Shown here in pieces: positions 1-64,000 of a DNA stretch of 64,000 nt. How positions within the stretch are numbered: position 1 is the first letter of the stretch; every line of letters starts with the position of its first letter. Both the position numbers and the translations under genes were made by a program. Under the pieces are notes generated by a model that was given only the letters and a program-made list of their open reading frames with translations, was not told the origin of the DNA and searched no databases. The DNA comes from Planctomycetota bacterium (lineage in GTDB: Bacteria > Planctomycetota > UBA1135 > UBA2386): assembly GCA_965223545.1 (NCBI GenBank), contig OZ245006.1, positions 6,848,001 through 6,912,000 of the forward strand, in the 5' to 3' direction.

Positions 1-1480
1 GTTTTCAGTCGAGAACAGCCGTGAGGGTATTGACCTTCTGCTGCGCCGTGCACAGGAAGGTGCCGAGGGTCCGGTGAGCTTCGTGATGGAACCAACGGGG
101 TTGGCGTGGCTGCCCATCGCGGCGCACGTGAACGCCGCAGGGTTCCAGATCTACGTGAGCAAACCACAGAAGCTGAGCGACCTGCGGAAGTTCTATAGCA
201 AGCACACCAAAACCGACGTAGTAGACGCCGAGGCCGCTGCGCGTCTGCCGCAGATGGATCCAAAGGGCGTCCACCAGCTGCGTGTTCCAACTGCCGACGA
301 GACGACGATCCGTCGACTCGTGAAGCGGCGTGAGCGGTTGGCGCGCGAGCTCAGCGACCACAAGCGTCGTGTGCACGCGATACTGGTACTGGCGAATCCC
401 AGCCTCATGAAGGCCTTGGGGGCAGAGAAGTTCAGTGCCGCTAAGATGGGGTTTCTGCGGCGCTACGTCGATCCGGTGAAAGCGGTCGGCCTTGGGAAGA
501 GTCGCTTGGAGCGCTTCTTGACGAAGCGATCCAAGGGAACGCATGACCCGTGCTTGGTCGACCGCGTGCTCGAGTCCTGCCGACAGGCCGCCGAGTACTA
601 CGCTGAGCTGCGAGCTGCGGGGCAGATGCCGTTCGACTACGAGGCCATCCAAGAGGATGTGGTGTACGAGCTGGATGAGATCGAGCGCAAGAACACGGAC
701 GTTCGCAAGCTCGACGCAAAGATCAAGAAGCTCTACCTGGGCGTCGATCCTGACCGAACACTCGAGCAACTGCGCGGCGTCGGTCCCACGATCGCTGCGG
801 CCATCGAAGCCTTGGTAGGCGACATCGCGCGGTTCTCGAACGGCAAGAAGTTCGTGAGCTACTGCGGACTGTGTCCACGCCGGAAGCAGACGGGCATGAG
901 CGACCCCTCGATGCCAATCACCAAAACCGGCCAACGAGTACTCAAGAAGTACCTCTACCTAGCAGCTGACGTCGCTCGCCAGTGGGATCCGGATTTCGCG
1001 GCGTACTACGCTCGCCGCTACGCCGCAGGTGATCACCACAACCTCATCCTCATCGCATTGGCTGGCAAGATGGCGCGCCGCGTCTACGCCCTCCTGAAGC
1101 GTCGCGACAGCCAGCGCGCCGATGACAAGCCGGCGTCGACGCAAGTCCGCTACGTCCTGCGAGACGCCGACGGCAACGAGCTCACGAAGGTTGCCGCGCG
1201 CGCGCTCATCGCAGCCAAGTTCACGCGCAGCATCGTCGCGCCACAGCGGCATGAGCGCGACCAACGGCGACAGGGACGAGTGGGGACTCCGACGACGAGG
1301 GACTTGAGTGGCCGCCCAATGGACGCCACAGGCCTGGCCGTGGAATCCCCACGTCAACCTCACCCGATCGGTGATCTCATGCAAGAACACTTCCCTGGTC
1401 TTGTGGAAGAGTCCTGAACAAGCCGTGCACACGCGATGTCGAGCCCCAGCGAAAACCCCTTGACATGACTTAGGAGATAT
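1..1480 (+). mobile_element. IS110-family element A (left end outside window), inserted in the 201-bp repeat
   Basis: Transposase ORF followed by a short right end with TTGACA at 1460-1465; repeat sequence (CAAACACGGAGC...) resumes abruptly at 1481. Confidence 0.8.
2..1417 (+). CDS. IS110-family DEDD transposase/recombinase (5'-truncated by window)
   Basis: Frame open from base 2; MEPTG, KTDVVDA, LRGVGPTIA, SYCGLCP..QTG, ITKTG..LKKYLY and IALAGKMAR motifs. Confidence 0.93.
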   Translation, partial: FSVENSREGIDLLLRRAQEGAEGPVSFVMEPTGLAWLPIAAHVNAAGFQIYVSKPQKLSDLRKFYSKHTKTDVVDAEAAARLPQMDPKGVHQLRVPTADETTIRRLVKRRERLARELSDHKRRVHAILVLANPSLMKALGAEKFSAAKMGFLRRYVDPVKAVGLGKSRLERFLTKRSKGTHDPCLVDRVLESCRQAAEYYAELRAAGQMPFDYEAIQEDVVYELDEIERKNTDVRKLDAKIKKLYLGVDPDRTLEQLRGVGPTIAAAIEALVGDIARFSNGKKFVSYCGLCPRRKQTGMSDPSMPITKTGQRVLKKYLYLAADVARQWDPDFAAYYARRYAAGDHHNLILIALAGKMARRVYALLKRRDSQRADDKPASTQVRYVLRDADGNELTKVAARALIAAKFTRSIVAPQRHERDQRRQGRVGTPTTRDLSGRPMDATGLAVESPRQPHPIGDLMQEHFPGLVEES

Positions 1481-1573
1481 CAAACACGGAGCGTTCCGCG
1501 ACCCGAGCGTGGGTTGCAGGTCCCGCGGTCGCCGGCGGCCGCGCTGAGCCCGGAGGCCAGTGTTGTCTTCGAG
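1481..1573 (+). repeat. 201-bp structured repeat, fragment between the two IS110 elements
   Basis: Matches the copies at 3131-3331, 24343-24543 and 46105-46311; continues at 3050 after element B. Confidence 0.93.
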
Positions 1574-1649
1574 ATGGGATGAGAGGGTCGATCCCTCCGA
1601 CGCAGTCGCCACACAATGGCGCTGCAAAATCAAAGGAGCAGATCGACCC

Positions 1650-2726
1650 ATGACCAAAGTTACCGCTCAGACCTCCCCCGTGACCATCGGTCTCGACATT
1701 GGCGATCGGAACATCCACTACTGCGCACTGGACGCGTCGCGGACGGTCGTTGCGCGGGGCAGTTTCCCGACGACGCCGACAGCGCTCTCGAAGGCGCTGA
1801 GCGACTTCCCGGGCGCCAGAGTCGCTCTCGAGGCCGGCTCGCAGTCGGCCTGGATGTCTCGGCGGTTGCGCTCGGAGGGCTACGACGTTCACGTCGTGGA
1901 CCCGCGCCGAGTGCAGCTGATCGCCAAGGATCCTCGCAAGACCGACCGGCGCGATGCCGAGACCCTGGCTCGCCTGGAGGCAGGGATGCCCGAGTTGCTC
2001 GGCACGATCCACCACCGCAGCGAGCAGGCACAGGCCGACCTGTCGGTCATTCGTGCGCGCGACCTGCTGGTGAGGATGCGGACGATGGCAGTGCAGCAGG
2101 TCCGGAGCCTGGCGAAGGGCTTCGGCGTCCGGCTGCCGTCGGCATCGACCGCGGCGTTCCCGAAGCGAGCTCGCGAGTCCATGCCGGTCCTGCTACTCAC
2201 TGCGGCGGAGCCGCTGCTGGACTTGATCGCCGACCTGTCCCGCCGGATCGACGAGCTCGACAAGGCGCTCGTCGAGGCGAGCCGCGAGCGATACCCCGAG
2301 GTCGCCGTCGTGCAGCAAGTCAACGGCGTGGGGCCGGTCACAGCGACCGCGTTCGTGCTGACGATCGAGGATCCGACACGATTCGCCGAAAGCCGCCGCG
2401 TGGGCTCCTGGCTCGGCTTGTGCCCAAAGAGCTTCGCGTCGGGCGACAGCAATCCGGAGCTGTCGATCAGCAAGGCTGGCGACGGCTATCTGAGACGGCT
2501 TCTGGTGCAGTGTGCGCACTACATCCTCGGCCCGTTCGGCAAGGACTGTGACCTCCGGCGCTTCGGGCAACGCCTGATCGCCCGCGGCGGCCGCGGCGCG
2601 AGGAAACGCGCGGCGGTCGCGGTTGCCCGCAAGCTCGCGCTACTGCTGCATCGGCTGTGGCGTCATGGCTTGGTCTACGACCCACTCCACAACAGCGACC
2701 GCGTAGCTGCCCACACCGCGGTATGA
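1650..2726 (+). CDS. IS110/IS1111 transposase (bridge recombinase)
   Basis: RBS AAGGAG; GLDIG, LEAG and KTDRRDA (DEDD); VNGVGPVTA; WLGLCP..ASG (catalytic Ser); ISKAGD..LRRLL; AVARKL. Confidence 0.96.
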   Translation: MTKVTAQTSPVTIGLDIGDRNIHYCALDASRTVVARGSFPTTPTALSKALSDFPGARVALEAGSQSAWMSRRLRSEGYDVHVVDPRRVQLIAKDPRKTDRRDAETLARLEAGMPELLGTIHHRSEQAQADLSVIRARDLLVRMRTMAVQQVRSLAKGFGVRLPSASTAAFPKRARESMPVLLLTAAEPLLDLIADLSRRIDELDKALVEASRERYPEVAVVQQVNGVGPVTATAFVLTIEDPTRFAESRRVGSWLGLCPKSFASGDSNPELSISKAGDGYLRRLLVQCAHYILGPFGKDCDLRRFGQRLIARGGRGARKRAAVAVARKLALLLHRLWRHGLVYDPLHNSDRVAAHTAV

Positions 2727-2759
2727 CCCAACCATGATCGCCCCACCCCCAACCAACCG

Positions 2760-2955
2760 AATACCGTGGAGGAACCTGGCGTGATGCCGCTCCTGCACTG
2801 CTGAAGACTCACCGCCCGATCCCGGCGACAGCGACCGGAGGCTTGGCCCTCGAGGCCGTTATCGAGAAAGCTGCGCCGGGTCGGACGGATCTCATCGTGC
2901 ACCGGTCTCGGACGAGGCCATCAGAGTGCGTATGGAAGCCTGCGGAGTCCGAAGC
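2760..2955 (+). ncRNA. Putative bridge RNA / seekRNA of element B
   Basis: 5' hairpin, then two stem-bounded internal loops whose unpaired segments match the target (2835-2843, 2862-2866) and the donor junction (2889-2896, 2932-2938); RNA ends approximate. Confidence 0.8.
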
Positions 2956-3049
2956 TTGTCGCGCAGGGCGGCGCCAAGGCGCCCAGATTCTCAAGAAGAA
3001 CAGATCCACAGACAAAGAGCTGTTGACGGGATCGCCCCTCTCATGGAAG

Positions 3050-3343
3050 CCTCCGGGAGTTGCGGTATCGAAGTCCCGGCGACGACAGGCCTTCCGAAAG
3101 GTTGTTGCCGCTCGAACATTCTCGGACCCGGAGGCTCAGCGCGGCCGAGGCCGCAACCAAGAACGGAGTATTCCGCGACCCGAGCATCGGCCGCGGGTCC
3201 GGCGGTCGCCGGCGGCCGCGCTGAGCCCAGAGGCCAGTGTTGTCTTCGAGCCTCCGGGAGCCGCGTTGTCGAAGTTCCAGCGGCATCGAGCCTTCCGAAA
3301 GGTTTTCGCCGCGCGAAGATTTGCGGACCCGGAGGCTCAGCGC
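3050..3343 (+). repeat. 201-bp structured repeat, about 1.5 tandem units
   Basis: GAGGCTCAGCGC recurs at 3131 and 3332 (period 201); nested inverted repeats. Confidence 0.95.
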
Positions 3344-4167
3344 ATCAGCGGGCTGGCCTGCGCGAAGGTCCAGCGGTTGCCTTCGGGATCGGCGGCCTCG
3401 TAGGCGCGGAAGCCGTGCTGGTGGATGTCTTTGATGATCTCTGCGCCGTGCGCTTTGGCGTGTGCGAAGTGTGCGTCGAGGTCGGCGACGTGGATGAACG
3501 GTGTGTGGGTGATTGGCGTGTCCGCGACGGCGGTGGCTTCGCGGCCGCAGAGGATGATCGCGCCATTCCCGATGCGGAACTCGATCCAGCTGTGGCTCGG
3601 GTCGTTGGGCTCGACTTCGGGGACGCTGTTTGCGGGCTCGAAGCCGAAGACATCGCGCAGCCAGCGCCCGGCGGCTGCGGGCTCGGCGTAGTGGACGACG
3701 ACGGCGAGCCGCGCCAGGGGCAACGGCTCAGGGGGGACGTGATCGCGCTTTTGGATCCAGTCGTTCAGCCAGACCGGGCTCATCCGTACCCATGCCGTTC
3801 CGCCCTTGTCCTCGCCGCCGTCCGGGATCGTGGCCTGCACGTTCACCTCCGTGCCGCCCGCGCTCATCTCGAAGCGAACGTCGATCTCGACGTCGTCCAA
3901 AGAGCTCGTCCACGCAACCCGCTTGCCTGGCTCCCAGACGGTGATGCGCGCGAGCTCGAGGCCGTCGCCCGTCTCCTCGTCGTAGACCTCGACGATCCGA
4001 CCGCCGACTCCGGGCTCCATCCGCATGTAGTACGCCCGAGCGGTGTCGAAGAAGTTGATCGGGCCCTGGATCCACCAGCGGTCGAGCTCCTTCGTAAAGA
4101 CCTCGAAGGCGGTGGCGGGATCGACGGCGACCTCGATCGATGAGTTCACTGTGCGGGGAGTGGTCAC
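3337..4167 (-). CDS. SRPBCC (AHSA1/START-like) plus VOC/glyoxalase fusion protein
   Basis: IEVAVDPATAFEVFT..WW N-domain; WLRDVFGF and YEAADPEGNRWTF C-domain; GTGA overlap with the upstream regulator. Confidence 0.85.
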   Translation of the reverse strand: MTTPRTVNSSIEVAVDPATAFEVFTKELDRWWIQGPINFFDTARAYYMRMEPGVGGRIVEVYDEETGDGLELARITVWEPGKRVAWTSSLDDVEIDVRFEMSAGGTEVNVQATIPDGGEDKGGTAWVRMSPVWLNDWIQKRDHVPPEPLPLARLAVVVHYAEPAAAGRWLRDVFGFEPANSVPEVEPNDPSHSWIEFRIGNGAIILCGREATAVADTPITHTPFIHVADLDAHFAHAKAHGAEIIKDIHQHGFRAYEAADPEGNRWTFAQASPLMR

Positions 4168-4508
4168 TTCTTCTTCCTCCGTTCGACGTGTCGCTTGAAC
4201 GAGCGCAGCTGGGCGTCCCACTCCTGCTGGAGCCGTTCCAGCCACTCGTTCACCGCCTGCATGGATTGCGGGCGCAGGCGGAAGACCCGCCCCCGAGCGT
4301 CCTCTCGTGGACGCTCGTCGGTGGCGATTCCGGCGTCGAGCAGGACGCGCAGGTGCCGGCTCATGGTCGGCGGTGAGGTCCGCGTCGCCGCTGCAAGCTC
4401 CCCCGCGCGGCGCGGCCGCGAGCCGAGCAGCTCGACGACCGAGCGCCGCGTGGGATCGGCGAGCGCGTGGAAGACGCGATCGACCGTGGCCACGGATGCT
4501 TTTACCAT
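4164..4508 (-). CDS. ArsR/SmtB family transcriptional regulator
   Basis: VFHALADPTRRSVVELL...MSRHLRVL motif. Confidence 0.92.
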   Translation of the reverse strand: MVKASVATVDRVFHALADPTRRSVVELLGSRPRRAGELAAATRTSPPTMSRHLRVLLDAGIATDERPREDARGRVFRLRPQSMQAVNEWLERLQQEWDAQLRSFKRHVERRKKK

Positions 4509-4516
4509 AGGTGGCA

Positions 4517-4545
4517 ATAATTATCAAAATCAGCAAGTATGTCAA
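4517..4545 (-). promoter_or_regulatory. Sigma70-type promoter of the ArsR-SRPBCC pair
   Basis: TTGACA (4545-4540, minus strand) followed by AT-rich GATAATTATT just upstream of the start codon. Confidence 0.55.
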
Positions 4546-4726
4546 CTCCGCGACCGCAGTGTACGCCGGGAGCGGCGCGGTGGCGGATCGATGCGACCAC
4601 CGCACATCGTGAGGATCCGACTCACGCCTCGAGGGTGTGGTCACAAGAGCGGCCACTTCGATCGCCATCCGCGATCGAGGCATGAATGCACCCTCGCAGC
4701 GACAGAGACGAACGTGTGGAGATCCC

Positions 4727-5560
4727 ATGTCCGACGACACCCTCGAGCCCCTTGCAATCCAAGACATTCGTCCCGCCAACGCGGACGCGGCCCGCACTTG
4801 GAGCAATGGCGGGCACGCCTACGACGAGATCAGCCGGCAGATTGCCGACGCGATCGAGCACGGCGTCGATCGGCTGGATCCCCGGCCGGGGCAGCGGATC
4901 CTCGATATCGCGACCGGTACCGGTTGGGCGGCGCGCCGCATCGCGGGTCGCGGAGCTCATGTCACCGGCGTCGATTTCGGCGCCGACGTCATCGAAGCGG
5001 CGCGCCGTATCGGCACGTGTGATCGCCTCGAGTTCGTGGTCGGGGACGCCGAGGATCTGCCGTTCCCGGACGAGACCTTCGATGGCGTGATCTCGACCTT
5101 TGGCGTCATGTTCTGCGGCGATCCCGAGGGCGCGGCCGCCGAGCTGGCCCGCGTCTGCAAGCCGGGCGGCAGGCTCGCGCTCACCAACTGGGCGGCCACG
5201 GGCACCGTGCGCGCGATGTTCGAGCTGATCCAGCGGTACCGGCCGGCGCCGCAAACGGCCAGGCTGCCGTCACCATTCGACTGGGGCCGGCGTGAGTGCG
5301 TCCACAAATGGCTGGGGACGTGGTTCGATCTCGGGTTCGAGGACGCCATCTCCTACTGCAGAGCGAAGGACGGAGCGGCCGTATGGGAGGCCTTCGCCGC
5401 CGGCTTCGGGCCGGTTGTCACCTTGAGTCGCCAGCTCAGCCGCGCCACGCTGGCGCAATTCCGGGCCGAGTTCGAGAGGTTCCACGATCGCTTTCGAACG
5501 GATGCCGGTGTCCTCGTGGAGCGTTCCTACGTCGTGGCGGTCGGCGAGCGCGTCGCGTGA
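4727..5560 (+). CDS. Class I SAM-dependent methyltransferase
   Basis: ILDIATGTG, VTGVD, GDAEDLPFPDETFD and ELARVCKPGGRL motifs; RBS GGAG. Confidence 0.92.
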   Translation: MSDDTLEPLAIQDIRPANADAARTWSNGGHAYDEISRQIADAIEHGVDRLDPRPGQRILDIATGTGWAARRIAGRGAHVTGVDFGADVIEAARRIGTCDRLEFVVGDAEDLPFPDETFDGVISTFGVMFCGDPEGAAAELARVCKPGGRLALTNWAATGTVRAMFELIQRYRPAPQTARLPSPFDWGRRECVHKWLGTWFDLGFEDAISYCRAKDGAAVWEAFAAGFGPVVTLSRQLSRATLAQFRAEFERFHDRFRTDAGVLVERSYVVAVGERVA

Positions 5561-5662
5561 CCCGTAGCTCACGCATGGACGGTCGAGACCCCACCAGCAA
5601 ACGCCGGTGGGTCGTTGCGGCTTGAGGACGGCCCACCCGTGCTCGATCATGATCGCGGCGCG

Positions 5663-7474
5663 ATGCCTGCCCCAGTCTTCTCCATCGTCGTGGTGCCGTT
5701 TCGGAACCTGTCCACGGATCCGGAGACCGACTACTTCGCGCGTGGCTTCGTCGAGGACTTGATCGCCGACCTGACGCGCTTCCGCGAGCTACGCGTGCTG
5801 GCTCGAGACAGCGCCTTCGAGCTGGCCTCGCTCGACAAGCCGTCCGAGTCGGTAGCACGGGAATGGGGAGCCGACTACCTCCTTACGGGCAGCGTACGGC
5901 GCCGCGACGATGGACTGCGGGTCACGACGCAGCTGGTCGGCGCCGTCGACAAAGACGTCATCTGGGCCGAGCGATTCGACGCTCCTGTCGAGTCGGTGTT
6001 CGAGATCCAGGACGCGATCACCGCCTCGGTCGCCGGCAAGCTGGCCGTCCGCGTCGGCGACCAGCGGCTCCAACGAGCGCGCAGTCGCTCGATGGGCGAG
6101 TTGCAGGCCTACGACTGCTGGCTGCGTGGGCTCGAACACCTGCGCCGCGGGACTCTCGAGGACGACGCCGAGTCGCGCCCCTTCTTTCAGCGCGCTCTCG
6201 AGATCGATCCGGACTACGCGCGGGCCTATACGGGGTTGTCCATCTCCCACTTCAACGAGTGGACGTGCCAAGCCTGGCATCTGTTCGACGAGAGTGGCGA
6301 AGGAGCGTTCCACTACGCGCAGCGCGCCGCAGAACTCGGCAGCGGCGACGCCATGGTGCAGGCGGTATTGGCGCGGGTCCATCGCTTCCGGCTCGAACAC
6401 GCCGAGGCCGACCAGCGCGCCGCGCGCGCGCTGGCGCTCAACCCCAACGACCCCAACGTGCTGATCCACATCGCGATCGCGACGCTGTTCAGTGGCGATC
6501 CCGAAGCGGCGCACGAGCTGGCAACGAGGGCGATCGACCTCAATCCGCTCCACGGTGCGTGGTACGGTGGGGTCGCCGGCTGGAGCCTCTTCATGGCCGG
6601 GGAAACCGCAACGGCTCTCCGCCTTCTCGACGAAGCCGGCGACTCCATCGTCAACTTCGCGGCCTATCGCGCCGCCTGCCATGCTCTGTTGGGCGACCAC
6701 GTCTCGGCGGCTCGCGCCTATGCCGATTTCGAGCGTGAGTATCGTGACAAGATCGCTTTCGGGCGCGCGCCCGGGCCGAGCGAGGCTCTGCGCTGGGCAG
6801 TGCAGGTCGAGCCGTTCCGCCGCCTCGAAGACTCGCGCCGGATGCCCGAGGCGCTGCGCGCCGCGGGTATCGCCGATGTCGACGTGCAAGCCGCTCTGGA
6901 CGGTCGTCCGCGCACGATGGTCCAACCCGCCGGCATCCTCAGCCCGCCCGGCAGTGTGTTCCGCAGGGACGATGACGTCTGGGTGATCCGGTTCGACGGC
7001 GCCGGTGCGCGACTGGTCGGATTGAAGGGCTTTCACGACTTGGTTCGGCTGTTGCGCGAACCTGGCGTGCCGATCCACTGCCTCGAGCTCTCAGGCGCTC
7101 CTCCCGCACACGAGTCACGCCACGACGTGCTCGACGCCGATGCCCGCCAGGACTACCGCCGCCGGATTGAAGAGTTGCAGGCCGACGTCGAGCGGGCCCA
7201 ACGCGACAACGATCCCGGTCTGACCGAACGGTTGCGTGCCGAGCTCGACGCGTTGATCGACGAGCTCACCAAGGCCAGCGGGATGGGGGGACGATCCCGC
7301 AATCTCGATCGTCGCGTGGAGCGGGCCCGCACGGCGACCACCTGGCGGATTCGCAGCGCCATCAAGAAGATCGCTTCCGCCCATCCGCGCCTCGGGCAGC
7401 ACCTCGATAACTCCGTCCGCACGGGCACCTTCTGCGTCTATTCGCCCGAGCGCAACGTGGTCTGGGAGCTGTAG
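5663..7474 (+). CDS. TolB-like N-domain plus TPR protein with C-terminal regulator-type domain
   Basis: IVVVPFRNLS..DYFARG, WAERFD, FEIQDAI; TPR helices; C-terminal ERART..IRSAIKKI..LDNSVRTG. Confidence 0.8.
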   Translation: MPAPVFSIVVVPFRNLSTDPETDYFARGFVEDLIADLTRFRELRVLARDSAFELASLDKPSESVAREWGADYLLTGSVRRRDDGLRVTTQLVGAVDKDVIWAERFDAPVESVFEIQDAITASVAGKLAVRVGDQRLQRARSRSMGELQAYDCWLRGLEHLRRGTLEDDAESRPFFQRALEIDPDYARAYTGLSISHFNEWTCQAWHLFDESGEGAFHYAQRAAELGSGDAMVQAVLARVHRFRLEHAEADQRAARALALNPNDPNVLIHIAIATLFSGDPEAAHELATRAIDLNPLHGAWYGGVAGWSLFMAGETATALRLLDEAGDSIVNFAAYRAACHALLGDHVSAARAYADFEREYRDKIAFGRAPGPSEALRWAVQVEPFRRLEDSRRMPEALRAAGIADVDVQAALDGRPRTMVQPAGILSPPGSVFRRDDDVWVIRFDGAGARLVGLKGFHDLVRLLREPGVPIHCLELSGAPPAHESRHDVLDADARQDYRRRIEELQADVERAQRDNDPGLTERLRAELDALIDELTKASGMGGRSRNLDRRVERARTATTWRIRSAIKKIASAHPRLGQHLDNSVRTGTFCVYSPERNVVWEL

Positions 7475-7601
7475 AGGACGCGTACCCACATCGTGTGGGT
7501 GGGCCTCACGCCCTCTTGGTGACAAGGCGAACGGCTGATTGCGAGCTGCACTCGCGAGCTCGAGCCGCTCGCCGCCAGACTCCAGAGTGGAGGCGTATCC
7601 G

Positions 7602-8729
7602 ATGCTACCCAACAACCTCCGGCTGTGGCTCTTCGACCGGCTGTCGGTCAAGACCATGCGTTACGTCACCGCGGTCAAGAAGGACCGCGCCCAGGGCCTG
7701 ACCAAGTCCGTCTACGACCAGATCGACGAGGACTTCTTCATCAACGGCTCGCTGACCAGCCGTTCGCCGGTGCCCGAGCTGCTCGCCGCGATCTGGACGG
7801 CGGGTCGCGAGACCATGCTCGTCGACGACGGGCTGGACCGCACCACGAAGGAGGCAATCTGCGCAGTGTTGTCGGATGCCAACGCGTGTCCGTACTGCGG
7901 CGACATGCTGATCAGTCTGGTGGACGCCGGCAAGGAGCACGACGCGGCCTCGGCGATCTACGATCGCGATGTCGAGCGGATCCAGGACCCAACCTTGCGA
8001 CGGCAGCTCGAGTGGGTCCGGGCCGTGGGCACCCCGGGCGCCGACAACATTCCGGCGAACCCGTTCACAGCGGCGCAACTCCCCGAACTCGTCGGCACGC
8101 TGATGTCGATGGCGGACATCAACCGCTACAGCCACGTCGTGATGGACGGTTCACCGGTCGATCTGCCGCTCGGTCTGCAGCGACCGGCGTTGCGGATGTT
8201 TGGCCGCGAGCTCGAGGGCACCAAGACTCGGTCGGCCGAGCCCGGTCGGGCGCTGGGCTTGTTGCCCGACGCGCCGTTGCCCGACGACCTCGCCTGGGCA
8301 GCGCCGAACCCGCGCATCGCCTCCGCGCTTGCACGCTGGACCGCAGCGGTGGAGCGAGAGACCGCTGGCGTGGTCTCGCAGGCCGTGCAGAACCGTGTCG
8401 CCGAGCAGCTGCGCGGCTGGAACCACGAGCTGATGCCGATCAGTCGCAGCTGGGCCGACGCCGCCGTCACCGGACTCGACGGTGAGGATCGCGCGATCGC
8501 GAAGTTCGCGTTGGTTCTGGCGAAAGCGCCGACGCAGGCTTCCGAGGATCTCGTCGAACCGTTCGTCGGAGGCGACCAGGAGCGGTTCGTGCGCATCCTG
8601 GCCTGGGCATCGTTCACCGGCGCCAGGGCCTACGCGAAATACGTCGCTCGGACGGCCGGCTTGGCGGCCACCGACCCGGACGAGGCGGCGGTCTCTCCGG
8701 TCGGGCTCTGCAAGGCGGAGATCGTGTGA
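7602..8729 (+). CDS. Carboxymuconolactone decarboxylase/AhpD-like protein
   Basis: LDRTTKEAICAVLSDANACPYC (CxxC) motif; RBS GGAGG. Confidence 0.8.
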   Translation: MLPNNLRLWLFDRLSVKTMRYVTAVKKDRAQGLTKSVYDQIDEDFFINGSLTSRSPVPELLAAIWTAGRETMLVDDGLDRTTKEAICAVLSDANACPYCGDMLISLVDAGKEHDAASAIYDRDVERIQDPTLRRQLEWVRAVGTPGADNIPANPFTAAQLPELVGTLMSMADINRYSHVVMDGSPVDLPLGLQRPALRMFGRELEGTKTRSAEPGRALGLLPDAPLPDDLAWAAPNPRIASALARWTAAVERETAGVVSQAVQNRVAEQLRGWNHELMPISRSWADAAVTGLDGEDRAIAKFALVLAKAPTQASEDLVEPFVGGDQERFVRILAWASFTGARAYAKYVARTAGLAATDPDEAAVSPVGLCKAEIV

Positions 8730-9793
8730 TGGGACGGTGCCTTGGATGCCTGCTGGTGCCGATCGTCCTGGCCGCCGCCGTAGGCGGCACGACCCAACAC
8801 GGCCTCGCTCAGGGGGAGCTTCCCGTTCAAATCACCGCCGCGCTGGACCGGGCGCGGCCGGTGCTCTTCGACATGGCGAAGACTTCGACCCAAGGTGTGC
8901 ACGCGCTGATTTGTCTCGCCCTGGCTCACGGCGGTTCGACGATGGCCGACCCGGAGTTCCGACAGGCGATCTCTCGACTCGAGGACAGCAAGCTGGCCCA
9001 AACGTACGACCTCAGCGTGCGACTGATGGTGATGGCCGAGGTCCAGGATTACCCAGCGCGGCGCCGCGCCGCGGACAGGGACCTCGCGCAGCTGCTGAAG
9101 AATCAGCGGGGAGGCGGGTTCGGCTACACGCCAAAGGGCGGGCATTGGGATCTCAGCAACACGCAGTACGCGGCGCTGGGCATGCGCGCCGCCGCGAGCT
9201 TGGGGGTCCCCATCTCGCGGCGCCGATGGATCGCGCTCGGTCGCACCGTACTGACCGCACAGGTCCGCCGAGGCGGATTCGGCTATCGACCGAAAGGGCG
9301 CGGCTCGAATCCCTCGATGACCGTCGCGGGAATCGCGGTACTCCAGATATGCCGCATGCAACTGAACGACAAGGGCACGCTGAGCAAGAGAATGCGGTCG
9401 GCGATCAGGAGGGCGTGGGATTACATGGCGAACAACAAGGAATCGATCGGCGCCGGTAGCGACAGCCAACGCAGCTACTACTTCCACTACGGACTCGAGC
9501 GGGCCGCGATCTTGTCCGACTTGGAGATGGTGGATGGCATCGACTGGTATCGCACAGGAGTAAGGATGCTCCTCGAAGACCAGGACCCCGACGGCGGATG
9601 GGGTGCTGCCCCTTGGGCAAGAGAAGCCGATCCCCGCCGGCCCGAGATGCACCGCGGCGGGGAGATCATGACTGCTTTCGCAGTTCTCTTCCTGCGGCAT
9701 TCGTTTCGCAAAACGCTGACGACAGGTCCGATCACGCCGCGCCCCCGAGCGTCATCTGATCTCCGGACCCCAGCGTCGGTCAGGGCTGGATGA
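8726..9793 (+). CDS. Exported prenyltransferase/squalene-oxidase repeat protein
   Basis: Signal peptide; NQRGGGFGY, DLSNTQYAALG, SMTVAG, YYFHYGLER, DWY and QDPDGGW repeats. Confidence 0.75.
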   Translation: MMGRCLGCLLVPIVLAAAVGGTTQHGLAQGELPVQITAALDRARPVLFDMAKTSTQGVHALICLALAHGGSTMADPEFRQAISRLEDSKLAQTYDLSVRLMVMAEVQDYPARRRAADRDLAQLLKNQRGGGFGYTPKGGHWDLSNTQYAALGMRAAASLGVPISRRRWIALGRTVLTAQVRRGGFGYRPKGRGSNPSMTVAGIAVLQICRMQLNDKGTLSKRMRSAIRRAWDYMANNKESIGAGSDSQRSYYFHYGLERAAILSDLEMVDGIDWYRTGVRMLLEDQDPDGGWGAAPWAREADPRRPEMHRGGEIMTAFAVLFLRHSFRKTLTTGPITPRPRASSDLRTPASVRAG

Positions 9794-10229
9794 TCATCAG
9801 CGTCGCCGGGGTGATCTGCAGACACGGCCCCGCGCTGAGGAACCCCATGCTCATGGCCGCCTGCGCCGCGATCCCCGTACCGACCAGCGCTGGCACGTAG
9901 GGTACCTGCAGGGTGAGGACGCGCAGATGCGAGACCGGGAGCACGACGGTTGGCGCCACCACGATGCCACACGTCTGGCCGCCGCAGGTTCCGCTGGCGA
10001 ACGGAAACACGAGCGCCGATTGTGCGCCGATCACCATCACGCTGCCGATCGCGGGCAAGCCGGTCGGGTTGTACTCCAGCGCGATCGGCGAACCGAGCTG
10101 GGTCAAGCCGTGACACTTCATCGGCGGCGTGCTCGGGCAACCGGTGCCCGCGAGGGTCACGCACTGGGTGGCGGCCTCGGGCGCCAGCAGCGCCGAAGCG
10201 AGGAGAACGCTGAGCAGGGGCTTGATCAT
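9780..10229 (-). CDS. Small secreted hypothetical protein
   Basis: MIKPLLSVLLASALLAPEAAT signal peptide; mature part resembles the C-terminal domain of the FG-GAP proteins in this window. Confidence 0.65.
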   Translation of the reverse strand: MIKPLLSVLLASALLAPEAATQCVTLAGTGCPSTPPMKCHGLTQLGSPIALEYNPTGLPAIGSVMVIGAQSALVFPFASGTCGGQTCGIVVAPTVVLPVSHLRVLTLQVPYVPALVGTGIAAQAAMSMGFLSAGPCLQITPATLMIIQP

Positions 10230-10356
10230 CGTGCGAAGCGAGCCGGGTCGGGGTGCAGCACCGTTGCCGATGCATGGTAGAGCAGGACGGGTCGGCTGCG
10301 GCCGGGCAATCCACACGGGCGGAGTTCCGTCCTCCCGCTTCGCGGCGATTCCGGGC

Positions 10357-10896
10357 TCAAGCCTCGTCGAGGGTCGCCCGGACTTCCCGCAGCCACAGCA
10401 CCCGCGCCCGCAGCGTGCGCAACGCTCCGCGGCTGATGAGGTAGGCGAACAGATCGCCATGCGTCTTGTCCTCCGCGCACCTGGCCGTCACCCGGACGAT
10501 CTGCTCCTGGAGCCCGGCCTCCGCCTCGGCCAAGAACGCGGTCCGCTGCTTCGCCGTGAGGACTGACAAGAACCGCACTCGCACGCGGAGCGGGTCGATG
10601 TCCATCAACGCGGCGGGCTCGGGCAGTGGTGGACGCAGCCAAGCCTTGAGCGTGCGGCGGCCGGCGGGCGTCAACTCGTAGAGGCGGGAGGCGCGCCGGC
10701 CGGTCCTCGCGGCACTGGAAGCGAGCAGCCCGCTCGCCTCGAGCCGCTCGACGACCGGGTAGATCGCGCCGGCACTGCCACTCCAGTGCGACGACGGGGA
10801 CTTGGCGAACGTCTGCCGCACGGCGTAGGGCGTGCAGGGTCCTTCGAGCTGGATGATGCCCAGGACCACGTGCTCGAGGTCGGTGCGCGGCGCCAT
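10357..10896 (-). CDS. PadR family transcriptional regulator
   Basis: WSGSAGAIYPVVERLEASGL...LYELTPAGRRTLKAWL. Confidence 0.9.
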   Translation of the reverse strand: MAPRTDLEHVVLGIIQLEGPCTPYAVRQTFAKSPSSHWSGSAGAIYPVVERLEASGLLASSAARTGRRASRLYELTPAGRRTLKAWLRPPLPEPAALMDIDPLRVRVRFLSVLTAKQRTAFLAEAEAGLQEQIVRVTARCAEDKTHGDLFAYLISRGALRTLRARVLWLREVRATLDEA

Positions 10897-11032
10897 GCCA
10901 TGAGCTTAGCGCTTGGCACCGGCGCGACCGAGGCAAGGCAACGTTCCCCGCGATCGGCACGGCAACGGCCCGCGACAGCGCGCGAGTTTTTCGATAGTCT
11001 GAATCGGACTATCGATCCAAACCACGCAAGCC

Positions 11033-13078
11033 ATGTCCGTACCCCACCCGCTGCCAGCGATCTCGATGACCTTGGCCATGTTCGTAGTCGGGGGCCTGCG
11101 TCCCGCGGTCGCTCAGGCAGAGACGACGCCGGCCGTCTACGGCCGGATCCCCGCCACGACGGAGCTTCCCGAGGATGGCTGTGTGATCCCGTTCGGCATC
11201 TACCGCGGTCGGCCGGCGGTGTCGGTGAGGATCAACGGCAAGGGACCGTTCCTGCTGCTCGTCGACTCGGGTGCCGGGACGACGGTGCTCAACCACGACT
11301 TGGTCGCGGAGCTCGAGCTGCCGGTGCTGGAGCAGTCGCGGCTCGGCGATCCGTCCGATCCACAAGCCATCGAGACCGACATCGTCAACCTCGAGAACCT
11401 GCGCGTCGGCGAGGCGGTCTTCGGCAAGGTGCAAGCGGCGAGTTGGGACCGCAGCGCGCTGTATCCCGACCGGGAGACGATGCCGCGAGGCATCCTGGGC
11501 TTCCCGTTGTTCGCGCACTGCTTGCTCACGGTGGACGCCGCCGCGGAGCGGTTCGTGTTGAAGCGCGGCCGTCTTTCCGCGACGGAGCGGCACACCGTGT
11601 CCTACGAGCTGTGGCACGGCGTCTGCCAGTTCCCGATGGAGCTTGCCGGCAAACCGGTCCAGGCGCACCTCGACACCGGGTTCGGCGGTGGGCTGATGCT
11701 GCCGCGCGGCTGGGCGGAGACGCTCGCGCTCGCCGCGCCACCTCGGGTGATCGGCCGCGGGCGCACGGTGAACTCGGATTTCGAGATCCTGCAAGCGACG
11801 CTGGACGGCGCCGTCTCGATCGCGGGCCATCGGCTCGACAGTCCCGAGGTCCTGTTCGCCGAGATCATGAACGCCGCCGACCGCGTGGTTCTCGGGGTCG
11901 GGTTCATGCGCCGCTACACGATCACGTTCGACCAAGAACACCGGCGCGTGCAATTTCTGCCGGTCGCGGCGAGAGCCGGCGAGGCCGACGCGTTCGAGGC
12001 CGTCCTCCCCGGTCCGGTCCGCGAGCGCGGCGTACACGTCGCAGCGCTCGCCGACGGAGGCTACGTCGTCGCCGGGGTTACGCAGCGCGGTGGCGACAGC
12101 GGCGCCGATGCAATGCTCCTGCGCGCCGACGTTCGGGGCGAGGTGATGTGGACGCGATCGTACGGCGGTGACCGTGAGGACAACGGGTGGGCCGTGGTCG
12201 AGCTCGACGACGGCTTCGCGCTCGCGGGCTTTACCAAGAGCTTGGGCGCCGCAGGCTACGACTTCTTCCTGGTCCGCACCGATGCAGCGGGCGAGGTGCT
12301 GTGGCAGAAGACCTACGGCGGCGACGGCGACGACCGGTGCTGGGCGTTGGCGAGGAGCGAGGACGGTGGCTTCCTGCTGGCGGGAGAGACCGACAGCTCC
12401 GGAGCGGGAGAGCGGGACTGGCTGGTGATCGCGACGGACGCGGCCGGCAACCAGATGTGGAGCAAGACCTACGGTGGCGCGCGCGACGATCGCTGCTTCT
12501 CGATCGCGCCCGGCCCGGACGGCGGCTGGGTGCTGGCCGGCCAGACCTACTCCGACACCGCGGGTGACCGGGACGCACAAGTCCTCGCGATCGATGCAGG
12601 CGGCGGGCAGCGTTGGTCACACAAGTTCGGCGGCGAGGCCTCCGACGTCGGCCACTCGATCTGTCGCACGGCGGCCGGCGACTACCTCGTCACCGGCTAC
12701 ACGAAGAGCTTCGGCGCGAACGGCGAAGACCCGTTCCTGATGCGTCTCCGCGCCGACGGCAGCACCGTGTGGACCCGGGTGCTGCCGGTGCCTGGTCGGT
12801 GCCGGGCGATCACCGGAGCCGCGGGCGCTGGCGGCGGCTTCTTCTGCGTCGGCTTTGCGACGCCGCCGGGCGCGCGCCGGGGCGAAGCCGTGCTGCTCCG
12901 CGTGGACGACGAAGGCGCGTTGGAGTGGCGCAGGCAATTCTTTGGCCAAGAGGCCGGCGAAAGCATGGGCTACACCGTGGCCGCAACGCCCGATGGCGGC
13001 TGCGTGTTCACCGGTCACGTCGTGCGGGCGGGTGACACCGACGCGTTTCTCGTCAAGGCAGGCGCCGACGCGCGCTGA
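11033..13078 (+). CDS. Secreted tandem retropepsin-like aspartyl protease fused to a beta-propeller repeat region
   Basis: Signal peptide; LVDSGA and LDTGFGG catalytic motifs with GILG/VLG; repeated WxKTYGG..D units. Confidence 0.8.
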   Translation: MSVPHPLPAISMTLAMFVVGGLRPAVAQAETTPAVYGRIPATTELPEDGCVIPFGIYRGRPAVSVRINGKGPFLLLVDSGAGTTVLNHDLVAELELPVLEQSRLGDPSDPQAIETDIVNLENLRVGEAVFGKVQAASWDRSALYPDRETMPRGILGFPLFAHCLLTVDAAAERFVLKRGRLSATERHTVSYELWHGVCQFPMELAGKPVQAHLDTGFGGGLMLPRGWAETLALAAPPRVIGRGRTVNSDFEILQATLDGAVSIAGHRLDSPEVLFAEIMNAADRVVLGVGFMRRYTITFDQEHRRVQFLPVAARAGEADAFEAVLPGPVRERGVHVAALADGGYVVAGVTQRGGDSGADAMLLRADVRGEVMWTRSYGGDREDNGWAVVELDDGFALAGFTKSLGAAGYDFFLVRTDAAGEVLWQKTYGGDGDDRCWALARSEDGGFLLAGETDSSGAGERDWLVIATDAAGNQMWSKTYGGARDDRCFSIAPGPDGGWVLAGQTYSDTAGDRDAQVLAIDAGGGQRWSHKFGGEASDVGHSICRTAAGDYLVTGYTKSFGANGEDPFLMRLRADGSTVWTRVLPVPGRCRAITGAAGAGGGFFCVGFATPPGARRGEAVLLRVDDEGALEWRRQFFGQEAGESMGYTVAATPDGGCVFTGHVVRAGDTDAFLVKAGADAR

Positions 13079-13096
13079 GGAATGTCGGCTTTTGTC

Positions 13097-13882
13097 TCAC
13101 GAAGCCGCGACGCCGCGACCCGCGGTGACCCCCCCGTCGATCGCCAGGATTGCGCCCGTCGTCCATGCGGACCTCTCGCTCGCCAGGAAGAGGATCGCCT
13201 CCGCCACTTCGCCAGGTTGTCCGTTGCGTCCGATCGGGTGGAACGAATCGAAGCCGGCGAGAGTTTGGCGCACCTGCTCCTTCGGGATGAACGACTCGTA
13301 GACCGGCGTCTCGACGACTGCGGGTGCCACGGCGTTGACCCGGATCCGGTCGTCCGCGAGCTCGATCGCCAGGTTGTGGGTCAGGGCGTGCACGCCGGCC
13401 TTGGCGACTGAGTAGGCCGACGACGGTGTCGCGCCGACCGCGTGGTCGGCCCACATCGAGCCGACATTGACGATTGCGCCGCCGCCGCGGGCGCGCATCG
13501 CGGAGACGGCGGCTTGCGACGCGAAGAACGTGCCGGCGACGATGACTTCCAAGTAGCGAGCCAAGTCCTCGGCGTCGTGCTCGACGAACGGCTTGGGCGA
13601 GAAGATGCCGGCGTTGTTGACGAGAATGTCGACGCCGCCGAACTTCGCTTCTGCCGTCTTGGCGAGCTGCCGTGCCACTTCTCGGTCACCGATCGAGCCG
13701 GCGACCGGGATGATCCGCTCGCCCGTCGGATCGAGTTCTCGCGCTGTGCGGGCAAGCACGTCCTCGCGTCGCCCGTTGATCGCGACGCCAGCGCCACCAC
13801 GTTCCAGGAAACGTCTTGCTGCTTCCTTGCCGATGCCGGTTCCGCCACCGGTGATGAGTGCTACCTTGCCTGTGAAGTCCAT
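13097..13882 (-). CDS. SDR family oxidoreductase
   Basis: TGGGTGIG, NNAG, YSVAK and IRVNAVAP motifs. Confidence 0.95.
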   Translation of the reverse strand: MDFTGKVALITGGGTGIGKEAARRFLERGGAGVAINGRREDVLARTARELDPTGERIIPVAGSIGDREVARQLAKTAEAKFGGVDILVNNAGIFSPKPFVEHDAEDLARYLEVIVAGTFFASQAAVSAMRARGGGAIVNVGSMWADHAVGATPSSAYSVAKAGVHALTHNLAIELADDRIRVNAVAPAVVETPVYESFIPKEQVRQTLAGFDSFHPIGRNGQPGEVAEAILFLASERSAWTTGAILAIDGGVTAGRGVAAS

Positions 13883-14028
13883 CCGATTCTCCTTGGTCGT
13901 GTGGTTTCGAGCGCGACCCATTCGTCGCGTGGCTTGAACTACGCGGCTGCCGAGGAAAAGTCAGGTGAGTACTTCGAGGTAGGGTAGGTACCGCGAGGTG
14001 CTAATTGCGATGACCAGCGGAGAAACGC

Positions 14029-14340
14029 TTGCAAAGAAGACGGATCCCTGAATCGACGGTCGACATGCTGCGTGCGCTGTTCGGCTGCAAGTGGTCGCTG
14101 ACCGTGTTTGCACTGATCGAGGCGGGTGTGCGGCGACCGGGCGAGATGGTGCGCAGCGTGGATGGCCTGACCACGAAGTCGCTGAACGAATGCGTGCAGC
14201 GCTTGCTCGAGTTCGGGATCCTCGAGAAATCGGTCTATCCCGAGGTGCCGCCCCGGGTGGAGTACTCGATCACGGAGCGTGGTGAACGCGTGCGCGCGAT
14301 CTTCGCGCAGATCGAGGAGCTGGCGAAGGAGTTCGCGTAG
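14029..14340 (+). CDS. HxlR family winged-helix regulator
   Basis: GCKWSL...YPEVPPRVEYSITERG; divergent from the SDR gene. Confidence 0.9.
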   Translation: MQRRRIPESTVDMLRALFGCKWSLTVFALIEAGVRRPGEMVRSVDGLTTKSLNECVQRLLEFGILEKSVYPEVPPRVEYSITERGERVRAIFAQIEELAKEFA

Positions 14341-14437
14341 CCGCGCCGACTCGCGGTTGGACCGACCCGATCGGGTCAGCTCCCCGCGACTCGGCCAAGA
14401 GCGAAAGCGCTGGCTCCCGGACGTGCTATGGCATGCT

Positions 14438-15355
14438 GTGGCGAACGTGTTCGAGCTGATCGCTGCCCCTCATTCGCCTTTCGACCTACACGGCGAGCTG
14501 AACCTCGCCGCCGTCGATCTGCAGGCTGCCCACCTGCGGAGGACCGGGATCCACGGCGTCCTCGTGGCCGGAACCACTGGTGAGGGGGCCTCGCTCACGG
14601 GGGCGGAGCGGCGCCGGCTCGCAGAGCGGTGGGTGGCGGTTGGCGGCGACCTGCGCGTCGTGCTGCACGTCGGCCACGCCAGCCCTCACGAGGCTCGCGA
14701 CCTCGCCCGACACGCCGCCGAGATCGGTGCGCATGCCATCTGTGCCGCGCCACCCAACTGGTTCCCCATCCACAGCGCCGAGGAGCTCGCCCAGACGTGC
14801 GAGGTGATTGCGTCGGGCGCCCCCGATCTGCCTTTCCTCTACTACCACATCCCGGCGCTCTCGGGAGTCCGCGTGCCGATGGCCCGACTGCTCGAGCGCG
14901 TGCGCGAGCGCGTCCCGAGCTTCGCCGGAGTGAAGTACACGCACCTCGATCCGGTGGACTTCCAGGCCTGTGTCCGCGCGCACGGCGACGACCTTCAGCT
15001 CATGTGGGGCTGCGACGAGCTCCTCGTCACGGGTCTCCAGCTCGGCGCACACGGCGCGGTCGGGAGCACCTACAACTTCGCCGCCTCGCTGTACCACGGC
15101 GTCGTGGCGGCGCACGCCGCAGGTGAGATCGAAACCGCGCGCATCCTGCAGTCGCGCTCGGCACTGTTGGTCGAGACCCTCGATCGACGTGGCTATCACG
15201 CCGCGGCGAAGACGGTGATGAAGTTCCTCGGCATCGATTGCGGGCCGGTGCGACTGCCCCTCAAGCGCCTCGATCCTCGAGCGGAGGGCGCCTTGCGCCT
15301 CGAACTCGAGGAGCTCGGTTTCTTCGACTGGATCGGGGAGCAAAAAGGCTCGTGA
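14438..15355 (+). CDS. nanA: N-acetylneuraminate lyase (DHDPS family)
   Basis: GTTGEG, YYHIPALSGV, GVKYT (Schiff-base Lys) and GAVGSTYN; operon context. Confidence 0.85.
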   Translation: MANVFELIAAPHSPFDLHGELNLAAVDLQAAHLRRTGIHGVLVAGTTGEGASLTGAERRRLAERWVAVGGDLRVVLHVGHASPHEARDLARHAAEIGAHAICAAPPNWFPIHSAEELAQTCEVIASGAPDLPFLYYHIPALSGVRVPMARLLERVRERVPSFAGVKYTHLDPVDFQACVRAHGDDLQLMWGCDELLVTGLQLGAHGAVGSTYNFAASLYHGVVAAHAAGEIETARILQSRSALLVETLDRRGYHAAAKTVMKFLGIDCGPVRLPLKRLDPRAEGALRLELEELGFFDWIGEQKGS

Positions 15356-17907
15356 GCCCGCTTCTCGCGCTGTGCCTCTTGATCCCCCTGCAGACTCCTC
15401 TGCAGAACGAACAGGGCGCAGGGCGCGACGCGGATCGTTTGACGTGGAGCGAGTTGCCCGCGCTGCCGGACACGCCGGGCCTCGGAGGCCCGTTCGTCGG
15501 GGTGCACCGCGGCGTCCTGCTCGTCGCCGGAGGAGCGAACTTTCCGGACGCCCCGCCGTGGGAAGGCGGCAGCAAGGTTTGGCACGCAGACGTCTTCGCC
15601 CTCGAGCCAGGTGCGGACGCATGGCGCCACGCGGGCGAATTGGAATACCCGCTGGCCTACGGCGCGGCGATCTCGACGCCCGCGGGAGTCGCGCTCCTGG
15701 GCGGTTCCGACTCGGCGCGACATCACGCGGCGTGCTGGATGCTCTCGTGGGACTCGGCGTCGCGCACCGTGCAGTGCGTTCCCCTCCCGCCGCTGCCCAT
15801 CCCTACGGCGTTCCCCGCGGCAGCCGCGATCGCGGATGTCGTCTACCTCGCCGCGGGCAGCGACGGCACCGATCCGACCGCGTTGACGCGCGCCTTCTGG
15901 GCGCTGGATCTGTCGTTGGCCGAGGCCGATCGCGAATGGGTCGAGCTCCCGGCCTGGCCGGGGCCGGCGCGGCACAAGGCCGTCGCGGCCGTGCAGGGGG
16001 GTCGCAGCAGTGCGGAGCACTTCTACCTGTTCTCCGGCGAGATCCCCACGCGCGGCACCGACGGCGAGCTCGCCTACGACTACCGCACCGACGCGTTCCG
16101 CTTCGATCCCAGGACCTCGACCTGGCGGCGGCTGGGCGACCTGCCGAACCCCGTTGCCGCGGCGTGCGCGATGCCGATCGGCCAATCGCAGGTCCTCGTG
16201 TTCAGTGGCTCGACCGGCGAGCACGTGTACGCCCCGGACCCGCGGCCCGAGTTTCCGCGCGCCGTGTTGAGCTTCCACACGATCACGGACACGTGGAGCG
16301 AGGCCGGCTCGATGCCGCAGGCGGTCGTGACCACCGGCGTGGTCCGCTGGCAAGACCGCATCGTGCTGGCTTCGGGCGAGGTCCGTCCCGGAGTGCGCAC
16401 TCCCGCGGTCCGCGCGGTCGAGCCGGTGCGCGGCGACGTGGGCTTCGGCACGCTCAACTCGATCGTGCTCGTCGTCTACCTGCTCGCTCTGGTCGCCATC
16501 GGCGTCACCTTCGCCCGCCGGAAGAAGGGCGCGACCGACTTCTTTCTGGCCGGCAAGCGCATCCCGTGGTGGGCGGCCGGGATCTCGATCTTCGCCACTC
16601 AACTCTCGGCGATCACGTTCGTGTCGACCCCCGCCATCGCCTATGCGAGCGATTGGCTCGTCTTGCCGGGCAAGGCGATGATCCTGTTGATGGCGCCGGT
16701 CGTGGTGCTGCTGTACCTGCCGTTCTTCTGTCGTCTCGACATCACGACTGCCTACGAGTACCTCGAGCGACGCTTCAACGTCGTCGTGCGTCTGTTCGGC
16801 AGCGCGTCTTTCATCGCGTTCCAACTGATGCGAATGGCGGTGGTGATCTTTCTTCCCGCGCTGGCTCTGGCGTTGATCACTGGCATCAACGTCTACGCGT
16901 GTATCTTGGTCATGGGCGTGCTGTCGACGCTGTACACGGTGCTCGGCGGCATGGCGGCGGTCGTCTGGACGGACGTGCTGCAGACGGTCGTGCTGGTCGG
17001 CGGAATGCTCGTGGCGATCTTCGTCGTCGCGTTCGACGTCGGCGGTTTCGGCGTCGTGCTCGACGTGGCGCGCGCTGAGGGCAAGACACGACTGTGGAGC
17101 GGTTCGCTGAGTCTCACCGAGCTGACGACCTGGTCGCTCTTGCTCGGTACGTTCGCGCTGCAGTTCGGTCCGTACACCACCGACCAGGCGGTGATCCAGC
17201 GCTACCTGACGACGAAAGACGAGCGCGCCGCCGCCCGCGGAGTCTGGCTCAACGGTCTGCTCGCGATCCCCGTCGGACTCGTGTTCATGGCGCTGGGCAC
17301 GTGCTTGTACGTGTTCTTCAAGAGCCGGCCGGAGCTGCTGCCCTTGGGCATGCAGAATGACGAGGTGCTCCCTTTTTTCGTGTCCGGCCAGCTTCCGGCG
17401 GGCCTGTCGGGCCTGGTCATCGCCGGCATCTTCGCCGCCTCGATGTCGAGCCTCGACTCGAGCATGCACTCGATCGCCACGGCGTGCACCGTGGACTGGT
17501 ACCGCCGCTTCACTCCGGACGCGACCGACGCGAGCTCCCTGCGTCTGGCTCGCGCCTTGACCGTGCTCCTGGGTGTCCTCGCCATTGGCACGGCGTGTCT
17601 GCTCGTGACCTTCGACATTCAGAGCTTGTGGTTCTTCTTCCAGAAATCACTCGGCCTCGTGTCGAGCGGGCTGGTCGGAGTGTTCCTGCTGGGCATCTTC
17701 ACGCGCCGCGCGAGCGCCGCGGGCGCGATGATCGGCGTCGCCGCCAGCGTTGCCGCGCTGATCTGGGCGACTTGGTTCAGCTCGCTGCACTTCTACCTCT
17801 ACGCCGTGGTCGGAATCGGGACGTGCGTGGTCGTCGGCTACGGCGCAAGCCTCTTGCTTCCCGCCGCCGACCGCGACCTCGACGGCCTGACCCACGCTAC
17901 ACTCTGA
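15352..17907 (+). CDS. Kelch-repeat (NanM-like mutarotase) / sodium:solute symporter (SiaT-like) fusion
   Basis: AGGANFPD..PWEGG and SGEVRPGVRTP Kelch motifs, then DFFLAG, SAITF, AYEYLERRF, WTDVLQ, DQAVIQRY and AASMSSLDS SSS motifs in one frame. Confidence 0.9.
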   Translation: MSPLLALCLLIPLQTPLQNEQGAGRDADRLTWSELPALPDTPGLGGPFVGVHRGVLLVAGGANFPDAPPWEGGSKVWHADVFALEPGADAWRHAGELEYPLAYGAAISTPAGVALLGGSDSARHHAACWMLSWDSASRTVQCVPLPPLPIPTAFPAAAAIADVVYLAAGSDGTDPTALTRAFWALDLSLAEADREWVELPAWPGPARHKAVAAVQGGRSSAEHFYLFSGEIPTRGTDGELAYDYRTDAFRFDPRTSTWRRLGDLPNPVAAACAMPIGQSQVLVFSGSTGEHVYAPDPRPEFPRAVLSFHTITDTWSEAGSMPQAVVTTGVVRWQDRIVLASGEVRPGVRTPAVRAVEPVRGDVGFGTLNSIVLVVYLLALVAIGVTFARRKKGATDFFLAGKRIPWWAAGISIFATQLSAITFVSTPAIAYASDWLVLPGKAMILLMAPVVVLLYLPFFCRLDITTAYEYLERRFNVVVRLFGSASFIAFQLMRMAVVIFLPALALALITGINVYACILVMGVLSTLYTVLGGMAAVVWTDVLQTVVLVGGMLVAIFVVAFDVGGFGVVLDVARAEGKTRLWSGSLSLTELTTWSLLLGTFALQFGPYTTDQAVIQRYLTTKDERAAARGVWLNGLLAIPVGLVFMALGTCLYVFFKSRPELLPLGMQNDEVLPFFVSGQLPAGLSGLVIAGIFAASMSSLDSSMHSIATACTVDWYRRFTPDATDASSLRLARALTVLLGVLAIGTACLLVTFDIQSLWFFFQKSLGLVSSGLVGVFLLGIFTRRASAAGAMIGVAASVAALIWATWFSSLHFYLYAVVGIGTCVVVGYGASLLLPAADRDLDGLTHATL

Positions 17908-17915
17908 CCCATCCG

Positions 17916-19100
17916 ATGACACCGGAGCGCATCGAGGAACTCATCGCCGTCTATCGCGACGGCTTGCTCGAGGACACGCTGCCATTCTGGATGCGCCACT
18001 GCGTCGACCGTGAGCAGGGTGGATTCTTCTTCTGTCTCGACCGGGACGGTCGAGTCGTCGACACGGACAAGGGCATGTGGCAGCACGGCCGCTTCACTTG
18101 GCTGCTGTCCACGCTCTACAACTCGGTGGAGCCGCGGGAGGAGTGGCTCGAGCTCGCGCGGCATGGAGTGGACTTCCTCCGCCGCCACGGCTTCGGCAGC
18201 GACGGCCGCATGTACTTCCAGGTCACGCGCGAGGGCGCGCCGCTCCGCAAGCGTCGCTACGTCTTCACCGAAGCCTTCGCTGCGATCGCGCTCGCCGCTT
18301 TCGCGCGGGCGAGCGACGACGCGTGGGCAGCGGACGAGGCGCGCAGGCTCTTCCGCGAAGTGCTGCGCCACGGCACGACGCCGGGCTTGATTCCTCCGAA
18401 GGTCGATCCGCGGACGCGCCCATGCAAGGGCATCGGCTTTCCGATGATCGTCCTCGCCACCGCGCAGGTGATGCGCGACGACCTGCGCGACCCGCTCGCA
18501 AACGAGTGGGTCGATCGCACGATCGACGAGATTCGTCGAGACTTCGTGAAGCCCGACCTCGAGGTCGTGATGGAGACGGTCGGGCCGAACGGCGAGCTGA
18601 TCGACCACTTCGACGGCCGCACACTGAACCCCGGGCACGCCCTCGAGGCGGCCTGGTTCATCCTGGCCGAGGCCCGACACCGTGGCGGTGACGCCGACCT
18701 GGAGCGATTGGGTTCGTCGATGGTCGCCTGGATGTGGCGGCGCGGGTGGGACGAGGAGTACGGCGGGCTGTTCTACTTCCGCGACCTGCATGGCGGGCCG
18801 GTGCAGGAGTACTGGCACGACATGAAGTTTTGGTGGCCCCACAACGAGGCCGTCCTCGCGACCCTGATGGCGCACCGCGCGACCGGAGAGGCGAAGTACG
18901 CAGATTGGCACCGCAAAGTGCACGACTGGTCGCATCGTTGGTTTGCGGACCCCGAGCATGGCGAGTGGTTCGGCTATCTGCATCGAGACGGTCGACGATC
19001 GGTCACCCTCAAGGGCAACCTGTGGAAAGGCCCGTTTCACCTCCCGCGCATGCAGTTGTTGGCGTGGAAGACACTCGAGGAGATGCGCGATGGGGTGTAG
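17916..19100 (+). CDS. N-acylglucosamine 2-epimerase (AGE family)
   Basis: DTDKGMW, NPGHALE, KFWWPHNE, GEWFGYL and KGPFHLPR motifs. Confidence 0.92.
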   Translation: MTPERIEELIAVYRDGLLEDTLPFWMRHCVDREQGGFFFCLDRDGRVVDTDKGMWQHGRFTWLLSTLYNSVEPREEWLELARHGVDFLRRHGFGSDGRMYFQVTREGAPLRKRRYVFTEAFAAIALAAFARASDDAWAADEARRLFREVLRHGTTPGLIPPKVDPRTRPCKGIGFPMIVLATAQVMRDDLRDPLANEWVDRTIDEIRRDFVKPDLEVVMETVGPNGELIDHFDGRTLNPGHALEAAWFILAEARHRGGDADLERLGSSMVAWMWRRGWDEEYGGLFYFRDLHGGPVQEYWHDMKFWWPHNEAVLATLMAHRATGEAKYADWHRKVHDWSHRWFADPEHGEWFGYLHRDGRRSVTLKGNLWKGPFHLPRMQLLAWKTLEEMRDGV

Positions 19101-19178
19101 GACCCGGGCGATGGCGAGACCCACGTGGAGGCGTCCCAGTGGCGAGTGGATGCAGCGTTGCCGGTATCGGCAATCTCC

Positions 19179-19718
19179 TCAGCGCCGGCGCTGGCTGCGC
19201 TCGCGCCGAATCCAGCGCCACCATACGAAGCGAGCCAGGATCCACGCGGCACCGAGCAGCAATCCGAGCGTCCACTTGTAGAGCAGGATCAGCACGCTCG
19301 ACAGCGCTGTCGACTGCGGCGCCGCAAACGCGGGCCGCCAACGCACGCGCCGCAGCCGTAGCAGTCCCATGCCACGGAGTGGCATCGGTTGCCCTCCGGC
19401 GTCGACCGCGATCAAGTGGCGGGCGCCGCTGAGCAGGGCAACGACCTTCATCCGGTCGTAGCAGTTTGCGCCGGTCCACGCGACGTAGGCGACGGCGAAG
19501 CGCTCGGCGCGGATCGCGCGGAGGAAGGCCAACCTCGAGCCACGAGGTTTGTCGTCGACGGCGCGCACGTGGTCGAGTGCGTCGCCGAGTTGCGCGCGGT
19601 CGGTGGCGCGGTAGTAGGCGACCAGCTCGGCGTCCGGGTGCGCAACGCGCGCGCGTTCGATCAAGCCCCGCGCCTGTTCTGTCGGCGCCGTCAAGAACAC
19701 GCCGCAACGCTCACCCAT
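19179..19718 (-). CDS. Hypothetical protein with C-terminal hydrophobic segment, coupled to the glycosyltransferase
   Basis: Start overlaps the glycosyltransferase stop (ATGGGTGA). Confidence 0.55.
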   Translation of the reverse strand: MGERCGVFLTAPTEQARGLIERARVAHPDAELVAYYRATDRAQLGDALDHVRAVDDKPRGSRLAFLRAIRAERFAVAYVAWTGANCYDRMKVVALLSGARHLIAVDAGGQPMPLRGMGLLRLRRVRWRPAFAAPQSTALSSVLILLYKWTLGLLLGAAWILARFVWWRWIRRERSQRRR

Positions 19719-21873
19719 GTGTGTGCGTGCCTCCCGCATCTGCGCGGTGTGTCAGCGCCGCGCGGTAGACGTCCTCGTAGGCGTTGGCCGCTTGCTCCGG
19801 TGAGAACTCTTCGACCACGAGCCGGCGGCCCGCGGCGCCGAGGCGGCGTCGGTAGGCGGGGTCTCGCAGGCAGCGGAGGATGCCCTCGGCGAACGCGGTG
19901 GCGTCGTCCGCGAGCACGGCGTGCACACCATCGCGGGCGGGGATTCCCTCGAGGCCGCGGCGCGTCGCGACCACGGGGCGCGCCGCGGACCACGCCTCCA
20001 GTACTTTGCCGCGCAGGCCGCCGCCCATCCGAATCGGCACGGCGACCACGGTGGATGCATGCAGGACGGCGTTCATGTCCGGTACGAAGCCGGTGACCTC
20101 GACGCCTGGGTCCGTCGCGAGGTGGGCGACGTGGCCGGCCGGGTCGTGGCCGACGATCGACAGCACCACATCCGGCGCCGCCGCGCGCACGGCCGGAAAC
20201 ACCTCGCGCGCTAGCCAGGCCGCGGCGTCCACGTTGGGCTCGTGCAAGAAGTAGCCGACGAACGTGATGCGCGGGGCTTCGGGCTCGTGTGGCGGCGGTG
20301 TCAGCCGGTCCGCGTCGATGCCGCTCGGGATGGTGTCGACGGGCAGGTCCGGTAGGTAGGTGCGCAGCTCGCGCTCGTCATCGCTGGAGAGTGTCACGAC
20401 GCGCGTGAACGCGGCCGTGTACTGCAGATCGTAGTCGAGCGCCTGCGCCCACTCGAACAGCCGCAGCGGCAGCTCGCGCAGGCGCGCCCGCTCGCAGCGG
20501 CGTTGCGCGAACAGTCCCTCCGGCTCGCTCACGGTGTACACGGACGCGAGCCCCGCGACCTCGTCCTGCACCAAGTGAGCCATTTCGCCGAACTCGACCT
20601 GGACGACGTCGAAGTCGGTGGCGGCGATCACCGCGCACACCGCCGCGCGCATGGCGCGGTGCGTGTAGTCGCGCGCGAGCCTCGCCGGGATCCGGTGGTG
20701 CAGGTTGGTGGTCTCGTGGTTCTGTGCACGCACGTGTGTGTAGACGGCCTTGCAGAACGCGCGCAACGATGCCGCCTGCGCTTCTTCGCCGGCGTCGTCG
20801 AGGAACGCGAAAAGAGTCACTTCGTGGCGTCGCGCGAGTTCGTGCAGCAGGTTCCAGTGGACCCACGAGCCGTCGGTGTCGTGCCGCGGCAACCGCGCGG
20901 CCAGGACCAGCAGGCGCAGCCGCGGCAGCGGTCGTCCCGGCAGGAGCGGCGGTAGTGCCGGCCGTGGGGCGCGGGAGGCTTGACGAGTGACCCACGCATG
21001 CGAGTGCGTCGCGTCGCGGCGCGCGGCTGCGCGGCGGGTCAGGACGCGTGGCAGGCACAAGAGGGCGCGGCCGAGCCCGGCCAGCTCATCGCGCAGCGGG
21101 CTACGATCCCAGCGCTCTTCACGGCGCGCGGCCGCCACGACCTGCAGTGGCAGCCGCGCGCAGTGCGCGGCTGTCGAACCCGCTTCGGTCGGGTGGATCC
21201 AGGTGAAGGTGTAGTGGTCGCGGGCGTTGGCGCCGGTCCGAGAGTCGCGCGTCGGGTGCGCTGCCGCCACGCGCCAGCCACGCCGCCGTGCGCGGTAGAA
21301 GACGTCGGCGCAGGACGTCGCGACCTCCGCGTAGATGGCGTCGAAGCCGCCGAGCTGGTCGAGCTTGCGGCGGTCGAGGGCCATTGGCTCGCTCTCGGTG
21401 CTTGCTGTCGGCGCGTGCGCGGCAAAGACCGAGGGGTCATCGAAGGCGCGCAACGTTTGGGCGAGCGCGGCTTGGTCGGGGGCCGCGTTCGCCGCGACCA
21501 GCAGCAGCACGTCGTGCCGCGCGGCGCTGACCGCCGCGCGCAGACCGGCGTTGCCGGGCGCCGCGACCAGGAACTCGGTCGCGATCTGTGCGCGGCCCGC
21601 CGCGGCGGTCACCTGCTCGCGCAGGCGTGGGGCTGGCGCGCCCGTCGCGGCGCCGAAGACGACCACCGAGACGCTGCCGCGGTCGGGGCTGGTGTCGATT
21701 GCGCTGATTCGGCGACGGCCGCGCAGGCACGCGACGAGGTCCGCCGTCGCCAACGCGCAACCGAGAAGCGCCGTCACCGGGATCAGTGCGAGCACGACCA
21801 CCGCCTCGATGAGGGCGTTGCAGAGCGCCCACACGGGCAAGAGCAAGAGGATGACGACTCCGGTGTGACGCAC
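19711..21873 (-). CDS. Glycosyltransferase (degenerate GT2-like N-part plus GT4 C-part)
   Basis: LGGFDAIY in the N-part; FVGYFLHEPNVDA, VTGFVPD and PIRMGGGLRGKVLEA (GT4). Confidence 0.85.
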   Translation of the reverse strand: MRHTGVVILLLLPVWALCNALIEAVVVLALIPVTALLGCALATADLVACLRGRRRISAIDTSPDRGSVSVVVFGAATGAPAPRLREQVTAAAGRAQIATEFLVAAPGNAGLRAAVSAARHDVLLLVAANAAPDQAALAQTLRAFDDPSVFAAHAPTASTESEPMALDRRKLDQLGGFDAIYAEVATSCADVFYRARRRGWRVAAAHPTRDSRTGANARDHYTFTWIHPTEAGSTAAHCARLPLQVVAAARREERWDRSPLRDELAGLGRALLCLPRVLTRRAAARRDATHSHAWVTRQASRAPRPALPPLLPGRPLPRLRLLVLAARLPRHDTDGSWVHWNLLHELARRHEVTLFAFLDDAGEEAQAASLRAFCKAVYTHVRAQNHETTNLHHRIPARLARDYTHRAMRAAVCAVIAATDFDVVQVEFGEMAHLVQDEVAGLASVYTVSEPEGLFAQRRCERARLRELPLRLFEWAQALDYDLQYTAAFTRVVTLSSDDERELRTYLPDLPVDTIPSGIDADRLTPPPHEPEAPRITFVGYFLHEPNVDAAAWLAREVFPAVRAAAPDVVLSIVGHDPAGHVAHLATDPGVEVTGFVPDMNAVLHASTVVAVPIRMGGGLRGKVLEAWSAARPVVATRRGLEGIPARDGVHAVLADDATAFAEGILRCLRDPAYRRRLGAAGRRLVVEEFSPEQAANAYEDVYRAALTHRADAGGTHTHG

Positions 21874-21945
21874 GGTTGCAGCGCGGTGCTGCCCTTCTCC
21901 TACAGGCCCGCCGACGTGTTACGGTAGTTACAACTCTACGCGCGA

Positions 21946-23112
21946 ATGACCAATCCGGCCATATCCTCGTTCGACGGCGCAGCCCCGCGCCCGCGGCTGC
22001 AAGCCTCTCGGCCGACCATGCTCGGGCGAGAACACGAGTACGTGGCGGATGCGCTGGAGAGCGGCTGGGTCTCCGGGGCGGGTCCCTACGTCGATCGGTT
22101 CGAGCGCGATGTCGCAGCGTTCCTCGGTCTCGACGGTGGCGTCGCTGTGTCGAGCGGCACCGCGGCGCTGCACCTCGCGCTGGCCGCGGCCGGTTGTGGA
22201 CCCGGCGACGAGGTGATCGTGCCGGCGCTCACCTTCGTCGCGTGCGCCAACGCGGTGCGCTACTGCGGCGCGCGGCCGGTCTTCGCCGACAGCGACCCTG
22301 CGACCTGGAACGTGACGCGCGACAGCCTCGAGCGCGTCTGGACCGATCGATGCCGCGGCGTGCTGCTCGTGCACTTCCTGGGCCGTCCGGCACCCGCCCC
22401 GGACGTCGTCGCGCTGTGCCGCGAACGCGGCGCCTGGTTGGTCGAGGACTGCGCGCAGAGTTTCGGCGCGACGCTCGGCGGTCGCCACACCGGCAGCTTC
22501 GGCGACTTCGCTGCGTTCAGCTTCTACGGCAACAAGACGATCACCACCGGCGAGGGCGGCATGGTGTTCGCGCGCGACCCAGAGCGTCGCGGCTTGCTGC
22601 GGTCGCTGCGCGCGCACGGCATCGAGCCGGAGCACGAGCACTGGCATGCGGAGCTCGGTTTCAGCTACCGCATGCCGAACACCGCGGCGGCGATCGGCTG
22701 TGGACAGATCGAGCAGGCGGCGCTGCACGTCGAGGCCCGGCGGCGCGTCAACGCGCGCTACCGGCACAACCTGGCGCCGCTGGCCGCGGACGGTCTCGTC
22801 GACTTGCCGGCCGAGGCCGCCGGCGAGCGTGCCGTTGGTTGGTACGCGGCGTTGGTGCTGCGGCGCGGCGGCGGCGCGGTCCGGCGTCGCATCCGCGACG
22901 CGGCCCTGCACCAGCACGGCATCCAGACGCGGCCTTTCTTCGCGCCGTTGCACCAGCTGCCGGTCCACGCCCGCGCGGTGTCGCTGCCGGTGGCCGAGCA
23001 CCTCGGCGCGCACGGCATCATGCTGCCGACCTACACCGACCTCGCTGACGCCGAGATCGATGACGTCTGCCGCGTGTTGGACTCCTTGGTCCGAGCCGAG
23101 CTGCGAGGGTGA
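21946..23112 (+). CDS. DegT/DnrJ/EryC1/StrS sugar aminotransferase (perosamine synthase-like)
   Basis: SSGTAALHLAL, GDEVIVPALTF, EDCAQS and FSFYGNKTITTGEGGM. Confidence 0.95.
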   Translation: MTNPAISSFDGAAPRPRLQASRPTMLGREHEYVADALESGWVSGAGPYVDRFERDVAAFLGLDGGVAVSSGTAALHLALAAAGCGPGDEVIVPALTFVACANAVRYCGARPVFADSDPATWNVTRDSLERVWTDRCRGVLLVHFLGRPAPAPDVVALCRERGAWLVEDCAQSFGATLGGRHTGSFGDFAAFSFYGNKTITTGEGGMVFARDPERRGLLRSLRAHGIEPEHEHWHAELGFSYRMPNTAAAIGCGQIEQAALHVEARRRVNARYRHNLAPLAADGLVDLPAEAAGERAVGWYAALVLRRGGGAVRRRIRDAALHQHGIQTRPFFAPLHQLPVHARAVSLPVAEHLGAHGIMLPTYTDLADAEIDDVCRVLDSLVRAELRG

Positions 23113-24266
23113 CCGAGTCGGCCTCGATCGCACGGCTGCGTGCGCAGCTCGCCGCTGAGGACGGGCCGGTGGTATGCGAGCTCGCGCCGGGTGTTCACGT
23201 CTTGGACCGGGCGCTTCTGGTCGGGCGGTCGGGCGTCGAGCTGCGCGGCCACCCGACGGAACCTACGGTGTTGTGCCGCGCGCCAGGGTTCATCGGATCG
23301 CTGGTGGCTTGCAGGGGGTGCGCCGACGTATCCGTGCGCGACCTGAGTATTGACGGCCGCGCGCGCGGTGCCGCGGAGGCGCGGCCCTTCCACCCGGACG
23401 TTTCGATTTCGGCGGCGGAGCGCGTCACGCTGCGGCGGGTCCACTGCAGCGACGCGGTCAGGTGCGCGGTCGGCATTGGGCGTTCGACGCGCGGAGCGTT
23501 GCTCGAGGATGTTCGCGTGGTGGCTGCCGGCGAGTACGGGGTGTGGATGGGGGCGGCGTTCGCGGCGCAGCTGCCGTTGCCGCTGCCCGCAAAGGACGCG
23601 CGGTTGCTACCGACGGACGTGCGGCTGACCGGGTGTGAACTCCGCGACTGCGGCGCGTCCGGCGTCTACGTCGAGGCGCGGGACGTGGTGTTGGTGGATT
23701 GTCGTTTGGTCGGCAACCACGCTCGATTCCCGTTCGGCGTCGACGGCGGCCAGGTCGAGATCGACTACCGCGCCCACGGCGTCGAGCTGCTGCGCTGCGC
23801 GGTCCTCGACGGTCCCGCCCTGACGCGGGATGGCAAGGACCTGCGCGCGGTCGGCCTCGAGATCTACGGCAGCGGCGTCGTGCTGCGCGAGACCACCGTC
23901 GAGGGCAACGCGCACGAGGGGCTGTTCTTGAACGGCGCCCGCGACGTCGTAGTCGAGGCGTCGAGCCGCATCGCCGGCAACCAGACCGCGCGCGCGAAGC
24001 CGCGGCCCGACGTCGCGATCACGACCACGCCGGAGCTCGCCGCGCGCAACGCGGTGGCGCGCGACATCACTTTCGACGGGGTGACCCTCGATCGCGGCGT
24101 GCTGGTGTGGACGACCGGTTCCGCGGCGCCGCTGCTCGATCGGCTGCGCGTCCGGGGGTGCAGGTTGCTGCACACGCGCGAACCGGTCGTCGTGGCCGCG
24201 GCGGAGGATGGTGCGACGCTGCGCGGTGCGCAGTGGCGCATTCGCGGCAACCGCGCGGTGTCGTGA
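23109..24266 (+). CDS. Right-handed parallel beta-helix protein
   Basis: ELAPGVH, LSIDG and repeated G(V/L)x(V/L) beta-helix rungs; GTGA overlap with the upstream gene. Confidence 0.7.
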   Translation: MTESASIARLRAQLAAEDGPVVCELAPGVHVLDRALLVGRSGVELRGHPTEPTVLCRAPGFIGSLVACRGCADVSVRDLSIDGRARGAAEARPFHPDVSISAAERVTLRRVHCSDAVRCAVGIGRSTRGALLEDVRVVAAGEYGVWMGAAFAAQLPLPLPAKDARLLPTDVRLTGCELRDCGASGVYVEARDVVLVDCRLVGNHARFPFGVDGGQVEIDYRAHGVELLRCAVLDGPALTRDGKDLRAVGLEIYGSGVVLRETTVEGNAHEGLFLNGARDVVVEASSRIAGNQTARAKPRPDVAITTTPELAARNAVARDITFDGVTLDRGVLVWTTGSAAPLLDRLRVRGCRLLHTREPVVVAAAEDGATLRGAQWRIRGNRAVS

Positions 24267-24339
24267 GGGGCAGCGTGGCCCACGCAGGGCGCTGTGCAGC
24301 TCGAGGCGACGCCGCCGCCATGGCAACGGCGCCGCGGCG

Positions 24340-24752
24340 CCGGAGGCTCAGCGCGGCCGAGGCCGCAACCAAACACGGAGCATTCCGCGACCCGAGCGTC
24401 GGTCGCGGGTCCGGCGGTCGCCGGCGGCCGCGCTGAGCCCAGAGGCCAGTGTTGTCTTCGAGCCTCCGGGAGCCGCGTTGTCCAAGTTCCAGCGGCATCG
24501 AGCCTTCCGAAAGGTTGTCGCCGCGCGAAGATTTGCGGACCCTGAGGCTCAGCGCGGCCGAGGCCGCAACCAGACACGGAGCATTCCGCGACCCGAGCGT
24601 CGGTCGCGGGTCCCGCGGTCGCCGGCGGCCGCGCTGAGCCCAGAGGCCAGTGTTGTCTTCGAGCCTCCGGGAGCTGCGTTGTCGAAGCTCCAGCGGCATC
24701 GAGCCTTCCGAAAGGTTGTCGCCGCGCGAAGATTTGCGGCCCCGGACGCTCA
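24340..24752 (+). repeat. 201-bp structured repeat, two tandem units
   Basis: GAGGCTCAGCGC at 24343 and 24544; near-identical units. Confidence 0.96.
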
Positions 24753-24939
24753 AGAGCCTCAGCACCTACCTATGGATCGAGAGCGAGCACGGCACCCAGC
24801 GGAGCTCGTCCGAGAAGGGGATGCGGCGCGTCACGCGATCGCGGAGCTGGTCGAAGCGATACGTCGCTACCGCTGGTAGCTGGTAGTGCCGTAGCCGTTC
24901 TTCGAACTCCGCCGCGGTCAGCCACTCGACGTCGCGGCC

Positions 24940-25235
24940 GGTCAAGAGCGCGTGTCACCTCGGCGGTGCGGATCGCCGCGTCGCGCTGGCCGCGCGGGAA
25001 CTGCGCCTCGGCCAGCGTCGCGAGCATTATCGGGCTGTCCTCGTTCGACAGCGCGACGGCCTGGCGCGCGCAGTTGATGGCCTGCTCGCGGTCGCTGTCG
25101 CTCAAACCCACATCCTCGGTGGTCGCGAGCCACCATGCACGCTGCTGCCAGGCAAACGGCTCGAGCGGGAACCGCTCGGTCACGGTGGCCAACATCGCCT
25201 TCGCCGCGTCGAGGTTGCCGTTCTTTGCGAGCGCG
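24940..25235 (-). pseudogene. TPR-protein fragment
   Basis: AWWLAT...AINCARQAVALS...LATLAEAQF resembles kinase-associated TPR tails; no credible start. Confidence 0.45.
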
Positions 25236-25388
25236 CCGGCGCCGCCCCTTCGAGTCGTCGCGTAGCATTCGGTGACATGCCTGACACGTCGACCAGCGGT
25301 CTGGGAACCGCGTACGGCGTCGCAAGTGCTTCCATCGCCGAAGCGTGAGGCACGCTCGGCATCTCGCGGCATTGCCTGACACCTCGAC

Positions 25389-25433
25389 TGGTATGCCCGA
25401 CAGGATTCGAACCTGTGACCTCCGGTTTAGGAA
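25389..25433 (-). repeat. Duplicated 3' half of tRNA-Arg(CCT) (att site)
   Basis: 44/45 identical to 33227-33271; ends in the anticodon loop. Confidence 0.92.
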
Positions 25434-25669
25434 CGCGACGTCGCGCGAACACAACCTCCCACGCCACAACGATGTGCAGCATGGTTGCCCGGAGGCTTGT
25501 CCTCCAGCTTGTTCATGCCCTAGGCACGTCAGGGCATTCGAGGACACCGCGGCAGATGACCGTGATGAGCTCGATCGTATCGCGCGGGCGTGGTCCAGTG
25601 TGCCTCGCGCGGTGCGGCACGCGATCGTGGAGCTGATCGAGGCGATGGCAGGGCGTTAGCCCTGGAAAG

Positions 25670-26140
25670 AATGCGTTCCAGCGTGGCCCCGCATCGGGGC
25701 TTTCTTCAGAGCGCTGCGCGCGCCGACCGCCTGGTGGTGCTCGATCGCTTCTGGACGGTGTTGTCGAGTGCTGCGTGGGAGGACGTGTGCCGCCGCCGGC
25801 TGCCGCGGCTCGGCGCGCGCTCCGCGCTGGCGCGGAGGGGCCGTGGGGCCCCGCGTCGCGTTGGTGGCACGGCAACCGGCCCGAGTGGGACGTGGTGAGC
25901 AGGTCGACCGCCGGCGGGCAGCTATTGCTCGGCGAGGTCAAGTGGAGCGGCCGGCCATGCAGCCGGTCCATGCTGGAGCGGGAGTGCCGCCGGCTCGCGA
26001 GCAGGGAGCTGCCGCAGGTTCCGCAAGACCTGGGCGGTGTCGAGATCGTGCGTGCCCTGTTCGTCCCGGCGCGCGCCAAGGGTGCCCGGTCGAAGTGCAA
26101 CGGTGTCCTCGTTGTGGATGCTGCCGCGGTCCTGCGTTGA
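25670..26140 (+). pseudogene. C-terminal fragment of an ATPase/DUF234-type (PD-(D/E)xK-like) protein
   Basis: AWEDVCR in one frame, then RWW..EWDVV...LLGEVKWS in another; N-terminus missing. Confidence 0.55.
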
Positions 26141-26213
26141 CGTGTATTGGCCGGCGTCGATCGCCTCGAACTCGAGCGACTGAGCGAGCGATCGCGGGTG
26201 AAAGCGAGCCTGA

Positions 26214-26891
26214 TCAGTCGGCAAGCAGCTCGAACAGCCGCCGGCACTCGTCGTCGAGCTCTTGCTCGGTCCGCACCGCGTGCCGGGCGACGACGGCGCG
26301 CAGGCACTGCCGGAACTCACTCCGGGCGCGCGAGTACTGCCGGTGGGTCGCGGCCGGGTCCATCGACCAACGCGCGGCGATCTCGTTGATCGGAAGGTCG
26401 CCGACGAAACGCAGCCGCAGCAGCTCGACCCGCAATCGCGCGCCGTCGTCGTCGGCCCGTTCTCGCATCAGGTCGCCCGCTTCGCGCATCAGCATCCGCG
26501 CCCACCCGCGGTCGAACGCTCTCGATGCGCGGTCGCCGTGGTCGGCCGTGTCCAAGGACCCGAGCTGCGTGTTCTCGACGGGACCGGAGCGCGCGCGCGC
26601 TTCCACGCGCAGGGCGACGTGCCGCACGACCCCGAACAGGAACCCGCGGAAATCACCCTTGTCGGCGTCGGCGCGCGACAACGAGCCGTTCTGGCGGAAG
26701 CACTCGACGAACACGTCCTGCACGGCGTCGTCGATCTGCTCGGCCAACGGAGTTCCGCGCCACCGCCCGGCGAGGAAGCTGCGTACGAGGGGCAGGTACG
26801 TGCGGCCGAACATCGACCGCGACGGCGCGTCGCCGGACGCCGCGCGCCGGATCAGGCTCCAGCTCGTCTCGCTCGGGCGGTCGTTCGACAT
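26214..26891 (-). CDS. ECF sigma-70 factor (kinase-associated type)
   Basis: ETSWSLIRRA, DDAVQDVF, KGDFRGFLFGV, FDRGWA and a region-4 HTH. Confidence 0.88.
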   Translation of the reverse strand: MSNDRPSETSWSLIRRAASGDAPSRSMFGRTYLPLVRSFLAGRWRGTPLAEQIDDAVQDVFVECFRQNGSLSRADADKGDFRGFLFGVVRHVALRVEARARSGPVENTQLGSLDTADHGDRASRAFDRGWARMLMREAGDLMRERADDDGARLRVELLRLRFVGDLPINEIAARWSMDPAATHRQYSRARSEFRQCLRAVVARHAVRTEQELDDECRRLFELLAD

Positions 26892-27022
26892 GGGCAGATC
26901 GTCATTGTCGCTGGGCTCGGCCGGGAGCCGCAAGGCGGGCGGCGCGAGCTCGCCGGCTGATTTTTCGAGAATCAGGCGAGAGGTTCGAGCCCTGGCCTGA
27001 AGAAGGAGAGAGGAGCCTCAGA

Positions 27023-30000
27023 ATGACCGACCCGAACGAAGAACCCCGCGACGACATGGCCGGCGGCCTGCGCGCCGCCTTCGGCGACGAGCCGGCGGCC
27101 GACCGGCCGAGCGTGCTGCGACTGCTGCAGGAGCGGTCGAACTCGAAGCTGGACCTGTACCTGCACGACGAGGGCGAAACCGAAGAGCACGCCGTGCCGG
27201 TCACGATCGACGACGAGAGCAAGGCGTTGCGAGATCCTACCGGCCGCTACCAGGTGCTCGGCGAGATCGGACGCGGCGGGGTCGGCGTCGTCTACAAGGG
27301 GCGCGACCAGGACCTCGGCCGCGACGTCGCGATGAAGCTCCTGCGGCCAGAGTACGCCAACCGGCCGGAGATCCTCGAGCGATTCGTCGAGGAGGCGCAG
27401 ATCGGCGGCCAGCTGCAGCACCCCGGCATCGTGCCGGTCTACGACCTCGGGCTGCAGCACGGCGAGCGGCCGTACTTCGCGATGAAGCTCGTCAAGGGCG
27501 AGACGCTCGACGCGATCCTGCAACGCCGTCAGGGTCCCGAGGAAGAGCGCCGGCGACTGCTCGGCATCTTCGAGCAGGTGTGCCAGACCGTCGCGTATGC
27601 GCACGCGCGCCGCGTCGTGCACCGCGACCTCAAGCCGCAGAACGTGATGGTGGGCAGCTTCGGCGAGGTGCAGATCGTCGACTGGGGCTTCGCCAAGGTC
27701 CTGCCCAAGAGCAGCAAGCCCGAGCACGAGCGATCCGCGGAACGCCTGTCGAGTGTCGCCAGCGTGATCTCGACCGTGCGTTCCGATCCGGACAAGGGTA
27801 CGCACTCGGTCGTCGGCTCGATGCTCGGCACGCCGGCCTACATGCCGCCGGAGCAGGCGATCGGCGACGTCGATCACATGGATCGGTGCAGCGACGTGTT
27901 CGGCCTCGGCGCGATCCTGTGCGAGATCCTCACGGGGTCGCCGCCGTACCTGAAGGCGGACGGGGACTTGATCCAGCAGGCGGCGCGCGCCGACCTCGAG
28001 GCGACCTACGAGCGAATCGACGCGAGCGGCGCCGATCCCGCGATCGCGCGCCTGTGCCGACAGTGCCTGTCGCCGGCGCGCCAGGCGCGGCCGGAATCGG
28101 CGAGACAGGTCGCCGAGGCCGTCGGTGAGTTCCTGTCGTCGGTCGAGGAGCGCGCGCGGCAAGCCCAGATCCACGCCGCCGAGGCGAAGGTGCGCGCCCG
28201 AGCCGCGGTGTGGTTGTCGGCAGCCGCGATCCTGGTGCTCGGACTCGGGTGCGGCGGCTGGTTCTACCTCGACGGTGAGGCGCGGGCGCAGAGCGAGCGC
28301 GCGGACCGGCGCGTGGCGTCGGTGATGGAGGATGCCGGCGTGCGGTTCGGAATGGCGCGCGCCGCGAGCGCCGTCGACCTGAGCCTGTGGACGCGCGCGC
28401 TCGACGCCGCGGACCGCGCGGTCGAGCTGGCGCAGGCCGACGAGGTGACGGCCAGCAAGCGGCAGGCCGCGGTCGAGCTGAGGCAGCGGATCGACGCCGG
28501 CCACGCCGAAGCCCGGGCCGAGGCGACTCGCCTGGCGAAGGCCGACCGGATCCGTGTCCGATTGCGCGAGGCGCGCGTGCCCGTCGACGACAACGTCAAG
28601 AGCAAGACCTATCGCGCCCGGGAGGCCAAGCGGCGTTGCGAGGCATACCGAGCTGCGTTCCGCGAGTACCTGGACGGCCGCGAGCTGCGGAAGATGACGG
28701 CTACCGCAGGTGCGGCCGCCCTCGCCGGCGACCTCGACGTCGAGATCGCCGCCGCTCTGGACGATTGGGTGGCGAGCCGTGTCTTTCTGGCCCGCAACTC
28801 GAAAACCGCCGAGCTCGACGCCAAGGTGACGGCCGTGCTGCGCGGCGTCGCGACGGCGCTCGATCCCGATCCGATGCGGAGTCGGGTGCGCTCGGCCGTT
28901 GCCGGGGACGCTCCCGACAAGAGCACGTTGCTCGAGATCTTCGCCCAGGCCGACCTCCAAGCTCTTCCGGTCGCGAGCCTGAGCCTGCTCGGCGGCGCCC
29001 TCGCCGACGTGCAGGCGGAGGACGAGGCGCGAACGGTCTACGAGGTGGCCGCCGAGCGCTTCCCCGGCGACTTCGGCAGCGCGTTCGAGCTGGCGTTCCT
29101 GCACGAGCGTGCCGAGGAGTGGCGCGAGGCCCTCGCGGGTTTCAAGGTCGCGGGAGCCGTGCACCCGGAGATGCTCGAGGTCTGGCATCGGGCCGGACAC
29201 GCAATGCACCAACTGGGACGGTACGAGGCCGCGGAGCGGGTCTTTCGGCGGCTCGTTCGCCAGGACGCGGACAACACCCACTGGCAGTATCACCTCGCTG
29301 CGACACTGACTCGTCTCGAGCAGTATCCCGAGGCCAGGTCGCTGTTGGAGCGGGCGGTCAGCCTCTCCCCCGACATCGCGGTCAATCACGACGAGCTCGC
29401 CAGGGTGCTGAGAGAGCTCGGCGAGCTCGAGCGGGCGGAACATCATCAGCGACGTGCCATCGATCTCGACCCGTCGCAGGCGCATCAGCACGTTGGGCTC
29501 GGTCTGGTCTTGCAGCAGCAGGGCAAGCTCGACGAAGCGCTGGCGGCCTACCAGAAGGCGTTGGAGGTCGACCCCGATTCGGTCTGGGCGTGGAGCAACT
29601 GGGGGAACATTCTGCAGGTTCGAGGCAAGCTCGAGCAAGCCGAGGAGAAGCAGCGACGCGCCCTCGCGATCGACCCTCGGTTCGGGATGGGTTACAACAA
29701 CCTCGGCGACATCCTGTTGGCGCAGGGAGAGGTCGACGAGGCCCTGGCTGCCTATCAGCGTGCCATCGACCTTGAGCCCGGCGAATCGCTGCCCTACACC
29801 GGGATGTCGCGGTGCCTCGCCCGACTCGGCCGGCGGCAGGAAGCCCTCGAAGTCGCGAAGAGGGCTCTGGCGCTCGATCCGGAGCTTCCGAACGCGCACA
29901 GTGAGCTCGGCAGTCGGTCGTTCGAGTCCGGGGAGTACGAGCAAGCGATCGCGAGCTACCGGCGTGCCATCCAGCTCGAGACTCGTCCGACGGAGCGGTG

Positions 30001-31069
30001 GGGGCTCCATTACAACCTGGGGCTCGCCCAGTCCAGGTCGGGTCGTTACGCCGAGGCCGTCGACAGCTTTCGCAGCGCGCTCGCCTTTCACGGCGACGAG
30101 ACGATCATCCAGGTCCAGCTGGGCCACGCGCTCCTGAACAGCGGCGAGATCGACGCCGCCTTCGAGAGCCTGACGCGCAGCATCGAGCTGGACGACGGCG
30201 TCGCCATGGCGCATTACGATCTCGCGGTCATCCACGCGCAGCGATCGGAGCTGAGCGAGGCAGAGGGCGCCGTTCGCCGAGCGCTGGCATTGGAGAGCGC
30301 GACCGCGTCGTGGGACCTCCTGGGTCGCGTCCTGATTCGCATGGGCGACCACGACGAAGCCATCGAGTGCTACCAGAAGGCCGTGGAGCTCGATCCGGAC
30401 TTCGCCTCGGCCCATTACAGCATCGGCTACCTGCTCGGAAGCCAGGGCCGAATGGAAGCAGCCCTCGCAGCGCTGCGACGCGCGGAAGCGATCGACGAAC
30501 GAACGGGTCGCCTGAACGCCCGCGAGCGGGCGGCGGTGCAACGCCTGATCGCCGACGCCGAGGTCGCCTTGAAGGCGACTGCGGACCTGCTCGAGAAGGT
30601 CCGCAGCGGCGCCGACGTGTCGGATCCGAACCTGCTCGTGCAAGCCGCGTGGCTGCTCTACCAGAACGACGAGTATCTGCTCGCGACGCGAACCTACGCC
30701 CGCGCCTTGAAGCGATCGCCCGAACTGCAGGCGATCTATCCGCACCGCTACAACGAAGCCTGCTCGGCGGTGCTCGCAGCGAGCGGCAAAGGCGAGGGCG
30801 CGGCAACGCTGACGGACCAGGAGCGGGCCGAGCTGCGCAATCGAGCGCGAACCGCGCTGGCTGCCGAGTTGGAACGGTGGCGCGAGACAATCGAGGCGGA
30901 TGGCGCTCCGGCCCAGGTGGCGCAAAAAGAGGTCGAACACGCCCTGCGAGATCCGGCCTTCGTGAGCCTACGTAGCGGAGCTCTCGAATCGCTGGACGCC
31001 GGCGATGCCGCAGCCTGGCGCTCGCTGTGGGAGAGTCTTGCGACTTTGGCGAAGGAACAAGCAAACTAG
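27023..31069 (+). CDS. Hanks-type Ser/Thr protein kinase with TPR array
   Basis: IGRGGVG, VAMK, HRDLKPQN, DWG and GTPAYMPPEQ; hydrophobic segment; many TPRs; strong RBS. Confidence 0.95.
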   Translation: MTDPNEEPRDDMAGGLRAAFGDEPAADRPSVLRLLQERSNSKLDLYLHDEGETEEHAVPVTIDDESKALRDPTGRYQVLGEIGRGGVGVVYKGRDQDLGRDVAMKLLRPEYANRPEILERFVEEAQIGGQLQHPGIVPVYDLGLQHGERPYFAMKLVKGETLDAILQRRQGPEEERRRLLGIFEQVCQTVAYAHARRVVHRDLKPQNVMVGSFGEVQIVDWGFAKVLPKSSKPEHERSAERLSSVASVISTVRSDPDKGTHSVVGSMLGTPAYMPPEQAIGDVDHMDRCSDVFGLGAILCEILTGSPPYLKADGDLIQQAARADLEATYERIDASGADPAIARLCRQCLSPARQARPESARQVAEAVGEFLSSVEERARQAQIHAAEAKVRARAAVWLSAAAILVLGLGCGGWFYLDGEARAQSERADRRVASVMEDAGVRFGMARAASAVDLSLWTRALDAADRAVELAQADEVTASKRQAAVELRQRIDAGHAEARAEATRLAKADRIRVRLREARVPVDDNVKSKTYRAREAKRRCEAYRAAFREYLDGRELRKMTATAGAAALAGDLDVEIAAALDDWVASRVFLARNSKTAELDAKVTAVLRGVATALDPDPMRSRVRSAVAGDAPDKSTLLEIFAQADLQALPVASLSLLGGALADVQAEDEARTVYEVAAERFPGDFGSAFELAFLHERAEEWREALAGFKVAGAVHPEMLEVWHRAGHAMHQLGRYEAAERVFRRLVRQDADNTHWQYHLAATLTRLEQYPEARSLLERAVSLSPDIAVNHDELARVLRELGELERAEHHQRRAIDLDPSQAHQHVGLGLVLQQQGKLDEALAAYQKALEVDPDSVWAWSNWGNILQVRGKLEQAEEKQRRALAIDPRFGMGYNNLGDILLAQGEVDEALAAYQRAIDLEPGESLPYTGMSRCLARLGRRQEALEVAKRALALDPELPNAHSELGSRSFESGEYEQAIASYRRAIQLETRPTERWGLHYNLGLAQSRSGRYAEAVDSFRSALAFHGDETIIQVQLGHALLNSGEIDAAFESLTRSIELDDGVAMAHYDLAVIHAQRSELSEAEGAVRRALALESATASWDLLGRVLIRMGDHDEAIECYQKAVELDPDFASAHYSIGYLLGSQGRMEAALAALRRAEAIDERTGRLNARERAAVQRLIADAEVALKATADLLEKVRSGADVSDPNLLVQAAWLLYQNDEYLLATRTYARALKRSPELQAIYPHRYNEACSAVLAASGKGEGAATLTDQERAELRNRARTALAAELERWRETIEADGAPAQVAQKEVEHALRDPAFVSLRSGALESLDAGDAAAWRSLWESLATLAKEQAN

Positions 31070-31308
31070 GTTCGGCGGGGTTTCCTTCTCGCCCGAATGC
31101 CCAGGTGCGACCGTCACCGCGGCGCGGAGCCGGCCGAGCTGCGGGCTAGCCCTACGTCCGGGTCGGGCAGTCACTTGAACTCCGCCCCTGTACCACGCCT
31201 CATGCGGTGCGGCAGGCGATCGCGGAACTGATCGACGCAAAGGCAGAGCCATCCCCCAAGGAACACTAGACCAGCAAGCGCGAGGAGCTCCGACGTCACA
31301 GATCCGTC

Positions 31309-32807
31309 TCACCACTCGTGACTGTGCCCTGCCACCTTCACCTGGAGACGGCCAATGAGTTCGGAGGCGAGTTCGAGTGCTCGCTTTGCCCTCCTGCTCG
31401 TGTAGTTCGTCAACAGCTTTCGTGCCTTGGCAGGCGACGTCTTGTGTAATTGCGCTGCCTCGCGTTCGAACGCCGCTTGGCTCGAGAATTGCTCGCGCTC
31501 GAACGGGCCAGACACCGACCGCACGTCGCCGATCAAGCGGGGGAAGTACGGCGCCACCGTGTTCGCGAGTGTGCGGAATATCCAAAACGCAGATTCACCG
31601 TCGTAGCTCGCGTCGCCAACCGCGTATGGCCGGGGAATCTCGTCGATTCCGAAGTAGAACGGTACATAGATGGCAGTCGGAGCCGAGCTCAGACCGATCC
31701 ACATCAGAGCGCCTACATCGGCCGGTAGCTCGCCTCGCAGCTCGACAACATCGGTATGCACGCCGCGAAACGTCGCAATCGGATACTCGCGGTGAGCGCT
31801 CTTGTCCGGGGAGTAGACGTCGTACGGCGTGCTTTGGTAGTGGTCGCGAAGCAGCGGCAGCAGGTTCTGGACAGTGACCTTCTCGGCGGGCCGAACGTAG
31901 AGGGGCAGCGCAGGGTTCTCGGCATCGAGCTCGAGGTCGCCCAGCAAGCAGAGTCCTCGCCATACCCGGCGTGTGTTGCTGAAAAGCCTCTCGCTGTCTT
32001 TCTTGTCGTCGCCAAAGGCTCGCGCAAAGTGGAACGGGCCATCGGCGGGATCCAAAGTCCGTGCTTCCGAGCAAACTCCCTCAGGTGAGGCGCTGCGAGG
32101 TAGTTGTTTGAATCGTCAAAGTTGACCTCGCCGATGCGGAGCGCGTTCGCCTGCACCCAAACGGCGTCGTCAGGGATGCGCGTCGCTACCCACGAACGGC
32201 CCCCGCCCGCCTCGATGTACCAGATTTCGTCGGGGTCGGCCACTGCGACACCGCTCGGGTAGGTTACGCCGTACTTGGTGTACATCGCGCCAATGAACTC
32301 GACGCACTCGCGCGCGGTCCGGCTGCGTTGCAGCGCGACGTATCGGATTCCGCCGGTCAAGCCGCGCTTGATCAGAGGGTCGGCGTCCTTCGCGCGGCTG
32401 CTTCGGTCGTCGCCCAGTGCGACGCCGCCACCGATGGCGACCTGGTGCTCGTTGACCGCGATGGCGTCGCCCTCGGCAAAGCCGGTGTGGATGCGCAGGA
32501 CAAGCATCGCGTAGGTGTGGGATGCCTGTGGAATCGACAGTCCCGAAGGGAAGGTCACGACGTCGCCTGTCGCGTGATCAGCCGCGGGGATCTTCTCAAC
32601 CACCGACGTTTCTGCGCCGGTGAGGTCGTTGTTGTGCGCAACGATGACAGTACCGTTAGCAGTTGTGGCCTTCCCGGCCATCACCATGTAGCAGCTCAGA
32701 TCACGTGCAAGCTCGTCGGGGGTGCGGCGAGCCTGCGTGGGGGCAACCGCTGCAAGCGCGAGGGCGACGAAGAGCGACCGAGCGTGGTGGCTTAGCTTCC
32801 AGGGCAT
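31309..32807 (-). pseudogene. C69 family dipeptidase, frameshifted near 32051
   Basis: Signal peptide, C-Y-M nucleophile start, AHNND, VNEHQVAI, ALQRSRTARE and DPDEIWYIE; continues in another frame (DPADGPFHFARAF). Confidence 0.8.
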
Positions 32808-33226
32808 GCGGCTTTCCGTGGTGCTGATGCGGGGGAGGAGGCGAATTGTAGTCCACGGATGCGGAAGGGCTGCACCAGCGGAGCCACCAGGCCGCAGCGG
32901 GAGCCGGGGAGCCAGAGCCACCCAGAGGCCGGCGATCTTGGTGCCTACCACCCGGCACCCCGCCGCGAGAACCGACCAGGGTGCAGAAACCGGATGTCGC
33001 CGCTCACAACTGGAGGTGCTGACGCCGTTTCGCGCAGCGCGGCCACCAGGCTTGTCCTCCTGCTTGTCCAGACTCCCGCCCCTTCCAGTCACAGGGTGGC
33101 ATTCGGTGGCACTGCCTGACACTTCGTTCCGCGGTCTTGGAAACCGCGTCCGGCGTGCAAGTCGTTCCAAGAGCGACACGTGAGGCACGCCCGGCTTCTC
33201 GCGGCATCGCCTGGCACCCGGTGGCA

Positions 33227-33303
33227 TGGTACGCCCGACAGGATTCGAACCTGTGACCTCCGGTTTAGGAAACCGATGCTCTATCCAACTGAGCTACGGG
33301 CGC
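33227..33303 (-). tRNA. tRNA-Arg(CCT)
   Basis: 77-nt cloverleaf GCGCCCG...CGGGCGT-A-CCA; anticodon loop TTCCTAA; GGTTCGAATCC T-arm. Confidence 0.97.
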
Positions 33304-33719
33304 TCACACCGAGCAGAAGCTACCCAACGCGGCCAGCACTCACCAGAAGTGTGGCAACCATTGTTCGCCCGACAGTTGGGAGCTCGTTGCCGAGCTCCAT
33401 CGCGGGGAGGCCCGCCTGCGGGGGGGAGCGTGGGCATTCTGCTCGGTGCACTGGCGTGCGGGTGCCGATGCTGGCCCCGCCGTCCGTGGTCGCGCGCAAG
33501 CACCCGGTGGAACACGTTTCCCGTGGTAGCGGTGCTTTGCGGACCCCGCGCGACGTCAACGCGTCCAGTGGTCTCGGCCCCTTCCTGCGACAGCTGCGCG
33601 CCGACGATCGCGACGCGTTGAAGAGGCCCGCGAACAGTGCGACGCGCGCATCGACGTTTGCGAGATGATGGGTGGCGGTGGCTACCGGGTCACGATCACT
33701 GTGACCCGCGTGCCGGGCA

Positions 33720-34160
33720 CTCAGAACATCGGTGGGATCGTGCGCGACATCGTGACGCTCGACGGTGAGTTCGTGGAAGACGCGATCGATTGGTAGGCCC
33801 AAGACAGCTCGGGCGAGGTCGGTACCTCCGCGAGATCAGACAACACTGGCCTCTGGGCTCAGCGCGGCCGCCGGCGACCGCGGGACCCGCGACCGACGTT
33901 CGGGTCGCGGAATGCTCCGTGTTTGGTTGCGCCCCCGGCCGCGCTGAGTACCTGATCGGCGACGCCGAAGACCTGGCCATCGTGCTGGCGGTCGATCAGA
34001 CGGTGACCATCGGGCGTGGGCCAGTTCACCGGCTGTGTGCAGACCGGGGACTTCACGCCCCTCGAGCCCGGGCACATCGAGCTTTCTACGCGCCGAATTG
34101 GCATGGTGCTCGAGGTCGACCCGGAGTCGGGCGACCGGTTGGATCTCGCCGAAGTTTGCT
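33720..34160 (+). pseudogene. Decayed hypothetical gene interrupted by a repeat fragment
   Basis: VRDIVTLDGEFVEDAIDW*AQDSSGEV upstream and EYLIGDAED...FTGCVQTGDFTPLEPG downstream, with a stop and frameshifts. Confidence 0.55.
33838..33948 (-). repeat. 201-bp repeat, inverted partial copy (111 bp)
   Basis: Reverse complement of the CTCAGCGCGG...CAGTGTTGTCT segment. Confidence 0.92.
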
Positions 34161-34270
34161 GGGGCTGCTTGCCGATTGTGTCGCCGCGGGGCTGCGCTTT
34201 CGCGGCCCGGCGGGCGGGTGGTGAGGTGATGAACGGGAGCCTGGCTCCGTACGTTCAGCGCGCGTTCACG

Positions 34271-35887
34271 TCAGCGGCGCAGGTTGACCGCGTTGCTGAG
34301 CACGATACCTCCGGGCACGCTGGCATCGAGCACGACGGCCTGGGCGGAGACCGTCGCGCCGGTGCCGGCGGGGAGGCTGAACGGCACCTGCGTCACGTAC
34401 TTGCCGCGCCCGGGGTCGAACGACAGCGACCCGACATTGACGCCGAGCGGCGGCGGAGCCAGGGTCAGGTTGACGACGCGATTGCTGCCGGCCGCGCAGT
34501 TCGCCGGGATCGAGTAGCCCGTGGTCGCGGGAATCGTCCCCAGGTTGACGACGCCACCTGGCTGTGTCGTGCACGAGCCGAGCTGCAGGAACAGCGCGAC
34601 GGGCAGGCCGCTCGCGCGCCCCTCGACGTCGAAGGCATAGGTCCCGCCTGCGCTGAGATCGACGGTTGGGCAGGCGAAGCCCAAGGGTGCCAGCGAGGCT
34701 CCGTTCTGGTGGACGCCGAGCAGGTTCTCGCCGGACACTCCGGGCGTTGCGATGCCGTTCAGCAGGGCCCGGACTGTGGCAACACCCGTGTAGACGAGGT
34801 CGGGACCGAGTTGCCCGTCGAGGTCGCCGATGGCCGCGAAGTCGATCCAGGTGACGCCGGTCGGGCTCTCACCGGACAGCTGGAAGGTCCCCGTCCCGTC
34901 GTTGAGGAGGATGCGGATCCCCTGGCCGGATCCGGCCAGCACGATGTCGGCCGCCCCGGACCCGTCCATGTCCACGATCTCGATGTAGTTGACTATGCCC
35001 GCGGCCACCGGCGGCACCGCCGTGAATCCGCCAGCGCCGTTGTTGAACATCACCTGCACGGTGTAGGGCGTCACGGGAAACCCGGAGCCATCGCCGTACA
35101 CGATGTCGTCACCCGGCGCGCCGTCGAGCTCACCGGCGGCAATGCGGTTCGGCGCGCTCGGGGTTGTGTACGGAGAACCCGGAGCGCGGGCGAGGCCGCC
35201 ACTGCCGTTGTTCAGCAGGATCTCGATGATCCCGGTCGATGGCGAGGTCGGCACGGCCACCGCGACGTCGGGTCCGTTGCCGCCGTCGAAGTCGCCGACC
35301 GCGACCTCGCAGCCACAACAATACGACCTGAACTGCGGTGGGCCAAAGCCACCGCTGCCGTCGTTCAGGAGCCAGCTAACGCCGTTGATCAGGCCGGCGA
35401 CGACGTCGTCGCCGTTCTGGCCGTCGAGGTCCACGACGTGGATGTCGTTGAACGTGCCGGGGATCGAATAGACCGGTCCGGGCACGAAGGCGCCGGTGCC
35501 GTCGTTGTGGTAGACGGCGAGGTCGTTGGGGAAGATCCGACCGACCACGAGGTCGTCCCCGTTCATGCCATCCAGATCCGCCAGTCCGACGAAGCCACTG
35601 GTTGCGACGTTGTGCTGCGGCGAAGCTACGAGGGCGCCGGAGCCGTCGTTCAGCAGGACTGCGACTATGCCCATGCCTGGCACGTTCGTCACGGCGTCGA
35701 GACCCTGGACGCCGTCGATGTCGCCGAGCGCGATGGTTCGTCCGTCCAACGCCAGCGGCGTCGGAAACGCCGGGGTCAGACCGACGGCGCATTGCGCTGA
35801 CAAGGCGGGGCTCGCGGCGAGGAACGCGAAGACGGAGAACGCTGCAGCCATTGGTCGGACACGGTGACGGAGATTCTTGTCAATCAT
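34271..35887 (-). CDS. Secreted FG-GAP/VCBS repeat protein
   Basis: Signal peptide; repeated GD(I/L/F)DGxxGxD and LLNDGSG motifs. Confidence 0.88.
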   Translation of the reverse strand: MIDKNLRHRVRPMAAAFSVFAFLAASPALSAQCAVGLTPAFPTPLALDGRTIALGDIDGVQGLDAVTNVPGMGIVAVLLNDGSGALVASPQHNVATSGFVGLADLDGMNGDDLVVGRIFPNDLAVYHNDGTGAFVPGPVYSIPGTFNDIHVVDLDGQNGDDVVAGLINGVSWLLNDGSGGFGPPQFRSYCCGCEVAVGDFDGGNGPDVAVAVPTSPSTGIIEILLNNGSGGLARAPGSPYTTPSAPNRIAAGELDGAPGDDIVYGDGSGFPVTPYTVQVMFNNGAGGFTAVPPVAAGIVNYIEIVDMDGSGAADIVLAGSGQGIRILLNDGTGTFQLSGESPTGVTWIDFAAIGDLDGQLGPDLVYTGVATVRALLNGIATPGVSGENLLGVHQNGASLAPLGFACPTVDLSAGGTYAFDVEGRASGLPVALFLQLGSCTTQPGGVVNLGTIPATTGYSIPANCAAGSNRVVNLTLAPPPLGVNVGSLSFDPGRGKYVTQVPFSLPAGTGATVSAQAVVLDASVPGGIVLSNAVNLRR

Positions 35888-36214
35888 CAGGACCTCGATT
35901 GGTTGGTTGCCGGGCAGGTTCCGGATCGCGGCGTCTTCGGTTACGAGCGGCGCTTGGGATCTCGGGTTTCTGGCCGGGAGGGGGCAGGAGACATCTGGCG
36001 CACCGCCCTACAGAGTAGCCCGACACCGATGCCGACGGCCGGGTTGCGACGCCGGGGGCGGCTCCGGGCGTTGCTTTCGCATGGCAGTAACGTACGCCAC
36101 CGCATCGTGTCCTTCCGGCAAGCGCCGTCTGGCCTGGCCCCTTCGCTGGTAGGTGGGTACGCGCTTGCGATGGCAGCGGCGCAGCTCCGTAGCTCTCCGC
36201 CGTAGCCGTCTCTG

Positions 36215-38779
36215 TTATCGCGAGCCGAGCCGCAGGCGCGTCGCCGATGAGAACGCCCACCCGCCCGGCGCGGCCACGTCGCTGACCGCCGCCTGCAAGT
36301 ACACCTGCCAGCCGACGAACGTCGGATTGAACGGCAGCGGCACCGCCCAGCTCGTCGCGCCTACCGAGGCCGTGCGCGTTGGCAGCTCGAGAAGCGGTGC
36401 CACGTGCAGCGCGCATCCCCCGAATCCCATTGGGCGCAGCGCGACCGGGAGTGAGGCCCCGCTCCACGTGGCGTCGGATACACCGAGGAGCGCGACCGCC
36501 GGCACGTTGCGCGCGGTGGGGCCGAGCGTGAACGCACCCGCTCGACCGAGCACGGGGCGACCGCCGGTCCAGCTCGCGCGGAGCGGGCCTCTGCCGACGC
36601 CGCACGCGACGCCGAAGGTGGTCACCGCGGCGTTGGCCGTGGGATCGCGGTAGAGGTTGACGTAGCCGGCGTTCCACGGGCCGCCAACGGGGGCGGCGGC
36701 CGCGACCGTCGCGCCGCCCGCGCTCGGCACGCGCATCAGCGCCAAGTGCCGCCCGAACGCGTCGCCGGGGCCGCCGTTGCGCGCCGAGAACAGCACCGTG
36801 CTCGCGTCGGTACCGGACAACACCCACACCTGGTTGGTCGCCGGGTCGGAGGCCGCGAAGTCGTCGGTTCCGTCGCCGTCCCAGTCGGCACCGGTCGCCA
36901 ACTCGGTGCCGCCCGGCCACGTGGGGAGCGAGCGCGCGACGGTTCCGGTGGCGCCGGAGATCAGCTCCAGCATGCCGGGGCGTGCGGCCCAGAGATCGGC
37001 GACGCCGTCGCCGGTGCGGTCGCCGGCGTCCGCGTAGCCGTTGGTTGCCGGCAGGGTGAACAGCACCGAGCCCAAGGCGCTCGAGTAGACGGCGCCGTCC
37101 AGCATCACCTCGCGTTCGCCGTCGCCGTCGAGGTCGCCGACCGACAGCAGGTGCGCGGTCACTGCGGGCCACACGGGTGCGAGCGGGATGCCGGTGCGGC
37201 CGGACAGAATCAGGGTCGAAGGGCCCACCGAGACGACCACGTCGGGAACGCCATCCGCGTCCCAGTCGGTTCCCGCGGCGATGTGGCGGCCGAAGGCGGT
37301 GTTGGCGTTGGTGACGTCGAGCAGCCGCGCGCCGCCCGCGCCGTAGATCGAGACCCTTCCCGAGCCACCGCCCCCGGCGCCGACCGCGACGTCGACCCGG
37401 CCGTCGCCGTCGACGTCGCCGGCGGGGGAGATGCTCATGAAGCCGGAGGAGCTCGAGGGCGTCCGTGGCGCGAAGAGCAGGCGGCCGTCGCCGCCGTCGT
37501 GGACGCTCAGCACCGCTTCGTGCCCGCGCAGCGGATCGAAGCGCAGCTCGCCGCGCGCGTAGTCGCCGATCCCGTCGCCGTTGACGTCACCCACCGACTC
37601 CAGCGCCAGCGTCGCGCCCGTCCTGCTGCTGGGCGAGCTGGTCTCCAGCCCCGAGCGCAGGCTGACGATCTCGATTGCACCCGGGGTGCCGAGCGCCACG
37701 TCGTCGAAACCATCGCGATCCACGTCGGCGACCGCTGCGGCGCTGCTCGCGACGAATGCCGCGCCGTCGACGTAGGAGCCGAGAAACGTCTTGAACAGAG
37801 GCAGCCACACGGACCCGGCCGCGGTGAGCAGCGGTCGCGGCTCGCCATTGCCGGCAAAGCGACCGATCGCCGCGACCCCGGTCAACACCCGCGCCACGCC
37901 ACACGTCGTGCAAGAGCCGGTGCCGTTCCAACTCGCGATGAGCGCTCCGGTCTGGCCGGAGTACACCCGCAAGTAGCCGGCGGATGCGGGCGGCGGACCG
38001 AACTCCTGCTGGTGAAAGGCAAAGTCGTCGTCCAACCCGTCGCCGTCGAGGTCGCCCATGGCTCCGACGACCGACGCGGGAGCCGCCACGTGCTGCGAGT
38101 GGCTGCGCAAGGACGCGCCGGTCACGCCGCTGTGCAGATCGATGGCCGCCGTGGCGTTGCTGGCGTCGGCCCAGCTGAGACTGACGTCCGCCCGGCCGTC
38201 GGCATCGACGTCGCCGCAGAACGCGGCGGCGAGCACGGTCCCCGGCGCGTTCGCAGTGTGCACCACGGCACCGGTTCGCCCAGATACGACCTGCCAGTCG
38301 GAACCCATGGACGCCGCGCAGAGCAAGTCATCGTGGCCATCGCCGTCGAAGTCTTGCCCCGCGTCCAGCAATGGCGCCGCGCCGAGGGTGTGCAGCACCA
38401 GCGCGCGACTCACCGAGTAGCACCACAACGTGCCGGCGGCCTCGACCCACACGTCGCCGGTGCCGTCGGCATCGGCGTCGCCAGCGGCGATCAGGCGGTC
38501 GATGCGCGTGCCGGCGGGCACCGGCGGCAGCCAGCGTCGCACCAGTGCGCCGGTGCGGGCGGAGTACGCGCGCATCTCGGCCAGTGGCGCCACGGCCGCG
38601 ACCGCGATGTCGTCGGCGCCGTCGAGATCGGCATCGCCGAGTGAGACCAGCGTCGCCGCTGTGCCATCGAAGCCGGGGATGGACAGCTGTTGCAGCACCT
38701 GCTGGCCGGTCACGCCGGCGCTGCCGAGCCCGCAACAGAGCGCGATTCTCCAGAACACCGACTTCGACCCGAGACTCAT
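36215..38779 (-). CDS. Secreted FG-GAP (integrin-like) repeat protein
   Basis: Signal peptide; many GDxDGDGxxD and SGxTG repeats. Confidence 0.9.
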   Translation of the reverse strand: MSLGSKSVFWRIALCCGLGSAGVTGQQVLQQLSIPGFDGTAATLVSLGDADLDGADDIAVAAVAPLAEMRAYSARTGALVRRWLPPVPAGTRIDRLIAAGDADADGTGDVWVEAAGTLWCYSVSRALVLHTLGAAPLLDAGQDFDGDGHDDLLCAASMGSDWQVVSGRTGAVVHTANAPGTVLAAAFCGDVDADGRADVSLSWADASNATAAIDLHSGVTGASLRSHSQHVAAPASVVGAMGDLDGDGLDDDFAFHQQEFGPPPASAGYLRVYSGQTGALIASWNGTGSCTTCGVARVLTGVAAIGRFAGNGEPRPLLTAAGSVWLPLFKTFLGSYVDGAAFVASSAAAVADVDRDGFDDVALGTPGAIEIVSLRSGLETSSPSSRTGATLALESVGDVNGDGIGDYARGELRFDPLRGHEAVLSVHDGGDGRLLFAPRTPSSSSGFMSISPAGDVDGDGRVDVAVGAGGGGSGRVSIYGAGGARLLDVTNANTAFGRHIAAGTDWDADGVPDVVVSVGPSTLILSGRTGIPLAPVWPAVTAHLLSVGDLDGDGEREVMLDGAVYSSALGSVLFTLPATNGYADAGDRTGDGVADLWAARPGMLELISGATGTVARSLPTWPGGTELATGADWDGDGTDDFAASDPATNQVWVLSGTDASTVLFSARNGGPGDAFGRHLALMRVPSAGGATVAAAAPVGGPWNAGYVNLYRDPTANAAVTTFGVACGVGRGPLRASWTGGRPVLGRAGAFTLGPTARNVPAVALLGVSDATWSGASLPVALRPMGFGGCALHVAPLLELPTRTASVGATSWAVPLPFNPTFVGWQVYLQAAVSDVAAPGGWAFSSATRLRLGSR

Positions 38780-38786
38780 GCCCCCA

Positions 38787-39188
38787 TCATACCGTCTCGG
38801 CGGGCTGGATCAGGTCCCACAGGTTGCCGTAGAGGTCCTCGAAAACGGCGACCGTGCCATACGGTTCGGTGCGCGGGCCGCGCGCGAACACGATCCCCTT
38901 GGCCGTCATCTCTTCGTAGTCGCGCCAGAAGTCATCGGTACCGAGGAAGAACGAGACGCGTCCGCCGGTCTGATTGCCGATGAACGCCGTTTGACCGTCG
39001 TTGGATGGGCGCGCGAGCACGATCCCCGTGCCGTTCGAGCCCGGCGGCGCGACGACGACCCATCGCTTGCCCTGCTCGGGCACGAACGTGTCCTCGAGCA
39101 GCTCGAAGTGCAGGGTCCGGGTGTAGAAGTCGATGGCTTCGTCGTAGTCGCGCACGACCAGGGCCACGAGCAGGATGGACTGCTTCAT
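38787..39188 (-). CDS. VOC/glyoxalase family protein
   Basis: LVVRDYDEAIDFY...EPYGTVAVFEDLYGNLWDL. Confidence 0.92.
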   Translation of the reverse strand: MKQSILLVALVVRDYDEAIDFYTRTLHFELLEDTFVPEQGKRWVVVAPPGSNGTGIVLARPSNDGQTAFIGNQTGGRVSFFLGTDDFWRDYEEMTAKGIVFARGPRTEPYGTVAVFEDLYGNLWDLIQPAETV

Positions 39189-39317
39189 CCCGGTCGATGC
39201 TGCGCGCGGCGGCCGTCCGCAAAAAGAAAGAATTGGTGTCGGTCAGCGCTGTCGTGGATCGTTGGCAGTGCAGCGGTGGAATGCGTTCCACTTCGTTTTG
39301 CGTGTGAGGATCGTGTC

Positions 39318-40910
39318 GTGACCCTGGTGATCACTGGCCGCATTGCCCCGATGGCCTCTGGCGATCCCGCGGCGTCGTTCACCGGCTCCGTTTTCCTCGC
39401 CGAGGGCCGCGTGCAGGCCGTGCGCGCCAGCGGCGCGCCGGAGCCGGCCGGCTTCGCCGAGGCGCCGCGGATCGACGTCGGCGCCGCGTTCGTCTATCCC
39501 GGCCTGTTGGACCTGCACTCGCACATCGGCTACGCGAGCATCCCGCTGTGGTCGGAGGACTCGCGGCCGACGCCGTTCTTGCACCACGACAACTGGCCCA
39601 ATGCGCGGAGCTACAAGTCGTCGGTGACCTGGCCGGCCTATCTGGTCGCGGCGGGGGCGCCGGAGGCGCTGCTGGTCTACGCGCAGGTGCGCGCGCTGGC
39701 GGGCGGCACGACCGCGATCCAGGGCTGGCCCTCGCGCAACCGCAATCCGCTCAATCGGCTGGTGCGCTCGGTGGACGACGAGGATCTCGGCACCGGCGAC
39801 ATGGTGCGGACTTCGGCGTTGACGCTGGACGACGACGAGCTGCGCGAGCGGGCAGAGCGGATGGAGCAGGGCTTCGGTTTCATCTACCACTGCGGCGAGG
39901 GGCAGAAGGGCAGCATCGTCACGCGCGAGTTCGACGACGTCGCCACGACCAACTGCCTGCGGCAAAACCTGATCGCCATCCACATGAACGCGCTCGACGG
40001 CGACGTGTTCCGGCAGTGGAAGGAGCGCGCGGAGCTCGCCGGTGACGATGGGCCGGGGACGTTGGTGTGGTCGCCGTTCTCCAACCTGTGGCTGTACGGC
40101 AGCGATGAGACCACCGATGTCGCGGCGGCGCGTGCCGCCGGCATCGGTGTGTGTCTGGGGACCGACTGGGGGCCGTCGGGGACCAAGAACCTCTTGGGTG
40201 AGCTGAAGGTGGCGCGGATCTGGTCCGAGCGCGAGGGGTTGGGGCTGACCGCGTTCGACCTGGCCCGCATGGTGACCGCGACCCCCGGCGATGCGCTCGC
40301 GCGGCATTGGGGTGCGCAGGCCGGTCGCCTTGTCGAGGATGCGGTGGGGGATGTCGCGGTGATCGACGCGCGCGACGAAGATCCCTGGGAGAACCTGGTG
40401 CTCGCGCAGGAGGAGGACGTTCTCCTGGTCTGTGTCGAGGGCGAGGCCCGCTTCGGGACGCGCACGCTGATGCGTGCGGCGGGCCAGCGCGCGACGACGT
40501 CGGTCGATCTCGGCAACCGCAACAGCCGGCACGTCGCGTTGGTCGACCCCGCCGATCCCGACAAGAGGTGGTACTGGTCGCGCGTGCTGCGCGCGATCGA
40601 TGACGTGCGCAAGGATCCCGCCGGGGCGTTGGCCATGGGACTCCACGCGCGGCGGTTGGCCGCCGACAACGAGCGCGCGCGCCGGCGCGACGGGGTGCCG
40701 CAACCGCGGGGTGCCGCCGGCGACCCGCTCATCCTCGAACTCGACATGCCGGGGCCGGGCGGCGTGCGCGCCGGCCCGCCGCCCGATCCCGCCAGCGTGG
40801 TCGTGCCCAAGGCGCCCGGCCTGCGGCACGACCGGCCGTGGCGGGCGACGTTGACGGGCCGGGCCCATCACGGCGGCGTGCTCGACGAGCTCGACCGTTT
40901 CTACGAGTAG
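39318..40910 (+). CDS. Metal-dependent amidohydrolase (nucleobase/nucleoside deaminase-like)
   Basis: PGLLDLHSH, GGTTAIQG, YHCGEG, AIH, WSPFSN and LGTDW metal-ligand motifs. Confidence 0.88.
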   Translation: MTLVITGRIAPMASGDPAASFTGSVFLAEGRVQAVRASGAPEPAGFAEAPRIDVGAAFVYPGLLDLHSHIGYASIPLWSEDSRPTPFLHHDNWPNARSYKSSVTWPAYLVAAGAPEALLVYAQVRALAGGTTAIQGWPSRNRNPLNRLVRSVDDEDLGTGDMVRTSALTLDDDELRERAERMEQGFGFIYHCGEGQKGSIVTREFDDVATTNCLRQNLIAIHMNALDGDVFRQWKERAELAGDDGPGTLVWSPFSNLWLYGSDETTDVAAARAAGIGVCLGTDWGPSGTKNLLGELKVARIWSEREGLGLTAFDLARMVTATPGDALARHWGAQAGRLVEDAVGDVAVIDARDEDPWENLVLAQEEDVLLVCVEGEARFGTRTLMRAAGQRATTSVDLGNRNSRHVALVDPADPDKRWYWSRVLRAIDDVRKDPAGALAMGLHARRLAADNERARRRDGVPQPRGAAGDPLILELDMPGPGGVRAGPPPDPASVVVPKAPGLRHDRPWRATLTGRAHHGGVLDELDRFYE

Positions 40911-40937
40911 CCGAGAGTGGGCGCTTAGGTATCGACG

Positions 40938-42821
40938 ATGAAGAAGTCCCTCCAGCGCGCGCAGGCCGGCACGGAGCTGCGGCAGTTCGCCGTGCCGAGC
41001 GAGCCGGTCTACCCGATCGCCCACTTGCAGGCCGACGAGCGCGAGCGGTTGGTGGAGACGTTCGTGCGGCTGCTCGAAGGCGTCTACGTCCACCTGCGGC
41101 TCAAGCGCTCGATGTACGGCAAGGATCCCGTGCAGCGTCTGCGGTTGTTGGGGCAGCGCGCCGCTGCGATGGACGAACCCGACTTCCACGCCGAGCTGTC
41201 GGCGATCCTGGTCGACCTGCGCGATGCACACACGCGCTACGCGAGCATCGCGGAGCGGCAGGGGTTGGTGGCGGTGCTGCCGTTCATGGTCGAGCTGTTC
41301 GGTGGCGCCGACGCGCCGCGCTTCTTGGTGTCCAATGTCGTCGAGGACGAGCCGGCATTTGCCGGCACCGAGTTCGCCGCCGGAGTCGAGATCGAATGGT
41401 GGAACGCGGTGCCGATCGCACGCGCGGTCGATCGCTACGCCGAGCGCGAGACCGGCGGCCGGCGCGACGCGCGCCGGCAGCGCGCACTCGAGTCGCTGAC
41501 CTTTCGCGCCCTCGAGTACGGTCCGCCGCCGGACGAGTACTGGGTGCGCGTCGGCTACCGGACCCCGTCCGGGCAAGCGCACGAGGTGCAGGTCGAGTGG
41601 CGTGTGGTCGAGGTCGGCGCGGGCGACGAGACGCGCAGCGAGCAGCCGGACTCCGCCATGGCCTATGCCGCCAACCCCGCCGCCGAAGCGGTGCGCCGCG
41701 CCAAGACGCTGCTGTTCGCTCCGGTGGTTTGGGACGACCACCGGCGCGGGGTGGCCAAGCGGCTGCCGCGGAATCGAGCCGTGCGCGCCGGCGAGTGGCT
41801 CAGCGGCCGGTTCGCCGGCCTGGTCTCCGCCAAAGAGGTCGAGACGGATGCCGGCACGTTCGGCTACCTGCGGCTCTGGAGCTTCGACTTGATCGACGAC
41901 TCCGGTTTCGTCGATGAAGTGATCGAGCTGCTGGATCGGTTGCCGCGGCGCGGGTTGATCGTCGACGTGCGCGCCAACCCCGGCGGGCTGATCTGGGCCG
42001 CCGAGCGGCTGCTGCAGCTGTTCACGCCGCACCGCGTCGAGCCGACGCGCTTCAGCCTGCTCGCCACCGACCTGACGCGCGAGATGGCCGAGCTGCCGCA
42101 GAACGCGCTGCAGCTCGAGCCCTGGCGGCGCAGCCTGGCGGACGCGGTCGCCAACGGCGAGCCGTTCTCGCGTGCTGTGCCGCTGACTCCGCCGCGACTG
42201 TGCCAGAGCACGGGGCAGCGCTACCCGGGGCCGGTGGTGTGCGTCGCCGACGGCAACACCTACTCGGCCGGTGACTTGTTCGCCGCCGGCTTCGTCGACA
42301 ACCGCATCGGTCCGCTGATCACCATCGGCGAGGCGACCGGTGCCGGCGGGGCCAACGTGTGGCGCCGCGCCGACGTCGAACGCGCGCTTGCCGGTGCGCG
42401 GCAGCCGTTGCCACCGTTGCCGGAGAGTGTGTCCTACACGCTCTCGTTTCGGCGCGCGGTGCGGGCAGGCAGCGCGTCGGGCACGTTGATCGAGGACCTC
42501 GGCGTGCCCGGCCACCTCCGCTATGAGTTGACGCGCGAGGATCTGACGGGAGGCAATCGCGACCTGATCGAGTTCTGTGGCCGGCTGCTGGCCTCGGAGC
42601 GGTCGACCGACTTGCAGGTCGAGCGCGTGGGCGACGCTGGCTTGAAGGTGTCGGCCGAGCGATTGGATCGCATCGATGTGTACGTCGACGGCCGCCCGGT
42701 CGGGTCGAGTGCACCGGACGAGCTACCGCCCGCCATCGAGCTGGGCGAATCGTGGTCGGCGGCGGAGGTGCGCGGGTTCGTCGGCCAGAGCCTGCGCCAG
42801 CGCCGGCTCATTCACCGTTGA
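40938..42821 (+). CDS. S41 family peptidase without signal peptide
   Basis: LRDAHT, GYLRLWSF, VDVRANPGG, TYSAGDLF (catalytic Ser), GEATGAGG and IEDLGV. Confidence 0.88.
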   Translation: MKKSLQRAQAGTELRQFAVPSEPVYPIAHLQADERERLVETFVRLLEGVYVHLRLKRSMYGKDPVQRLRLLGQRAAAMDEPDFHAELSAILVDLRDAHTRYASIAERQGLVAVLPFMVELFGGADAPRFLVSNVVEDEPAFAGTEFAAGVEIEWWNAVPIARAVDRYAERETGGRRDARRQRALESLTFRALEYGPPPDEYWVRVGYRTPSGQAHEVQVEWRVVEVGAGDETRSEQPDSAMAYAANPAAEAVRRAKTLLFAPVVWDDHRRGVAKRLPRNRAVRAGEWLSGRFAGLVSAKEVETDAGTFGYLRLWSFDLIDDSGFVDEVIELLDRLPRRGLIVDVRANPGGLIWAAERLLQLFTPHRVEPTRFSLLATDLTREMAELPQNALQLEPWRRSLADAVANGEPFSRAVPLTPPRLCQSTGQRYPGPVVCVADGNTYSAGDLFAAGFVDNRIGPLITIGEATGAGGANVWRRADVERALAGARQPLPPLPESVSYTLSFRRAVRAGSASGTLIEDLGVPGHLRYELTREDLTGGNRDLIEFCGRLLASERSTDLQVERVGDAGLKVSAERLDRIDVYVDGRPVGSSAPDELPPAIELGESWSAAEVRGFVGQSLRQRRLIHR

Positions 42822-42851
42822 CGCGAGGACACCGTTTCACCGAGGAGACCC

Positions 42852-43793
42852 ATGGTTGGATCGTACGACAAGCTGGTAGTGGCCGCGCACCGCGGCAAGA
42901 CCGCGGCCGAGCTGTTGGCGGCGCCGCCGGACGCGATCAAGGGCGTGTCGGCCGCCGACGCCACTCGCCTCGAGGAGGCGTTCGGCATCGACACGGTGGA
43001 GGAGATGGCGCGCAGCCGCTACTTCGAGCACTCGCGCGCGATCCTGGCCGGCGACGGCACGCCGCCGTTCGATCCGGGGCCGCCGCCGGATTGGCAAGAG
43101 CAGTTTGGCCAAGCGCCAGTGCAGCACTACCTGGGCCACCCGAGTGGACGTTTTCGCATCGAGTTCGGGCCGGTGTACTACCGCGGGCGCTTGGACGGCA
43201 CCGCGCGGGTGCTCGTGCTCGGCCAGGACCCGTCGACCAACGAGATCCTGGCGCACCGGATCTTCATCGGCCACTCCGGCCAGCGCATCCAGCGGGTGCT
43301 CGCCAAGCTCGGCATCGAGCGCTCCTACGTGATGCTCAACACGTTCTTGTTCAGCGTGCACGGCCAGTTCGACACCGAGCTGCGGAACATCTCGGAGGAG
43401 CCCGAGGTCGAGGGCTTCCGCCACGAGTGCCTCGACAGGCTGATGGACGACAACAACATCGAGGCCGTGCTCGCGTTCGGCGTCGGCGCCCGGCACGCCG
43501 CGCAGCGGTGGAACGGCCAGGGGAACGTCCCGGTGTTCGAGCTCACGCATCCCGCCGCGTCCGACAACCAGGTGCTGGCCTCTTGGAACCAGCACTTGCC
43601 GGCGATGCTGGCCGCGGTCACGCCGGATGCCGGCGCCGCCGCCGACCCGACGCCGTGGGCGGCGCCGCTGGGCGCCGCCGACATGGCCCCGATCCCGGCC
43701 TTCGACGTGCCCTTCGGCGTGCCCGCATTCCACCTCTCCGGCGGCGGCCACAGCAACCGCAACGGCAACGACCAGATCGTCTGGACCGCGTGA
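42852..43793 (+). CDS. Uracil-DNA glycosylase superfamily protein with small N-terminal helical domain
   Basis: VLVLGQDP, FIGHSGQR, YVMLN and THPAA motifs; N-terminal AIKGVS..A..LEEAFGIDTVEEM (HhH-like). Confidence 0.8.
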   Translation: MVGSYDKLVVAAHRGKTAAELLAAPPDAIKGVSAADATRLEEAFGIDTVEEMARSRYFEHSRAILAGDGTPPFDPGPPPDWQEQFGQAPVQHYLGHPSGRFRIEFGPVYYRGRLDGTARVLVLGQDPSTNEILAHRIFIGHSGQRIQRVLAKLGIERSYVMLNTFLFSVHGQFDTELRNISEEPEVEGFRHECLDRLMDDNNIEAVLAFGVGARHAAQRWNGQGNVPVFELTHPAASDNQVLASWNQHLPAMLAAVTPDAGAAADPTPWAAPLGAADMAPIPAFDVPFGVPAFHLSGGGHSNRNGNDQIVWTA

Positions 43794-43802
43794 GCCTCGC
43801 AG

Positions 43803-44783
43803 CTAGACCGGAAACGGTCCCTCTTCGAACGTCTGTCCTGGGTGATAGCCCTTCGCGCCAACTGCGGCGCTGAGTTGGCTGAAGGGGGACGTGTTGTTCC
43901 GAAGGCACTCGATCGCGTGGGCGAAGGTGACTCTTGGCTCCCAACCGAGGTCCCGACGCGCGGCGGCGTTCACGTAGACCCGGTCGATTCCCTCGAACAT
44001 CCGCCATCCTCGTCGCTCGTACTCGTCCCGATAGTCGGTGTACTGCAGCACGACGCCTTCGGGGTCGTCTCGGAGGCGGGAGAGGTCCGGCCTCTTGAAT
44101 GGCGACGTCGCGCTCAGGATGTATCGCCCAAACCCGAGCTGTGTTGCTCGCTGGAGAGCGAGCAGGTGTGCCTCGACGGCGTCCTCCAGGTCGAGCCGCC
44201 GATAGAGCAGCTCGTTGACCTTCAGGTTCAGGTCTTCGAAGTTCGCCCGCGCTGCCGCGCTGTCGTCTTCCTCGGGAAAGAACCGGGAGGTTCTCAAGAT
44301 CAAGCACGGCAGACCGTGCAGGAAGTGGAAGAGATGACAGAGCTCCTCGGCGGCGACCTTCGTCGTTCCGTAGATGTTCTTCGGAATGGGCCGGACCTCT
44401 TCGGTGATCCATGCGGCGGGCTCCCCGGGAGGAGGAACAAGCGCGCGCCCAAAGGTGCTGGTCGTCGAGGTGAAGATGAAGCACTGACACCGCTGCGCGA
44501 CGGCTTCCTCCAGCAAGTTCAGGGTTCCGGTGATGTTCGAGTCGACGAACTGCTGGCGGGAGTGGGTGGCGACGTGGGGCTTGTGCAGCGTGGCCGCGTG
44601 GAGAATCGCGTCGCATCCAGAGACGGCATCGGCGACCGCCGCTCGATCGGAGACCGACCCCACGACCTCGGTGTAGGGGCTCTCGATCAGGTCGAACCCG
44701 CGGGGTTCGTGAGGACCCGCGCGAAGTGCACGCATGAGCCCTTCGCCGAGATGGCCGGAGCTTCCAGTCACGAGAACTTTCAT
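43803..44783 (-). CDS. NAD-dependent epimerase/dehydratase
   Basis: VTGSSGHLG, HAATLHKPH, FTSTTS and YGTTK. Confidence 0.93.
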   Translation of the reverse strand: MKVLVTGSSGHLGEGLMRALRAGPHEPRGFDLIESPYTEVVGSVSDRAAVADAVSGCDAILHAATLHKPHVATHSRQQFVDSNITGTLNLLEEAVAQRCQCFIFTSTTSTFGRALVPPPGEPAAWITEEVRPIPKNIYGTTKVAAEELCHLFHFLHGLPCLILRTSRFFPEEDDSAAARANFEDLNLKVNELLYRRLDLEDAVEAHLLALQRATQLGFGRYILSATSPFKRPDLSRLRDDPEGVVLQYTDYRDEYERRGWRMFEGIDRVYVNAAARRDLGWEPRVTFAHAIECLRNNTSPFSQLSAAVGAKGYHPGQTFEEGPFPV

Positions 44784-45849
44784 CTGCACCGCGAGTACGG
44801 AGTCGCACTCGATTTTCTCGCTACCGCGCGGTCACGACCAGCATCCTTCGCGTGCGCTGCTCCTTGTCGAGCTGCTTGGCCGCAGCGGGCGAGCGCGGCG
44901 ACGAATGAGCCCCGATCGCCCGGAACCCAGGTGACGTCCACGTCCCAGTAGCCCTGCCATCCCGGTTTCGTCGACGATTTCGCTGCCGGTCATGTTGCCG
45001 ACCCACGCGGTCGTCGGCACGGTCAGCAGGCGGTAGCCGAGGCGATCGGTAGCCGTCGGGGCGCCTTCGTCCCACTCGACGTTGGCGCGGACGTTGGTCT
45101 TCAACGTGAGGTCGATTTCCGAGCCGCCGGCCAGTGCGCGCGGTGCGTCGGCGGTGACGTCGTGGGGGCGCGTGATCGCCGCGATCTCACCGCGATCTCA
45201 CCGCACCGGTTGAGCACGACGGTGTGTGGCACGACACCCGCACCGTAAGCCATGAACGACCGCTCGCCAGAACCATATGTTCCTCCGGATATCGCTTGGT
45301 CCGCGCGCAAGCCGTGGCCAAGACCTCCTCGTCGCGCCGTGGCAGGAAGTACGAATCGTCGGTTCCTGCAGTCCCGCGTCCTCGTACCCGAGGGCCTTTT
45401 CCTGCCTCCGCAGGCAGTCGAGCTCACCGAGTAGGTTGGCCTGTCGGCGTTGGGTGCCGCGGTCCTCGTGGAGTTCGGCGAGGCAGACCGGCGGCGAGCG
45501 CGCGCAAGCCGCGAGGAGCGCGCCGTGAGCGACCTCCTCCCACCCATTCCTGCCTACGCGGGCTAGTGCCGCGGCCGCATCATCTTCGAGACGCGCTCGC
45601 GAAAGTCTGACAACAAGTAGCGTTCGACGGTCGACCCACTGACGCCGAGGCGCGAGAGGGCAGTCGCGATGCGATGAAGGTCAACGACATCCAACGCGCT
45701 GTCCTCCAGGAGCGCGGCGTGTCGCCCTGCCCTACCTAAGTAGCGTCAGGCATCACTGGCAGCGCGCGGGCGACTCTTGCGGCGGTCCGGGGGTTGTTCG
45801 CGACGTAAAGCGCCTCCGCATCCGGAAGCGGCCCGACGCGCCTGCAGAT

Positions 45850-46050
45850 CGCGGCCAGCGTCAACGCGCCCAGCTCCGTTCGTCGGTCGAGTCGGCGTGT
45901 CGTAGGCGCTGGTGCAGTGCATCTCGGCTGCCTAAGTCGCCAAGTTGGGCGAGCGCGCTCATCGCGCTTTTTCGCATCTGCTCGTGGTCGTCGTCGACGG
46001 ACGTTAGCAGCCACCCGGCGTGCCTCGTGTCGCCGAAGGTCTCCAGGTAC
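45850..46050 (-). pseudogene. HEAT-repeat protein fragment
   Basis: Manual translation LLTSVDDDHEQMRKSAMSALAQLGDLGSRDAL; bounded by stops and frameshifts. Confidence 0.35.
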
Positions 46051-46104
46051 TACACGGCCGCGGAACGTACTCCGGGTGAGTCATGGGAGAGCGCGGCGTG
46101 GACT

Positions 46105-46311
46105 CTCAGCGCGGCCGAGGCCGCAACCAAACACGGAGCATTCCGCGACCCGAGCGTCGGTCGCGGGTCCCGCGGTCGCCGGCGGCCGCGCTGAGCGCAG
46201 ACGCCAGTGTTGTCTTCGAGCCTCCGGGAGCTGCGTTGTCGAAGTTCCAGCGGCATCGAGCCTTCCGAAAGGTTGTCGCCGCGCGAAGATTTGCGGACCC
46301 CGAGGCTCAGC
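46105..46311 (+). repeat. 201-bp structured repeat, single unit
   Basis: Near-identical to 24343-24543. Confidence 0.95.
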
Positions 46312-46379
46312 TCGAGGCGCGTGGGCGTCGCGTCCTCGTTTTGGGGCGTCGTCTGCCCGCTGACCGCGCACGCGACCAC

Positions 46380-47200
46380 TACGCCATGAGCGATGGCGCA
46401 GACCGAGGTCTTACGGAACGCCCGAGTCAGCTCCTCGGTCACGGGCGTTGGGCTTCATCGGACTTGTTCCACGTCCCGGACTCGCCCTTCTTCGAGCCCC
46501 CGGTCGAGGTCGGTGGCGTACTCTTGTTCGGTAGTGAGCCGAATCGCGCTAGCCCGATCGATGACGTTGAGCTGGGGACGACGGATGGTATGCCGGCGGG
46601 AACTCAGCGGCGGCTCGACATTTGGTCCGGCTTGGCCGGCAGCTTCCCGGAAGACTTCGTTGTCGTTGGAGGCCGCTTGTTCTTCAGCGCTGGCGATCCC
46701 GTAGCCGGCTTCGAACTCCGGATGTCGGATGGTTCGATTGCCGGTACCGTCCGCCTACCGGAGATCGAGCCGGGCACGCGGGGGAGTGCGCCCGACGCGC
46801 TGCAGGTGCTCGGCAACACTCTTGTCTTCTGGACGTTCTCGACGGCCGCAGGTCGAGAGCTGTTTCCGCTCGATCTCACGCACTCCAACCCGAGCTGATC
46901 GTCGATCTCGAGCCTGGTCCGGCTCCCAGCCGCACGAAGCCGGAGTTCGTTTGGGGCAACCCCCTGCTTCCTTCAGCGTCTCCGGTCCGAGCGCCGGCAT
47001 GGAGCTTGGCGTCAGCGATGGAACGGCGGCTGGGACCAGCCTCTTCGATTTGGGCTAGGAGTTTCGAGCTCCCGTCCGGGGGGGGCATCGAGGCCATCGA
47101 CAAGGGCCTGCTGTTCGCGGCGTCCGTCGGGCGAGGCGACTGGGAGCTTTGGCGCAGCGAAGGGAGCGGCTTTCGCCGGATTTTTGAGACACGATCCCTC
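46380..47200 (+). pseudogene. Degenerate ELWxxDGT-repeat surface protein
   Basis: ELGTTDGMPAGT, ELRMSDGSIAGT, ELGVSDGTAAGT and ELWRSEG spread across different frames. Confidence 0.65.
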
Positions 47201-47316
47201 AAGCAGGGCACGGGGCCGCGCAAACCACTCGGCGCTAGTTCCGCGTGCCGCGCGCGGACGCCGACGAACTGAGGCACGACCTTGCTGGTCGTGCCCCACC
47301 TACAGAAGGAAGACCA

Positions 47317-48570
47317 GTGTTTCATACTTCGCACCGCATCCTCGTAAGCGTGCTCCTCTGTGCTCTGCCACTCAGCGCGCAGCTCTGCCCGCCCTTCCAG
47401 GACGATGGATTCGCCGGCCAGTGCTGCCAGCAAGCGAGTCCCGTGATTCCCGATTTCCCGGAAGTCACCATCACCACCCTCTACAGCGACTTCGGGATCG
47501 GCAGCGCCGCCTGCCCGGTTGGCACGCCTTGCACGATCGTGTTGACTCTCGGTGCACCGGTGATCAACACATGCAACCGCCGTTCGGTTTCGGTAACGGG
47601 GGTCGACCGCACGACAGGCGCCGTAGTGCTGGTCGGCGCGCTGATCATGGAGTACTCGCGCACCTTCACGTGGCACGACCCGACGAATACGGTCGCTGAG
47701 ACCTCGCAAGTCTGGCGTTTCATGATCAACGGCGACCTGGCCTTCACCCAACCCACGACGTGCGTCGTTCCACCCTGCCAGGGCACCTTCGGCGTGGTGC
47801 ACATGGTGGGCAGCCTCGACTACGAGTGTCACCTAGCGAACGTGGCGGGCTCCGAAGTTGCGGTGTGGGATACACGGATTGACCTCACCCACTACGACCG
47901 GGACATCCACCACACGGGCTGCCGCCCGCTGGCAAACCCCCTGCTTGGGCATGTCTCGACACGCTACAGCTTGATCGGGCCGACCCCGGTCTCCTTCACA
48001 CCGGCGCAGCCGACCTTCCCTGGCTTCTACCAACTGGAGGCTGTTCGCGAGATCGATCTCGTGGCAAACCTCTGCTACCACGAGGCCGAAAGCGTGGATG
48101 CGGTCGTCACCCTTGCCCCCAGCCCCTGTCCCCGGCACGCACAAGAGACCATCTCAGGCAATTCGATCTGCAACGGAGTGGCTGGCAACTTCAGCACCGT
48201 GCCGCAGCCGAGCCTACCCAGCGGTTCGGAGGTGAACTTCATCGCCACACACAGTGCGCTGCCCCGCGGCCGTTTCCCCCGGGGTCTACACGTCTTCGGG
48301 CACGTCTCCATCCTGCAGGTGGACTGGCAATGCAATCACCACCCCTCCGGTGAGACCCTTTTGTGTCACGGAGTTACCACCCTGATGGATAACTCAGTGA
48401 GCAGCCCAGATCCGACTCCTTTCGGCATCTGGAAGACCAACCCCTACAACCACTCCTACGCTACGATGTTCGACCTAGTGAACCACGCCGTAGTCAACTC
48501 CGACAACGTGGCCGTACCCAACTTCGGCTGCCCGGATTTCGCCGAGTTCCTGCTGCAGCTCACTCAGTAG
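47317..48570 (+). CDS. Secreted cysteine-rich hypothetical protein
   Basis: RBS AAGGA; signal peptide ending LSA-Q; coding-like third-position bias. Confidence 0.8.
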   Translation: MFHTSHRILVSVLLCALPLSAQLCPPFQDDGFAGQCCQQASPVIPDFPEVTITTLYSDFGIGSAACPVGTPCTIVLTLGAPVINTCNRRSVSVTGVDRTTGAVVLVGALIMEYSRTFTWHDPTNTVAETSQVWRFMINGDLAFTQPTTCVVPPCQGTFGVVHMVGSLDYECHLANVAGSEVAVWDTRIDLTHYDRDIHHTGCRPLANPLLGHVSTRYSLIGPTPVSFTPAQPTFPGFYQLEAVREIDLVANLCYHEAESVDAVVTLAPSPCPRHAQETISGNSICNGVAGNFSTVPQPSLPSGSEVNFIATHSALPRGRFPRGLHVFGHVSILQVDWQCNHHPSGETLLCHGVTTLMDNSVSSPDPTPFGIWKTNPYNHSYATMFDLVNHAVVNSDNVAVPNFGCPDFAEFLLQLTQ

Positions 48571-48628
48571 TGCTGGCGAAGGTTCCTCCCGTAACGGCAG
48601 CAAGCCCTCGCAGTCCGCGATTCGGCCG

Positions 48629-51628
48629 ATGACTGAGGCTGGCCTAGAGACGCTAGACTCCAAACTATCAGTGTCCGACAGCTCCGCAAAGCGAGACTTC
48701 CTGTTCTATCGTCAAACCGGAGAGCTAGCCGCGCTTGAGCGAGCGCTTCGCGCGGCAAAGCCAGAGCTACTAGAACATGCCTACTCGCTCACGCGGCATC
48801 GGGCAGATGCCGCGGACTTGGTGCAGGAAACCCTGCTCATCGCAGCCATGCGACACGAGCAGTTCCGGTGTGAAGCCGAGTTCTCGGCCTGGCTGCGCGG
48901 CATCCTGCGCAACCTGACGCGCAAACATCGGGCCCGCCGCGGGCCGCGCCCACTGAGCCTGCACGCTCCATCGGGCCCGCAGCAGGCAGAGCCTCTGCAA
49001 TCGGCACTTAACCACGAACTACGCCAATGCCTAAGTGCCGCGATCGCACGACTCTCTCCGCGCTACCGCGAAGTGCTCGAACTATACCTGGCTGGTGAAA
49101 CCACTTCCCTTGGCATTGCAGAGAAGCTAGGCCGCAGTGCCAGCACGGTACGTAGCCAGTTGGAAAGAGGCCTACGGAAGCTCCGTCGACATCTCCCGAA
49201 GTCACTCGCACCACTAGTAGTCGCGCTGCTCGTCGGCGGTCCTGCACGTGCAAGCCTCCCGCCAAGGCGTCCACACGCTCGTCTATTGCCGGTCTTCGGC
49301 GGCCTAGCCCTGCTGATCCTACTGACTGGGCTGAGGCTGGCGCTTTGGCCCCGCGGGCCTCGAGCAGAGCCGGCGTTCGCATCCGATCGCAGCCCCCTCT
49401 CCTCTACATCGCGCGAGGTGGACGCCCAAGCTAACAAAGACTCGCTACCACGCTCCGAACGCCGGGCTAACGAACAGGCAGGCGTCACGGTAGCCTTGAG
49501 CTGGCCGGACGGTAGACCCGCCGCCGGCGTGGCGCTTGTGCTGGAGACTGACGCTAGGCCCGGGACCCAACCATTACTTACACACTTTGATACCTGGCGC
49601 CATTCCATCACCGACACCGAAGGCGAAGCGCATTTTCTCAACCTGCCCAGCGGAGCAACACGCCTCCGGCTCGATGACGTCTCCGTTCTTCACAGACTAG
49701 AGCTGCGTCCCGGGCAGAGACATCGGATTGAGAAGCGCGTAGAAACGACCTTCGAAATTGCAGGCACAGTGCGCAATGGACTCGGTCTGCCGGTTGCCGG
49801 GGCCGAGATCTGGATCAGCGGTAGTCGACGGATGATGACACCGGGCTACATTGCCTGTAGGAGTGACGAGCTAGGTCGCTTTGCTGCACCACTATTCTTG
49901 GCGCGCATCGATTTTGAATTATGGGCCGCAGCTGCTGGTATCGGAGTCTCCAACTGCTATCGCCCCCAAGCCGCTAGGCTACGCTTGGAGCAAGACCTGG
50001 TAGTGCGCAGTTCAGCGCGGCGTATCGAAGGCCTGTTACTTGGACCACAGGGTTCTGGCGTTGCTGGTATCGTAGCGCTCTATCCCAAGCGCTCTGCCGA
50101 ATATGCGCCACCGATTCAATATGCGCAAACGGACTCCCGCGGGCGCTTCACCTTCGAGCATCTGACCGCCACCGGCTATCGGCTGGCTGGAACAGCGCCC
50201 GGATTGGCTGGATCGACTGTCGAGCTCGACCTCTCAGAAAACGAGCGGAGGAATCTACTTCTGCAGCTCACGCAGGGTGTTCTGATCAGCGGCCAGGTTC
50301 ATGGTTTTGAGCTGCAGCAACTTCAGCGACTGCGTGTTGGCGGACGGTCCCCGGCCTCGCTCTTGCGTGCTCCCGAGCAGTTCTTGTTGCTACGAAGCGC
50401 AGCAGTAGCTGCTGATGCGAGCTTTCGCGTAGGTCCGTTCCCTCCCGGAGCAACCCTTCTTGGGGTGATGGATATTGAGCGTCCACATGGACCATTGGAC
50501 AGTCTGCTGCTGGAGATTCCTGCGGCGGGAGCGCTACGCTGCGACTTCTTTGCACAGGCGCGGGCACCGTGGCGCGTTCGAGTGCAAACACCATCCGGTG
50601 CTCCCGCTGCCAAGCTCTGGGTAGCGCTTGCTCATCCAACTCAGAAGCCAAGCGACGGTCGCTATACAGCGCTTGCCTCGACCGATGCCGAGGGCTTGGC
50701 AGAATTTGCAACTCTCCCTCAGCATCCGCTACAGGTGTTCGTGCTCAGCGAGCCAACAGCGCGCCTGCCACTAGCTTTCGCCCGTGACGTGATGCCAGGC
50801 AGCAAGCTGGTCTTAGTCCTTCCTCAGCAGCTCGAAGCTGGCCGCGTCTCCGGGACTTTGACTCAAGCTCCAGCGGACTTCAGAACTGGAGTAAGCCTAC
50901 GCCTGCGTCACGAGGGGAGCTCTGCTGCGCGGCTGCTCGAGGTGGCCGCATCGGAGCGGAGATTTTCTTTCCAGAAGATCCCGCCTGGTAACTACGTGTT
51001 GGAGCTCATTGGCCAAAGCTCTCCCCGCGCGGCAGTAGCGCTAGCCAAAGCCGTCGTTACATCGGCTAGTGCTATAGACCTCGGAGAGCTGCGCGTTCCG
51101 GAGTGGGGCGTGCTACGGGTTCGTGCCCCGCGGAACTCGGCTGACTCCGTGCTCCCCTTCTCTGTTCGCCAGTCCGATGGTTCTCTGCTGCTCGCCGCGC
51201 AGCTACTAGGAAGCCAGCTGCAGGAGTTGAAGCTGCCGACAGTAGCACTTCGGCTGGAGTTCCTCGACACGGCTGGAATCCTGCGCTCGCATCAGCTCAT
51301 TCTCTCAAGAGATGAGCGTCGAGAGCTTATGCTCGATACCGGAGCTGGGCACCCCGTTCGCTTATTGTTTCCTTTCTCCGAAACTCAAGGTAAGAGCACG
51401 GTGAGCGGCAGCGCTGTGGTCACAATCCGCAGCCAGAAAACCGTCTCAGATCGCCACTTCTCGGCAGTCTACCTCGATGGAGGGCTCTATAGCGTGAGCA
51501 CCGACTTAGCTCCTGGAGCTTTCCAGATCTCCTTCATCTCTACCTGGAACCGTCCTCTTCAACGCACGATCGAGGTTCTAGAGCGACACGAGCTGCAGGA
51601 GTTCCGCTTGCCGCTTGTGCGCCTGTAG
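48629..51628 (+). CDS. ECF sigma factor fused through a transmembrane segment to carboxypeptidase-regulatory-like (beta-sandwich) repeats
   Basis: DAADLVQET, FSAWLRGI and STVRSQLERGLRKLR; hydrophobic segment; G.V...G.PVAGA and TD..GRF repeats. Confidence 0.85.
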   Translation: MTEAGLETLDSKLSVSDSSAKRDFLFYRQTGELAALERALRAAKPELLEHAYSLTRHRADAADLVQETLLIAAMRHEQFRCEAEFSAWLRGILRNLTRKHRARRGPRPLSLHAPSGPQQAEPLQSALNHELRQCLSAAIARLSPRYREVLELYLAGETTSLGIAEKLGRSASTVRSQLERGLRKLRRHLPKSLAPLVVALLVGGPARASLPPRRPHARLLPVFGGLALLILLTGLRLALWPRGPRAEPAFASDRSPLSSTSREVDAQANKDSLPRSERRANEQAGVTVALSWPDGRPAAGVALVLETDARPGTQPLLTHFDTWRHSITDTEGEAHFLNLPSGATRLRLDDVSVLHRLELRPGQRHRIEKRVETTFEIAGTVRNGLGLPVAGAEIWISGSRRMMTPGYIACRSDELGRFAAPLFLARIDFELWAAAAGIGVSNCYRPQAARLRLEQDLVVRSSARRIEGLLLGPQGSGVAGIVALYPKRSAEYAPPIQYAQTDSRGRFTFEHLTATGYRLAGTAPGLAGSTVELDLSENERRNLLLQLTQGVLISGQVHGFELQQLQRLRVGGRSPASLLRAPEQFLLLRSAAVAADASFRVGPFPPGATLLGVMDIERPHGPLDSLLLEIPAAGALRCDFFAQARAPWRVRVQTPSGAPAAKLWVALAHPTQKPSDGRYTALASTDAEGLAEFATLPQHPLQVFVLSEPTARLPLAFARDVMPGSKLVLVLPQQLEAGRVSGTLTQAPADFRTGVSLRLRHEGSSAARLLEVAASERRFSFQKIPPGNYVLELIGQSSPRAAVALAKAVVTSASAIDLGELRVPEWGVLRVRAPRNSADSVLPFSVRQSDGSLLLAAQLLGSQLQELKLPTVALRLEFLDTAGILRSHQLILSRDERRELMLDTGAGHPVRLLFPFSETQGKSTVSGSAVVTIRSQKTVSDRHFSAVYLDGGLYSVSTDLAPGAFQISFISTWNRPLQRTIEVLERHELQEFRLPLVRL

Positions 51629-51846
51629 TGGCTTCAAGCAGCCTACAGGCGGTCGGGGAGCCGTGCAGAGACGCCCAGAATTTGGGATGACCGAACAGAC
51701 ACCGCTGTCGTGCGCCACGAACAGCGTGACCTCGCGCACCACGCTGGTTGAGACTACGGGCTCACCGGCCTCACCGTCACGCTTCTGAGGTAGAGCGTCA
51801 GCCCACACGATCTCACGCCGGCCAGTGACTGGGTTACTCGACCGGG

Positions 51847-52248
51847 CTACGCCGACTTCGCGCCGGACATCAGGCCGAGGATCTTCGGCAGCTCGCACAG
51901 CAGCACCACCGCCGTCAGCGCACCGGCACCGATCACCATCGGATCGGACAGCTGAGCGCCGCCGCCGATGAACACGTGGAAGGCGAAGATGTTGGCGACG
52001 ATCGGCGCGAGGATCAAAAGGCCGATGGTGCGCGTGCGTGGGATGGCGACCAGGATGGCACCGATCAGCTCGCACACCTTGACGAAGGTCATGTAGCCGG
52101 TCGGCACGAGCGCTGCGAAGAAGTGCTCGGTTGCCGAGCCTTCGGGTGGCGGTTCCTCCTCGGGCATCATGTCGAGCAGAAACATCGAGCTGGCGGCCAA
52201 GAACAGCAGGCCCAACAGCACGCCCGCGATGGTGGCGATGTTCTTCAT
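51847..52248 (-). CDS. DoxX-like membrane protein
   Basis: Four hydrophobic segments; TGYMTFVKVCELIG and LAPIVANIFAFH. Confidence 0.8.
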   Translation of the reverse strand: MKNIATIAGVLLGLLFLAASSMFLLDMMPEEEPPPEGSATEHFFAALVPTGYMTFVKVCELIGAILVAIPRTRTIGLLILAPIVANIFAFHVFIGGGAQLSDPMVIGAGALTAVVLLCELPKILGLMSGAKSA

Positions 52249-52402
52249 GCTGACGAGCATGGTCTTTGGCGGCCTTCCAGTCACGGCCGGAGTTGGACCT
52301 CTCCACCGGGGGTGGCGAGCGGCAGATCGATCGGTTCCACTCGTCTCCCTGCCCCGGACGCACTCCCGTCGCCTGAGTGAGGGGGACGAGATCACTGCCA
52401 CC

Positions 52403-55240
52403 ATGGTGTCCAGCCGCGCTGTTGTTCTGATCGCCGTCGGGTTGGCGGGGGTCGTCATCGCCGGCCTGGTTTGGCGGTGGGGGGATGCGGTGCCGGTTGC
52501 TGATGCCGGCGCCGCGAACGATCGAGCCAGCGCCGGAGCCCCTCTGGCGGGCTCGGCCGAGGAGAGGGTGGCCGGCGCGGGGCGCGAGCGCGCCGTGGTT
52601 GTCGCGCCGCTCGCCTCCGATGATGCTCTGCCGCCGGGGCTGCGCGGCCGCGTGCTGCAGGATGGGGTGCCCGTGCCGTCGTGCGTGGTGGAGGTGTGCC
52701 GGTCCTTCGATCCGGGGGGGCCGCCGCCGCTGGCGGTGGCGACCGCCGCCGCCGACGGTCGGTTCGTGGTCGGCGGGCTGCCGCCAGGCCTGGTCGTGCT
52801 GCAGTTTTCCAGTGCCAGCCTGCCGCGGCCTGCGTTGCGCGCGGACATCCAAGTGCCCGCCGATCGGTTCGCCGAGCTCGGCGACATCGACCTGCCGCAG
52901 CCGGCGCGCCTGCACGGGCGGGTCGTGGACGGCGGCGGCCGACCGGTCGCGGGCGTGCGCGTGTTCCACCACCATCGCCCGGGCTACTCGACGACCCGGT
53001 TCGACCGAGGCACCGCCGAGCTTGGCGCAGTGCGCGATGCGCACGTGCAGACCGACCTGGACGGGCGGTTCGCCTTTGGTCGGCTGCCGGCTGGAGACCA
53101 CGCGGTACTGGTCGAGCCCGCCGCCGCGGAGCGCTACCGCGACCAGCGCGTGTCGCTGGAGCTCGTGCCCGGAGAGGATCGAGATCTCGGGGACCTGGAG
53201 CTCGTCGATGGTCAGGTACTCGTCGGGCGCGTCGTCGATCCGCAGGGTCGAGGCGTGGCGGCGGCTCTGGTGGCGCCCGCTTCGCGGCGCGGCGAGATCG
53301 CGCGGCGGCGCGGTGCGCGCACCGCGGACGACGGGCGTTTCGTCCTGCACGGCTTGCCTCCCCGTGGCTTGGTGTCGGTCGAGGCCGACGGCTACTTGCC
53401 GCGGACGCAGGATCGGGATGGGGCGCCGTCGCCGATGTTGATCCGGATCGAGCCGGCGTTCGCGGTGCGTGGGGTCGTGCGCGGCGCCAAGGGTGCGCCG
53501 ACGGTGGTCGAGGTGATGGGCCGATCGCGACCGAGTGGGATCCACCGGGCCGGCGTGGATGGCGCGTTCTCGATTCCCGGCCTCGCAGCCGGTGCACACC
53601 GCGTGCGCGCGCGTGCGCCCGGCGTGGGGTCCTCAGCGGTCGTCGAGGTGGAGGTGCCGCGAAGTGGCGACCAGCCGGTCGTGCTCGACATCGTGCCCGG
53701 CTTGCCCGTCACCGTGCGCGTGGTCGACGACACGGGTCTGCCGATCGCCGGTGTGCGGGTCGTGCGCGATCCTGGCATCGAGCGTTCTCCGCGGCTCTAC
53801 CGTGCCGGTGCCCGTGGGCTCACCGGGCGCGTGTTGCGCGCGGCGAGCGGCGCGGGCGCGCAGGTCGCGCGCACCGATATGAGCGGTGCCGCCATCTTGG
53901 CGATCGAAAGCGGGGTGGCCTTCGCCATCGGCGCGCGCCACGAGGGCCACCTCGACAACGTCCTGATCGTGCGCGCCGACGAGCGCCCGGCGACGGCCGA
54001 GACGTGGACGTTGACCATGGCGCGCGGTGGTCGGATCAAAGGCGTCATCGACGACGCCTCGGGCCGGCGTCGGTTCGCGCTCCGCGCGGCGCTGTGGCCG
54101 GTCGGCGTCGAAAAGCCGACCGAGCAGCAGACCCGGCTCATGGTCGACGATGCCGGCGTGTTTGCCAGCGCGCCATTGCAGCCGGGGCGCTACGTCGTCT
54201 CGGTCTATCGCTACAACATGACGTGGCAGGATGCGCCGTCGCGGCGCCTGCCCGACGTCGTGCCCCTGCTCGGACACGGCACCGATCCGCGCGGTTGGCA
54301 GGAGGTCGAGGTGCTCCCCGGCGAGGACACCGAAGTCACTCTCGCGGTCGAGCCGTTGGGAACGGTCGCTGGCGTCGTGCGCCAAAACGGCACACCCGTC
54401 GGAGGCGCGGTGGTCTACGCAGTCGAGACCGGTGCACGGGTCGCGCCGGGAAGAACGGCGTGGACCGATCGCGGTGCGCACGAGCGGGTGCCGTTTGCGG
54501 TGACCGATGTCGAGGGGCGCTACTCGTTCTCCTACGTGGCTCCGGGACGGTGGCGCCTGTTCGCGCTGGCGCCCGGCGGTGACTATCCCAAAGGGCCGGT
54601 AGAGGTCGTGGCGACCGACTTCGGGCAGCACTGGACCCGCGACTTCGAGCTGCCGGCGACGCGCGTTCGCGGTCGCTTTGTGTCGGATCAGGGGGGCGCG
54701 CACGGCGGGCGTGGGCTGCGTGCGTACTTGTTTCCGCTGCACGCGGCCGATCGCGATCCCTACTACCAGCCACACCACGCGCTGCCGCAGACCGCCGAGC
54801 GTCGCGCGCAGCCGCTGGACGGCGAAGGGGCGTTCGCGTTCGCGAGTGTGCTGCCGGGCCGCTGGGTGTTGCGGATCACGGACGGTGAGCGCTCGATCGC
54901 GCAGCGCGTGGTGAGCGTCGCCGACACCGACGTCGACCTGGGCGTGCTCCGCCCGACCCAGGTGGTCGAGGCGGTTTTGCACTGCGCCGACGCGCGCGTC
55001 GCGGGCGCGTGGGTGCGGCGCCCGGTCGAGGGCAGCGAGCGCGGGGTGTTCGTGCAGACCGTAGCGCTCGACGACGGGGTGCTGCGCCTTGCGGTCCCCG
55101 CCGGGCGCTACCTGATCGAACCCTTCGAGCGCAGCCAGTGGTGGGGCGTGGGTCTCAGCGGCAAGTCTCTCGATCAGGTCGTGGCCGTCGAGATCGATGC
55201 CGCCGGCGCAGCCGTGCCGGCGGTGTTGGCGGTGCGCTGA
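52403..55240 (+). CDS. Membrane-anchored carboxypeptidase-regulatory-like domain protein
   Basis: N-terminal TM; repeated GRVVD..GRPVAG and TD.DGRF units. Confidence 0.85.
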   Translation: MVSSRAVVLIAVGLAGVVIAGLVWRWGDAVPVADAGAANDRASAGAPLAGSAEERVAGAGRERAVVVAPLASDDALPPGLRGRVLQDGVPVPSCVVEVCRSFDPGGPPPLAVATAAADGRFVVGGLPPGLVVLQFSSASLPRPALRADIQVPADRFAELGDIDLPQPARLHGRVVDGGGRPVAGVRVFHHHRPGYSTTRFDRGTAELGAVRDAHVQTDLDGRFAFGRLPAGDHAVLVEPAAAERYRDQRVSLELVPGEDRDLGDLELVDGQVLVGRVVDPQGRGVAAALVAPASRRGEIARRRGARTADDGRFVLHGLPPRGLVSVEADGYLPRTQDRDGAPSPMLIRIEPAFAVRGVVRGAKGAPTVVEVMGRSRPSGIHRAGVDGAFSIPGLAAGAHRVRARAPGVGSSAVVEVEVPRSGDQPVVLDIVPGLPVTVRVVDDTGLPIAGVRVVRDPGIERSPRLYRAGARGLTGRVLRAASGAGAQVARTDMSGAAILAIESGVAFAIGARHEGHLDNVLIVRADERPATAETWTLTMARGGRIKGVIDDASGRRRFALRAALWPVGVEKPTEQQTRLMVDDAGVFASAPLQPGRYVVSVYRYNMTWQDAPSRRLPDVVPLLGHGTDPRGWQEVEVLPGEDTEVTLAVEPLGTVAGVVRQNGTPVGGAVVYAVETGARVAPGRTAWTDRGAHERVPFAVTDVEGRYSFSYVAPGRWRLFALAPGGDYPKGPVEVVATDFGQHWTRDFELPATRVRGRFVSDQGGAHGGRGLRAYLFPLHAADRDPYYQPHHALPQTAERRAQPLDGEGAFAFASVLPGRWVLRITDGERSIAQRVVSVADTDVDLGVLRPTQVVEAVLHCADARVAGAWVRRPVEGSERGVFVQTVALDDGVLRLAVPAGRYLIEPFERSQWWGVGLSGKSLDQVVAVEIDAAGAAVPAVLAVR

Positions 55241-55241
55241 C

Positions 55242-56054
55242 CTACTCGGGCGCCGGAAACCGTTGCGCCAGCCATTGCTGCCACCGCGGCTCCTGCGCGC
55301 GGGCGGCGCCGGCGGCGCCGTCGCCGTAGAACATGATGCGCACCGACAGCAGCGTCTTCTCGGCCATTGACATGGCGAACAGGTGCGCAATGCCGGCGCA
55401 CGGCTCATCCAGGCGCAGCAGCAGCTCTTCACCGTGCTGCGCGGCGTCGTGCTCGACCCACGCGGACATCGGCGGTGCGTCGTCCGCGGTCGTGCACCGA
55501 TCGGACGCGCTCGCGCTGGCCAAGCCGAGGCCGGTGCGCAGGTGCGACCACGCCTCGGCGGTCGTCTGCGTCGACCACGCCTGCAGCTGCATGAGAGCAC
55601 TGTCTTCGCCGGCGAAGTGTGCCAAGTACAGCCGCAGGATGCGGAAGAATGCGGGCCAGCCGCTCTCCCATCCCTCGAGCTGGGCGTCCCAGTCGTCGCT
55701 GTCGGCGAACAGGCTGTGCACCACGCGCACGGTGCAGGTGTTGCCGTCGCGCGCCTCGACGACCCATTCGGTGGCGATCGTCGGTGCGTCGGGGCCGAGA
55801 TCGGCGCTGTCCGCGGCGAAGCGGTGTGGCGGTTGCCACGCGGTGATCGTCGACACCGATTCCATCCCCGGGCCGAAGTCGGCAACGACGCGCACGGGCG
55901 CACCGTTCTCGTCGGTCTCGAACTCGGTCGGCACGAACCACGAGGTGATGCCGGGGCCGGTGGCGATCGCTTGCCAGACTTGCTCGGGAGTGCCGGGGAC
56001 CTCGACTTCGACGCGGATCGAGCGGTGACCGCGGTCGTCTTTCTCTACGGGCAT
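55242..56054 (-). CDS. SRPBCC domain protein
   Basis: EVEVPGTPEQVWQAIATGPGITSWF. Confidence 0.88.
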   Translation of the reverse strand: MPVEKDDRGHRSIRVEVEVPGTPEQVWQAIATGPGITSWFVPTEFETDENGAPVRVVADFGPGMESVSTITAWQPPHRFAADSADLGPDAPTIATEWVVEARDGNTCTVRVVHSLFADSDDWDAQLEGWESGWPAFFRILRLYLAHFAGEDSALMQLQAWSTQTTAEAWSHLRTGLGLASASASDRCTTADDAPPMSAWVEHDAAQHGEELLLRLDEPCAGIAHLFAMSMAEKTLLSVRIMFYGDGAAGAARAQEPRWQQWLAQRFPAPE

Positions 56055-56659
56055 GGGGACGCCTCTTCAGGGGAGGGAGGGGATGTAGGCAGGGGATGCG
56101 CGCCGACCAGGAGGCGATGGGCGCGCCCCCCGGGGGTCGACTCGCAGTGGTAGCGGGCGACGAGCTGCGCCACGGCGGTGGCGAGCTCGCGGCTGAACTC
56201 GGCGCGTTCGCGGGCGTTGCGAAAGCGGATGGTGGTGTCGATCGACAGCGTCGCGAGCCGCTTGCCGGTGCTGGTCGCGCGCCGGGCCAAGTCGCCCACC
56301 TCGCGCACCGCGCGCGCCGCCAGCGCGATCAGATAGCCGGCCGACAGGCGGTCCGACGTCCGCTCGGGGTCGGCGCCGATCGCGCCGAGCGCGCCCGGCG
56401 AGACGACGTAGGTGCCGGCGGTGGCGACCAGCAGGCGTTCGGTGAGACCACCCCAACGGCGCTGGTCGGCGACCTTGGCCAAGCCGTGGCGCTCGAGCGC
56501 GCGCAGGTGGTAGTTGACCTTCTGCCGGGGGACGCCGAGGCGCTGGGCCAGCGCGGCGGCCGAGGAGGGCTGGCCGAGCTCCGCCAGCAGGCGGCGTCGC
56601 AGAGGGTCGAGCGCGGCGGTTGCCGCGGCGGAGTCCTCGATGACCTCGACGTCGATCAC
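56045..56659 (-). CDS. ArsR-like HTH transcriptional regulator
   Basis: LDPLRRRLL..PSSAAALA..RQKVNYHLRALE. Confidence 0.88.
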   Translation of the reverse strand: MIDVEVIEDSAAATAALDPLRRRLLAELGQPSSAAALAQRLGVPRQKVNYHLRALERHGLAKVADQRRWGGLTERLLVATAGTYVVSPGALGAIGADPERTSDRLSAGYLIALAARAVREVGDLARRATSTGKRLATLSIDTTIRFRNARERAEFSRELATAVAQLVARYHCESTPGGRAHRLLVGAHPLPTSPPSPEEASPCP

Positions 56660-56671
56660 CCACTCACAGTG

Positions 56672-56697
56672 CCCTTGACAAATATATTTGTCAAGGG
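56672..56697. promoter_or_regulatory. Perfect 26-bp palindromic operator overlapping the promoter
   Basis: CCCTTGACAAATATATTTGTCAAGGG, 12 bp upstream of the regulator start. Confidence 0.85.
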
Positions 56698-56711
56698 TGC
56701 GGAGCCGGTTC

Positions 56712-58691
56712 TCAGAACGGTCCGCCGCGCGGGGCGACCAACGGGCTGAGAGCCAGCGCGAACTCCTCCAAGAAGTCGTCGACGACGATCGCGACGAAGA
56801 GGTCCTGGTGCGGGCCCGGCACGCTCGGCTGCAGCCATCCCGGATTGCCGCTGATGCCGAGCAGGGCGGGCAGCGTCGAGTGGTGGGCTTCGAGGTCCAG
56901 GAGCATGTCCGCGTGTGCCTGCAGGGCGGGGTTGGAATCCGCGCTGAACTTGGCGAACGCACCGAAGTAGCTCAGGCTGGGCACCGGCTGCACGTGCGGC
57001 ACCGGCCATGGCGACACCGGCCAGGTCGAGGTGAACACCGGGTGCGCGGCCGGCCGCGGCGTGGCGGTGATCGGGTTGGCGTTGCCCTTCGAGGCGCCGT
57101 CAGCGACGTTGGCAAGGGTCGCGACGTGCCGAAAGAGCTTGGCCGTGCGCTCGTAGTCCTGCCACTTCCACCCCTGCCCCGTCCACCACGGCGACTGCCA
57201 GATCCCGCTCGGCGCGGTCATCAAGAACTGCAGCATCGAGTGGTCGTCCAGCTCGGGACCGACGTTCTCGGCAAACCACGGATCCACCCAGTCCGGGCCC
57301 GTGGTCTTGGCGGTCAGTGACCAGGAGCCACCGGGGTTGGTGGGTGTCTGCCACAACGACGCCGGCGCGATGCCCTGCAGCACCGCGAGCTCGACGAACG
57401 CGCCCACCGCGTCGATCTCGCGCACGGTGCCGTCGTGATAGAACAGGCCGGTGCCGTGCTTGAACGGCATGTTGCTGACGAACGGGATCGTCAGATCCAG
57501 CTGCCCGATCATGAACGCCCACGGCATGAAGCCGATGCCCTGCTCGCCGGTGGTGTTGTTGAGCAGGTCGAGATCGGGGCGCGGCACACCGCTCTGGCTG
57601 TTGGCGGGATCCCAGCGGCAGTAGCCCACGGTGTCGCGATACGACGATCCGCCGCCGGGGTAGCCGATCTCGGTGCAGATCAGCGGCTTGCCGAAGACGC
57701 TGGTCGCGGTCTCGAACGTCGCGTCGTAGACGAACGACGTGATCGTCGCCCTCGTGTGGCCGTACGGATGCAAGCTCAGCACGTCACAGTTCGGATCCCG
57801 GGCGAGGTTGACCGACTGGTCGTACTCGTCGGTGACCTGGAAGCTCCAGGTCGTGCGGCGCGAGACGCCGTTCGTGCTGGGCGCGCTCTTGATCGTCGCC
57901 AGCGTGTCCGATACCCACAGCTCGCGGTCACCGAACACCGCCGTCAGGGGGGCGGGCTCGTTCATCGCGTCCCACAGTAGGATGGCGTCGGCGCTCGCCG
58001 CCGGCACGGCGGCGACGCACTCGGCGACGTACTGGCCGGCCAAGGTCGCCACGAAGGGACTGCCCTGCCGCTGCAGGGCCTGAGTGAAGATGATCGCGGT
58101 GTTGCCGGGGTCGCGGTGCCAGTAGCTCACGTTGGAGTCGGCGCCGGGTGCCGCGGCCAGCCCCACCGGGTCGTTGAAGTCGGGCTCGATCGCCTGGTTG
58201 CCGTGCACGGCGACGTCGCTCCAAAACACCGGCACCACGTACAGCTGCTTCGCGTGGCAGCGAGTGACGAAGTCGGCGAAGTTGAGCAAGAACTGGTTCT
58301 GACCGTTGACGGGATTGTTGCGGTAGTGCGTCCACGCTGGCGACGACAGGAACACCCGCACCGCGTTGAAGCCGCAGCGCTTGACCCAATCGAGCTGCTC
58401 GTCGATGCGCGCCGTGTTCTGTGGGTGCTGGTGGTAGAAGTGCCACAGCGCGGTCGGCGAGGCGACGCCGTGATAGCCCGCGGTACCGGCGAGCTGGGGA
58501 AACACGGGGACGTAGTTGATGCCGCGCAGGTTGCGGAAGTCGGCGCGGATGCACTCCCAACCCGGAGGGCATGCCGGCGCCTGTGCCGGCGCATGGGAAG
58601 CGACGGCGACGGTCAAGATGGCGGAGAGGGTTGCCAGGGTAGACCGGCAGCGGCGCGCGGCGTGGGCGCGCGTGGGAACGGGATGGCGCAT
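56712..58691 (-). CDS. Secreted clan GH-A (GH5-like) glycoside hydrolase
   Basis: Signal peptide; GINY, GFNAVRVF, WDAMNEP (acid/base), SLHPY and CTEIG (nucleophile). Confidence 0.8.
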   Translation of the reverse strand: MRHPVPTRAHAARRCRSTLATLSAILTVAVASHAPAQAPACPPGWECIRADFRNLRGINYVPVFPQLAGTAGYHGVASPTALWHFYHQHPQNTARIDEQLDWVKRCGFNAVRVFLSSPAWTHYRNNPVNGQNQFLLNFADFVTRCHAKQLYVVPVFWSDVAVHGNQAIEPDFNDPVGLAAAPGADSNVSYWHRDPGNTAIIFTQALQRQGSPFVATLAGQYVAECVAAVPAASADAILLWDAMNEPAPLTAVFGDRELWVSDTLATIKSAPSTNGVSRRTTWSFQVTDEYDQSVNLARDPNCDVLSLHPYGHTRATITSFVYDATFETATSVFGKPLICTEIGYPGGGSSYRDTVGYCRWDPANSQSGVPRPDLDLLNNTTGEQGIGFMPWAFMIGQLDLTIPFVSNMPFKHGTGLFYHDGTVREIDAVGAFVELAVLQGIAPASLWQTPTNPGGSWSLTAKTTGPDWVDPWFAENVGPELDDHSMLQFLMTAPSGIWQSPWWTGQGWKWQDYERTAKLFRHVATLANVADGASKGNANPITATPRPAAHPVFTSTWPVSPWPVPHVQPVPSLSYFGAFAKFSADSNPALQAHADMLLDLEAHHSTLPALLGISGNPGWLQPSVPGPHQDLFVAIVVDDFLEEFALALSPLVAPRGGPF

Positions 58692-58852
58692 TGGCTCTCG
58701 ATGGGGATGGGGAGTGATGCATCAGTGACTCCGCAGGGAACCCCTCGCACCGGAGGTCAGAATCGAGAGAAGTGCGCCGGCCGGGACCCGCGCGAAGGAT
58801 GCCTGTGGTCCATGACGTTCCTCTACGCGCGCGCGGTCTGGCTCAACGATCG

Positions 58853-60529
58853 CTAGCGGACCGAGGCCGGGCTCCGCGCCGCCGGGCCGTCCAGGGTCTC
58901 GATGGTGGCGCCATCGATGCCGGTGACGTAGGGCGTGCGGCCCGGCACCAGTCCGTCGAGGGCGACGATCCCCCGCGCGTCGCCGATGGCGACGAAGAGC
59001 GCGCCGGGCCAACCGACGTAGGAGAAACCGATCGGCACGCCGGCCGCCGGCCCGTCCGCGGTCAGCACGCGGTAGCGGCCCGCGACGCCGTCGATGAGGT
59101 GCAGGTCGACCGCATCCGTGTGCGCGTGGATGGACAGCCGCCCCTCGGCGTACTGGCCGGCCTCGGTGTGGACGAAGTAGCGGTACTCGCCGTCGGCGAG
59201 TGGGATCCGCGTTGCCGGTGACTGCAGCGCGATGCTGCGTGGCCCCGCGCCTCCCTCCAGCCGCAGTCGGGCGGCGGCCGGCCGGCCGTACAGTCTCAGG
59301 GTGACGTTCCGCTGCGAAGCGGCCGTTCGCCGCAGGCGTACCACGTGCGGTGCGGCCGCCGGAAGCGCGATCTTCCGGGCTCGGTCTTCGGCGGTGATGG
59401 CGAAACCGCCGCCGGCCCCGTCCGCCATCGACGCGAGGACCAGGACTCGGTCGCTGCGCAGACCGTGGATCCAAGCTCGATCGTCGACGCGTTCGATGCT
59501 GCCGAAGAACCAGCGCGTCGGCCCGTCGCGCATCCACGGGCGAAACACGAAGCGCACCGCCGGCCGGAGCGCGTCCTCGGCACCCTTTCCGTCGACCTCC
59601 AGGCAGAGCGTCTCGCCGGTCTCGGGCGGCAACACGCCGAGGTCGTTGTCGCCCGCGGTGAGCTCGACGAAGCGCGCGCAGTAGAAGTGGTGGGGACCGC
59701 GGCTCCACGACGCGATCACCTGGGCGCGGCACGGCCGGGCGGGAATCGCGAACGTGCCGTCGCCCGCGGTGTCGACGAAGATACGCTCACGGCACTCGTC
59801 GAGCGGCACCGCCGCTCCCGATGGCGTGCGCTCATCGGTGGATGCGCGGTGCCACTCGAACACGCGCACGCGCGCTGTCACCCCGGCACCGTGCTCGTTG
59901 ACCACCTGGCCGTGCACCGTCGTCGACGTGTAGCAGCGGATCTGCAGCTCGGTGGTGCGGCCGGCGGCGAGCCGGATTGGACCGGACCATGGAGTCGGAT
60001 CGTACGGCGGCCAGCCCCGTTGCTCGCCGGGCCCGCGCGCTGGCGGTGGAGGCGGCTGCAGATCGCAGCGGTGACTGAGGACGCGATAGCGCACCGCTCC
60101 CGCCGGCAGCGGCCAGTGCACCCGGCCGCGGGCGTCGGACACCGCGGCGCGGTCTGCCTCGGCGGGGTCGTCGATGCCGGCATCCTCGGTCGAGCCACGC
60201 CGCATCTCGACGCGTACGCCGGCGACGGGGCTGCCGGCCTCGTCGCGAAACACCAACCCCAACTCGCTCGCGGTGCGGGTCGCGCCGGCGTCGGCCCGCG
60301 CCCGCCTTGGTGTCGCCCGCGTCGGCACCTCGGCCTGGGGCGCGCGGCCGGGCGCATCCAATGCGTCCGTCGTCGCGCGCGCCGGGCGCGGCTGCGAGCT
60401 CGGACTGCGGGTTCCGCTCCGCACGCATACGGCGATCGTCGCCAGCAGGGCGGCGAGCGCGGCCATGGCGATCACCGGCCAACGGCGGCCGCCGCCGCGG
60501 GACACTCCGAAGCCTTCGACCGGTGGCAT
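58853..60529 (-). CDS. Membrane-anchored carboxypeptidase-regulatory-like protein
   Basis: N-terminal TM; DEAGSPVAGV, SDARGR and HGQVVNEHG repeats. Confidence 0.7.
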   Translation of the reverse strand: MPPVEGFGVSRGGGRRWPVIAMAALAALLATIAVCVRSGTRSPSSQPRPARATTDALDAPGRAPQAEVPTRATPRRARADAGATRTASELGLVFRDEAGSPVAGVRVEMRRGSTEDAGIDDPAEADRAAVSDARGRVHWPLPAGAVRYRVLSHRCDLQPPPPPARGPGEQRGWPPYDPTPWSGPIRLAAGRTTELQIRCYTSTTVHGQVVNEHGAGVTARVRVFEWHRASTDERTPSGAAVPLDECRERIFVDTAGDGTFAIPARPCRAQVIASWSRGPHHFYCARFVELTAGDNDLGVLPPETGETLCLEVDGKGAEDALRPAVRFVFRPWMRDGPTRWFFGSIERVDDRAWIHGLRSDRVLVLASMADGAGGGFAITAEDRARKIALPAAAPHVVRLRRTAASQRNVTLRLYGRPAAARLRLEGGAGPRSIALQSPATRIPLADGEYRYFVHTEAGQYAEGRLSIHAHTDAVDLHLIDGVAGRYRVLTADGPAAGVPIGFSYVGWPGALFVAIGDARGIVALDGLVPGRTPYVTGIDGATIETLDGPAARSPASVR

Positions 60530-60533
60530 GGAG

Positions 60534-61262
60534 CTACGGATCCGTGCTCAGCAGACGGACTTCGACCTCGATGGTCCCCCTCGCCGAGCCCTGCGCGGAA
60601 GAGCCCCAGATGAAGCCCTCGTAGACGTGGACGTAGGCGTGGCCGGCAGTCCGCGTCGTGTACCAGAACCAATCCGTCTTCTTGTCGCGGTACGGTACCA
60701 GCGCCCGCGCTTGGTCGGCGTACACCCCGGCCCCGTAGCTGGCGCTGACCGGCACGGTCAACGCTCCGATCGTGATCGTGGGGGGCAGCGGCGCGCCGCC
60801 GACGGAGCCGGCAGCGTCGTCGAGGATCGCGCTCGTATCCGCCCCCAGCGAGTCCTGGTACTGCAGAACGCCGCCCATCGTCGCCGACGCGGTGCCCCCC
60901 CGAATCGTCACCGACGCGTTGGCGGCCATCCGCGCCCGCGCGAGGACCCGGCCCGCCGTGTTCGTCGGCATGTACTGATAGGTCGACGACGACCCGCCGT
61001 CGCCCGACAGCGAAACCGTCGCGGAGGTTGCCGCTGGCAGGATCGCGGAGCTGGCCCACAGCCTCTCGGACAGAGTGAACTCGCGTGCGGCGACGTGTGT
61101 GCGGGCGACCGGACCGAAGATCGTGCTGTGCTCGGCGGTCTCGACGGTGCGCTCGTTCATCACGCTGACCAGGACCCAGCCGGTGCCGACGCTGATGCCA
61201 GGGACCGGCGGTGGGACGGGGAGTGGGGACACGACCGCGAACAGCAACCCAACAGACAACAT
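60534..61262 (-). CDS. Secreted hypothetical protein
   Basis: RBS GGAGG; hydrophobic N-terminus; stop 4 bp before the next gene. Confidence 0.65.
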   Translation of the reverse strand: MLSVGLLFAVVSPLPVPPPVPGISVGTGWVLVSVMNERTVETAEHSTIFGPVARTHVAAREFTLSERLWASSAILPAATSATVSLSGDGGSSSTYQYMPTNTAGRVLARARMAANASVTIRGGTASATMGGVLQYQDSLGADTSAILDDAAGSVGGAPLPPTITIGALTVPVSASYGAGVYADQARALVPYRDKKTDWFWYTTRTAGHAYVHVYEGFIWGSSAQGSARGTIEVEVRLLSTDP

Positions 61263-61472
61263 GCGACCTCCTCTTTGTCTCTCGCCGGACCCGGTGGGGG
61301 CCGCCCCGAGGAGCGCGCCGGCCGGCGGCACAGAGGAGGGACTCGACGACGCCGATTCGGCGCGTCAAACCTGCGGGGTGCGCGGGAAAACGAGCGGGTC
61401 ACCCGGCTGTCGCAGGCTTGCGGTGCACCTCCGGCCGGTTACCGTCCTTGGCAAGCCACGCTCTTTGCGTCC

Positions 61473-61559
61473 GGTGGGATGGCAGAGTGGCCGAATGCGG
61501 CAGCCTTGAAAGCTGTTGAGGCCTTCGGGTCTCCGGGGGTTCGAATCCCTCTCCCACCG
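61473..61559 (+). tRNA. tRNA-Ser(TGA)
   Basis: GGTGGGA/TCCCACC acceptor stem, anticodon loop CTTGAAA, long variable arm, GGTTCGAATCC; CCA not encoded. Confidence 0.95.
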
Positions 61560-61772
61560 TCACTTTCTCACTCATCGCCCTAAACTGAGTTGAAGCTGGC
61601 GATCGTGCCGAGTGCGGAGCGTGCGGCGTCGATACCGGTGAACGCTTCCCGAGCCCGTGCAGCGGGCCGAGAGGCCGAGAAGCGACTTTGTCGTCCGCCC
61701 CATCGTGCGCAGTTCGCCGTCGAACTTGTTGACGGCGCGATCGGCTCTTTTCTCTGGAAGCCACCCGATCGG

Positions 61773-62945
61773 TAGTGTGGTGCGTCAGACAGATGGGGAA
61801 TTATCCGCGAGTGCGGCCTTGGCTCGGGTGACCTTGGCCAGGATGTCGCTTGCTTTGGCCGTCCAGATGAACGGTTTGGGGTCCATGTTGTGCTGCTCGA
61901 TGTATGCCTGAATCGCTTCGATGAGCCGTCGGACGCTCGGGAACGCGCCGCGCCGGATTCGTTTTGTAGTGATGTCGCGAAAGAAGCGCTCGACCATGTT
62001 GAGCCACGACGCACTCGTCGGCGTGAAGTGCATGTGAAACCGAGGGTGACGCTTCAACCAGCGCTTCACCTTCGCGTGCTTGTGGGTCGAGTAGTTGTCA
62101 GCAATGATGTGGACGTCCAGGTGCTTGGGGACCTCCGCGTCGATCAGTCGGAGGAACTTCAACCATTCGATGTGCCGATGCCGCGGTGCACACATGCTGA
62201 TGATCTTGCCGGTTGCGGTGTTCATCGCGGCGAAGAGCGTGGACGTCCCGTTGCGCTTGTAGTCGTGAGTGACGGTCTTGGTACGGCCCGAGCGAAAGGG
62301 CAGGGAGGGCTGCGTCCGATCGAGCGCTTGGATCTGCGACTTCTCGTCGCAGCTGAGCACAATCGCGTTCTCGGGAGGGCTCAGATAAAGGCCGACGACG
62401 TCCTCGAGCTTCTCGACGAAGTTCGGGTCACGACTGACTTTGAAGGTGCGGAAGAGGTGCGGCTTCAGCCCGTGTGCAACCCAGATTCGGCGAATCGTCG
62501 CCGCACTCACGTCGACCAGCTTCGCCATGTCGCGAGTGCTCCAGTGCGTGGCGTTCGGTGGATCCTCCTGCGTCGTGATCCGAATGATCTCGGCGACAGT
62601 TTCCTCGTCTATGGTACGTGGGCGACCGCGGCCAGGTGCGTCTTTTTCGATGCCCGCTATGCGCTCCTCGGAGAACCGTTTGCGCCACAGGCTCACGGTC
62701 TTCTGCTGTGTCTCGAGCTTCTCCGCGATCTCCTTGTTCAGCATTCCTGCTGCAGCGTGCAGAACGATCTTTGCGCGCAGGACGAGGCGCGCCGGCGTGC
62801 TTCGGCCTCTGGCAAACTTGTGCAACTGCCTTCGCTCGTCTTCGGTGAGTGTGATCGGAACTGCTACTCGCATCGTGGTGGCCTCCCACGATACACAACG
62901 CGCGCGCGCCCAAATAATTACACCTATTTACGAGGCACTACAGTA
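61773..62945 (-). mobile_element. IS630-family element
   Basis: TA at both ends; imperfect IRs TAGTGTGGTGCGTC / TACTGTAGTGCCTC. Confidence 0.85.
61785..62873 (-). CDS. IS630 family transposase
   Basis: HTH; CDEKSQIQAL, HDYKRNGT, DNYSTHK and SWLNMVERFF (DDE). Confidence 0.96.
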   Translation of the reverse strand: MRVAVPITLTEDERRQLHKFARGRSTPARLVLRAKIVLHAAAGMLNKEIAEKLETQQKTVSLWRKRFSEERIAGIEKDAPGRGRPRTIDEETVAEIIRITTQEDPPNATHWSTRDMAKLVDVSAATIRRIWVAHGLKPHLFRTFKVSRDPNFVEKLEDVVGLYLSPPENAIVLSCDEKSQIQALDRTQPSLPFRSGRTKTVTHDYKRNGTSTLFAAMNTATGKIISMCAPRHRHIEWLKFLRLIDAEVPKHLDVHIIADNYSTHKHAKVKRWLKRHPRFHMHFTPTSASWLNMVERFFRDITTKRIRRGAFPSVRRLIEAIQAYIEQHNMDPKPFIWTAKASDILAKVTRAKAALADNSPSV

Positions 62946-63587
62946 GCTTGTGCGCTTGTGCCGCCTCGCGTCGGCCTTGCCGCGCACCTCTCGAATCGAT
63001 GTCGAGCCGCAGTTGTTCGACCGTTGGCATACGCTGCTGTTCCGCCCTGTTGTTGCTTCGCGTCCCCCAACGCGGTTATGCGTCCAGTATGCCTCAGTCG
63101 CGAGCCGAAGTCAATTCGGACTTACACCGACGAAGAGTCGGCTAGGTTTATGGCAAGCGCATAACAACGATTCAGCACGCCGCGTGGCTGGTTACCAAAG
63201 TCGAACCGTAGCCCGCGCAGCAACAGCGCCCGGAGCGGGGCTGCGTCATCACCACGTGGCTATCGCCACTGTGGACTGTGCGTCCCTTGGGCACTGGGGG
63301 CGTGCGGTGTTGAGCCTCTCGGCGCCAAGCCCTCGAACGGCGGCAACATCGGGCGGCCGTCAAAAGGCGCGGGCGAGGCGAGCCCTTATCGCCGTTGCGA
63401 AGCAGTCGGAGTCACGGGCATGAAGAATCCCACTCCGAGCAGAGCCCACACCACACTTTGCCCTTGATCGTGACCACGTGAGTCCCTCCGTCTGGACATG
63501 GGTTAGTACCACTGCAGTTCCCGGTCCGCACCTGCATTGACTCCGTCCAGGCTGCAGTGTTGTCGCCATCGTCGTCGCAACCGCTAG

Positions 63588-64000
63588 CCCAACTTCCGCA
63601 GTTCGACGGGTCGTCACGTTGAAAAGCAACGACTTACGTCGATTGGTTGGCACTACATCGCGGTCGAACGGAGTGGCGCGGGGACGGATAGCCTCCTGGG
63701 TAGCTGGATGCCGAGCCGGTCGAGCAGGTGCGCCTGCGCCTCGTTGGGGGTGACCACGCAGCGGACCCGGAGTTCGCGGCCGTCAGTAGTTGGCAGGAGC
63801 ACGTCTGCGCTTTGGACCTGACGGAGCTCCTCGAGGATGGCGGCCGGGCTGTTGCCGAGTCCGGCCTTCTCCTGCCAGAGCTCGAGCGTTTTCCACAAGG
63901 CGTAGGCGAGGAAGCAGACGAGGATGTGCGCCCTGACCCGGTCCTCGCGTTGATGCCACACCGGGCGGATCGACAGCTCGGACTTCTGGATCCGAAACGC
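63588..64000 (-). mobile_element. IS1634-family element, downstream end
   Basis: Transposase 3' end; probable terminus CCCAACTTCCGCA next to CTAG. Confidence 0.65.
63653..64000 (-). CDS. IS1634 family transposase, C-terminal part
   Basis: [33 protein letters not shown]. Confidence 0.9.

Follow-up and report, generated by a model that had tools for sequence, protein, structure and literature searches.

Sequence and covariation evidence for a bridge/seekRNA encoded 3′ of the transposase gene in an IS1111-type element

Positions 1574-3049 of the window, the whole 64,000-nucleotide stretch of DNA analysed here, very probably hold an intact IS1111-type insertion sequence whose 3′ non-coding region encodes, on the + strand, a bridge/seekRNA with four guides to the target and to the joined element ends. 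The anatomy of the element and the four guide matches can be read directly in the DNA, the RNA scaffold is conserved among relatives with compensatory changes, and the guides covary with the flanking DNA. Transcription of the RNA, its binding by the protein, catalysis and programmability are presumed from these features. That the element is a further example of the class first described in 2024, and not a new kind, is well supported, because it fits the points made in the sections of PMC11187229 and PMC11208160 cited here, though it is distant in sequence.

The limits of the element follow from a comparison of filled and empty sites. An uninterrupted copy of the target in the neighbouring REP-like repeat unit (3172-3345) reads GTCTTCG-AG-CCTCCGG, and the filled site, aligned to it, reads GTCTTCG-AG (core at 1572-1573), then ATGGGATGAGAGGG...CCCCTCTCATGGA-AG (core at 3048-3049), then CCTCCGG. 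The AG core is present at both junctions of the filled site, where GTCTTCG-AG meets ATGGG on the left and CATGGA-AG meets CCTCCGG on the right, whereas the empty site has it a single time. This gives the element a length of 1476 bp, the right-hand AG included. All features discussed here are given on the + strand. The left target flank ending in the core, GTTGTCTTCG-AG, lies at 1562-1573 and the right target flank, CCTCCGGGAGTT, at 3050-3061, both placed by the empty-site comparison and by four genomic copies, while the same comparison locates an unoccupied 14-bp target, CTTCGAGCCTCCGG, at 3244-3257 in the neighbouring repeat unit. The target and donor junction deduced in the preliminary description are correct, their boundaries being fixed by this empty site and by the site common to the four copies.

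Comparison of the ends identifies a left end (1574-1595) made up of the 5-nt extension ATGGG and the left subterminal inverted repeat ATGAGAGGGTCGATCCC, and a right end (3028-3049) made up of the subterminal inverted repeat GGGATCGCCCCTCTCAT, the extension GGA and the core AG. The two repeats span 17 bp with one mismatch and are inset by 5 nt (left) and 3 nt (right). The IS1111 group is characterised by subterminal inverted repeats, 7-17 bp long, that leave short terminal extensions (here ATGGG and GGA), and by a long non-coding region 3′ of the gene, which here measures ~323-324 nt (2727-3049) against 76 nt upstream (1574-1649).

The host genome (8.1 Mb, 70% G+C) contains three intact copies of the element, 100% identical over 1500 bp, and a fourth, rearranged copy. 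Because the three intact copies are identical, recent activity of the element may be argued for. All four copies occupy the same position in the REP-like repeat in the same orientation; this single site and single orientation, CTT(C/T)CG-AG-CCTCCGG in the four copies with no long target duplication, are as found in the IS110 family. The genome retains 54 unoccupied exact copies of the 14-bp target and 61 of the 12-bp part that the guides read, where our own arithmetic from base composition gives an expectation of ~0.2 copies for a 14-mer. In the rearranged copy, the right end abuts precisely the AG next after the 3′ target guide sequence, a hint that left target plus core, a half-site, may be sufficient for recombination. 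No solo copies of the RNA gene were found in the genome, which holds the four element copies and one partial duplicate. At 1573 and 3048, the loose ends of two contigs resemble the empty site; they could derive from any of the 54 unoccupied repeats, and were given no weight as signs of excision.

The transposase/recombinase gene (1650-2726), one of two IS110-family transposase genes in the first 6 kb of the window, encodes 358 aa and is preceded by a ribosome-binding site, AAAGGAG, 11 nt upstream. Its product matches the N-terminal RuvC-like DEDD domain PF01548 (64.8 bits, cut-off 29), the C-terminal Transposase_20 domain PF02371 (69.8 bits, cut-off 21.3) and NF033542, the 'IS110 family RNA-guided transposase' (230 bits, curated cut-off 140). 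Its only relatives in the PDB are the transposases of ISCro4 (E 2.6e-8) and IS621 (E 5e-8), the IS621 match being restricted to residues 189-347, in the C-terminal half of the protein. The region of the predicted catalytic serine, GLCPKSFASG, aligns with GLTPRRYESG of the IS621 transposase and retains the GL-P----SG motif named in PMC11187229. On the domain cut-offs and the serine motif the protein is assigned to the IS110 family. Its placement in the IS1111 group relies on pairwise matches, notably to IS4321-family transposases (residues 13-293, 28% identity, 78% of the length), with the inverted repeats and the 3′ non-coding region as the other criteria that point to this group. Identity to plasmid-borne relatives does not exceed 34%.

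Closer relatives were collected by a protein scan of one genome per species, which gave 31 loci of 39-62% identity in MAGs labelled Planctomycetota, Acidobacteriota, Myxococcota, Chloroflexota and others, the nearest being Planctomycetota MAGs. The motif ATGAG[AG][AGC]GG lies upstream of the gene in 25 of these 31, and both ends are recognisable in 19 (ATGAG[AG][AGC]GG ... CC[TCG][TC]CTCAT). Across these 19 and the window the ends are nearly constant, AG-ATGGG-ATGAGAAGG ... CCTTCTCAT-GGA-AG, and the flanks are unrelated between loci; the relatives therefore keep the donor and change the target, which is the situation needed for a covariation test. The RNA alignment uses 22 of 32 sequences. It omits two loci with the same RNA as L007 (L008, L036), two that hardly differ from L010 (L011, L032), three loci whose contigs end before the region (L018, L028, L037) and three that are partial or degenerate (L033, L034, L035). 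The transposase tree groups the window with L007 and L009 at 100/100 support.

The putative RNA ends are set by the conserved helices, which delimit a predicted bridge/seekRNA coding region of ~141 nt at ~2812-2952. Helix P1, which closes the target-binding loop, is formed by CCCGGCG-A-CAGC (CCCGGCGACAGC, 2821-2832) and GCTG-CGCCGGG (GCTGCGCCGGG, 2870-2880), and within the loop lies the hairpin P2, GGCC CTCGA GGCC (2845-2857). Immediately after P1 comes TCGGAC (2881-2886), the 5′ strand of a second stem or, alternatively, an extension of P1 through CCGA at 2816-2819. The inner arm of the donor loop (2898-2930) consists of P4, TGCAC/GTGCG, enclosing the hairpin GGTCTCG-GA-CGAGGCC. In the 3′ tail (2942-2952), GCGG (2942-2945) can pair with CCGC (2812-2815) in a helix termed P0, and GTCCGA (2947-2952) can pair with TCGGAC. 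The stems and segments named in the preliminary description are all present where it placed them.

Three of these helices, P1, P2 and P4, were recovered independently by RNAalifold from the 22-sequence alignment, with the consensus CCGGGYG-A-CUGC pairing with GCAG-CRCCCGG as the outer stem P1 and UGCAC with GUGCG as P4. Changes on both sides are seen in 8 of the 10 pairs of P1 and in all four pairs of P2, the P4 pairs are kept in 20-22 of the 22 sequences, and the window itself carries a compensatory CAGC/GCUG in P1 where the consensus has CUGC/GCAG. Over the 19 pairs of the three helices, 93.9% of the cells of the alignment are paired and 13 pairs change on both sides. In 500 shuffles no value as high was obtained for any of these measures, and slid controls were 21-47% paired. 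The helices also indicate the strand of the RNA. U-G pairs, which would be C-A if read from the other strand, occur in P1 in four sequences and in P4 in 20 of 22, and U-opposite-G mismatches in the guides, as in L007, likewise fit a + strand RNA only. The RNA is therefore read from the + strand.

Folding had been proposed earlier as a check. The minimum free energy fold of 2727-3050 contains P1 and P2, but the stability of this ~324-nt region does not exceed that of shuffles (z = -0.41; 28 of 100 shuffles fold as well), so that fold stability alone is uninformative. An Rfam scan of window positions 1-6000 at E values up to 1 gave no match.

The two target guides lie inside the loop closed by P1. 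The 5′ guide, CCGGAGGCT (2835-2843), is the reverse complement of AG plus CCTCCGG and pairs at 9/9 positions with the + strand of the core and right flank, the full match that the preliminary description had reported for one side of the target plus core. The 3′ guide slot, TATCGAG (2860-2866), stands 3 nt before the 3′ strand of P1, as in the relatives, and matches 5 of 7 positions of the expected CTTCGAG; its TCGAG (2862-2866) equals TCG of the left flank plus AG. The loop segments, 9/9 and 5/5 respectively, are thus complementary to both target strands and overlap at the core, as in known bridge/seekRNAs. With five contiguous matches in the 3′ guide (three flank and two core bases), the guides therefore read 12 bp of the target, and the 14-bp specificity put forward earlier is not borne out. 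The 3′ guide of the window is among the weaker ones in the alignment. A second TCGAG, at 2850-2854, was considered as the 3′ guide and rejected, since it is the loop of the P2 hairpin and the relatives place the guide 3 nt before the 3′ strand of P1; on this register the earlier choice of 2862-2866 was the right one.

Such matches might in principle be fragments of the REP-like repeat left by earlier insertions, or chance matches in GC-rich DNA, and not guides at all. We consider this highly improbable. The 9-mer CCGGAGGCT does occur within the repeat itself, for example at 3117-3135, and the fold is, as noted, no more stable than that of shuffles. Among 20000 dinucleotide-preserving shuffles of 2727-3027, the 9-mer alone appeared in 54; all four guide matches in the right order, however, appeared in none. 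Moreover, in relatives at unrelated sites the same two scaffold slots are filled by sequence from each element's own flanks, and the helices around these slots show compensatory changes, neither of which fits with repeat debris or chance.

Covariation of guides with flanks in homologues, which the preliminary description had proposed as a check, was assessed in two ways, and in each an element's own pairings far exceed cross pairings. In an unanchored test, the stretch 120-260 nt from the right end was searched for exact 7-nt matches to the reverse complement of the first seven right-flank bases, or to the last five left-flank bases plus AG, with L008 and L036 dropped as duplicates of L007. 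Matches were found for the 5′ guide in 8/18 own against 1/306 cross pairings and for the 3′ guide in 7/17 against 1/272, and in neither case did any of 20000 permutations reach the observed sum. In an anchored test, the guides were taken from fixed columns of the 22-sequence alignment, with rU-dG and rG-dT wobbles counted for the 5′ guide. Here the 5′ guide matched at 8 or more of 9 positions in 15 of 20 own pairings (cross, 9/380), and the 3′ guide, with no positional freedom, at 6 or more of 7 positions in 16 of 21 (cross, 8/420). Perfect examples are L020 (CAGCGGACT/TGCCGAG), L024 (CGCGCGGCT/CGCTCAG), L031 (TCCCGCACT/TCTAAAG) and L027 (AAGTGGATT), while five of the 20 right-flank matches reach 7/9 or less (L026 and L030, 5/9; L025, 6/9; L016 and L021, 7/9). 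Two choices were made post hoc: the right boundary of L017 was shifted by 4 nt after a mismatch had been seen, its end reading CATGGAAGGAAG, and the right core of L027 was taken as AA. The relatives thus display natural re-direction, with own-flank sequences in the two guide slots of a conserved scaffold. With this covariation, every hallmark of the IS1111-type RNA-guided recombinase ortholog described beforehand can be recognised in the sequence, from the domains and the serine motif to the repeats and the 3′ region.

A second pair of segments is complementary to the joined element ends, again as in bridge/seekRNAs. The 5′ donor guide, ATCTCATC (2889-2896), pairs with the + strand G-ATGGGAT (core G plus left end) through seven Watson-Crick pairs and one rU-dG wobble. 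The 3′ donor guide, ATGGAAG (2932-2938), is identical to the right end plus core at 3043-3049 and pairs with the bottom strand at 7/7 positions. Both had been named beforehand and both stand, the left one with its wobble. As single matches they differ in weight: ATGGAAG occurs in 529 of 20000 shuffles, and an 8/8 wobble-tolerant left-donor match in 2129 of 20000 (~11%), which is weak when taken alone.

The right donor guide tracks the right end closely. It reads ATAGAAG in all four elements with the extension AGA (L022, L025, L026, L031) and ATGGAAG in all 16 with the extension GGA, a total of 20/20. On the transposase tree this label must have changed independently at least twice, L022 being sister to L023 with 97/93 support. 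For the left guide, U stands opposite A in 4/4 elements with an ATGAG left end, and C or U opposite G in those with ATGGG. Matched changes are seen in L013, whose end ATAGT is accompanied by ACTAT, and in L022, whose end ATGGA is accompanied by TCCATC. Left-donor covariation is nevertheless weak, with own pairings mostly at 5/7 and cross pairings mostly at 4-5/7, and given this overlap the left donor guide is, of the four, the one that we trust least. The relatives differ little in their donor, which leaves little variation to use; the variation that exists agrees with a guide function.

These donor segments bear on an alternative in which the first stem-loop (~2812-2880) alone acts as the guide, in the form of a short seekRNA, while the protein recognises the element ends through the subterminal repeats and the 'donor guides' are kept for some other reason, for example as a protein-binding scaffold or a processing/terminator structure. 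A short seekRNA of 82 nt with the two target matches only sufficed for movement of ISEc11, better than the long form (PMC11187229), so that a donor loop may be dispensable in this group, and IS1111-type ends have long inverted repeats that a protein could read. The wobble needed for the left donor match, its frequency in shuffles, its weak family-wide covariation and the lack of a conserved stem closing the donor part are also in keeping with such an arrangement. It is nonetheless unlikely. The right donor segment follows the right-end extension in every one of the 20 elements through independent changes, C never stands opposite A in the left segment, and L013 and L022 show matched changes. 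Both donor segments are, in addition, single-stranded next to a strictly conserved inner helix, as in the donor loop of IS621. A four-guide RNA remains the preferred reading.

How the donor part is closed appears to vary within the family. The second stem, TCGGAC (2881-2886) with GTCCGA (2947-2952), is present as the preliminary description had it, and is identical in the window, L007 and L009. Since these three identical carriers form one clade, the stem carries no covariation, and as a family feature it was rejected: it is confined to the window clade, and most relatives use the long-range helix P0. A 6-bp helix of the second-stem type is found in 8/22 own against 73/462 cross pairings, a level reached in 135 of 20000 permutations. 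In P0, by comparison, a 5-mer just upstream of P1 pairs with a 5-mer three bases after the right donor guide, and most of the other relatives show it in matched variants (CCGCC/GGCGG, CTGCC/GGCAG, TCGCC/GGCGA, TCCCC/GGGGA, ACGTC/GACGT, ATGTC/GACAT). The full 5-bp P0 is present in 12/22 own against 130/462 cross pairings, and 4 of 20000 permutations were as high.

The window has a 4-bp version of P0, CCGC (2812-2815) with GCGG (2942-2945), which crosses the second stem. Crossing helices in the window clade imply a pseudoknot or a switch between two conformers, and a conformer switch could gate donor binding. A tentative and rather doubtful extension is that the RNA in this lineage forms a three-way junction, with P0 as the closing helix and the donor guides as junction strands, and not the tandem stem-loops of IS621.

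A scan of 1480-3150 found no sigma-70-like promoter and no intrinsic terminator. Among sequencing runs searched for the sequence, no RNA run containing it was found, and a poly-A RNA run of a different organism, which is no real test, yielded 0 reads. A -35-like box, TTGACG (3022-3027), lies near the right end, and in the circular form it would be separated by an 18-nt spacer from GAAG+AT as a -10 across the joined ends. TTGAC also occurs 16-22 nt from the right end in those relatives inspected. This spacing and recurrence suggest that the transposase, and the RNA with it, may be expressed mainly from the circular form.

In the mechanism that these features suggest, the 3′ non-coding region would be transcribed from the + strand to give a bridge/seekRNA of ~140 nt. 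P1 would close an internal loop whose 5′ side, CCGGAGGCU, would pair with the + strand of the core and right flank, and the two sides of the target loop would together choose CTTCG-AG-CCTCCGG inside the REP-like repeat. The segments AUCUCAUC and AUGGAAG, flanking the inner arm, would each bind one strand of the joined ends, CATGGA-AG-ATGGGAT. On the IS621 model, the RNA-bound DEDD/serine recombinase would bring the circularised element and the target together, and strand exchange would occur at the shared AG (CT) dinucleotide.

IS1111-type elements have a long non-coding region 3′ of the gene and subterminal repeats, and their seekRNA co-purifies with the transposase (Siddiquee et al. 2024, PMC11187229). 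In that seekRNA, complementarity to the top strand lies in the first segment and to the bottom strand in the second, whereas the IS110 type has the opposite order; among close relatives the stem is retained and the guide segments are exchanged, termed 'natural re-direction'; and a junction promoter arises on joining of the ends (PMC11187229). The element described here resembles those of the ISEc11, ISPa11, ISKpn4 and ISPst6 seekRNAs in its 3′ non-coding region, its subterminal repeats and its GL-P----SG motif, in its segment order, with the top-strand-complementary segment first, in a stem that is conserved among relatives whose guide segments diverge, and in a -35 box near the right end that fits a promoter formed by circle closure (PMC11187229). 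It differs in its distant protein, which shares at most 34% identity with plasmid-borne relatives and, at 358 aa, is a little longer than the 330-350 aa given for IS1111 transposases. Donor-matching segments are readable here and are not described in the sections of PMC11187229 cited.

In IS621, the 5′ side of a loop pairs through 8-9 nt and the 3′ side through 4-7 nt, always with the core included (Durrant et al. 2024, PMC11208160). For the IS1111 group, the same paper predicts a right-end bridge RNA in 93% of elements. As in the IS621 bridge RNA (structures 8wt6 and others), a single RNA here has two loops, for target and donor, the core takes part in every pairing, the core is CT (bottom strand here), the target is part of a repetitive extragenic repeat, and the guide lengths of 9 and 5-7 nt match the IS621 values (PMC11208160). 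The two systems differ in that the RNA is encoded 3′ of the gene here and 5′ in IS621, the inverted repeats are long here, the 5′ and 3′ sides each read, with the transposase gene as reference, the opposite strand to that in IS621, and protein similarity is found only in the C-terminal half (E 5e-8). Most relatives of the present element, furthermore, close the donor segments by a helix of 5′ leader and 3′ tail, not by a second independent stem-loop.

IS4321/IS5075, also of the IS1111 group, share with the element a DEDD transposase of similar size, subterminal repeats with short extensions, a long 3′ non-coding region, and insertion at one position and in one orientation in a repeated sequence. 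In contrast, the target of IS4321/IS5075 is the terminal repeats of transposons, its inverted repeats read ATGGTCACTCCC, and protein identity is 28%. A by-eye comparison of the ends and 3′ region of an IS4321 plasmid copy found no evident sequence shared with this scaffold.

The finding leaves the known mechanism unchanged. It adds a readable, apparently active IS1111-type bridge recombinase from a high-GC environmental lineage, far from the orthologues studied so far, and it documents a repeat family as the landing pad for two different IS110-family elements. The ~20 related elements, with directly readable targets, donors and guide slots, amount to a natural 'reprogramming series' on a conserved scaffold, which may be useful for the choice of orthologues and for learning which guide positions tolerate wobble or mismatch.

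Among relatives of the IS1111-type element, loci L007, L008 and L036 are three copies within one MAG that carry identical RNAs and identical right flanks. Their left flanks are three different sequences with only CTG-AG in common, and these match the 3′ target guide at 7, 6 and 5 of 7 positions, respectively, which suggests from sequence comparison that few left-flank bases are required. In L017, the right end (3872-3895 of the locus) reads CATGGAAGGAAG, its terminal bases are repeated (4 nt), and guide and flank fit only when this terminal repeat is counted inside the element. The right junction of L027 is AA instead of AG, and its guide ends in TT. The right flank of L030, GCTTTCAGGCAGAGAGCGAA, repeats a stretch of that locus's own 3′ non-coding region (around 3620-3650); its 5′ target guide agrees with the flank at 5 of 9 positions, no match, and L030 may be another nested or self-insertion.

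The fourth genomic copy of the element (G000:C1:7063400-7067900, loci L004-L006) is rearranged. It contains an exact tandem duplication of 183 bp, equivalent to positions 2867-3049 of the window, whose joint is the right end ...CATGGA-AG|AAAGCTG. The point at which the element end is joined falls immediately behind the AG in the sequence that encodes the 3′ target guide (TCG-AG). Judged from the joint sequence, this arrangement fits half-site recombination inside another copy of the element, followed by a deletion, while an ordinary duplication could also have given rise to the 183-bp repeat. This copy is split as well: a 2.5-kb insertion, bounded by TAACTGTTCCGG.../...CCGGAACAGTTA and accompanied by a duplicated GGCTCGCAG, interrupts it close to codon 63.

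Near the right end of the first element lies a −35-like TTGACG (3022-3027), and a second hexamer is split between the two ends (3046-3049 and 1574-1575). End-joining would place this second hexamer, GAAGAT, 18 nt downstream of TTGACG, where the two could form a possible junction promoter. TTGAC is kept at a similar distance in relatives.

The element is flanked by a REP-like repeat (1488-1573 and 3050-3345), a partly palindromic sequence of ~170-300 bp with at least 214 blastn matches genome-wide, within which the 14-bp target occurs 54 times across the genome. Downstream of the repeats, the region 3337-4517 holds ordinary genes on the minus strand, listed as an ORF at 3337-4160 and a small regulator ORF at 4164-4517; family names here, including ArsR/SmtB-like for the regulator, are guesses.

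Upstream, positions 1-1487 belong to a second IS110-family element, unrelated to the first, which continues upstream of the window for a further ~480 bp. It encodes a transposase of more than 447 aa, is present in 11 near-identical copies in the genome, and presumably has its guide RNA in an upstream location. Its right end (...GGAGATATCAAA) adjoins variants of the same REP-like repeat, ~85 bp upstream of where the first element is inserted. One repeat family therefore appears to serve as a landing pad for two RNA-guided elements.

Follow-up and report, generated by a model that had tools for sequence, protein, structure and literature searches.

The available text on BdiUng (PMC5449639) describes a dimeric, Ugi-resistant uracil-DNA glycosylase that favours ssDNA and removes uracil, 5hmU and xanthine, but not inosine, from a minimal substrate of at least pNUNN; crystals were obtained with free uracil and with free xanthine. 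The enzyme neither rescues E. coli ung nor lowers C-to-T mutation in E. coli, and the main text of the paper names no operon, amidohydrolase or protease. Chlamydial CPAF is described, in the sections available, as a zymogen in which an internal helix of ~40 residues occludes the active site (PMC4734761). Two defence systems are also close in outline. In the available part of PMC13160076, Brig1 and Brig3 are UDG-superfamily enzymes turned against modified phage bases, and BapA, the partner of Brig3, alters the base prior to excision by releasing glucose. Kongming, as presented in the accessible text of 10.1101/2024.12.20.629578, has three genes including a nucleobase deaminase.

The window (the whole 64,000-nucleotide stretch of a Planctomycetota contig that was analysed) carries an amidohydrolase gene (AMH), an S41 protease gene and a BdiUng-family glycosylase gene in the following layout.

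38787-39188, minus strand: glyoxalase gene, on the AMH flank
39275-39302, plus strand: terminator-like hairpin with a T-run, in the 129-nt leader before AMH
39318-40910, plus strand: AMH, metal-dependent amidohydrolase, 530 aa, GTG start (ORF, Pfam Amidohydro_1)
40938-42821, plus strand: CPAF-like S41 serine protease, 627 aa (ORF, Pfam Peptidase_S41)
42852-43793, plus strand: BdiUng (Blr0248)-family uracil-DNA glycosylase, 313 aa (ORF, Pfam UDG)
43803-44789, minus strand: epimerase gene, on the flank of the glycosylase gene

The AMH-S41-glycosylase unit is real and conserved. Each part comes from a known superfamily, and several phyla preserve the combination, through gene order, two-way fusion and partner swapping. 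It is apparently undescribed in the literature outside subscription journals; the main text of PMC7159879 contains no amidohydrolase, and the string S41 occurs there only within reference DOIs. The trio defines a large deaminase-fold family, puts a cytoplasmic, CPAF-like protease in free-living bacteria, and offers a testable context for BdiUng and its in vivo role. If its purpose is defence, and equally if it is catabolism, the unit would deal with deaminated or modified bases by a new route.

An earlier note, made from the letters alone, had described three co-directional genes between opposite-strand neighbours, and ORF and Pfam analysis agrees, finding all three genes intact, with gaps of 27 nt between AMH and S41 and 30 nt between S41 and the glycosylase gene. 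The motifs it had picked out, HxH (H67/H69) in AMH, YSAGD (S443) in S41 and GQDP (D126) in the glycosylase, are present and are kept in 119-120 of 120 homologues. Its observation that the protease has no signal peptide holds as well and extends to all three proteins, each with 0/120 homologues positive, by a hydrophobicity heuristic rather than SignalP. Each gene occurs once in the 8.1-Mb genome. A recent foreign island is ruled out by composition: the GC content of the trio, 0.70-0.72, matches the 0.697 of the genome. The neighbourhood consists of the glyoxalase, the epimerase, FG-GAP proteins and a sigma-factor fusion, with no defence island. The fusion, of a sigma factor to a carboxypeptidase-regulatory domain, lies at 48629-51628, and the window also carries a Ser/Thr kinase-TPR gene and two tRNA genes (33230-33303 and 61473-61559). 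The scan for terminator-like sites found 4 against a shuffle mean of 1.7 (sd 1.3); a search for a riboswitch found no Rfam family in the window or at 21 loci.

To follow the linkage of the genes, metagenomes were scanned with an S41 alignment, and the best 80 of 450 confirmed loci were kept and collapsed to 50 lineages, a choice that biases the sample to close S41 relatives. Of these 80 loci, 50 contain AMH, 40 contain the glycosylase and 32 contain the two together. Upstream DNA is visible in 37 lineages of this best-80 set; S41 is immediately preceded by AMH in 29 of them, and the other 8 have no adjacent upstream AMH. The glycosylase adjoins 16 of the 18 fully visible AMH-S41 pairs (same best 80 of 450), and takes all four arrangements among 29 of the lineages so sampled: downstream on the same strand in 10, downstream on the opposite strand in 7, and upstream in 6 on each strand. 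It is therefore on the opposite strand in 13 of 29, so that within these best 80 of 450 loci co-transcription with AMH-S41 is not required. In some lineages the glycosylase is doubled in tandem, and its second UDG domain is degenerate. A fourth conserved gene was considered as part of the unit and dropped, since none was found across the 50 lineages from the best 80 of 450 loci; nor was a conserved transporter or regulator found flanking the unit. One S41 subgroup of ~650-690 aa (L047, L051, L056, L064, L070, L078) has neither AMH, glycosylase nor a conserved neighbour. The four arrangements, together with the fusions, rule out chance adjacency of the trio. The earlier note would have fallen had the three genes not co-occurred elsewhere; they do so far beyond chance, in metagenome loci, in fusions and in several phyla.

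The fusions were taken from the best 150 of 4770 AMH representatives. Among these 150 there are 16 AMH-S41 fusions, of which 11 have the full His/Ser/Glu set, and their S41 domains are mostly of a different subtype from the operon S41. The same best 150 of 4770 include four BdiUng-AMH fusions and fusions of AMH to HAD-like (13), LTD (5) and HhH_3 (1) domains. A UDG-like 'GINP' domain is fused to AMH in four more of the best 150 of 4770, and again in Azospirillum. This domain is a lead for a second UDG-fold type, suggested by its motif order and by an Atlas match of 0.91 (UDG on 29% of members); hhalign gave a probability of 0.4, and neither a PDB search nor Pfam gave confirmation. The N-termini of P0478, P0389 and P0394 presumably resemble MoxR-vWA conflict-system proteins; NCBIfam holds no family of the MoxR-vWA type for them.

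Partners are also swapped. A Variovorax plasmid and the loci L071 and L081 have the order S41, P460-like gene, AMH, family-1 Ung-like gene. A cytochrome-P460-like protein recurs beside sister-clade AMHs (L084:6726-7955, L091:9567-10880), the one in L084 with a signal peptide by eye. An AMH cluster of Azospirillum has an Ung-like gene at one side and an S8 protease at the other, the S8 following AMH; on plasmid p5 (L096:800-19190) this cluster runs GH16, M4, a 954-aa unknown, Ung-like, HAD-hemerythrin, GMC, GDPD, a nucleosidase-looking ORF (by eye, with no Pfam match), the GINP-AMH fusion and a split S8. Mesorhizobium pOM4 (L095:7112-19297) has a hydrolase cluster using an S41 of the same family, as an S8-S41 fusion followed by an unknown gene, PLD and a HAD-M28-M36 fusion.

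The distribution is patchy. The names of source organisms among the homologues range over Actinomycetota, Luteitalea, Promineifilaceae, Gemmatimonadota and Woeseiaceae. S41 was found in 0 of 60 relatives. Among 401 genomes of the window's phylum, a sample that includes kin so that the counts are not independent, AMH has a match in 14 (two being a distant outgroup and ten one family), and the glycosylase occurs in 5, all within those 14; the two are neighbours only in the window genome and in one other of the 401 (G656). No AMH was found in 401 genomes of the phylum of the Sutterella record, with three candidates scored per genome. The viral contigs searched gave no AMH, and the phages and plasmids searched gave no glycosylase. 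A search of genome contigs with a single S41 protein returned two loci, both spurious.

The AMH fold is of the MTA/adenosine/guanine-deaminase type. The metal ligands H67, H69, H191, H222 and D283 and the HxxE glutamate E194 are invariant in 120/120 homologues, as are the family residues W93, Y99 and R150. The AF2 model (pLDDT 93.9) aligns with 4gbd over 375 residues at Z 30.4 and rmsd 3.0 (VIA), and 1p1m and 4f0s tie with it; MTA/adenosine deaminases rank best, with isocytosine deaminase, triazine hydrolases and guanine deaminases close behind. The solved neighbours also include the non-nucleobase hydrolases AtzA, TrzN and AHS. COG0402-type deaminases (MTA/SAH, guanine, 8-oxoguanine, isocytosine) thus share with AMH the fold (Z ~30) and the HxH/HxxE/H/D ligands, whereas AMH differs in an identity of at most 20%, in its own C-terminal extension and in NCBIfam scores far below cut-off (best 33.5 against a cut-off of 375 bits for the named guanine, MTA/SAH and 8-oxoguanine deaminase equivalogs). 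Structural alignments mostly stop at about residue 436-440, and the last ~90 residues (~440-530) are family-specific. This extension holds a variable-length loop at 461-470 of lower confidence (pLDDT 68), around which the spacing is 44-58 aa in the 82 of 120 homologues with both anchors found. The family has 940 clusters at E<=1e-30, and in a quick IQ-TREE run, as opposed to a finished careful search, the operon AMHs form a separate clade with support 100. AMH is therefore placed in the deaminase-fold family; that it deaminates nucleobases is what we infer from sequence and fold.

For the S41 protease, the top five Foldseek matches are all CPAF (E 1e-25 to 8e-23) and the next match falls at 2e-15, so that some ten orders of magnitude separate CPAF from other S41 structures. 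The NCBIfam model chlamy_CPAF (NF033424) matches with E 2e-19 and 69.3 bits, below its curated cut-off of 250 bits. H98, S443 and E519 are invariant in 120/120 homologues. They form the putative catalytic triad, an assignment that leans, besides this invariance, on what we take to be the chemistry of CPAF. The protein comprises a cryptic PDZ-like region, a conserved internal helix at 247-265 and a C-terminal beta domain. The profile match to CPAF is collinear (82-369 to 79-366), and the helix sits where that match places the inhibitory helix; it is a candidate auto-inhibitory segment, and self-inhibition is suggested by this coincidence of position. Chlamydial CPAF (3dor/3dpn) is hence the closest solved fold, sharing the His/Ser/Glu set and, as far as the available text of PMC4734761 locates the inhibitory region, a conserved internal helix there. 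The two differ in that identity is only 17-19% and S41 has an extra C-terminal beta domain and no signal peptide. Unlike chlamydial CPAF, S41 occurs in free-living bacteria, adjoining or fused to a deaminase-like enzyme. A complex prediction for S41 with AMH scored 0.00, which is no answer and counts neither way.

Gene 3 matches BdiUng (5gn2) with a phmmer E of 1.3e-32. Its active-site residues, mapped from PMC5449639, are D126, S128, N163 and H233; D126 is kept in 119/120 homologues and N163 and H233 in 120/120. The motif A GQDP[A/S], YxMxN and the catalytic His of the BdiUng family are all present, and the 4Fe-4S cysteines of family 4 are absent, there being one Cys only. The equivalents of BdiUng D57/N94/H168 are thus retained, along with M92 and a small residue at A59 (S128). 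Gene 3 differs from BdiUng in having F138 in place of L69 and an extra N-terminal domain of ~70 aa. A lead from Pfam HHH_5 (E 0.078) and from an Atlas match of 0.90 to a cluster with DUF4332 on 48% and HHH_5 on 28% suggests that this domain may be HhH/DUF4332-like. Its 70 aa (42852-43061) also resemble stand-alone hypothetical proteins of ~70 aa that are common in Actinomycetota (Atlas 0.93). Since the genome has two more UDG-superfamily genes, gene 3 is probably accessory.

Deamination of C, 5hmC and G yields uracil, 5hmU and xanthine, respectively. Some chemical coupling from the deaminase to the glycosylase, for whatever purpose, is in our judgement probable: the 'deaminate-then-excise' part of the earlier note fits the folds and the BdiUng substrates given in the available text of PMC5449639. 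Its proposal of gating by proteolysis is plausible in that the closest match of the protease is the zymogen CPAF (Foldseek), with the self-inhibition read from the position of the helix. Our leading reading, held tentatively, is that the trio is a conserved mobile unit and acts as a protease-gated 'deaminate-then-excise' system against foreign DNA. The protease would wait in the cytoplasm as a self-inhibited zymogen until activated by a trigger, for example an invader protein. It would then free or activate AMH, possibly by a cut in the variable loop of the C-terminal extension. AMH would deaminate amino-bases, most plausibly as nucleosides or nucleotides (C to U, 5hmC to 5hmU, G to X), and these would be built into newly made DNA. 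Finally, the glycosylase, if Ugi-resistant and ssDNA-preferring like BdiUng, would excise them and leave abasic sites in replicating invader DNA. The substrate of AMH, the zymogen state, the gating and the target are all supposed from this argument, and the linkage, fusions, folds and intact active sites are observed. A more specific form, in which deamination of the nucleotide pool, including phage-modified 5hmC, marks invader DNA with U, 5hmU or xanthine for destruction by a Ugi-proof glycosylase, is unlikely to hold in all its particulars. Were the immune reading true, the BdiUng family would gain its missing physiological role, and in the protease we would see an ancestral form of CPAF-type zymogens, free-living and cytoplasmic, that serves as an immune switch.

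The conserved unit behind the earlier note's interpretation is strongly supported by linkage and fusions, while its defence label is not established. In favour of defence are the patchiness, the domain shuffling, the sister-clade AMHs in plasmid defence islands and, from what is available of PMC5449639 and PMC13160076, the homologue's Ugi resistance and hmU activity and the precedent of Brig3/BapA. Against it stand the lack of a PADLOC match, the few and generic defence matches in the flanks, and relatives that look secreted or catabolic. The leading reading as a whole also gains from the partner swapping, the two further UDG-superfamily genes of the genome and flanks in which no conserved transporter or regulator was found. 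It loses from the AMH fusions to LTD, HhH_3 and HAD-like domains, the 8 of 37 lineages (best 80 of 450 loci) with no AMH adjacent upstream, the close AMH family on just 2 of 37 plasmid records with an Ung-like match, and the non-nucleobase hydrolases among the nearest solved folds of AMH. The PADLOC check that the note had suggested came out negative, the trio proteins matching 0 families of PADLOC 2.0 at E<=1 (library from 2023). Nor did the operon flanks give a clear sign of defence-island enrichment: of 145 genes scanned out of 162 selected at 25 operon-clade loci, 4 match PADLOC at E<=1e-15, all through generic domains and with no matched control set for the count. Of 9 plasmid loci with sister-clade AMHs that were viewed, 4 have defence or restriction genes next to the AMH, namely AbiH and PD-T7-1, DptH and type I HsdR, or HNH and Fic. 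One of these settings, in which rhizobial plasmids carry an AMH by itself between AbiH and PD-T7-1/RmrT-like genes (L085:7962-11819, L092), is a candidate single-gene defence deaminase. Two STAND-type NTPase genes occur among 80 neighbours scanned. The trio would resemble Brig1/Brig3-BapA in turning a UDG-superfamily enzyme on modified bases, with the role of BapA likened to that of AMH, going by the available part of PMC13160076. It differs in having a deaminase-fold partner, an added protease and no defence-island context, and it is known from genes alone.

A catabolic or scavenging unit ranks close behind protease-gated action on invaders, and we regard it as a somewhat doubtful but serious alternative. 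Nitrogen and bases would be recycled from peptidyl-nucleosides or from nucleic acid that the cell takes up and that may be modified or coated with protein, with the protease stripping protein, AMH deaminating and the UDG fold freeing the base. The signal-peptide heuristic is positive for 9 of 11 AMH and 3 of 3 full-length BdiUng homologues from elsewhere in the window's phylum, one such BdiUng homologue carrying a ComEA-like HhH_3, and the AMH fusions to LTD, HhH_3 and HAD, the Azospirillum hydrolase cluster (M4, GH16, HAD, GDPD, GMC, S8) and operon flanks with few, generic defence matches (4/145 PADLOC matches, no control set) point the same way. The signal-peptide-bearing homologues (L112-L124, L127, L129) belong to large-genome members of the phylum, and many have a short Gly-rich hydrophobic tail. 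Support also comes from an Ensifer/S. meliloti operon with a RutR-like regulator, an Ung-like gene, a GMC oxidoreductase, a BMP ABC transporter, a RihA-like nucleoside hydrolase (annotated in Ensifer) and a different deaminase-type amidohydrolase. Its divergent family-1 Ung-like gene, at the head of the RutR-like-regulated operon, possibly represents a UDG fold in modified-pyrimidine catabolism. This operon, at L130:8107-18837 (Ensifer pT173d) and in L131 (S. meliloti pSymA), includes NIPSNAP as well; Ung-like matches occur on 37 plasmid records, 2 of which carry the close AMH family. However, the heuristic gives the operon clade no signal peptides, its neighbourhoods share no transporter or regulator, one would not expect base catabolism to use a deaminase fused to a CPAF-like protease, and BdiUng requires at least pNUNN in the text available (PMC5449639).

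Alternatively, AMH could be an abortive or interbacterial toxin, a deaminase switched on by the protease, with the glycosylase gene serving separately for self-protective repair. The opposite-strand glycosylases (13/29 lineages from the best 80 of 450 loci) and the AMHs found without glycosylase in defence islands suit this idea, and a repair gene guarding against a deaminase toxin is described in the accessible part of PMC13648612. We consider it quite improbable, because the BdiUng-AMH fusions favour joint action and neither secretion nor immunity genes are conserved nearby.

Signalling in the manner of Kongming, in which AMH would make a deaminated nucleotide or base, the UDG fold would sense it and the protease would be activated as effector, is very improbable. 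A set of three genes that includes a deaminase and a fold derived from repair, the degenerate second UDG domain of the tandem forms and the BdiUng crystals with free uracil and xanthine (PMC5449639, available text) agree with it. Against it, single-domain glycosylases keep the catalytic Asp, Asn and His, and the fusion partner of the protease, in the best 150 of 4770 representatives, is AMH and never the glycosylase. The trio also has a glycosylase and a protease instead of the HAM1 and SIR2 genes, and no gene of the HAM1-like KomB or SIR2 KomC type occurs among the 80 neighbours scanned, which places it outside Kongming. A link from the AMH family to the R-body deaminase DeaR, described as adenosine-deaminase-like in the available text of PMC13733733, was not seen.

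A role in accessory DNA repair, directed at deaminated bases or DNA-protein crosslinks when nitrosative or oxidative stress arises, has equally little to recommend it: BdiUng is a bona fide glycosylase (PMC5449639, as far as available) and a protease with a glycosylase would suit crosslink repair, but a deaminase makes such lesions rather than removing them, the distribution is patchy (S41 in 0/60 relatives, glycosylase in 5/401 phylum genomes), the genome has other UDGs, and BdiUng does not lower C-to-T mutation in E. coli in the same source.
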